Shown here: positions 1 through 25,570 of the stretch, piece by piece | Numbering within the stretch: position 1 is the stretch's first letter | How the letters are laid out: every line of letters begins with the position of its first letter | Assembly (NCBI GenBank): GCA_038128265.1 | Contig: JAYPJE010000053.1 | Location: 1-25,570 of the forward strand | Direction of reading: 5' to 3' | From: Gemmatimonadota bacterium | GTDB taxonomy: Bacteria > Latescibacterota > UBA2968 > UBA8231 | Length of the DNA stretch: 25,570 nucleotides | Position numbers and translations under genes: made by a program | The notes under the pieces: generated by a model | Database searches by the model: none | What the model was told of the DNA's origin: nothing | The model's input: the letters and a program-made list of their open reading frames with translations, nothing else

Positions 1-178
1 CTGTGATTTTCACTTCCTCCAGGAAGCGCTGATCAGCCCCTCACGGAAATACGTAATCGCCAATCCGCCCCTCGTTGACGGCGCGTGCCTTATCGGTGAT
101 GCGCGCCAACCAGGGAATATCACCAATGACCATGCCGCGCGCGCGCGGCTTGAAATCGAGAACGTCCCAATCGCTCAT
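1..178 (-). CDS. DUF5069-like small protein, probable selenoprotein (in-frame TGA at codon 46); 3' end runs off the window
   Basis: Hand translation from ATG 178 (AGGAG at 194-190): MSDWDVLDFKPRARGMVIGDIPWLARITDKARAVNEGRIGDYVFP-[TGA 43..41]-GADQRFLEEVKIT. This resembles the recalled DUF5069 pattern PR...L.RMIDKARA...G.LGEY.Y.CP.DQ.FL.F. Similarity continues past the TGA (DQRFLE) and the frame stays open to the edge. Confidence 0.75.
4..35 (-). promoter_or_regulatory. Putative bacterial SECIS element
   Basis: The mRNA after UGA reads GGGGC UGAU CAG CGCUUCC UGGA GGAAGUG AAA AUCA. It folds into a lower stem UGAU/AUCA, a 3x3 internal loop, a 7-bp upper stem (one G-U) and a UGGA apical loop. The loop begins 19 nt after the UGA and has G at position 2. 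Confidence 0.7.
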
Positions 179-200
179 AATTGCCTGTGCTCCTCGTGCA

Positions 201-1232
201 TTAATTCAGTGTGAAGAGAGCGCGCACGCGTCGAATATCTCCATCATCGCTCAACGGTTCGCCCAGCGCACGCGCCATAGCCTGCAGCCGTTCGCGCGGG
301 TTCTTCCAGGCGCGTAGCAGCGCGTCATTGGACGCCTCCAGCGGATGCTCAAGCGCACCGCACAGAGCCGCCGCCGCGTTGAGCTGGAAGACAATCTGAT
401 GCCCTTCCAGCGCGCGCACGACGCACGGATCGCCGGCCAACTGACCATAGGAGCAGGCCGTGCGCGCATCCAGTATAGAGCGCATACCGCCGTTGCAGCG
501 CCCGCCGCCCATACTGGTAGTATACTGCACGATGCGGCGTTCCGTCCAGTCCCAGCTCAATTTGGAAAACTCGATAAAAAACGCCGCGCCTGCCGGCGAT
601 ATGACGACGTTGCGCGCGTTGTAATCGCTGGAGCCCAACACGGGCGGGCGCCGCGCCAGTTCGGCGCAGAGTGCGCCAATCAAATCGAGGGCCGCTCTGC
701 TCAACGGCGGGCGCTGCAGATGACGCTGCAGTGCCTCGGCTCCCCAAAGCGCCCGCTCGCTGGCCCACTGCCAAGCGGCGAGCAAATCCGGCCGGCTGCC
801 GCCCGGCGCAACGCGCTGCGACCACCCCTTATCGCGCTTGAGCGCACCATCAATAGCCAATGCGTTGCGCAGTGCAGCACGCGCCAACTCAGCGTGGTTG
901 CCGCTCTGCTCCTGCACCAGATCGTCTAGCGTAGTGCCCCCCACCCATTCGTAGAAAGCGATACAGGCCGTCTGATCGAGCGCCACCATGGCCGGCACGC
1001 GGCAGCCGGCTTCGACCAGTGCGCGCAGCACGTCGCGCTCGACCTCCAATACGTCGTATGCTCTGCCGCGCGTGAGGGGTGCAAAAATGTGGTATTTAGC
1101 AACATACTTTTTGCCGTCGACGCACAGGCACCACACGCCCGATCCCATCTTTTCAATGTGCCCAACGGGGCCACCCAGCAATTCGGGGACGCGATGCCTC
1201 AGATAGGCATCCACCTCCCCATAGGCGTCCAC
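201..1232 (-). CDS. APH/choline-kinase-like (protein-kinase fold) phosphotransferase with atypical motifs
   Basis: Shows a Gly-loop-like MGSGVW, YVAKY Lys, helix-C-like Glu (EVERDVL), a hinge FYEWVGG and a catalytic-loop-like SSDYNARNV. FIEFS sits in place of the usual IDF/IDW. The GTG start overlaps the upstream TAG. Confidence 0.6.
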   Translation of the reverse strand: MDAYGEVDAYLRHRVPELLGGPVGHIEKMGSGVWCLCVDGKKYVAKYHIFAPLTRGRAYDVLEVERDVLRALVEAGCRVPAMVALDQTACIAFYEWVGGTTLDDLVQEQSGNHAELARAALRNALAIDGALKRDKGWSQRVAPGGSRPDLLAAWQWASERALWGAEALQRHLQRPPLSRAALDLIGALCAELARRPPVLGSSDYNARNVVISPAGAAFFIEFSKLSWDWTERRIVQYTTSMGGGRCNGGMRSILDARTACSYGQLAGDPCVVRALEGHQIVFQLNAAAALCGALEHPLEASNDALLRAWKNPRERLQAMARALGEPLSDDGDIRRVRALFTLN

Positions 1233-1612
1233 TAGGCGTCCTCGGCCTCAAAGACAATGACCTGTGCAACGAGTTTGCCCGCCTGATTATTGCGCTCGGG
1301 ATGCTCGTTCATCGCAAAGAAAATAACGCCTTCCTCTCTGCAGATAAAATCGCATCGCGCACCGATGGCAAAGGCTTCGCCATTGCCTATGCGCGCGATG
1401 AGTGCACCGACGTTCGCACCCGGCATGCGATAGCCCTCACCGGCGGGAAAGCGATAGAGTCCATCCGCGCCGCACCAGGCAATTTGGTCGCGCATGTCGG
1501 GCGACCACGTTTCTTCGGCATCGACTACGATCCGCTGCCCTTGCTTCACGCGGATCAGCGAGTCCTGCCATTGCGGACTCGGGCGTATTGTGCGCATAAT
1601 AGTGACGGCCAT
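1232..1612 (-). CDS. PA-IL/LecA-like beta-sandwich protein, 126 aa, no signal peptide
   Basis: The real start is ATG 1612, with AGGAG 5 nt upstream. WQDSLIRVKQGQRI, WS, GALIARIG..F.IG, G.IFFAMNE and NQAGKL follow the PA-IL-like pattern. The upstream part of track ORF 1232..2344 is an antisense shadow of the M42 gene. Confidence 0.6.
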   Translation of the reverse strand: MAVTIMRTIRPSPQWQDSLIRVKQGQRIVVDAEETWSPDMRDQIAWCGADGLYRFPAGEGYRMPGANVGALIARIGNGEAFAIGARCDFICREEGVIFFAMNEHPERNNQAGKLVAQVIVFEAEDA

Positions 1613-1661
1613 ACAATCTCCTAAGTGTACACGCGTTGTGCTGCGATCGCAGGGACAGTGA

Positions 1662-1690
1662 TAATTAAAAGACGCCCTCACCCATGTCAA
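1662..1690 (-). promoter_or_regulatory. Possible sigma70 promoter for the lectin-kinase-DUF5069 unit
   Basis: Perfect TTGACA (1690-1685), a 17-nt spacer, then an imperfect -10 TAATTA (1667-1662) in an AT-rich patch. Confidence 0.4.
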
Positions 1691-1745
1691 CAAATGCGTG
1701 AACGCTCCGTCCCATCTGCTCCGTGCGCAACGAGGTAAAATGCCG

Positions 1746-2822
1746 ATGAACACATTGGAAACAGACGTAGAGCTGCTGCGCGCCCTGCTGCACATTCCCT
1801 GTCCTTCGGGACGCGAAGAGCGCATGGCCGATTTTATCTGCGCATATATCGACCAGATCGGATTTACCCCCCACAGGGACGCACAGGGCAATGCGTGGAC
1901 CCTCGTGCCGGGACGCGATGCCGAAGCAGGCCCCGTCGCCCTAGCCAGCCATATGGACGAGATTGCCATGGTCGTGCACGCCATCGAAGCCGACGGCACG
2001 CTGCGCGTGCAGCGCAGCGGCGGGCTGCACCCCTGGAAGCTGGGCGAATGCCCCGTCGTACTGGTAGGCGACGGCGACAGCTTGGTCCCGGCCCACCTCA
2101 GCTTTGGGTCCGGCCACACCAACGACCCCGACGATCCCATCGCCCAATTTGCCAGCGGCGCGCGCGGCCTGCAGTGGTCGCACTGCCATCTAATCACCGG
2201 CCTAACGCCCGAACAGCTGCGCGCGCGCGGCGTGCGCGTGGGCACCTGCGCCGTGCCCGACAGCGCGGTGCGCGGACCCCACTTGCTCGGCCCGGCAGAA
2301 GACCCGCTGGTATCAGCGTGGATTCTCGACAATCGCGGCGGCACGCTAACGCTACTGCGCCTGCTCGAAAAAATACAGCGCAGCGGCCTGCAGCCCGCGC
2401 GTCCCCTCTACCTGTGCTTTATGGTGCAAGAAGAAGGCGGCCTGCTCGGCGCCAAGGGTTGGGCACACCGCAATGCGGTTGAAACCTTTATCGCCGTCGA
2501 TTCCTCGCCCATTCCGCGCGGCGCTCAACTGGCGCTGGACGGCCGTCCTGCCACCTGGTCCAAAGACTCGGGCGCCCACTTTCACCAGGGCCTAATCGGC
2601 GAGCTGGCCAGCGCTACCGAACGGGCTGGGAGCGAACTCCAATACGCCGTCTACGGCGCCGCCGCCTCGGACGCAACCGGCGTGCTGCAGGCCGGCCTGG
2701 CGCCGCGCGCGGCCACCATCGGCTATCCGCGCGCCAACTCGCACGGCTACGAAGTGTGCCGCCTGAGCGTATTCGGCCACCTCGTCAACGCGCTCTTTGC
2801 CTACGTAGAAGACCTGGCGTGA
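1746..2822 (+). CDS. M42 family dinuclear metallo-aminopeptidase
   Basis: Motifs PSGREE, SHMDE, LDNRGG, QEEGG, AVDS and NSHGYE give a full H/D/EE/D/H ligand set. GAGGT at 1732-1736 favours ATG 1746 (or 1740). Confidence 0.85.
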   Translation: MNTLETDVELLRALLHIPCPSGREERMADFICAYIDQIGFTPHRDAQGNAWTLVPGRDAEAGPVALASHMDEIAMVVHAIEADGTLRVQRSGGLHPWKLGECPVVLVGDGDSLVPAHLSFGSGHTNDPDDPIAQFASGARGLQWSHCHLITGLTPEQLRARGVRVGTCAVPDSAVRGPHLLGPAEDPLVSAWILDNRGGTLTLLRLLEKIQRSGLQPARPLYLCFMVQEEGGLLGAKGWAHRNAVETFIAVDSSPIPRGAQLALDGRPATWSKDSGAHFHQGLIGELASATERAGSELQYAVYGAAASDATGVLQAGLAPRAATIGYPRANSHGYEVCRLSVFGHLVNALFAYVEDLA

Positions 2823-4186
2823 CCAGCGGCGCGCTCGACCAGCGGCGCATTGCCCTACTCGGATTCGGCGTAGAAAATCGCGCGCTGGGCCACTTTCTCC
2901 TCGCGCGCGATATCCCTTTCTCCGTGTGCGATGCGCACCCACCGACCGAGGATGTGCTGGCCGAGTGGCCACAGGTGCAGCGCTGGCACACCGGTCCCTC
3001 CTACCTAGACGAGCTATCGCACTACGACCTGCTCTTCCGCACGCCCGGCCTCAGCGCGCTGCATCCGCGCTTGCTCCAGGCCACGGCGCGCGGAGCCGAC
3101 GTCTCGAGTCAGATGCAGCTATTCTTCTCCTGCTGTCCCAGCACCCTGCTCGGCGTGACGGGCACTAAGGGCAAGGGCACGACGACGACGCTCCTGGCCG
3201 CGCTGCTCGGTGCAGACCCGGCGCAGCGCGTTTTCGTCGGCGGCAATATCGGTCAACCGCCTATCGCGTTCCTAGACCAACTGGGACAGGGCGACCTGGT
3301 GCTGCTCGAGCTGTCCAGTTTTCAGCTGCAGGATCTGACGCAGAGCCCACACCTAGCGCTAGTGCTTTCGGTGACGCAGGACCACCTCGACTACCACGCC
3401 CACCGCGATGAGTACGTCGATGCCAAGCGCAATATCGCCCGCTACCAGCAGCCGACCGACCTGCTGATCACGCACGCCGACTGCCCCACCGCGCGCACTT
3501 TCGCCGACTGTTCCCCCGCGCGCCACTGGTCTTTTAGCAGCCGCGCGCCCGTAGAGAGCGGCGCGTGGATTGCAGACGACCGCCTGTGCGTGCGCCTGCC
3601 CGGCCAGCCGAGCGTCGAAATCTGCCACACCCATGCGCTGCGCCTGCCCGGTCGGCACAACGCGGAAAACGCCTGCGCGGCCATCGCTGCAGCTGCAGCC
3701 CTCGGCGTGGAACCGGCGTCCATGCAGGAGCCGTTAGCCGATTTTCGCGGCCTTCCGCACCGCCTCGAATACCTAGGTGAGCGAGCGGGTATCGCCTACT
3801 ATAACGACTCGCTAGGGACTACGCCCGACGCGGCCATCGCCGCGCTGCGCGCGCTCGAACAACCGGTCGCACTCATAGCCGGCGGCGCCGGCAAGGGCGC
3901 CGACTTTGCCGAGTTGGGTCGAGCGATAGCCGCAGCCGCTATGCGGGGCGTACTGTTGTTGGGAGAAGAGGCCCTGCGCCTAGAAAGGGCACTCGCCGCA
4001 GCCGGCTATGCGGGGCCGCTGCGGCACTGCACCAGCATGGAAGAAGCAGTGGAATGGGCGCGTATGTGGACGCGCGACGGCGATGCCGTGCTGCTGTCAC
4101 CCGCCTGCGCCAGCTTTGATATGTTCGTCGACTACCGCCAACGCGGCGAGTGCTTTAGAGAGGCCTGCGGCTTTGCCACTTCCTAG
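2819..4186 (+). CDS. murD: UDP-N-acetylmuramoyl-L-alanine--D-glutamate ligase
   Basis: Motifs GVTGTKGKGTTT, GGNIG, ELSSFQL, DHLDYH, GLPHRLE, NDSLGTT, GGAGKG and LLSPACASFDMF..Y..RG. The GTG start overlaps the M42 stop (GTGA). Confidence 0.93.
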   Translation: MTSGALDQRRIALLGFGVENRALGHFLLARDIPFSVCDAHPPTEDVLAEWPQVQRWHTGPSYLDELSHYDLLFRTPGLSALHPRLLQATARGADVSSQMQLFFSCCPSTLLGVTGTKGKGTTTTLLAALLGADPAQRVFVGGNIGQPPIAFLDQLGQGDLVLLELSSFQLQDLTQSPHLALVLSVTQDHLDYHAHRDEYVDAKRNIARYQQPTDLLITHADCPTARTFADCSPARHWSFSSRAPVESGAWIADDRLCVRLPGQPSVEICHTHALRLPGRHNAENACAAIAAAAALGVEPASMQEPLADFRGLPHRLEYLGERAGIAYYNDSLGTTPDAAIAALRALEQPVALIAGGAGKGADFAELGRAIAAAAMRGVLLLGEEALRLERALAAAGYAGPLRHCTSMEEAVEWARMWTRDGDAVLLSPACASFDMFVDYRQRGECFREACGFATS

Positions 4187-4196
4187 CGCATCTGCG

Positions 4197-4961
4197 CTAG
4201 ATGTTGTAGTGTAGCCCGCACTCTTTCTTATCGTCTACGTCGTCCAGCTGATTAAACCAGCGCCAGCGCCCGGCGCGCTTGTCCTCGCCCGGACGCACAG
4301 GCGTTGCGCAGATAATGCATCCAAAGGAAGGGTATCCCTGCGCGTAGAGCGGATGCGTTGGCACGTCGTTGTCGCGCATGTACGCCTCTAGGCGCTCTTC
4401 GCTCCAATCAACCAGCGGATTGAGCTTGAGTATTTTGCGCTGCGTGCCGTACTCGCCGATTATTTCGGCTTTTTTGGCCGTGTCCTTGCGGTGCGCCGAC
4501 TGGTCCCAGCGCTGACCAGAAATCCAGCAATCAGCCGTCTTGAGCATTTCGTTGCGCGGTTTGGTCTTGCGCACGTCACAGCAGTGTTCCTGCTTTTCTT
4601 TCGAGTCAAAGAACAGATATTCGCCAAATCGATCTACCATGCGGCGCAGATGCTCCTCGCGGGGTTGCCACACTTCGATCTGGCACCCGTAGCGCTCCCC
4701 AACCAACTCCATAAACGCATAGGTTTCGGGATGCAGGCGCAGGGTGTCGAACGTCGCTAGCCGCAGATCGATCCCGCCACTGACGACCATGTGTAGCATC
4801 GCCATGCCCGTGTTCTGAAAGCTGGTCGCCAACACCGCGCGCGCGGGAAAGTTCGCGCTGGCCCAACACAGCGCATCTACGGCCTCCATGCCGTCCCAAT
4901 CAACGCGGTCGAGGCAATTTTTCAGGCGCCCGTTGTGTTCTTCCAAATTCTTGTTTTTCAA
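4197..4961 (-). CDS. cysH: Assimilatory APS reductase (CysH family, Fe-S type)
   Basis: Motifs FDTLRLHPETY, HCCDVRK, WISGQRWDQS, KLNPLVDW, GYPSFGCIIC, RAGRW and C-terminal KECGLH. The CC and CxxC pairs indicate the [4Fe-4S] APS type. The start is uncertain (TTG 4961 chosen). Confidence 0.88.
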   Translation of the reverse strand: MKNKNLEEHNGRLKNCLDRVDWDGMEAVDALCWASANFPARAVLATSFQNTGMAMLHMVVSGGIDLRLATFDTLRLHPETYAFMELVGERYGCQIEVWQPREEHLRRMVDRFGEYLFFDSKEKQEHCCDVRKTKPRNEMLKTADCWISGQRWDQSAHRKDTAKKAEIIGEYGTQRKILKLNPLVDWSEERLEAYMRDNDVPTHPLYAQGYPSFGCIICATPVRPGEDKRAGRWRWFNQLDDVDDKKECGLHYNI

Positions 4962-5035
4962 ATTTTTACCCGCCCTATTGGCCACCGCCTTTGCACTGGT
5001 AGACGGCCGGCCGTAGCACATATTGAACAAAGCAT

Positions 5036-5064
5036 ATAATATATGAGTAGATACTCCTTTGCAA
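5036..5064 (-). promoter_or_regulatory. Sigma70-type promoter for cysH
   Basis: TTGCAA (5064-5059), N17, TATTAT (5041-5036). It overlaps a + strand TATAAT at 5035-5040. Confidence 0.55.
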
Positions 5065-5075
5065 AGATGAGCGGC

Positions 5076-5441
5076 ATGCAATCCTCGATGGACCCATACG
5101 TGTTATTCTGGGATGGCGACTGTGCGTTTTGCAGTCGCTGCACTGCCTGGGCACTGGCGCGCAGCGGACCGTCTATACGCGCCGTTCCCTATCAGCAGGC
5201 CACTGATCCACCGATGGATGACGCGCTGCGCCGCGCCTGCCGAAGCGCCGTGCATCTGCAGCTGCCCGACGGCCGTATGGAACGGGCGGGGCGCGCCTGT
5301 CTGACTGTTCTATACCTGGTCGGCTATCGACGCACGGCGTCTGTGCTGCGCCTCCCCCCTCTGGTCTGGTGTGTTGAGATAGGCTATTGGGTGGTGGCGC
5401 GCCAGCGCGCGTTTTTTTCTCGTTTTCTCTTTCGTACCTAA
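5076..5441 (+). CDS. DCC family (DUF393) thiol-disulfide oxidoreductase
   Basis: LFWDGDCAFC is the DxxCxxC motif, and GY..VARQR appears near the C-terminus. The start is ambiguous (5067, 5076 or 5088). Confidence 0.85.
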   Translation: MQSSMDPYVLFWDGDCAFCSRCTAWALARSGPSIRAVPYQQATDPPMDDALRRACRSAVHLQLPDGRMERAGRACLTVLYLVGYRRTASVLRLPPLVWCVEIGYWVVARQRAFFSRFLFRT

Positions 5442-5480
5442 CGCACAAAGATCTCTAACAGCCACTCGACGACGCGCATA

Positions 5481-7721
5481 ATGAGCGAAATAGAGCCCTT
5501 AATAGAACCCGCCAGCGCTCACGTAGAAGCGGCTATCGACGCGATCCTCGATGGGGACGAAACGCTCCTCGTACGCGCGGCATGCGACATGGACGCCAGC
5601 GGACGCTTTGTGCGCCGATGGATCGCCCTTACACCCCGGCGCGTTCTTATCGCTTCGGACGATTGGGAAGATATTCAGTCCGTGCTCCTAACCGACATAA
5701 GCGACAGTCGCACCGAAACGCTCGTTGGCGGCGGTCGCCTGGAAATCGAACGCGTCCGTGCGCCGACAATTTACATCTACTACAGCCGATCGCAGTCAGA
5801 TAAATTTTCGGAAGTAGCGCGCGGCCTAGAACAACTGCGCAAAGGGGATGCCTTCCTAATAAAGGGGATGCTCGACCGGCTGCGCTGCCCGCAGTGTGCG
5901 CGCCTATTGCCAGAAAAAAATGGCCTCTGCCCGGCCTGTATCAAAAAGGGCGAGACCCTCAAGCGCATTGCGCACTACCTAACACCCTACAAGGGCAAGG
6001 CCCTGCTACTGGCGCTGTCATCAGCGGCCATGACGATGGCAGAATTGGCGCCTCCACTCGTGACTAAGCACATCGTCGATGACGTTCTGGTGCCGGCCAC
6101 CGGCAGCGCGGCAAGCAACGATGAGCGCCTGTCGCTGCTGGGCTGGCTAGTGCTAACCCTAGTTGGCCTACGCGTGCTGAGCTGGGGTGCCGAATGGGTG
6201 CACGGCTGGATCATGTCATGGCTCGGCGCACAGGTAACGGCCGACATCCGCTCGCAGCTCTACCAGCGGCTGGAGATGCTGTCGCTGCAGTTTTACGACA
6301 AGCGCAAAGTCGGTGCGCTGATTTCGCGCGCTACGCGAGATGCCGGCATGCTACAGGAGTTTCTCGTCGACGGGCTACCCTATCTCATCATTAACGGCCT
6401 CATGGTGCTGGGTATCTTCGCCTTCCTGCTGTGGATGAGCCCGACCCTGAGTCTCTATATCATGCTGCCGGTGCCGGTGCTCATGATTTGGGGCATCGTA
6501 TTCTGGAAGCGCATGCGCGGCTATTTCAACCAGTGGGGACAGGTTTGGTCTAACCTAACCGACCGCACGGTCGAAGCCCTGACCGGCATTCGCGTCGTAA
6601 AAGCCTTTGCCCAGGAAAAGCGCGAGATGGAGGCGTTTGCCAAACACAACCATCGCCTGCGCGAAGTAGCGGTTCGCACGGCGCTCAACCGAGGCATTTT
6701 CTTTGCGACCATCACCTTTCTGACCGGTCTGGGCATGCTCATGGTCTGGCTCTTTGGCGGCCAGCAAGTCCTCGAAAATGAAATAACCCTCGGCACGCTG
6801 CTGGCCTTCTACTCGTACATGTGGCTATTCTACGGCCCCCTAGAGTGGTTTGGCCAAGTCAACGATTGGATGACGCGCGCCTTTGCCGGAGCCGAGCGCA
6901 TCTTTGAAGTAATCGACACCGATCCGGAGGCCTACGAGAATCCACACGCTGTGCGCATGCCGCGCATGGAGGGTGGCATACGCTTTCGCGACGTGCGCTT
7001 TGGCTACGATAAGAGCAAGCCCGTCCTAAAGGGCATTGACTTAGAGCTTAAACCCGGTGAAATGGTAGGGCTAGTCGGGCGCTCTGGCGTGGGCAAAACG
7101 ACCGCTATCAACCTCATCGCTCGGTTCTACGACGCCGATCACGGCTCGATTGAAATTGACGGCGTCGATATTCGCCGCATCCACCTGCGCGACCTGCGTT
7201 CGCAGATTGGCATCGTACTGCAAGAGCCCGTGCTCTTTTCTGGTACCATAGCCGATAATATTGGCTACGGCAAACCGGGCGCTACGTTTGCAGAAATAAT
7301 GGACGCGGCGCGCGCGGCCAACGCACACGACTTTATCATCAACAAAGCGGACGGGTACGAAACGCAGGTCGGCGAAAAGGGCGCCGGGCTGTCCGGCGGC
7401 GAACGTCAGCGCGTATCCATTGCACGCGCCATTTTACACGATCCACGCATTCTCATACTCGACGAGGCGACCGCTTCGGTTGACGTGCAGACGGAAAAAC
7501 AGATCCAAGAGGCCATGGGACGTCTCGCCAGGGGGCGCACGACCATTTCTATCGCGCACCGCCTTTCCACGCTGCGCGAAGCCGACCGCCTTATCGTGTT
7601 GGACGAGGGCCGCATCGTCGAGCAAGGCAGCCACGCCGAACTCATGCAACGGCGCGGTGCGTTTTACGATCTGGTACAGCTGCAGCAGGCCGTGTCACAG
7701 ATCATCGCCATCGGAGAATAG
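5481..7721 (+). CDS. ABC exporter-fold half-transporter (TMD+NBD) with N-terminal soluble domain and Cys4 Zn-ribbon
   Basis: About 160 aa N-terminal extension ending in CPQC-x10-CPAC, then hydrophobic TM segments, GRSGVGKT, LSGGERQR, ILILDEAT and IAHRLST. Confidence 0.92.
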   Translation: MSEIEPLIEPASAHVEAAIDAILDGDETLLVRAACDMDASGRFVRRWIALTPRRVLIASDDWEDIQSVLLTDISDSRTETLVGGGRLEIERVRAPTIYIYYSRSQSDKFSEVARGLEQLRKGDAFLIKGMLDRLRCPQCARLLPEKNGLCPACIKKGETLKRIAHYLTPYKGKALLLALSSAAMTMAELAPPLVTKHIVDDVLVPATGSAASNDERLSLLGWLVLTLVGLRVLSWGAEWVHGWIMSWLGAQVTADIRSQLYQRLEMLSLQFYDKRKVGALISRATRDAGMLQEFLVDGLPYLIINGLMVLGIFAFLLWMSPTLSLYIMLPVPVLMIWGIVFWKRMRGYFNQWGQVWSNLTDRTVEALTGIRVVKAFAQEKREMEAFAKHNHRLREVAVRTALNRGIFFATITFLTGLGMLMVWLFGGQQVLENEITLGTLLAFYSYMWLFYGPLEWFGQVNDWMTRAFAGAERIFEVIDTDPEAYENPHAVRMPRMEGGIRFRDVRFGYDKSKPVLKGIDLELKPGEMVGLVGRSGVGKTTAINLIARFYDADHGSIEIDGVDIRRIHLRDLRSQIGIVLQEPVLFSGTIADNIGYGKPGATFAEIMDAARAANAHDFIINKADGYETQVGEKGAGLSGGERQRVSIARAILHDPRILILDEATASVDVQTEKQIQEAMGRLARGRTTISIAHRLSTLREADRLIVLDEGRIVEQGSHAELMQRRGAFYDLVQLQQAVSQIIAIGE

Positions 7722-7723
7722 TC

Positions 7724-9934
7724 GTGTCCCAGTTTATCGAAGAGCTACCGAGCACAGTCGCCGATAGGGTGCACGCAGTCAAGGAGGCAGACGAGCATGT
7801 GGTAATCCAGGTCGCCACCGATATGGCCGGGCGCGAGCACTTCTCCAACCGCTTTCTCGTAGTCACCTCCAAGCGCCTGCTCGTACTCAGCCCCAATAGC
7901 AGCGACGACGACGTGCTGATGCCCATAGGCCAGATTAAAACGGCTCGCATTGAGCCACTTATTGGCGGCGGCCGACTCGACGTGGAAGGCAGAGAGAGCG
8001 AACCGGCCCAACTCTATTACTCCAATTCGCTAGCGCCGAAGTTTGCCGAAGTAGCCGAGGGAATTAACCTGATCTTGGAGGGCGAAGACCCCAACCTACC
8101 GCTGCAGCTCGACCAGACGCACTGCGCCCAATGCCAGCGACTGCTACCCGAAAAGGGGGGTATCTGCCCTGCGTGCATCAAAAAGAGCGACACGCTCAAA
8201 CGCCTGCTGCGCTATATGATTCCCTATAAGGGGCGCGCACTGGTGCTGATTGCCCTGACGCTCTTTACTTCGCTGATCGAATTAGCCCCGCCCTACATCG
8301 CCAAACACATTATCGACGACGTCCTCACCGCACAGGGCGGAGTCGACCTGCTCTATCTCTACGTCGGCATGCTCTTTGCCCTAGCCATTGTCCGCTGGGT
8401 GGGCAACGTAGTGCGGCGCTGGCTCAACACCTGGGTCGGCTTCCGCGCCATTGCCGATTTGCGCGCTGATCTATTTCGCGCCATGCAGTTTCTGCCGCTG
8501 CGCTTCTACGACAAGCGCAAGGTCGGCTCACTGATCGCCCGTATGAATAACGATTCCGACCTAGTCGAAGTCTATCTGATATTCGACGCCCCCTTTATTC
8601 TGTCCAACGCGACGATGATCGTCGGCATTCTCGGCCTGCTCTTTTACATGGACTGGCAGCTAACGCTCTACGTGCTGCTGCCGGTACCGCCCATCGTCCT
8701 GGGCTCCAGCCTAATCTGGAACCGCATGCAGGGTTATTGGCGCCGCTGGGGTGCGCGCTGGTCGCGTCTGTCGACCCACCTAAACGAGTCCATTGGCGGC
8801 ATCCGCATCGTCAAGGCCTTCGCTCAGGAGCAGCGCGAAAGCACGCGCTTTGACCGCCATAACCACGCTCTGCGCGACGTCAGCGTCAGCGCTGAGCGCT
8901 CGTGGCTGGTGTTCTTTATGATCACCAACTTCTTCATGAGCTTTGGTGCGTTTTTCGTGTGGTACGTCGGCGGCGCGCAAATCCTCGACGGCCAGCTACA
9001 GCTGGGTGCGTTAATGGCTTTTATTTCCTACCTGTGGATGCTCTACCAGCCGCTCAAGTGGTTTGGCGATTTCTACAGCTTTATGGTCCGCGCTTTTGCC
9101 GGCGCCGAGCGCATCTTTGAAGTAATCGACGCCCGTTCCGAACCCTTCGAAGAAGCCAACGCGCTGCCGATGCCGGATATGCGCGGACGCGTGCATTTCA
9201 AGAAAGCCGCCTTCGCCTACGATCCCGGAAAAATCGTGCTGCGCGATATCGAACTCGAAGTGCAACCGGGCGAAATGATCGGCTTGGTGGGGCGTTCGGG
9301 CGTGGGCAAGAGCACGTTGATCAACCTCATTACGCGCTTTTACGACGCCTCCCGCGGCCGCGTGGAAATCGACGGGGTCGACATTCGTTCGATACGCTTA
9401 GAAGACCTGCGCTCGCAGATTGGCCTCGTCGCTCAGCAGTCGTTTCTCTTTAACGGCACCATTGCCGACAATATCGCCTACGGCAAGCCCGGCGCCTCCT
9501 TTGAAGAGATCCTGCGCGCCGCGCGCGCGGCCAACGCACACGAGTTTATCGTCAACAAAACCGACGGCTACGATATGATTGTCGGCGAACAGGGCAACAA
9601 GCTATCGGGCGGCGAGAAACAGCGCATTGCCATAGCGCGCGCCATCCTGCACGACCCCAAGATCCTCATACTCGACGAGGCGACGTCTTCACTAGACACG
9701 CCAACGGAGAAGAAAATTCAGGAGGCCATCGCCCGGCTGGTAAAGGGGCGCACAACGTTTGCAATCGCCCACCGCCTGTCGACCTTGCGCAGCGCCCATC
9801 GCCTCGTCGTGCTCGACGGGGGTAAGATCGCCGAAGTCGGCACGCACGAAGAGTTGATGGCGCGACGGGGAATCTTTTATAATTTGGTGCAGACCCAGCA
9901 GGCCACATCGGCCGTTATGGCTAAGGAGAACTGA
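7724..9934 (+). CDS. Paralogous ABC half-transporter with the same N-terminal domain and Cys4 Zn-ribbon
   Basis: Motifs CAQC-x10-CPAC, GRSGVGKS, LSGGEKQR, ILILDEAT and IAHRLST. The GTG start lies 2 nt after the previous stop. Confidence 0.92.
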   Translation: MSQFIEELPSTVADRVHAVKEADEHVVIQVATDMAGREHFSNRFLVVTSKRLLVLSPNSSDDDVLMPIGQIKTARIEPLIGGGRLDVEGRESEPAQLYYSNSLAPKFAEVAEGINLILEGEDPNLPLQLDQTHCAQCQRLLPEKGGICPACIKKSDTLKRLLRYMIPYKGRALVLIALTLFTSLIELAPPYIAKHIIDDVLTAQGGVDLLYLYVGMLFALAIVRWVGNVVRRWLNTWVGFRAIADLRADLFRAMQFLPLRFYDKRKVGSLIARMNNDSDLVEVYLIFDAPFILSNATMIVGILGLLFYMDWQLTLYVLLPVPPIVLGSSLIWNRMQGYWRRWGARWSRLSTHLNESIGGIRIVKAFAQEQRESTRFDRHNHALRDVSVSAERSWLVFFMITNFFMSFGAFFVWYVGGAQILDGQLQLGALMAFISYLWMLYQPLKWFGDFYSFMVRAFAGAERIFEVIDARSEPFEEANALPMPDMRGRVHFKKAAFAYDPGKIVLRDIELEVQPGEMIGLVGRSGVGKSTLINLITRFYDASRGRVEIDGVDIRSIRLEDLRSQIGLVAQQSFLFNGTIADNIAYGKPGASFEEILRAARAANAHEFIVNKTDGYDMIVGEQGNKLSGGEKQRIAIARAILHDPKILILDEATSSLDTPTEKKIQEAIARLVKGRTTFAIAHRLSTLRSAHRLVVLDGGKIAEVGTHEELMARRGIFYNLVQTQQATSAVMAKEN

Positions 9935-9937
9935 GCA

Positions 9938-10489
9938 ATGGCTGCAGACAGTGCGGATAGTGCGGAGAAGAAAGATCCGGTTATTACACCCATAACGGTG
10001 ACGCATCCCGAACAGGTAGACGTCGAGACGCTGCGCCTCTTTCGCGAACCAGCGTGGACGCTGCGCCTAACTATTGGAGAGGATCGATCGTATACGCGCG
10101 TCAAGATCGTGCGCGCCGCGCCGCTTTCGCACCCCGACCAATACATTTCCTTCCTCGACGCCAAAGACGAGGAAATCTGCATGGTTGACGACCTCAAGCA
10201 AATGGACGACGCGGCGCGCAGCATTATCAAAGAGGAGTTGGATCGGCGATACCTCACCTCGACCGTACAGCGCGTTGAGTCCATACGCAATGAATTTGGC
10301 ACCTCGTATTGGGACGTGCAGACCGATCGCGGACAGCGCGAGTTTGTAGTGCAGAACGTAGCGGAAAATGCCCAGTGGCTTGGCGACCACCGCCTGCTAA
10401 TCATCGACGTGGACGGCAATCGCTTTGAAATACCGCATTTAGAAGCGCTCGACAAACGCAGTTTGAGCATGGTTGAACAGGTATTATAG
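9938..10489 (+). CDS. DUF1854 family protein
   Basis: VRAAPLSHPDQYISFLD...E, EELDRRY, WDVQTDRG and LLIIDVDGNRF.IP..LD..S match the recalled DUF1854 pattern. Its position after this type of ABC transporter fits. Confidence 0.85.
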   Translation: MAADSADSAEKKDPVITPITVTHPEQVDVETLRLFREPAWTLRLTIGEDRSYTRVKIVRAAPLSHPDQYISFLDAKDEEICMVDDLKQMDDAARSIIKEELDRRYLTSTVQRVESIRNEFGTSYWDVQTDRGQREFVVQNVAENAQWLGDHRLLIIDVDGNRFEIPHLEALDKRSLSMVEQVL

Positions 10490-10511
10490 CCGCCGATTAG
10501 CGGAGCCCTAA

Positions 10512-11663
10512 TTAGCGCGACACCGCTTCGCGCAGGATATCCAAGTAGCGCTCGCCATAGCCTTCGTATTCCAACCCCTCGCTGAACATCTGACCTGAAT
10601 CGCTGTCATCTCGCGCAGTTGCCGGAGCGCGAATGACCGGTTCGATCTGCGTATCCTCATGCCATTCGTTCCACGACGTAATTAGCAGCATATGGCCGGT
10701 CGAATCGTCGGTGTAATCGACGGCCTGTTCCAGCATGGCGCGGAACAGCGAACCAAACTCCGCCTCTGCGTCGAGCTTGCGCGACGTGGCGGCATGCCCC
10801 TCGCGCACGCCCTTGTCGTTAAAGCCCGGCGTAGCGGCCGGAATAAAAGCCGCACCCGCCGCATGCGCCTTTTCGCGCCAGCGCGCCTGCGCGGCGTAAT
10901 AGCGATCGACCGCTCCCTGGCCGGCGTAGCCCTGAGCGCCCATGCTACCGTAGACGTCGTAGTTGGTCACCGCATCGAGCAGACTCAGCGCTTCTACCGT
11001 AGCCGGCGGCTGACCAAACACCTGGTCACCGACGATGTAGAGTTCGTGTCCGGCTTGTGCAGCGGCTGCGCGCATGGCACCAACGACCGGCTCCAGCGTG
11101 CCGTTGCGCGACAGCACGCGCGTCAGATAGACAAAGAGCACGGGGTTTCCATCTATGCGCAAGTAGTTGGGGTGATCGAAGTAGTGCTCGGCCATGTAGG
11201 TCACATCGGGACCAACCGCGTCAAATTCGGCAAAGTTTTGCGTGCGGCCGGTCGTCTCGTAAAACAGCGCGATGCGCATATCGCCCAACTCGGTATGCGG
11301 TAGCACCGCTTCTAAGAGGGTGCGATCCTCGCGCTTGCCCGGGCCCCACCAGCTGGCCACCCACAGCGATACGCGCGCCTGGCGACTCCAGGCCAAATGC
11401 TGTGCGACCACGGCACTTTCGCGATCGTCATACTCGCCCAGCACGGGATACTGCGGCGGCACGAGGTGTTCGCGCAGATAGCGGCCACCGTGAAAGTCGC
11501 CACCGTACCACGGATAGTAATAGACGCCGACCGCATAGGGCGATGACCCATTCTCTTCGCTGCGCATTGCATCTTCTCCGCTGCAGGAAACGGCTACTGC
11601 TGCAAGTAGCACTAGGGCGTATATCGCCTGTGCCCGAGTGCGGGCTCCCGCACAGGCGTTCAT
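10512..11663 (-). CDS. GH99-like glycoside hydrolase, probable lipoprotein
   Basis: Motifs YYYPWYG, PVLGEYD, SWWG, HPNYLRIDGNPVLFVY, PGFND and ITSWNEWHE (ExxE catalytic pair). The hydrophobic leader ends in AVSC. ATG 11663 overlaps the glcF TGA. Confidence 0.8.
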   Translation of the reverse strand: MNACAGARTRAQAIYALVLLAAVAVSCSGEDAMRSEENGSSPYAVGVYYYPWYGGDFHGGRYLREHLVPPQYPVLGEYDDRESAVVAQHLAWSRQARVSLWVASWWGPGKREDRTLLEAVLPHTELGDMRIALFYETTGRTQNFAEFDAVGPDVTYMAEHYFDHPNYLRIDGNPVLFVYLTRVLSRNGTLEPVVGAMRAAAAQAGHELYIVGDQVFGQPPATVEALSLLDAVTNYDVYGSMGAQGYAGQGAVDRYYAAQARWREKAHAAGAAFIPAATPGFNDKGVREGHAATSRKLDAEAEFGSLFRAMLEQAVDYTDDSTGHMLLITSWNEWHEDTQIEPVIRAPATARDDSDSGQMFSEGLEYEGYGERYLDILREAVSR

Positions 11664-12952
11664 ACGCCCGGCACATTGGCCGGGCGCGGACCGCCCGTTG
11701 CCCAATCGAGCAGCTCGACGGTGTGCACTACCGGCACCTTCAGACCGCGGGCAATCTGCTCCATACAGCCGATATTGCCGGCCGCTACGATCTGCGGCTG
11801 CACGCGCTCGATCTGCTCGACCTTGCGCTCCTGTAGGCGCTTGGCCATTTCCGGCTGCAGCATGTTATAGGTGCCGGCGCTGCCGCAGCAAATATGCCCC
11901 TCGGGCACTTCGGCCACGTCAAAGCCGGCCGCCTGCAGCAGCTCTCGAGGCGCGCTCTTAATATGCTGGCCGTGCTGCAGCGAACAGGCGTCGTGGTAGG
12001 CCACGCGCAGACCCGCCGCACGCTTTGCTTCGCCCAAACCAAGCTCTGCTACGACCTCCGTTATATCGCGCACGCGCTCGACGACGGCTTTAGCCTTATC
12101 GGCCAGTTTGGGATCGTGGCGAAATAGATAGTCGTACTCGCGCACGGCCGTAGCGCATCCAGACGTATTGAGCACGATGGCATCCAACCCGTCGCCTGCG
12201 ATCTCCCCGTGCCACACTTCAATCATGTGCTGCATCAGTTTGCGGCTGCGACGTCGCTCGCCCATGTGAAACGTCAGCGCACCGCAGCAGCCCGTATTGT
12301 TTGGGATAACGACTTCGGCCCCCAAGCGCGTCAGCAGGCGCACCGTCGCATCGTTGATCTGCGGCCCCAGCACCGACTGCGCACAGCCCGTTAACAGCGC
12401 CACCCGCAGGCGCTTCTCCCCCACTGCCGGAATGACGCCAGGCCTGGCAACCTGAGCAGGGCGCGGCAGGTGCTTAGGCGCCATGTCGAGCAGGGGCCCC
12501 ATATTATTGGGAAGCAGAAAAGAAAGCGTGCGCCCCAAACCCGACATCTTGAGGGCCATGCGAAAGCGCGCAGGGTATGGCAGCAGCAGCGTCAGCAGCC
12601 GGCGCAGCAGGCGATCGGCTAAAGTCCGCTTGACCTTTTTTTCCAGTCGCGGGCGCGCCTCTTCCAACAAACGCGAATAGTCGACGCCGCTTGGGCAGGT
12701 CGTCTCACACGATAGGCACCCAAGGCAATTGTCGATATGCTGCAGTGTCTCGCGACTGGGTGCTATATGGCCTTCCAGCGTGCTCTTCATCAGATAGATG
12801 CGGCCGCGTGGCCCCTCCAATTCGCTGCCCGTCAGCAAATACGTCGGACAGGTCGCATTGCAAAAACCGCAGTGCACGCAGGCGCGCAGGGCCTCTTCGG
12901 CATCTTTTATATCGGGATCTTGCAGCAGGTGCGGCGCAATCTCCGTGCGCAT
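11660..12952 (-). CDS. glcF: Glycolate oxidase iron-sulfur subunit
   Basis: CVHCGFCNATCP and CLGCLSCETTCP (two [4Fe-4S] sites), GPRGRIYL, and two CCG domains (GCCG; YHDAC...CCGSAGTYN). GGGAGG RBS. Confidence 0.92.
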   Translation of the reverse strand: MRTEIAPHLLQDPDIKDAEEALRACVHCGFCNATCPTYLLTGSELEGPRGRIYLMKSTLEGHIAPSRETLQHIDNCLGCLSCETTCPSGVDYSRLLEEARPRLEKKVKRTLADRLLRRLLTLLLPYPARFRMALKMSGLGRTLSFLLPNNMGPLLDMAPKHLPRPAQVARPGVIPAVGEKRLRVALLTGCAQSVLGPQINDATVRLLTRLGAEVVIPNNTGCCGALTFHMGERRRSRKLMQHMIEVWHGEIAGDGLDAIVLNTSGCATAVREYDYLFRHDPKLADKAKAVVERVRDITEVVAELGLGEAKRAAGLRVAYHDACSLQHGQHIKSAPRELLQAAGFDVAEVPEGHICCGSAGTYNMLQPEMAKRLQERKVEQIERVQPQIVAAGNIGCMEQIARGLKVPVVHTVELLDWATGGPRPANVPGV

Positions 12953-13045
12953 TATATTGCCTCCCTCACTCTATGGGCGCCTTCGAGCGGCGTATAACCA
13001 CGCAACGCACCACGTCGCGCGGCGCCTGGTAGGGCGCGCCCTTGC

Positions 13046-13516
13046 TCATACATCTTCACCTCGCAGCCAGCGCGAGAGCGCCTTGTCCGGCGCGGGAATT
13101 TCCGCCAGCGAAGCGTAGTAATAATCCTGCCATCCTCGACGCGGCAAGCCGGTAAACACCATCAGGTTTAGCGGATACGCTTCGCAGTCGGTGCAGCGGC
13201 GGAAATCGTCGCGAAAGAGAAAGGTCTTTTTGCCCAGTGCAATCGCAGCGCCCAGCTCGATCATGACGCCCTCGTCGGGCGGCGTGCCGTTGACAATAGC
13301 AAAGATCGCATCGGCCTCTACCACGTCGCGCAGATCGGCGCGGCCCACTTCGTACGCCCAGCCTTCCTTGGAAAAATCCACCTGGTTGTTGCGCGCGAAC
13401 GGCTCCCACACCTCGGCGCCAAGCCCCTCTAAAGCGAGCACGAAGTCGGGTAGCAGCTTCTCTTTCCACTGCGCAGAGAAACCGTAGGGCGAGGCCAGAT
13501 AAATTGTCTTTTTCAT
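13046..13516 (-). CDS. Nucleoside 2-deoxyribosyltransferase family protein
   Basis: Motifs IYLASPYGFS, WEPF, DL..V..AD and GTPPDEGVMIELG.A.ALGK. Confidence 0.85.
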   Translation of the reverse strand: MKKTIYLASPYGFSAQWKEKLLPDFVLALEGLGAEVWEPFARNNQVDFSKEGWAYEVGRADLRDVVEADAIFAIVNGTPPDEGVMIELGAAIALGKKTFLFRDDFRRCTDCEAYPLNLMVFTGLPRRGWQDYYYASLAEIPAPDKALSRWLRGEDV

Positions 13517-13544
13517 AGGCTATAAGAAAGAGGGCTGCGGCGAA

Positions 13545-13573
13545 TTGGCGCAAGCGGACGGGCGGCCTATCTT
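13545..13573 (+). promoter_or_regulatory. Sigma70-type promoter for murB, implying a very short leader
   Basis: TTGGCG (13545-13550), N17, TATCTT (13568-13573). The ATG at 13584 has no SD. Confidence 0.45.
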
Positions 13574-13583
13574 ATTTTTTGCC

Positions 13584-14624
13584 ATGACGATCCTACCTAC
13601 CCATATCGCCGAGCGCATCGAGTTAGCCCCCCATACTACGCTAAAACTGGGCGGCCCGGCGCGCTATTTTGCCACCTGCAGCACGCTTGAACAGCTGCGC
13701 CGGTGCCTGCAGTGGGCCGAAGCGAGCGACCTGCGCGTGCAGGTGCTAGGCGGCGGCAGCAACGTCGTCTTTGCCGACGATGGCTTTGACGGAATCGTGC
13801 TCAAAGTAGGGCTGCGCGGCATCCAATTTACCGGAGAGCGTGCCGTCGTCGCCGCCGGCGAAGTCTGGGATACCTTTGTCGCGCAGAGCGTCGAGCGCGG
13901 CCTAGCCGGCGTCGAGTGTCTATCGGGCATACCCGGTCAGGTGGGCGCCACGCCTATTCAGAACGTCGGCGCCTACGGACAGGAAGTGCGGGAGACGATC
14001 GAGTCAGTCCGTGCCCTTGACCGCCAGACGCTAGAGGAAGTCGAGTTTTCTAACGCGGAATGCCGGTTTGACTACCGCGATAGCCGCTTTAAGAGCGCGG
14101 AGCGCGACCGTTACATCGTAACGGAAGTGCGCTATGCGTTACGCGGCGACGGGCGACCCCAGCTGCGCTACGCCGAACTACGAGACAACATGCGGGGGAC
14201 GGATCTACCCGCAGCCGGCCCCACAGCCCTTCAGGCCGTGCGCGACGCCGTGCTTGCGGTGCGCGGCAGCAAGTCCATGCTGGTTGATGCGGACGATCCC
14301 AATAGCTGTTCGGCCGGTTCGTTCTTTGTAAATCCAGTCGTGTCTACAGAGCGCGCACAGCAGCTGCGGGCGCAGTGGCACGACATGCCCTCATTTGCCG
14401 ATGCCAGCGGCGTTAAGATTCCCGCTGCCTGGCTTGTTGAAAACGCCGGATTTACCAAGGGACAGCGCCACGGCGGCGTCGGCATTTCGCAAAAACACGC
14501 GCTGGCATTGATCAACTGCGGCGGCAGCAGCGACCAACTGCTCGAACTGGCATCGCGCATACAGCGCGCGGTGGAAGAGCGCTTCGCCATTCACCTAGAG
14601 CGCGAGCCCGTCGTCGTAACATAG
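13584..14624 (+). CDS. murB: UDP-N-acetylenolpyruvoylglucosamine reductase
   Basis: Motifs HTTLKLGGPA, LGGGSN, GIPGQVGATPIQNVGAYG, YRDSRFK, SAGSFFVNP, KHALALIN and LEREP. Confidence 0.95.
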   Translation: MTILPTHIAERIELAPHTTLKLGGPARYFATCSTLEQLRRCLQWAEASDLRVQVLGGGSNVVFADDGFDGIVLKVGLRGIQFTGERAVVAAGEVWDTFVAQSVERGLAGVECLSGIPGQVGATPIQNVGAYGQEVRETIESVRALDRQTLEEVEFSNAECRFDYRDSRFKSAERDRYIVTEVRYALRGDGRPQLRYAELRDNMRGTDLPAAGPTALQAVRDAVLAVRGSKSMLVDADDPNSCSAGSFFVNPVVSTERAQQLRAQWHDMPSFADASGVKIPAAWLVENAGFTKGQRHGGVGISQKHALALINCGGSSDQLLELASRIQRAVEERFAIHLEREPVVVT

Positions 14625-14654
14625 CGCGCTGGCTCGACACACAGAGGACGCGGC

Positions 14655-15359
14655 ATGGCTACGATTTTTGTACTGCAGAATGCACAGCCGGAAAATCTAG
14701 GAATTATAGGTCAGATCTTCACCCAGTACGGACTGCAGGCTGAGTATATACGCACCTTTGAAGGAGAGCCGGTGCCGCGCTATATGGACGATGCCGCCGG
14801 GCTCGTCGTGCTGGGCGGCCCGATGAGCGTCTACGAAAACAATCGCTACCCGTTTCTCAACGACGCCATGCGCCTTGTCGACCAGGCACTCAAGCGGGAA
14901 AAGCCCATTCTCGGCATTTGCCTAGGCAGCCAGCTGCTGGCCGCAGCGCTCGGCGCCAATGTCTATGCAAACGGGGAAAGGGAAATTGGCTGGCACAACG
15001 TCACACTGCACGATCCCGGCGCCGATGCCCTATGCGCCGGCATGCGCTCGCCCTTTGTCGGCTTTCACTGGCACGGCGACGTCTTTGATCTGCCCGACGG
15101 CGCCCGCAGCCTGGGCACTTCCGACCGGACCGCACACCAATTTTTTTCCTACGGCGACAGGAGCTATGGCGCGCTCTTTCACATGGAAGTAACCGAGCAA
15201 ATCATCGCCGATATGACCGAGGTCTTTGCCGACGAGGTCAAACAATTGGGATTGGATGGTGCCGCCATCCGAGCGGAATCGCAGCGCCACCTCAAAGCCC
15301 TGCACGACAACGCGCGCATATTCTACCAACAGTGGGCGGCGCTGTGCCTGCAAGCCTGA
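14655..15359 (+). CDS. Stand-alone class I glutamine amidotransferase-like hydrolase
   Basis: Motifs LGGPMSV, GICLGSQ nucleophile, HWHGD and FHME give a Cys-His-Glu triad. GAGGA RBS. Confidence 0.88.
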   Translation: MATIFVLQNAQPENLGIIGQIFTQYGLQAEYIRTFEGEPVPRYMDDAAGLVVLGGPMSVYENNRYPFLNDAMRLVDQALKREKPILGICLGSQLLAAALGANVYANGEREIGWHNVTLHDPGADALCAGMRSPFVGFHWHGDVFDLPDGARSLGTSDRTAHQFFSYGDRSYGALFHMEVTEQIIADMTEVFADEVKQLGLDGAAIRAESQRHLKALHDNARIFYQQWAALCLQA

Positions 15360-15366
15360 TGGCTCG

Positions 15367-16644
15367 CTACCAGTAGCGCATAGCCGCGGCAAAGAGCGCT
15401 GCCAGCTCTTCCTCTCCAGCCGCACGCGGCGATAGCTTGGTCACGCGGTGCTGCGGCAGCGTGCCCTGCACCAGCGCCGGAATATGCTCTTCTCCATAGC
15501 CTAGGGCGCTCAGCCCGTTGGGCAGCTCGAGTTGGCGCATCAATTCGACGATGCGCGCAGCCAGCACCTCACCCGCTTGCTCGAGGTCCACACCGTCTAC
15601 GCGCGCACCCAGCACCTCGGCGGCGTGTAGATGCCGCTCCGGGCAGGCCGGAGCCGTAAAGCGAAAGACGGCCGGCGCGTTGACGATGACGGCAATCCCG
15701 TGCGGCACCAGCGGATAGTCAATGGCATAGCCGGGCGGAACAAACGCCTTTATCATGCCGGCTACCGGGTAGGACATGCCGTGCGGCAGGTGCACTCCGG
15801 CATTGCCAAAGCCAATGCCGGCCAGCGCCGAGGCCATAATCATCTGCGCGCGCGCCTCGTCGTCTTCCGGGTCCGCTACGGCACGCGGCAGATAGTCAGC
15901 CACCAAACGCAGTGCCTGCAGCGACCACAGGTCGCTGATTGGATTGGCGCCCTGGTAGGCAGGTCGCAGCTGTGGACGCTCGGGACGCGGACGCCTGTCG
16001 TAGGGAATCGCCGTATAGGACTCGAGCGCGTGGCTCAGAACATCGAGCCCCGTCGATGCCGCCACGGCAGCGGGCATCGTGCGCGTGTTGTCGGGATCGA
16101 CCAGACCTAAGGTCGGTTTCAGATAGCGGTGAGCAATGCCCGTCTTCGCTTGCATCTCTACATAGTCGAAAATCGCTACACCAGTCGTCTCGCTGCCGGT
16201 GCCGGCCGTTGTTGGAATAGCGATCAGTGGCTTGGTCGGTCCCGGCACGGGCTGGCCCTGGCCAATGGGTGCATTGACGTAGGTGAGGAAATCGGCCGGA
16301 TAGCTCGTATAGAGATTGGCCGCCTTAGCCGTATCGATTGTCGAACCGCCGCCAATGGCGACAAACGCGTCGAAATCGCCTTCCTTGGCAAAGGCAATGG
16401 CTTCTCGAAACGACGCGTCTGTGGGCTCGACGCGGACGCAGTCAAAGACGGCAAAGTCGACGCCCTCCGCTCGCATGGAATCCTGTGCGACCTGCACCGG
16501 CGGCAGGTCGCGTAACGTCTGGTCGGTCAGCACCATAACGCGCTTCAGACCGCGGTCTCTCAGGTCCATCCCCACCTCGCGCGTGATGCCCGTGCCAAAG
16601 CGGATATTGGATGCTGCCATCTCAAATGCCGTGTCGCGCTCCAT
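15367..16644 (-). CDS. Hydroxyacid-oxoacid transhydrogenase (ADHFE1/HOT-type Fe-ADH)
   Basis: Motifs GGGSTIDTAKAANL, YVNAPIGQG, PTTAGTGSETT, DVLSHALES, RPAYQGANPISD, GNAGVHLPHGMSYP and PHGIAV. AGGAG lies 7 nt before ATG 16644. Confidence 0.88.
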   Translation of the reverse strand: MERDTAFEMAASNIRFGTGITREVGMDLRDRGLKRVMVLTDQTLRDLPPVQVAQDSMRAEGVDFAVFDCVRVEPTDASFREAIAFAKEGDFDAFVAIGGGSTIDTAKAANLYTSYPADFLTYVNAPIGQGQPVPGPTKPLIAIPTTAGTGSETTGVAIFDYVEMQAKTGIAHRYLKPTLGLVDPDNTRTMPAAVAASTGLDVLSHALESYTAIPYDRRPRPERPQLRPAYQGANPISDLWSLQALRLVADYLPRAVADPEDDEARAQMIMASALAGIGFGNAGVHLPHGMSYPVAGMIKAFVPPGYAIDYPLVPHGIAVIVNAPAVFRFTAPACPERHLHAAEVLGARVDGVDLEQAGEVLAARIVELMRQLELPNGLSALGYGEEHIPALVQGTLPQHRVTKLSPRAAGEEELAALFAAAMRYW

Positions 16645-16717
16645 TGCCATTCTCCTCGCTTGCGCTCGTTCACACCATAGAAAACGTTCACTCCGCGCGC
16701 CTGTCAATATGCCCCCC

Positions 16718-16746
16718 TTGCGTCCACCACAGCACCGTGCTACACT
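16718..16746 (+). promoter_or_regulatory. Sigma70 promoter with extended -10 for the glnA4-like operon
   Basis: TTGCGT (16718-16723), N17, TACACT (16741-16746), with TG at 16738-16739. Confidence 0.55.
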
Positions 16747-16781
16747 ACCGTCAACACCCTATAACGCTCGCGGAACGCATC

Positions 16782-18149
16782 ATGGAATTCAAGCAGACCA
16801 GTGGCATGCTCAGCCTAGAGGAACTCGAACAGGCCGTGCGCGAGGACCGCGTCGAAACGGTGCTGGCCGTCTTTCCCGACCTCTATGGACGCCTCGTCGG
16901 CAAGCGCATTGCCGCGCGCTACTTTCTCGACCACGTCGCCGAGCACGGCATGCACGCCTGCGACTACCTCTTTACCGTCGATATGGAAATGGACGTCGTC
17001 GAAGGCTATGATTTTGCCAACTGGCACAAGGGCTATGGGGACGTCCACTGCGTGCCCGACTGGTCTACGCTGCGCATGGCCACGTGGCTGGAGCGATCGG
17101 CCCTCATCGTCTGCGACGTGCACGACGAAGTGGCGCACGAGTTGGTGTCGATCGCCCCGCGCACCCTGCTCAAACGGCAGCTGGCCGAGCTGGCCGAGCT
17201 GGGTTTTAGCGCCAAAGGCGGCTCCGAACTGGAGTACTACCTCTTCAAGGACTCGTATGAAGAAGCCCACGCTAAGGGCTACGAGAATCTGCAGCCCTTC
17301 AGCACCTACATCGAAGACTACCACATGCTGCAGGGCACAAAGGAGGAGCAGATAAACGCCGCCGTGCGCCGCCATATGGAGGCCAGCGGTATCCCGGTCG
17401 AGTTTAGCAAAGGCGAGTGGGGCCCCGGGCAGCACGAACTCAATCTGCGCTACACCGAAGTGCTGGAAATGGCCGACCGCCAGTGCATTTACAAACAGGC
17501 CTTCAAGGAAATCGCCTGGGCGCAGCACATCGCCGTCTCCTTTATGGCCAAGTGGCGCAGCGACCTGGCCGGCTCTAGCATGCATCTGCACCTGAGCCTG
17601 TGGGACGAGCAGGGCCGCAGCGCCTTTGCCGACGATACGTCCGATACCTTTCGCCACTTTCTCGGCGGCTGGATGCACCACGCGCGCGCCATCGCCCCGT
17701 TTTACGCGCCCTACCCCAATTCCTACAAACGCTATGTCTACCAATCGTGGGCGCCCACGCGCATCGCCTGGAGCCGCGACAACCGCACGGCGGGATTTCG
17801 CATTGTCGGCAGCGGGGCCAGTCAGCGCATTGAATCGCGCCTGCCCGGCGCCGATGCCAACCCCTATTTGGCCTATGCCGCCGCACTGGCTGCCGGTATA
17901 GACGGCATTAAAAACCGCATTGAACCGCCACCCATTTTTAGCGGCGACGCCTATGGGGACAATTCTGCGGCAAGGGTGCCGGCCAATCTATCCGAGGCAA
18001 CAGACCTGCTCGAAGAGTCGCAGATGCTGCGTCGCTCCCTTGGAGAAGAGGTCGTTGACCACTACGTCCATTTTTTCCGCACCGAACAGCGCAAATACGA
18101 CGAAGCCGTTACGTCGTGGGAGCGCGCCCGCTACTTTGAGCGCGGTTAG
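16782..18149 (+). CDS. Glutamine synthetase-like gamma-glutamyl-amine ligase (GlnA4/PuuA type)
   Basis: Motifs DLYGRLVGKR, GYGD, ELEYYL, SKGEWGPGQHE, FMAK..GSSMHLHLSL, NSYKR, WAPT...W..DNRT, RIESRLPGADANPY and WERARYFE. WAPT (rather than EAP) marks a GS-like enzyme, not a housekeeping GlnA. Confidence 0.85.
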   Translation: MEFKQTSGMLSLEELEQAVREDRVETVLAVFPDLYGRLVGKRIAARYFLDHVAEHGMHACDYLFTVDMEMDVVEGYDFANWHKGYGDVHCVPDWSTLRMATWLERSALIVCDVHDEVAHELVSIAPRTLLKRQLAELAELGFSAKGGSELEYYLFKDSYEEAHAKGYENLQPFSTYIEDYHMLQGTKEEQINAAVRRHMEASGIPVEFSKGEWGPGQHELNLRYTEVLEMADRQCIYKQAFKEIAWAQHIAVSFMAKWRSDLAGSSMHLHLSLWDEQGRSAFADDTSDTFRHFLGGWMHHARAIAPFYAPYPNSYKRYVYQSWAPTRIAWSRDNRTAGFRIVGSGASQRIESRLPGADANPYLAYAAALAAGIDGIKNRIEPPPIFSGDAYGDNSAARVPANLSEATDLLEESQMLRRSLGEEVVDHYVHFFRTEQRKYDEAVTSWERARYFERG

Positions 18150-18161
18150 CACCACTCCGTC

Positions 18162-18935
18162 ATGAGACTCCGAGACAAGGTCGTCTTAATTACCGGCGCC
18201 GGCGGCGGCATCGGCTATCACAGCGCCCTGCGCTGCGCAGCAGAAGGCGCGCGCGTGGTCGCCGTCGACGTAGATGGGGCCGCGGCCGACAGGACCGCCG
18301 ACCAAGTGATCCGGGACGGAGGACAGTGCATCGCGCAGCGGGCCGACATTTCGCAAGACGCCGACTGCTGCGCCATGATCACTGCTGCCGAAGCGGCCTA
18401 TGGCCGTCTCGACGTGCTCTTTAACAACGCCGGTATTTCGCATATCGACGACGGCGATGCCGTCGACACGGACGAAGCCGTGTGGGATTTGACGATGGAC
18501 GTCAACCTGAAGGGCGTCTTCTTGGGCTGCAAACACGGTATTCCCGCCCTGCGGCGAGCCGGCGGTGGCTCCATTATCAACACGGCTTCCTTTGTTGCCC
18601 TGCTGGGTGCGGCTACCCCGCAAATTGCCTACACCGCCAGCAAGGGCGGCGTGCTGGCCATGAGCCGCGAGCTAGCCACCATACACGCGCGCGAGCACAT
18701 CCGCGTCAACGCGCTGTGTCCGGGCCCGCTGCGCACCGAACTGCTGATGAAGTATCTGGATACCGAGGAAAAGCGCCAGCGTCGATTGGTGCACATTCCC
18801 ATCGGACGCTTTGGTGAGGCCGATGAAATTGCCCAGACCGTCGTCTTCTTGGCCTCCGACGAATCCTCCTACATAACGGGCACGTCCTTCACCGTCGACG
18901 GTGGTATAACGGCCGCCTACGTAACGCCGGAATAG
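18162..18935 (+). CDS. Short-chain dehydrogenase/reductase of the type found beside glnA4
   Basis: Motifs TGAGGGIG, NNAG, YTASK, RRLVHIPIGRF and DGGITAAYVTP. Confidence 0.9.
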   Translation: MRLRDKVVLITGAGGGIGYHSALRCAAEGARVVAVDVDGAAADRTADQVIRDGGQCIAQRADISQDADCCAMITAAEAAYGRLDVLFNNAGISHIDDGDAVDTDEAVWDLTMDVNLKGVFLGCKHGIPALRRAGGGSIINTASFVALLGAATPQIAYTASKGGVLAMSRELATIHAREHIRVNALCPGPLRTELLMKYLDTEEKRQRRLVHIPIGRFGEADEIAQTVVFLASDESSYITGTSFTVDGGITAAYVTPE

Positions 18936-18966
18936 CACCCAATCCCACGCATTCTATAGGACCTCC

Positions 18967-19614
18967 ATGCAACGCGCCGCTTTATTTGATCTAGATGGTA
19001 CCCTGCTCGACACGTTGGACGATTTAGCCGATTCGATGAACGCGGCCCTCGAGCGCTGCGGCTTTGCGCAGCATCCGGTGGACGCCTATCGCTACTTCGT
19101 CGGCGACGGCATCGACGTGCTAGTGCAGCGCGTGCTGCCGGCCGATGCGTATAACGAGGAAGTTCATGCGAAACTCAAGGCGGCGATGAACGATGAATAC
19201 AGCCGGCGCTGGAACGTCAAGAGTCGGCCCTACGAGGGGGTGCCGGCTCTGCTCGATGCCCTGCAAGAGCGCGGCATTGCGATGGCCGTGCTATCGAATA
19301 AACCCGAACCCTTTACGCTGAAAGCCGTGTCCAACTTGCTAGCCGATTGGCGCTTTGCCATCGTGCGTGGAGCGCGGCCCGGCGTGCCGACCAAACCCGA
19401 TCCGACAGCGGCGCTGCACATCGCCGATGAAATGGCTGTTCCTCCCAGCGAATTTCTGTATTTGGGCGACACCAATACCGATATGCAGACGGCGCGCGCG
19501 GCGGGCATGCACGCGCTGGGTGTAACCTGGGGTTTTCGCCCGGGCGAAGAGCTCTTGCAAAGCGGAGCGCACGATCTGCTGCAAACGCCGCTCCAACTCT
19601 TGGGCCGGCTCTGA
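18967..19614 (+). CDS. HAD-IA phosphatase, phosphoglycolate-phosphatase-like
   Basis: Motifs FDLDGTLLDT, LSNK, KPDP, YLGDTNTDM and GVTWGF. Confidence 0.88.
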   Translation: MQRAALFDLDGTLLDTLDDLADSMNAALERCGFAQHPVDAYRYFVGDGIDVLVQRVLPADAYNEEVHAKLKAAMNDEYSRRWNVKSRPYEGVPALLDALQERGIAMAVLSNKPEPFTLKAVSNLLADWRFAIVRGARPGVPTKPDPTAALHIADEMAVPPSEFLYLGDTNTDMQTARAAGMHALGVTWGFRPGEELLQSGAHDLLQTPLQLLGRL

Positions 19615-19671
19615 AATGTATCTATTTTAACGGCGTTCACACCTTCGCCTCAACCAGGAGAAAGCTGCCCC

Positions 19672-20985
19672 ATGGCCGAATTTTTCAAAGGCATCAAGAA
19701 GATAAAATACGAGGGCCCCGATTCGAAAAACCCGCTCGCTTTCAAGCACTACAACGCCCGAGAAAAAGTGGGTAAGAAGACCATGGAGGAACATCTGCGC
19801 TTTTCCGTGGCCTACTGGCACACCTTCAAGGGCGGCGGCACCGATCCCTTTGGACCCACTCCGGTATACGATCGCCCGTGGGATCAGTCCAGCGACCCCA
19901 TGCAGCGGGCCGAGGATACGCTGCAGGCCGCCTTCGAGTTTATTGGCAAGCTGGGGGCCCCCTTTTACTGCTGGCACGATCGCGATATCGCACCGGAGGG
20001 CGACACGCTGAGAGAGACCAACGGGCGCCTCGACCACATCGTCGCCATGGCAAAGAAGCTCCAGCGCGACACGGGCATCAAACTGCTGTGGGGCACATCC
20101 AACTGCTTCTCACACGAACGCTTCACGCACGGTGCGGGCACCAATCCCGATGCTCACGTCTTTGCCTGGGCCGCCGCACAGATCAAAAAAGCAATGGAGT
20201 GCACGCACGAGTTAAAGGGAGCCAATTACGTGTTCTGGGGCGGACGCGAGGGGTATTCCAACCTGCTAAACACCAATATGGCGCACGAGCAGGAACAAAT
20301 GGCGCACCTCCTGCACATGGCCGTCGATCACAAAAAGCGCATCGGCTTTAAGGGAACGCTGCTCATCGAGCCCAAGCCCAAGGAACCGACCAAGCACCAG
20401 TATGACTTCGACTCGGCGACCGTGCTCAGCTTTCTGCGCAAATACGATCTGCTCGACGAGTTTAAGATCAACGTGGAGGCCAACCACGCCACGCTAGCCG
20501 GCCACACCTTTGAGCACGATCTGGCCGTCGCCTCAGCCGAGGGCAAACTCGGCAGCATTGACGCCAACCGCGGCGACTATCTGCTGGGCTGGGACACCGA
20601 TCAGTTCCCCACCGACCTCTACAGCACAACCTACGCCATGCTCGTCATTCTCAAGCAGGGCGGGCTCGGGCGCGGCGGCGTCAACTTCGATGCCAAGCTG
20701 CGCCGCGGGTCTTTTGATCTGGAAGATATGTTTCACGCGCACATCGGCGGCATGGATTCCTTTGCGCGCGGCCTGCGCACCGCGCAAAGGATTATCGACG
20801 ACGGCGTGCTCGACGACTTTATCAAGGCGCGCTACGGCTCGTATCGAAGCGGCATCGGGCGCAAGATCATGCAGGGCAAAGCCACGCTGGCCGATATGGA
20901 GCGCTACGTCATTAAAAACGGCGAGCCAGCCAAGCGCAGCGGGCGCGAAGAAATGCTGGAAAACATTATCAACACCTACATATAG
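19672..20985 (+). CDS. xylA: Xylose isomerase (class II)
   Basis: Motifs HLRFSVAYWHTF, HDRD, FWGGREGY, LIEPKPKEPTKHQYDFD, EANHATLAGH, GWDTDQF and NFDAK. AGGAG RBS. Confidence 0.96.
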   Translation: MAEFFKGIKKIKYEGPDSKNPLAFKHYNAREKVGKKTMEEHLRFSVAYWHTFKGGGTDPFGPTPVYDRPWDQSSDPMQRAEDTLQAAFEFIGKLGAPFYCWHDRDIAPEGDTLRETNGRLDHIVAMAKKLQRDTGIKLLWGTSNCFSHERFTHGAGTNPDAHVFAWAAAQIKKAMECTHELKGANYVFWGGREGYSNLLNTNMAHEQEQMAHLLHMAVDHKKRIGFKGTLLIEPKPKEPTKHQYDFDSATVLSFLRKYDLLDEFKINVEANHATLAGHTFEHDLAVASAEGKLGSIDANRGDYLLGWDTDQFPTDLYSTTYAMLVILKQGGLGRGGVNFDAKLRRGSFDLEDMFHAHIGGMDSFARGLRTAQRIIDDGVLDDFIKARYGSYRSGIGRKIMQGKATLADMERYVIKNGEPAKRSGREEMLENIINTYI

Positions 20986-21034
20986 GATTTCGGAACGCGC
21001 ACGCATAAACGGGTGCGCCAACCCAGTCCAACGC

Positions 21035-21085
21035 AAAAGGGCGGCCGCTCCCAACCAATGGGGAACGGCCGCCCTTCACTTTTTT
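21035..21085. terminator. Bidirectional intrinsic terminator between convergent xylA and nadA
   Basis: AAGGGCGGCCG-c-TCCC (21037-21052) pairs with GGGA-a-CGGCCGCCCTT (21061-21076) around an 8-nt loop. There is a T-tract downstream and an A-tract upstream. Confidence 0.85.
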
Positions 21086-21096
21086 CTATATCAGAC

Positions 21097-22071
21097 TCAG
21101 TCGTCGCGCGGCACGGCCATCATGCGCTCTAATGCACGCCGTGCGCCCTCGATTACATCGTCTTCGAGAAGAATCTCAAAGCGCTCTTCGGCGAGAGAGA
21201 AATAGAGGTCTTGTAAACTGGTCACCTTCATGTAGGGACAGTGTAGACGGCAGCCAATACAGCCATCTGCCGCGACGAACTCGCGGTCGGGAAAGCGCTG
21301 CTTCAATTGGTGCAGCATGCCGTTTTCCGTGGCGATGATAAAGGTCTTCGCGTCGGGGTATTTCTCCACCGCGCCGAGCATTCCCGTAGTCGAGCACACT
21401 TCGTCGGCCATTTCCACTACGTCCTGGCGACATTCGGGATGGGCGATAATTACGGCGTCGGGAAAATCGCCGCGCGTGCGCTCAACGCTGGCTGCGCGCA
21501 GCACGTCGTGCGTCGGGCAGGCACCGTCGTAAATGACGATTTCTTTTTCTGGCACCTGCTGCGCAACCCAGCGGCCCAAATTGCGATCCGGCGTAAAGAG
21601 GACCTTGTCGGTGTCGAGGCTGCGCACGACCGATACGGCGTTGGCCGAGGTGCAGCATATATCGGACTCGGCTTTTACCTCAGCCGTCGAGTTTACATAG
21701 GTTACGACTTCGTGATCCGGGTAGCGCTGTTTCCAATCGTCGAGACTCTCGGGCGTAATGGAATCGGCCAGCGAACACCCCGCCCCCAAATTGGGCAGCA
21801 GCACCTTTTTCTGCGGGCTGAGAATCTTGGCGGACTCCGCCATAAAGTGCACTCCGCAAAACACGATGATATCCGCATCGGTCTTCGACGCCTCAATCGA
21901 CAGGCCCAGCGAATCGCCCGTTACGTCGGCGATGTCCTGCACCTCGGAAATCTGGTAGTTGTGCGCCAAAATGACCGCGTTTTTCTCTTCGCGCAGGCGA
22001 TTGATCTGGGCAACCAGTTCATCGGCTGGCAGATCGGAGCTAGCGGCGGTCGGCGTCTGCATCTGCGTCAT
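21097..22071 (-). CDS. nadA: Quinolinate synthase
   Basis: Motifs ILAHNYQ, GDSL, FCGVHFMAE, AGCSLA, YVNS, CTSANA, CPTH, HPEC, STTGM, ATE and CPYMK. Confidence 0.95.
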   Translation of the reverse strand: MTQMQTPTAASSDLPADELVAQINRLREEKNAVILAHNYQISEVQDIADVTGDSLGLSIEASKTDADIIVFCGVHFMAESAKILSPQKKVLLPNLGAGCSLADSITPESLDDWKQRYPDHEVVTYVNSTAEVKAESDICCTSANAVSVVRSLDTDKVLFTPDRNLGRWVAQQVPEKEIVIYDGACPTHDVLRAASVERTRGDFPDAVIIAHPECRQDVVEMADEVCSTTGMLGAVEKYPDAKTFIIATENGMLHQLKQRFPDREFVAADGCIGCRLHCPYMKVTSLQDLYFSLAEERFEILLEDDVIEGARRALERMMAVPRDD

Positions 22072-22280
22072 GAAGTAACCTGTGCTCCTTCGTCGGGTTC
22101 AACGGCTTCGGTGCCGTTGGGAAATACGCGCCAAAACTCCTTGCGAATCAGACCGGTAATCATTGCGCTCTTACTCGTGCCGTGATAGCGCGCAATCGCA
22201 TCCAACATGGCGTAGTCGCGATCCGTGGCGGAGAACGTGCGAACTTTTGCTTTGTTTCCCTCTCGTTTTGCTGGCGGCAT
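22068..22280 (-). CDS. Small ribbon-helix-helix (CopG/MetJ-like) DNA-binding protein, 70 aa
   Basis: KVRTFS strand, then DRDYAMLDAIARYHG helix, GTSKS turn and AMITGLIRKE helix. Its stop overlaps the nadA start (ATGA). Confidence 0.7.
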   Translation of the reverse strand: MPPAKREGNKAKVRTFSATDRDYAMLDAIARYHGTSKSAMITGLIRKEFWRVFPNGTEAVEPDEGAQVTS

Positions 22281-22322
22281 ATTATTTAAAAGTTATATAA
22301 TTTTTAATGAATTCGTAGAAAT

Positions 22323-22351
22323 AACCTACGTAATCACACCTACATCGTCAA
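22323..22351 (-). promoter_or_regulatory. Sigma70 promoter of the RHH-nadA operon
   Basis: TTGACG (22351-22346), N17, TAGGTT (22328-22323), within an AT-rich intergenic region. Confidence 0.6.
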
Positions 22352-22432
22352 TATTTTTGTGTGAATTTGCTCGCTGATTCTACACTGCCTATGGCGCTGG
22401 CAGCACACCCCAATTTCGAGAGGTAGAAGCGC

Positions 22433-23869
22433 TTAGTCTACCTTTTCACCTACCCGATGCAGGCGCAGCGTATTGGTCGTACCTGGCCGATTGCTCGGCA
22501 TGCCGGCGAGAAAGACCAGACTGTCTCCCACGCGAATGTTCTCTTCGCTTACCAACCGCTCCTCAACGACCTCAATCATATCCTGCGTGCGCTCGACGTA
22601 GTCGGCAAAACGCGGCTCAATACCCCAGTTCAAGCACAGTCGTCGCTGCACGCGCTCGTTTGGAGTAAACGCGTAGGCCGGCGTCTGCGGGCGCGACTTG
22701 GCAATGAGTTCGGCACTAAAACCGGATTGGGTAAAGGCGACAATCGCCGCCGCCTGCGTGTCGGCGGCTACCTGGCCCGCTGCCTCGGCTATGGCGTCGG
22801 AAAAAGAGAGCGGTGCAACGCGGCGCGCGCGGCGTCGCTGCTCGGGCTGGGCAGCGACGTTGCGCTCGGCCTCACAGACGATGCGATCCATCATCCGCAC
22901 GGCTTCAATGGGATGGGACCCCATAGCCGTCTCCCCGGACAGCATCACCGCATCCGTGCCGTCGAATACGGCGTTGGCCACATCGGATGCCTCGGCGCGC
23001 GTCGGGCGCGGGTTTTCGATCATCGACTCAAGCATCTGCGTCGCCGTTATAACGGGCTTGCCGACCGCGGCACAGGCGCGAATAATGGTCTTTTGAATAA
23101 AGGGCACGCGCTCGGGCGACATCTCCACACCCAGATCGCCGCGCGCGACCATGATGGCATCGGCCGCGTCGATAATTGCATCGAGCGCTTCGATCGCCTG
23201 CGGCTTTTCCAGTTTGGCCACCACGCCCACGTCGGCGTGCAGGCGCGCTAGTTCGTTTTTTAGTTCAACCACATCAGCCGGACTGCGCACAAACGACAGG
23301 GCCACCCAGTCGACGCCCTGCTCGACTCCAAAGGCCAAATCCGCCAAGTCCTTTTCCGTCATAGACGGCACGCTCAGCTGGGCGCCCGGCAGGTTGATGC
23401 CCGCGCGCTGGCGCAGGTGGCCGCCGTCGATCACGGTGCACTCGACTTCCGTTGCAGTCACCCGTTCTACCACTAGGCGCAGCAGTCCATCGCTGAGCAG
23501 AATTTCATCGCCAGCGTTTACGTCGGCCGGCAGCGCCTTATACGTGGTGGTTGCGCGCTCCACATCGCCTTCCACCTCTTCAATGGTGAGGGTAAAACGC
23601 GCACCGCGCTCCAGCTCAACTCCGCCGTCTCGCAGCGTGCCCAAGCGGATTTTGGGGCCCTGCAGATCCTGTAAGATGGCCAGCGGCTCGCCCATCTCAC
23701 CGGCGATACGGCGCAGATCGGCAATGACGGCGGCATGGTCGGCGTGGCTGCCGTGTGAAAAGTTTAGGCGCGCCACGTTCATGCCCGCACCGATCAGCGC
23801 GCGCAGTACATCCGGCGAGCGGCTAGCCGGCCCAACAGTGCATACGATTTTAGCGCGCCGGACGCTCAT
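22433..23869 (-). CDS. pyk: Pyruvate kinase
   Basis: Motifs KIVCTVGPAS, RLNFSHG, DLQGPKIR, AKLEK, MVARGDLGVE, ATQMLESM, RAEASDVANA and MLSGETA. The start overlaps the dapL TGA. Confidence 0.96.
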   Translation of the reverse strand: MSVRRAKIVCTVGPASRSPDVLRALIGAGMNVARLNFSHGSHADHAAVIADLRRIAGEMGEPLAILQDLQGPKIRLGTLRDGGVELERGARFTLTIEEVEGDVERATTTYKALPADVNAGDEILLSDGLLRLVVERVTATEVECTVIDGGHLRQRAGINLPGAQLSVPSMTEKDLADLAFGVEQGVDWVALSFVRSPADVVELKNELARLHADVGVVAKLEKPQAIEALDAIIDAADAIMVARGDLGVEMSPERVPFIQKTIIRACAAVGKPVITATQMLESMIENPRPTRAEASDVANAVFDGTDAVMLSGETAMGSHPIEAVRMMDRIVCEAERNVAAQPEQRRRARRVAPLSFSDAIAEAAGQVAADTQAAAIVAFTQSGFSAELIAKSRPQTPAYAFTPNERVQRRLCLNWGIEPRFADYVERTQDMIEVVEERLVSEENIRVGDSLVFLAGMPSNRPGTTNTLRLHRVGEKVD

Positions 23870-25092
23870 CACAGCGCGGCGATGCGCGCCATGGCCTCAT
23901 CGATCTTGTCGCGGTGGTTGAAGGCCGAGAGGCGGAAATAGCCTTCACCCGCTGCGCCAAAACCCGCACCCGGCGTGCCGACGACGTTGGCCTTCTCCAG
24001 CAAATAGTCAAAGAAACCCCAGCTGTCGTGGCCCTCGGGCGTCCTCAACCATAGGTAGGGCGCGTGCACGCCGCCGTAGACCTGGATGCCGGCTGCCGTC
24101 AGCTTGTCGCGCATGATAGAAGCGTTTTCAAGGTAGAAGGCAATCGTATCGGCAATAGCCTTTTTGCCTTCGGGCGCGTAGGCCGCCTCGGCACCGCGCT
24201 GGACGGGGTAGGCAACGCCGTTGAACCGGGTGGAATGGCGGCGCGCCCACAGGCGGTGCAGGTCAACGGCCTCGCCGGCCTTTGTATAGCCCTGCAGTTC
24301 TTTGGGCACCACCGTATAGCCGCAGCGAATGCCGGTGAAGCCGGCATTTTTCGAGAACGAGCGAAACTCGATAGCCACCTCGCGCCCCCCCTCGACCTCG
24401 TAAATCGAATGCGGGATGGTCTCGTCGGTTATGTAGCCCTCATAGGCCGAGTCAAACAGAATGATCGCCTTTTCGCGCTGGGCGTAGGCAATCCACTCAG
24501 CCAGCGCCTCGCGCGTCATCACCGTGCCGGTGGGGTTGTTGGGCGAGCACAGATAGATGATGTCGACGCTGCCTTCGGGCAGCGGCGGAGCGAAGCCGTT
24601 ATCGGCGGTGCACGGCAGGTAGACCATCCCCTCGTAGCGGCCGTCTTTTGCTCCACCCGTGCGCCCAGCCATGACGTTACTATCGCAGTAAACCGGGTAG
24701 ACCGGGTCGGTCAGCGCTACCGTGCAATCGGTGCCGAAAATTTCTTGGATACTGCCCGAGTCGCACTTGGCGCCGTCCGAGACAAAGACCTCACTGATGT
24801 CGACTTGCACGCCGCGCGCGGCAAAGTCGTTGTCGACAATGGCCTGGCGCAGCCATTCCTGCCCCTGATCGGGCGGATAGCCCTGGAAGCTCTCGTCGTG
24901 CGCCATTTCTTCGACGGCGTCTTTCATCGCATCAACGATGGGACGCGGAATGCCCTTGACGACGTCGCCGATTCCCAGGCGAATGACGTCGGCCTGCGGA
25001 TTGGCCGCGGCAAAGGCATTGACGCGGCGTCCAATTTCGGGAAACAGGTAACCAGCCGCTAGTTTGAGGTAATTTTCGTTGATGTGTGCCAT
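23869..25092 (-). CDS. dapL: LL-diaminopimelate aminotransferase
   Basis: Motifs [51 protein letters not shown] and [13 protein letters not shown] 25092 has AGGAAG upstream. Confidence 0.93.
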
Positions 25093-25144
25093 GGTATTTC
25101 TTTTCTTCCTAAGATGATGAATTGGCGCGTTGTATGCGCGCAGG

Positions 25145-25173
25145 AATCTAACGCAGCATGCTCTTTCTATCAA
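25145..25173 (-). promoter_or_regulatory. Sigma70 promoter of dapL-pyk
   Basis: TTGATA (25173-25168), N17, TAGATT (25150-25145). Confidence 0.55.
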
Positions 25174-25184
25174 GCGAGTACACT

Positions 25185-25570
25185 ATGGACATCAGTTTTA
25201 TGGCCAGCGCCGGCGAAGAGGGCAATTGGAGCCTTGAAGAGTGCGCGCGCTGGGCGCGGGAAAACGATTTCGACTGCGTGCGCCTAGCCGATAGAGGCGC
25301 ACTCGAATCGCAGAAGATGATCGACGGCGGCGCAGCCCAGGTGCGCGATACGCTGGCACAGCACGACGTGTACCTATCCTGTATAACGGCACACCACAAC
25401 CTGCTCGACGACGATGAGAGCGCTGCGCGCGCCGAGCAGGAGCGCCTTATAAAAGCCATTCAATCGGCGCGCGCACTCGAGTGCCCCGTCATTATCACTA
25501 GCAGCGGCTCGCCCGTGCGCAACGGACAGTTTTACGGCATGTTTTCCTCGCCGCCGGGCAATCCCACCGA
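25185..25570 (+). CDS. Sugar-phosphate isomerase/epimerase (xylose-isomerase-like TIM barrel), truncated by the window end
   Basis: Hand translation MDISFMASAGEEGNWSLEECARWARENDFDCVRL...HHNLLDDDE...LIKAIQSARALECPVIITSSG is open to the edge and follows the N-terminal pattern of the AP-endonuclease-2/IolE-like barrel. Confidence 0.7.
   Translation, partial: MDISFMASAGEEGNWSLEECARWARENDFDCVRLADRGALESQKMIDGGAAQVRDTLAQHDVYLSCITAHHNLLDDDESAARAEQERLIKAIQSARALECPVIITSSGSPVRNGQFYGMFSSPPGNPT

What the first reader, a model, noticed from the sequence alone, without database searches (positions are those of the whole stretch)
1..178. Hidden candidate selenoprotein: DUF5069-like gene with in-frame UGA at the conserved Cys position
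Seen: a minus-strand gene with an SD that is missing from the ORF track, because a TGA (43..41) cuts it at 45 aa. The frame continues as ...GDYVFP-TGA-GADQRFLEEV to the window edge. Knowledge (recalled): DUF5069 proteins read roughly RMIDKARA...GEY.Y.CP.DQ.FL, so the TGA falls on the family's Cys and similarity persists downstream, the classic Sec/Cys pair signature. Nine other genes here use TGA as a true stop, so this is not genome-wide recoding. Inference: a selenocysteine form of an uncharacterised family, which would mark that residue as catalytic or redox-active. I do not know of DUF5069 as an established selenoprotein family but cannot check.
Basis: partly seen in the sequence, partly recalled or inferred. 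Interest (0 to 1): 0.9.

Follow-up and report, generated by a model that had tools for sequence, protein, structure and literature searches.

The report
Unlisted DUF5069 selenoprotein gene
A small gene that seems to stop early at a TGA codon almost certainly reads that codon as selenocysteine, which adds a protein family of unknown function to the bacterial selenoproteins and marks its likely active residue.

Summary
A minus-strand ORF (window 178..44) meets TGA at 43..41, and the frame runs on to the contig edge. It continues on contig C21 of the same genome, which overlaps by 24 nt and is co-linear with the nearest relative. The result is an 89-codon gene.

Read through, the gene passes the Pfam DUF5069 threshold, and the TGA falls on the family's conserved Cys (Y-x-[YF]-P-C-P-x-D).

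Of the 80 best related species genomes (Latescibacterota, Gemmatimonadota, Poribacteria), 65 carry TGA at this codon and 15 carry TGC/TGT. All 65 keep the downstream frame open, and it is under purifying selection.

A 7-bp hairpin with a UGGA loop starts 12 nt after the UGA. It is kept only in the TGA forms, with compensatory changes and frozen synonymous sites.

The genome has selA, selB and a Sec-type selD. No tRNA-Sec was found in this 84%-complete assembly. Contigs from three other studies show the same TGA.

The family is absent from a May 2026 table of 119 selenoprotein families and from NCBIfam.

Biochemical function is unknown; a redox role is inferred. This scan had already reached the same reading on at least eight other genomes.

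The parts
190..195 (-). Shine-Dalgarno-like GAGGAG, 11 nt before the ATG
   Evidence: Read directly. The upstream gene's stop TAA is at 203..201, so the intergenic gap is 22 nt.
44..178 (-). Codons 1-45 of the short DUF5069 gene (ATG 178..176 ... GDYVFP)
   Evidence: dN/dS is 0.13 for this part among 65 TGA-type genes.
41..43 (-). UGA codon 46, read as selenocysteine. It aligns with the family's conserved Cys.
   Evidence: 65 of 80 related loci have TGA here, 10 TGC and 5 TGT.
1..40 (-). Codons 47-59 (GADQRFLEEVKIT) up to the contig edge. The gene continues on G000:C21:27-115, with its stop at C21:116-118, for 89 codons in all.
   Evidence: and for the join. Own C53 and C21 align back to back on L025 with the same 24-nt overlap.
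11..28 (-). SECIS-like hairpin: 5' arm 28..22 (CGCUUCC), loop 21..18 (UGGA), 3' arm 17..11 (GGAAGUG). It starts 12 nt after the UGA.
   Evidence: fold; present in the TGA loci; 95.1% of cells paired; pair 18-31 CG 42 / GC 11; frozen synonymous sites.
201..1232 (-). Upstream neighbour, 343 aa, with a kinase-like (APH-like) fold. It is the conserved partner gene on the same strand.
   Evidence: present upstream on the same strand in 61 of 80 loci; its stop overlaps the DUF5069 start by 4-11 nt in 47 of 61; only weak kinase / APH leads; invariant K, E, D....N.
1235..1615 (-). Second conserved upstream neighbour, 127 aa, with no Pfam family (PA-IL-like lead only)
   Evidence: 60 of 80 loci; no Pfam; Atlas lead; PA-IL on 17% of one cluster.

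Best explanation
This is a real selenoprotein gene. An 89-codon mRNA is translated from the ATG at 178. At codon 46, SelB carrying Sec-tRNA(Sec) is recruited by a hairpin inside the coding sequence: a 7-bp stem with a UGGA loop that begins 12 nt after the UGA. Selenocysteine is inserted instead of terminating. The product is a small, mostly helical protein of the short DUF5069 subfamily, in which Sec replaces the family's one conserved Cys in the motif Y-x-[YF]-P-[U/C]-[P/G/A]-x-D. In the model that residue sits at the N-terminal cap of a helix.

Shown: the Sec/Cys pair, the conserved downstream frame, the hairpin with covariation, and the presence of selA, selB and selD.

Inferred: that the residue is a nucleophilic or redox-active centre, and that the protein works with the translationally coupled kinase-like neighbour and, in many relatives, with an FNR-like NAD-binding reductase just downstream.
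For: - **Sec/Cys pair.** Of 63 close database homologues, 25 stop exactly before this column (24 of 45 aa, 1 of 44 aa) and 37 are 88-95 aa. One has W there, which suggests a gene call that read TGA as Trp. Cys46 is invariant in the 37 full-length forms.
- **Related loci.** Of 80 genome loci, 65 have TGA, 10 TGC and 5 TGT. Every TGA locus printed keeps the frame open for about 39-47 further codons, with conserved ADQRFLEE....
- **Selection on the downstream part.** For codons +12..+38 of the TGA forms, dN/dS is 0.34 (227 pairs). Entropy is highest at third codon positions: 1.35, against 0.85 and 0.74 for positions 1 and 2.
- **RNA constraint only in the TGA forms.** Codons +6..+9 are TTC in 63 of 65, CTG in 65 of 65, GAG in 64 of 65 and GAA in 60 of 65, but mixed in the 15 Cys forms. 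dS in the hairpin zone is 0.62, against 1.13 and 1.15 in the flanks.
- **Hairpin pairing.** 95.1% of cells are paired, against 85.6% in shuffles (0 of 500 shuffles reach it) and 29-69% when the partner is slid. Pair 18-31 is CG in 42 and GC in 11 sequences with none unpaired. Pair 17-32 is GU 23, AU 14, GC 10, UA 2.
- **Machinery.** selD, selA and selB are all over their cut-offs.
- **Internal control.** The genome's own selD has UGA at its known Sec site, followed by a 10-nt spacer, a 7-bp stem and a GGUC loop. This is the same architecture.
- **Relatives with the TGA form.** selA is over its cut-off in 5 of 5 and tRNA-Sec in 4 of 5. aragorn calls tRNA-SeC(tca) in two of them.
- **Independent assemblies.** Three of them agree on TGA.
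- **Sec/Cys changes.** The tree needs at least 4. One Cys form inside the Sec clade (L061) still holds the hairpin.
Against: - No tRNA-Sec was found in this assembly. The best Rfam score is 43.2 bits against a cut-off of 47, on a tRNA-Ser. aragorn finds 19 tRNAs and none for Sec. The closest relative MAG also falls short, at 45.1 bits. Both are incomplete MAGs.
- The hairpin of this one sequence is not significant alone: -11.9 kcal/mol, z -1.38, and 22 of 200 shuffles fold as well.
- No Rfam family matches it.
- There is no evidence of expression or of selenium in the protein. The one RNA run laid covers only 181-400, not the gene.
- selA is also present in 5 of 5 Cys-form genomes, so its presence does not discriminate.
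- The gene is split over two contigs, and the first two bases of C21 differ from the window.
- The structure model is of modest confidence, with mean pLDDT 69.7, so the 'helix N-cap' argument is weak.
Confidence: 0.9

Rival explanations
1. The UGA mostly terminates. The gene would make a 45-residue peptide, with Sec read-through as a minor or selenium-regulated product, so the full-length protein is conditional.
For: Bacterial Sec insertion competes with release factor 2 (general knowledge, not tested here). Gene callers report the 45-aa form in 24 database clusters.
Against: The downstream 43 codons are under purifying selection as strong as in the Cys forms (dN/dS 0.34 against 0.50). The Cys forms make only the full-length protein. 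The 45-aa part alone lacks the conserved C-P-x-D half of the family motif.
Confidence: 0.05
2. The UGA is read by something other than Sec-tRNA, for example near-cognate Trp or Cys read-through, or a lineage-specific reassignment.
For: No tRNA-Sec was found in this assembly. Two public protein records carry W at the site.
Against: 8 of 20 long ORFs in the window end in TGA. Several TGA-form genes also use TGA as their own final stop. The aligned residue in homologues is Cys, not Trp. A conserved hairpin at SECIS distance would have no purpose under this reading. selA, selB and selD are present.
Confidence: 0.03
3. The gene is a pseudogene, or a sequencing or assembly error, at a normal Cys codon.
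For: The gene lies at a contig end, and the first two bases of C21 disagree with the window.
Against: The same TGA is present in 65 of 80 species genomes, closed long-read chromosomes among them, and in contigs of three other studies. The frame and protein sequence are conserved downstream.
Confidence: 0.01

Closest known systems
Bacterial selenoprotein genes with an intragenic SECIS read by SelB (prototype E. coli fdhF; this genome's own selD)
   Same: Both have an in-frame UGA at a Cys position of homologues. A short stem-loop with G in the apical loop starts 10-12 nt after the UGA, and selA, selB and selD are present. The 11-nt spacing and the GGUC loop of fdhF are recalled, not tested. The own selD shows a 10-nt spacer, a 7-bp stem and a GGUC loop.
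   Different: The loop is UGGA, not GGUC. The protein family is different and has no known function. No Rfam model matches.
Cys-type short DUF5069 proteins (Pfam PF16798) and PDB 3omd, an 'uncharacterized protein' of Leptospirillum rubarum
   Same: They share the fold and motif. The profile hits 3omd_A at E 3.7e-11, with YNCPLDQ aligned. Foldseek gives TM 0.70 on the query and 33% identity. The Pfam score is above the cut-off.
   Different: Here Sec stands in place of Cys. The protein is 89 aa and covers only profile positions 4-79 of 133, whereas 3omd is 145 aa. No function is known for either.
Computationally predicted single-Sec bacterial families of unknown function (for example hypothetical proteins GOS_B, DG and DF in Table 1 of PMC13188914)
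   Same: They are defined by the same kind of evidence: Sec/Cys pairs plus a SECIS-like hairpin. They have one Sec and no CxxU or UxxC motif.
   Different: This is a different family. No NCBIfam model, including those of the listed families, matches this protein or its Cys homologues. DUF5069 / PF16798 is not in the table.

Membership tests
Bacterial selenoprotein gene (SelB/SECIS-decoded UGA) | In-frame UGA aligned with Cys (or Sec) in homologues | tested here: met
   65 TGA, 10 TGC and 5 TGT in 80 loci. Cys is invariant in 37 of 37 full-length homologues.
Bacterial selenoprotein gene (SelB/SECIS-decoded UGA) | Reading frame and protein sequence conserved downstream of the UGA | tested here: met
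   (frames open for about 39-47 codons). (dN/dS 0.34 for codons +12..+38, 227 pairs, 65 sequences; L098 dropped for an N).
Bacterial selenoprotein gene (SelB/SECIS-decoded UGA) | Stem-loop shortly after the UGA with G in the apical loop, conserved with covariation | tested here: met
   (95.1% paired; 3 of 7 pairs changed on both sides; 0 of 500 shuffles reach the score). The distance and loop rules of published SECIS models are recalled, not run.
Bacterial selenoprotein gene (SelB/SECIS-decoded UGA) | selA, selB and selD in the genome | tested here: met
   all three are over their curated cut-offs.
Bacterial selenoprotein gene (SelB/SECIS-decoded UGA) | tRNA-Sec (selC) in the genome | tested here: inconclusive
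   Not found in this 84.49%-complete MAG. Found over the cut-off in 4 of 5 genomes of relatives with the TGA form.
Bacterial selenoprotein gene (SelB/SECIS-decoded UGA) | Selenium physically present in the protein | not testable with these tools
   Needs 75Se labelling or mass spectrometry.
DUF5069 (Pfam PF16798) | Score above Pfam's gathering threshold | tested here: met
   32.6 bits against 27; 28.8 bits against 27.
DUF5069 (Pfam PF16798) | Full-length domain (133 profile positions) | tested here: not met
   the window part covers profile positions 4-50 and the C21 part 49-79 (weak, E 0.076). This is a short subfamily that lacks about the last 50 positions. The same genome holds full-length domains on C6.
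DUF5069 (Pfam PF16798) | Family motif DK.RA ... G.Y.YPCP.D | tested here: met
Published catalogues of selenoprotein families | Family listed by name, Pfam id or NCBIfam model | tested here: not met
   (no paper holds 'DUF5069' or 'PF16798'). (Table 1 of PMC13188914 read in full). (no NCBIfam model). (supplements).

The most novel reading that the evidence does not exclude
The short DUF5069 protein would be the selenium- or sulfur-based reactive centre of an undescribed conserved module. The module is a PA-IL-like small protein, an APH-like kinase whose stop overlaps the DUF5069 start, the DUF5069 Sec/Cys protein, an FNR-like NAD(P)H reductase and a polyprenyl-phosphate-type GT2 glycosyltransferase. 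In this reading a reductase-recycled selenol takes part in making or modifying a phosphorylated or glycosylated envelope compound in Latescibacterota, Gemmatimonadota and Poribacteria.
Probability: 0.12. Interest if true: 0.75.

Novelty: new member of a known kind. Interest (0 to 1): 0.58.

Why it matters
**Annotation.** Public records cut this gene to a 45-residue 'hypothetical protein' or translate the codon as W. A whole family is therefore misannotated across three little-studied phyla.

**Function.** A Sec/Cys pair is one of the few purely genomic signs that a residue is catalytic or redox-active. It gives DUF5069, which has a solved structure (3omd) but no function, a testable active site.

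**Selenoproteome.** The family adds an entry to the list of 119 families and subfamilies in the May 2026 review. It also supplies a clean SECIS example, in which residue changes flanking F-L-E-E (R to K or M, V to L or H) co-vary to keep an RNA stem.

The decoding mechanism itself is textbook, so the advance is one of inventory and of a lead, not of principle.

Tried and rejected
- **Complex prediction.** The kinase-like neighbour (A4, 40 rows) was folded with the Cys-type DUF5069 protein (A5, 37 rows). The score was 0.01 against a mark of 0.32 and the verdict was 'no answer'. This is no evidence either way.
- **Rfam.** A scan of three relatives' loci and the window end found no SECIS or other relevant family at E up to 10.
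- **NCBIfam.** Nothing for the read-through protein or for five Cys or W homologues.
- **Pfam on the two upstream neighbours.** Nothing, even at E up to 5. The ESM Atlas gave only leads: APH-like for the 343-aa protein, and PA-IL on 17% of one cluster for the 127-aa protein.
- **RNA evidence.** The metatranscriptome run X18 covers only 181-400, so it says nothing on expression of the gene.
- **tRNA-Sec in the own genome.** The Rfam model, aragorn, and blastn with two relatives' tRNA-Sec all found nothing.
- **selA as a discriminator.** It is present in 5 of 5 TGA-form and 5 of 5 Cys-form genomes, so it does not discriminate.
- **BSepDB supplement.** It holds no 'DUF' word at all, so it probably does not list families, and the negative is weak. 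The database website could not be queried.
- **The search of earlier findings.** Searches by place and by sequence returned nothing.
- **Failed scripts.** Two first regular expressions in my scripts were wrong and matched nothing. They were corrected.

Full report
**1. Observation**

On the minus strand an ORF starts at ATG 178..176. It is preceded by GAGGAG at 195..190, and the stop of the upstream gene lies at 203..201. The ORF runs for 45 codons to ...GDYVFP and meets TGA at 43..41. The same frame continues GADQRFLEEVKIT to window position 1.

Window position 1 is the end of contig C53 of a 102-contig genome. That genome is 4.29 Mb, 84.49% complete and 5.15% contaminated. Bases 1-24 of the window are the reverse complement of C21:3-26. 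C21 continues the frame for 30 more codons to a TAG at 116-118.

The join is real. On the closest relative's contig (L025, about 85% DNA identity), own C53 (reverse complement, 23-1700) aligns to L025 1-1678, and own C21 3-1514 aligns to L025 1655-3177. The two pieces therefore sit back to back with the same 24-nt overlap. The gene has 89 codons. The first two bases of C21 differ from the window, which I take to be a contig-end artefact.

**2. Family**

Read through (C in place of U for the programs), the 59 residues in the window score 32.6 bits on Pfam DUF5069 (cut-off 27). The match spans the TGA. The C21 piece weakly extends it to profile position 79 of 133. No NCBIfam model matches.

A profile of 37 full-length close homologues finds 445 proteins at E up to 0.001 in the 50%-identity library. 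Among 170 domains in the best 150, the TGA column holds:

| Residue at the column | Domains |
|---|---|
| Cys | 114 |
| Ser (mostly in tandem-repeat proteins) | 28 |
| Other residues | 13 |
| Domain ends exactly before the column | 15 |

. The only solved relative is PDB 3omd, an uncharacterised protein.

**3. The TGA is conserved, not a lesion**

Of 63 close database proteins, 24 are exactly 45 aa and one is 44 aa, ending just before the column. 37 are 88-95 aa, and one has W at the site. Cys46 is invariant in those 37.

A scan of one genome per species found 191 related stretches and kept the best 80. At the aligned codon 65 have TGA, 10 TGC and 5 TGT. All TGA loci printed keep the frame open for about 39-47 more codons, with recognisably the same protein.

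dN/dS by gene region (one row, L098, dropped for an N):

| Region | TGA forms | Cys forms |
|---|---|---|
| Upstream of the TGA | 0.13 | 0.20 |
| Codons +12..+38 | 0.34 | 0.50 |

By their record titles the carriers are Latescibacterota, Gemmatimonadota and Poribacteria MAGs, many of them closed long-read chromosomes.

Contigs from three runs of three other studies (X2, X6, X7) cover positions 41-43 without any other letter and run on past the window's end. TGA is a normal stop in this window: 8 of 20 long ORFs end in it.

**4. SECIS-like element**

Twelve nucleotides after the UGA lies a 7-bp stem (CGCUUCC / GGAAGUG) with a UGGA loop, at window 28..11. In this one sequence the fold is not significant on its own (z -1.38). 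Across the family it is.

- In 66 TGA sequences (53 distinct), 95.1% of cells pair. Shuffles give 85.6% and 0 of 500 reach the observed value. Sliding the partner gives 29-69%.
- Pair 18-31 is C-G in 42 sequences and G-C in 11, never unpaired.
- Pair 17-32 is G-U, A-U, G-C or U-A.
- The swaps change the encoded residues on both sides of F-L-E-E (R to K or M, V to L or H) while keeping the stem.
- The four central codons are almost frozen in the TGA forms: TTC 63, CTG 65, GAG 64 and GAA 60, each of 65. They vary in the 15 Cys forms.
- Synonymous divergence drops to 0.62 in this zone, against 1.13 and 1.15 beside it. No such drop is seen in the Cys forms.

The genome's own selD gives an internal control. 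Its UGA sits at the known Sec site and is followed by a 10-nt spacer, a 7-bp stem and a GGUC loop. Rfam has no model that matches the element.

**5. Machinery**

selD (itself with an in-frame TGA), selA and selB exceed their curated cut-offs.

tRNA-Sec was not found. The best Rfam hits are tRNA-Ser genes below the cut-off, and aragorn finds only 19 tRNAs in the whole assembly. blastn with relatives' tRNA-Sec also finds nothing. This is the main gap, and I attribute it to the incomplete MAG.

In five genomes with the TGA form, selA is present in 5 of 5 and tRNA-Sec is over the cut-off in 4 of 5. aragorn confirms tRNA-SeC(tca) in two of them. Five Cys-form genomes also have selA, so Sec and Cys forms alternate within Sec-competent lineages.

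A tree of 80 rows (76 columns, poorly resolved) needs at least 4 Sec/Cys changes, 2 of them forced by well-supported branches. One Cys form (L061) inside the Sec clade still holds the hairpin.

**6. What the protein may do**

A model of a Cys homologue (pLDDT 69.7, modest) is a small helical protein. The Cys lies directly before helix 47-55. The protein has a single conserved Cys/Sec and no CxxC-type motif. This suggests a nucleophilic or redox centre, by inference only.

Gene context is conserved:

- A 127-aa protein and a 343-aa kinase-like protein lie upstream on the same strand in 60 and 61 of 80 loci.
- The kinase-like gene's stop overlaps the DUF5069 start by 4-11 nt in 47 of those 61.
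- That protein keeps invariant K, E and D....N residues. It has only weak Kdo-kinase, Bud32 and APH leads.
- An FNR-like NAD-binding oxidoreductase (PF00175) follows directly in 41 of 80 loci, though not in this genome.
- A GT2 polyprenyl-phosphate-type glycosyltransferase lies downstream in 41 of 80 loci, including here on C21.
- Three Poribacteria loci have a glutaredoxin-thioredoxin-reductase fusion upstream.

A complex prediction of the kinase-like protein with DUF5069 gave no verdict.

**7. Is it known?**

- No paper in the library contains 'DUF5069' or 'PF16798'.
- I read the whole of Table 1 of the May 2026 review PMC13188914, which lists 119 families and subfamilies with domain ids. 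It does not list this family.
- The deep-Sep paper's four supplementary files (PMC12013277) hold neither the name nor the family's motifs.
- The four supplementary files held for the GOS 2008 paper (PMC2398784) hold none of the motifs. I saw passages of its main text.
- For BSepDB (PMC13326102) I read the abstract and one section. Its held supplement has no family names, so that negative is weak.
- I did not see Deng et al. 2026 (cited in the review), Haft and Tolstoy 2025, or the BSepDB website.
- GenBank names a truncated form 'hypothetical protein' and the Cys forms 'DUF5069 domain-containing protein'.
- Notes of this same scan report the same reading on at least eight other genomes. They are AI notes, not independent evidence, and I saw them only after my own tests.

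**8. Verdict**

This is a real selenoprotein gene (confidence about 0.9) of a family missing from the catalogues I could check. It is a new member of a known kind: the decoding is textbook, and the biochemical function is open.

Noticed in passing
G000:C6:50160-51419 (-), loci L107-L109: The same genome encodes three tandem full-length DUF5069 domains in one 562-aa open frame (72.8-77.2 bits each). Similar three-domain proteins of 432-441 aa are in the representative library. In them the Cys column is usually Ser or Gly in two of the three repeats.
   Followed up: partly
G000:C18:70299-71222 (-), locus L003: The genome's selD is itself a selenoprotein. Its UGA sits in ...TCG-U-AAK... and is followed by a 10-nt spacer, a 7-bp stem and a GGUC tetraloop (-21 kcal/mol for the 55 nt).
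   Followed up: yes
window 201-1232 (-) and 1235-1615 (-): Two conserved upstream genes have no Pfam family. One is a 343-aa kinase-like protein with invariant K, E and D....N. The other is a 127-aa protein with only a PA-IL-like lead. With the DUF5069 gene they form a conserved same-strand block in about 60 of 80 related loci.
   Followed up: partly
L032:1742-2653 and 40 other loci: An FNR-like NAD-binding oxidoreductase (PF00175) lies directly after the DUF5069 gene in 41 of 80 loci (31 of 65 Sec forms, 10 of 15 Cys forms). No homologue was found anywhere in the window's own assembly.
   Followed up: partly
L094:231-1466, also L095 and L098: A glutaredoxin / thioredoxin-reductase-type fusion protein lies just upstream of the Sec-type gene in three Poribacteria loci. 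A chorismate mutase-prephenate dehydratase follows the gene in nine Poribacteria loci.
   Followed up: partly
window 1-24 and G000:C21:1-26: The assembly breaks inside the gene, just after the SECIS hairpin. Contigs C53 and C21 overlap by 24 nt, and the first two bases of C21 disagree with the window.
   Followed up: yes
L061:1636-1678: A Cys-type (TGT) gene nested in the Sec clade still carries a SECIS-like hairpin (TTCCTACAGGAA core). This fits a recent Sec-to-Cys replacement.
   Followed up: partly
proteins P0064 and P0065: Public protein collections hold full-length versions of Sec-type genes with W at the site (YPWGAD...). This suggests gene callers that read TGA as Trp. Most other records are cut to 45 aa.
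   Followed up: no
window 1698-4186 (+): An M42-family peptidase gene and a MurD-like Mur ligase gene lie on the opposite strand next to the cluster. These are ordinary annotations.
   Followed up: no
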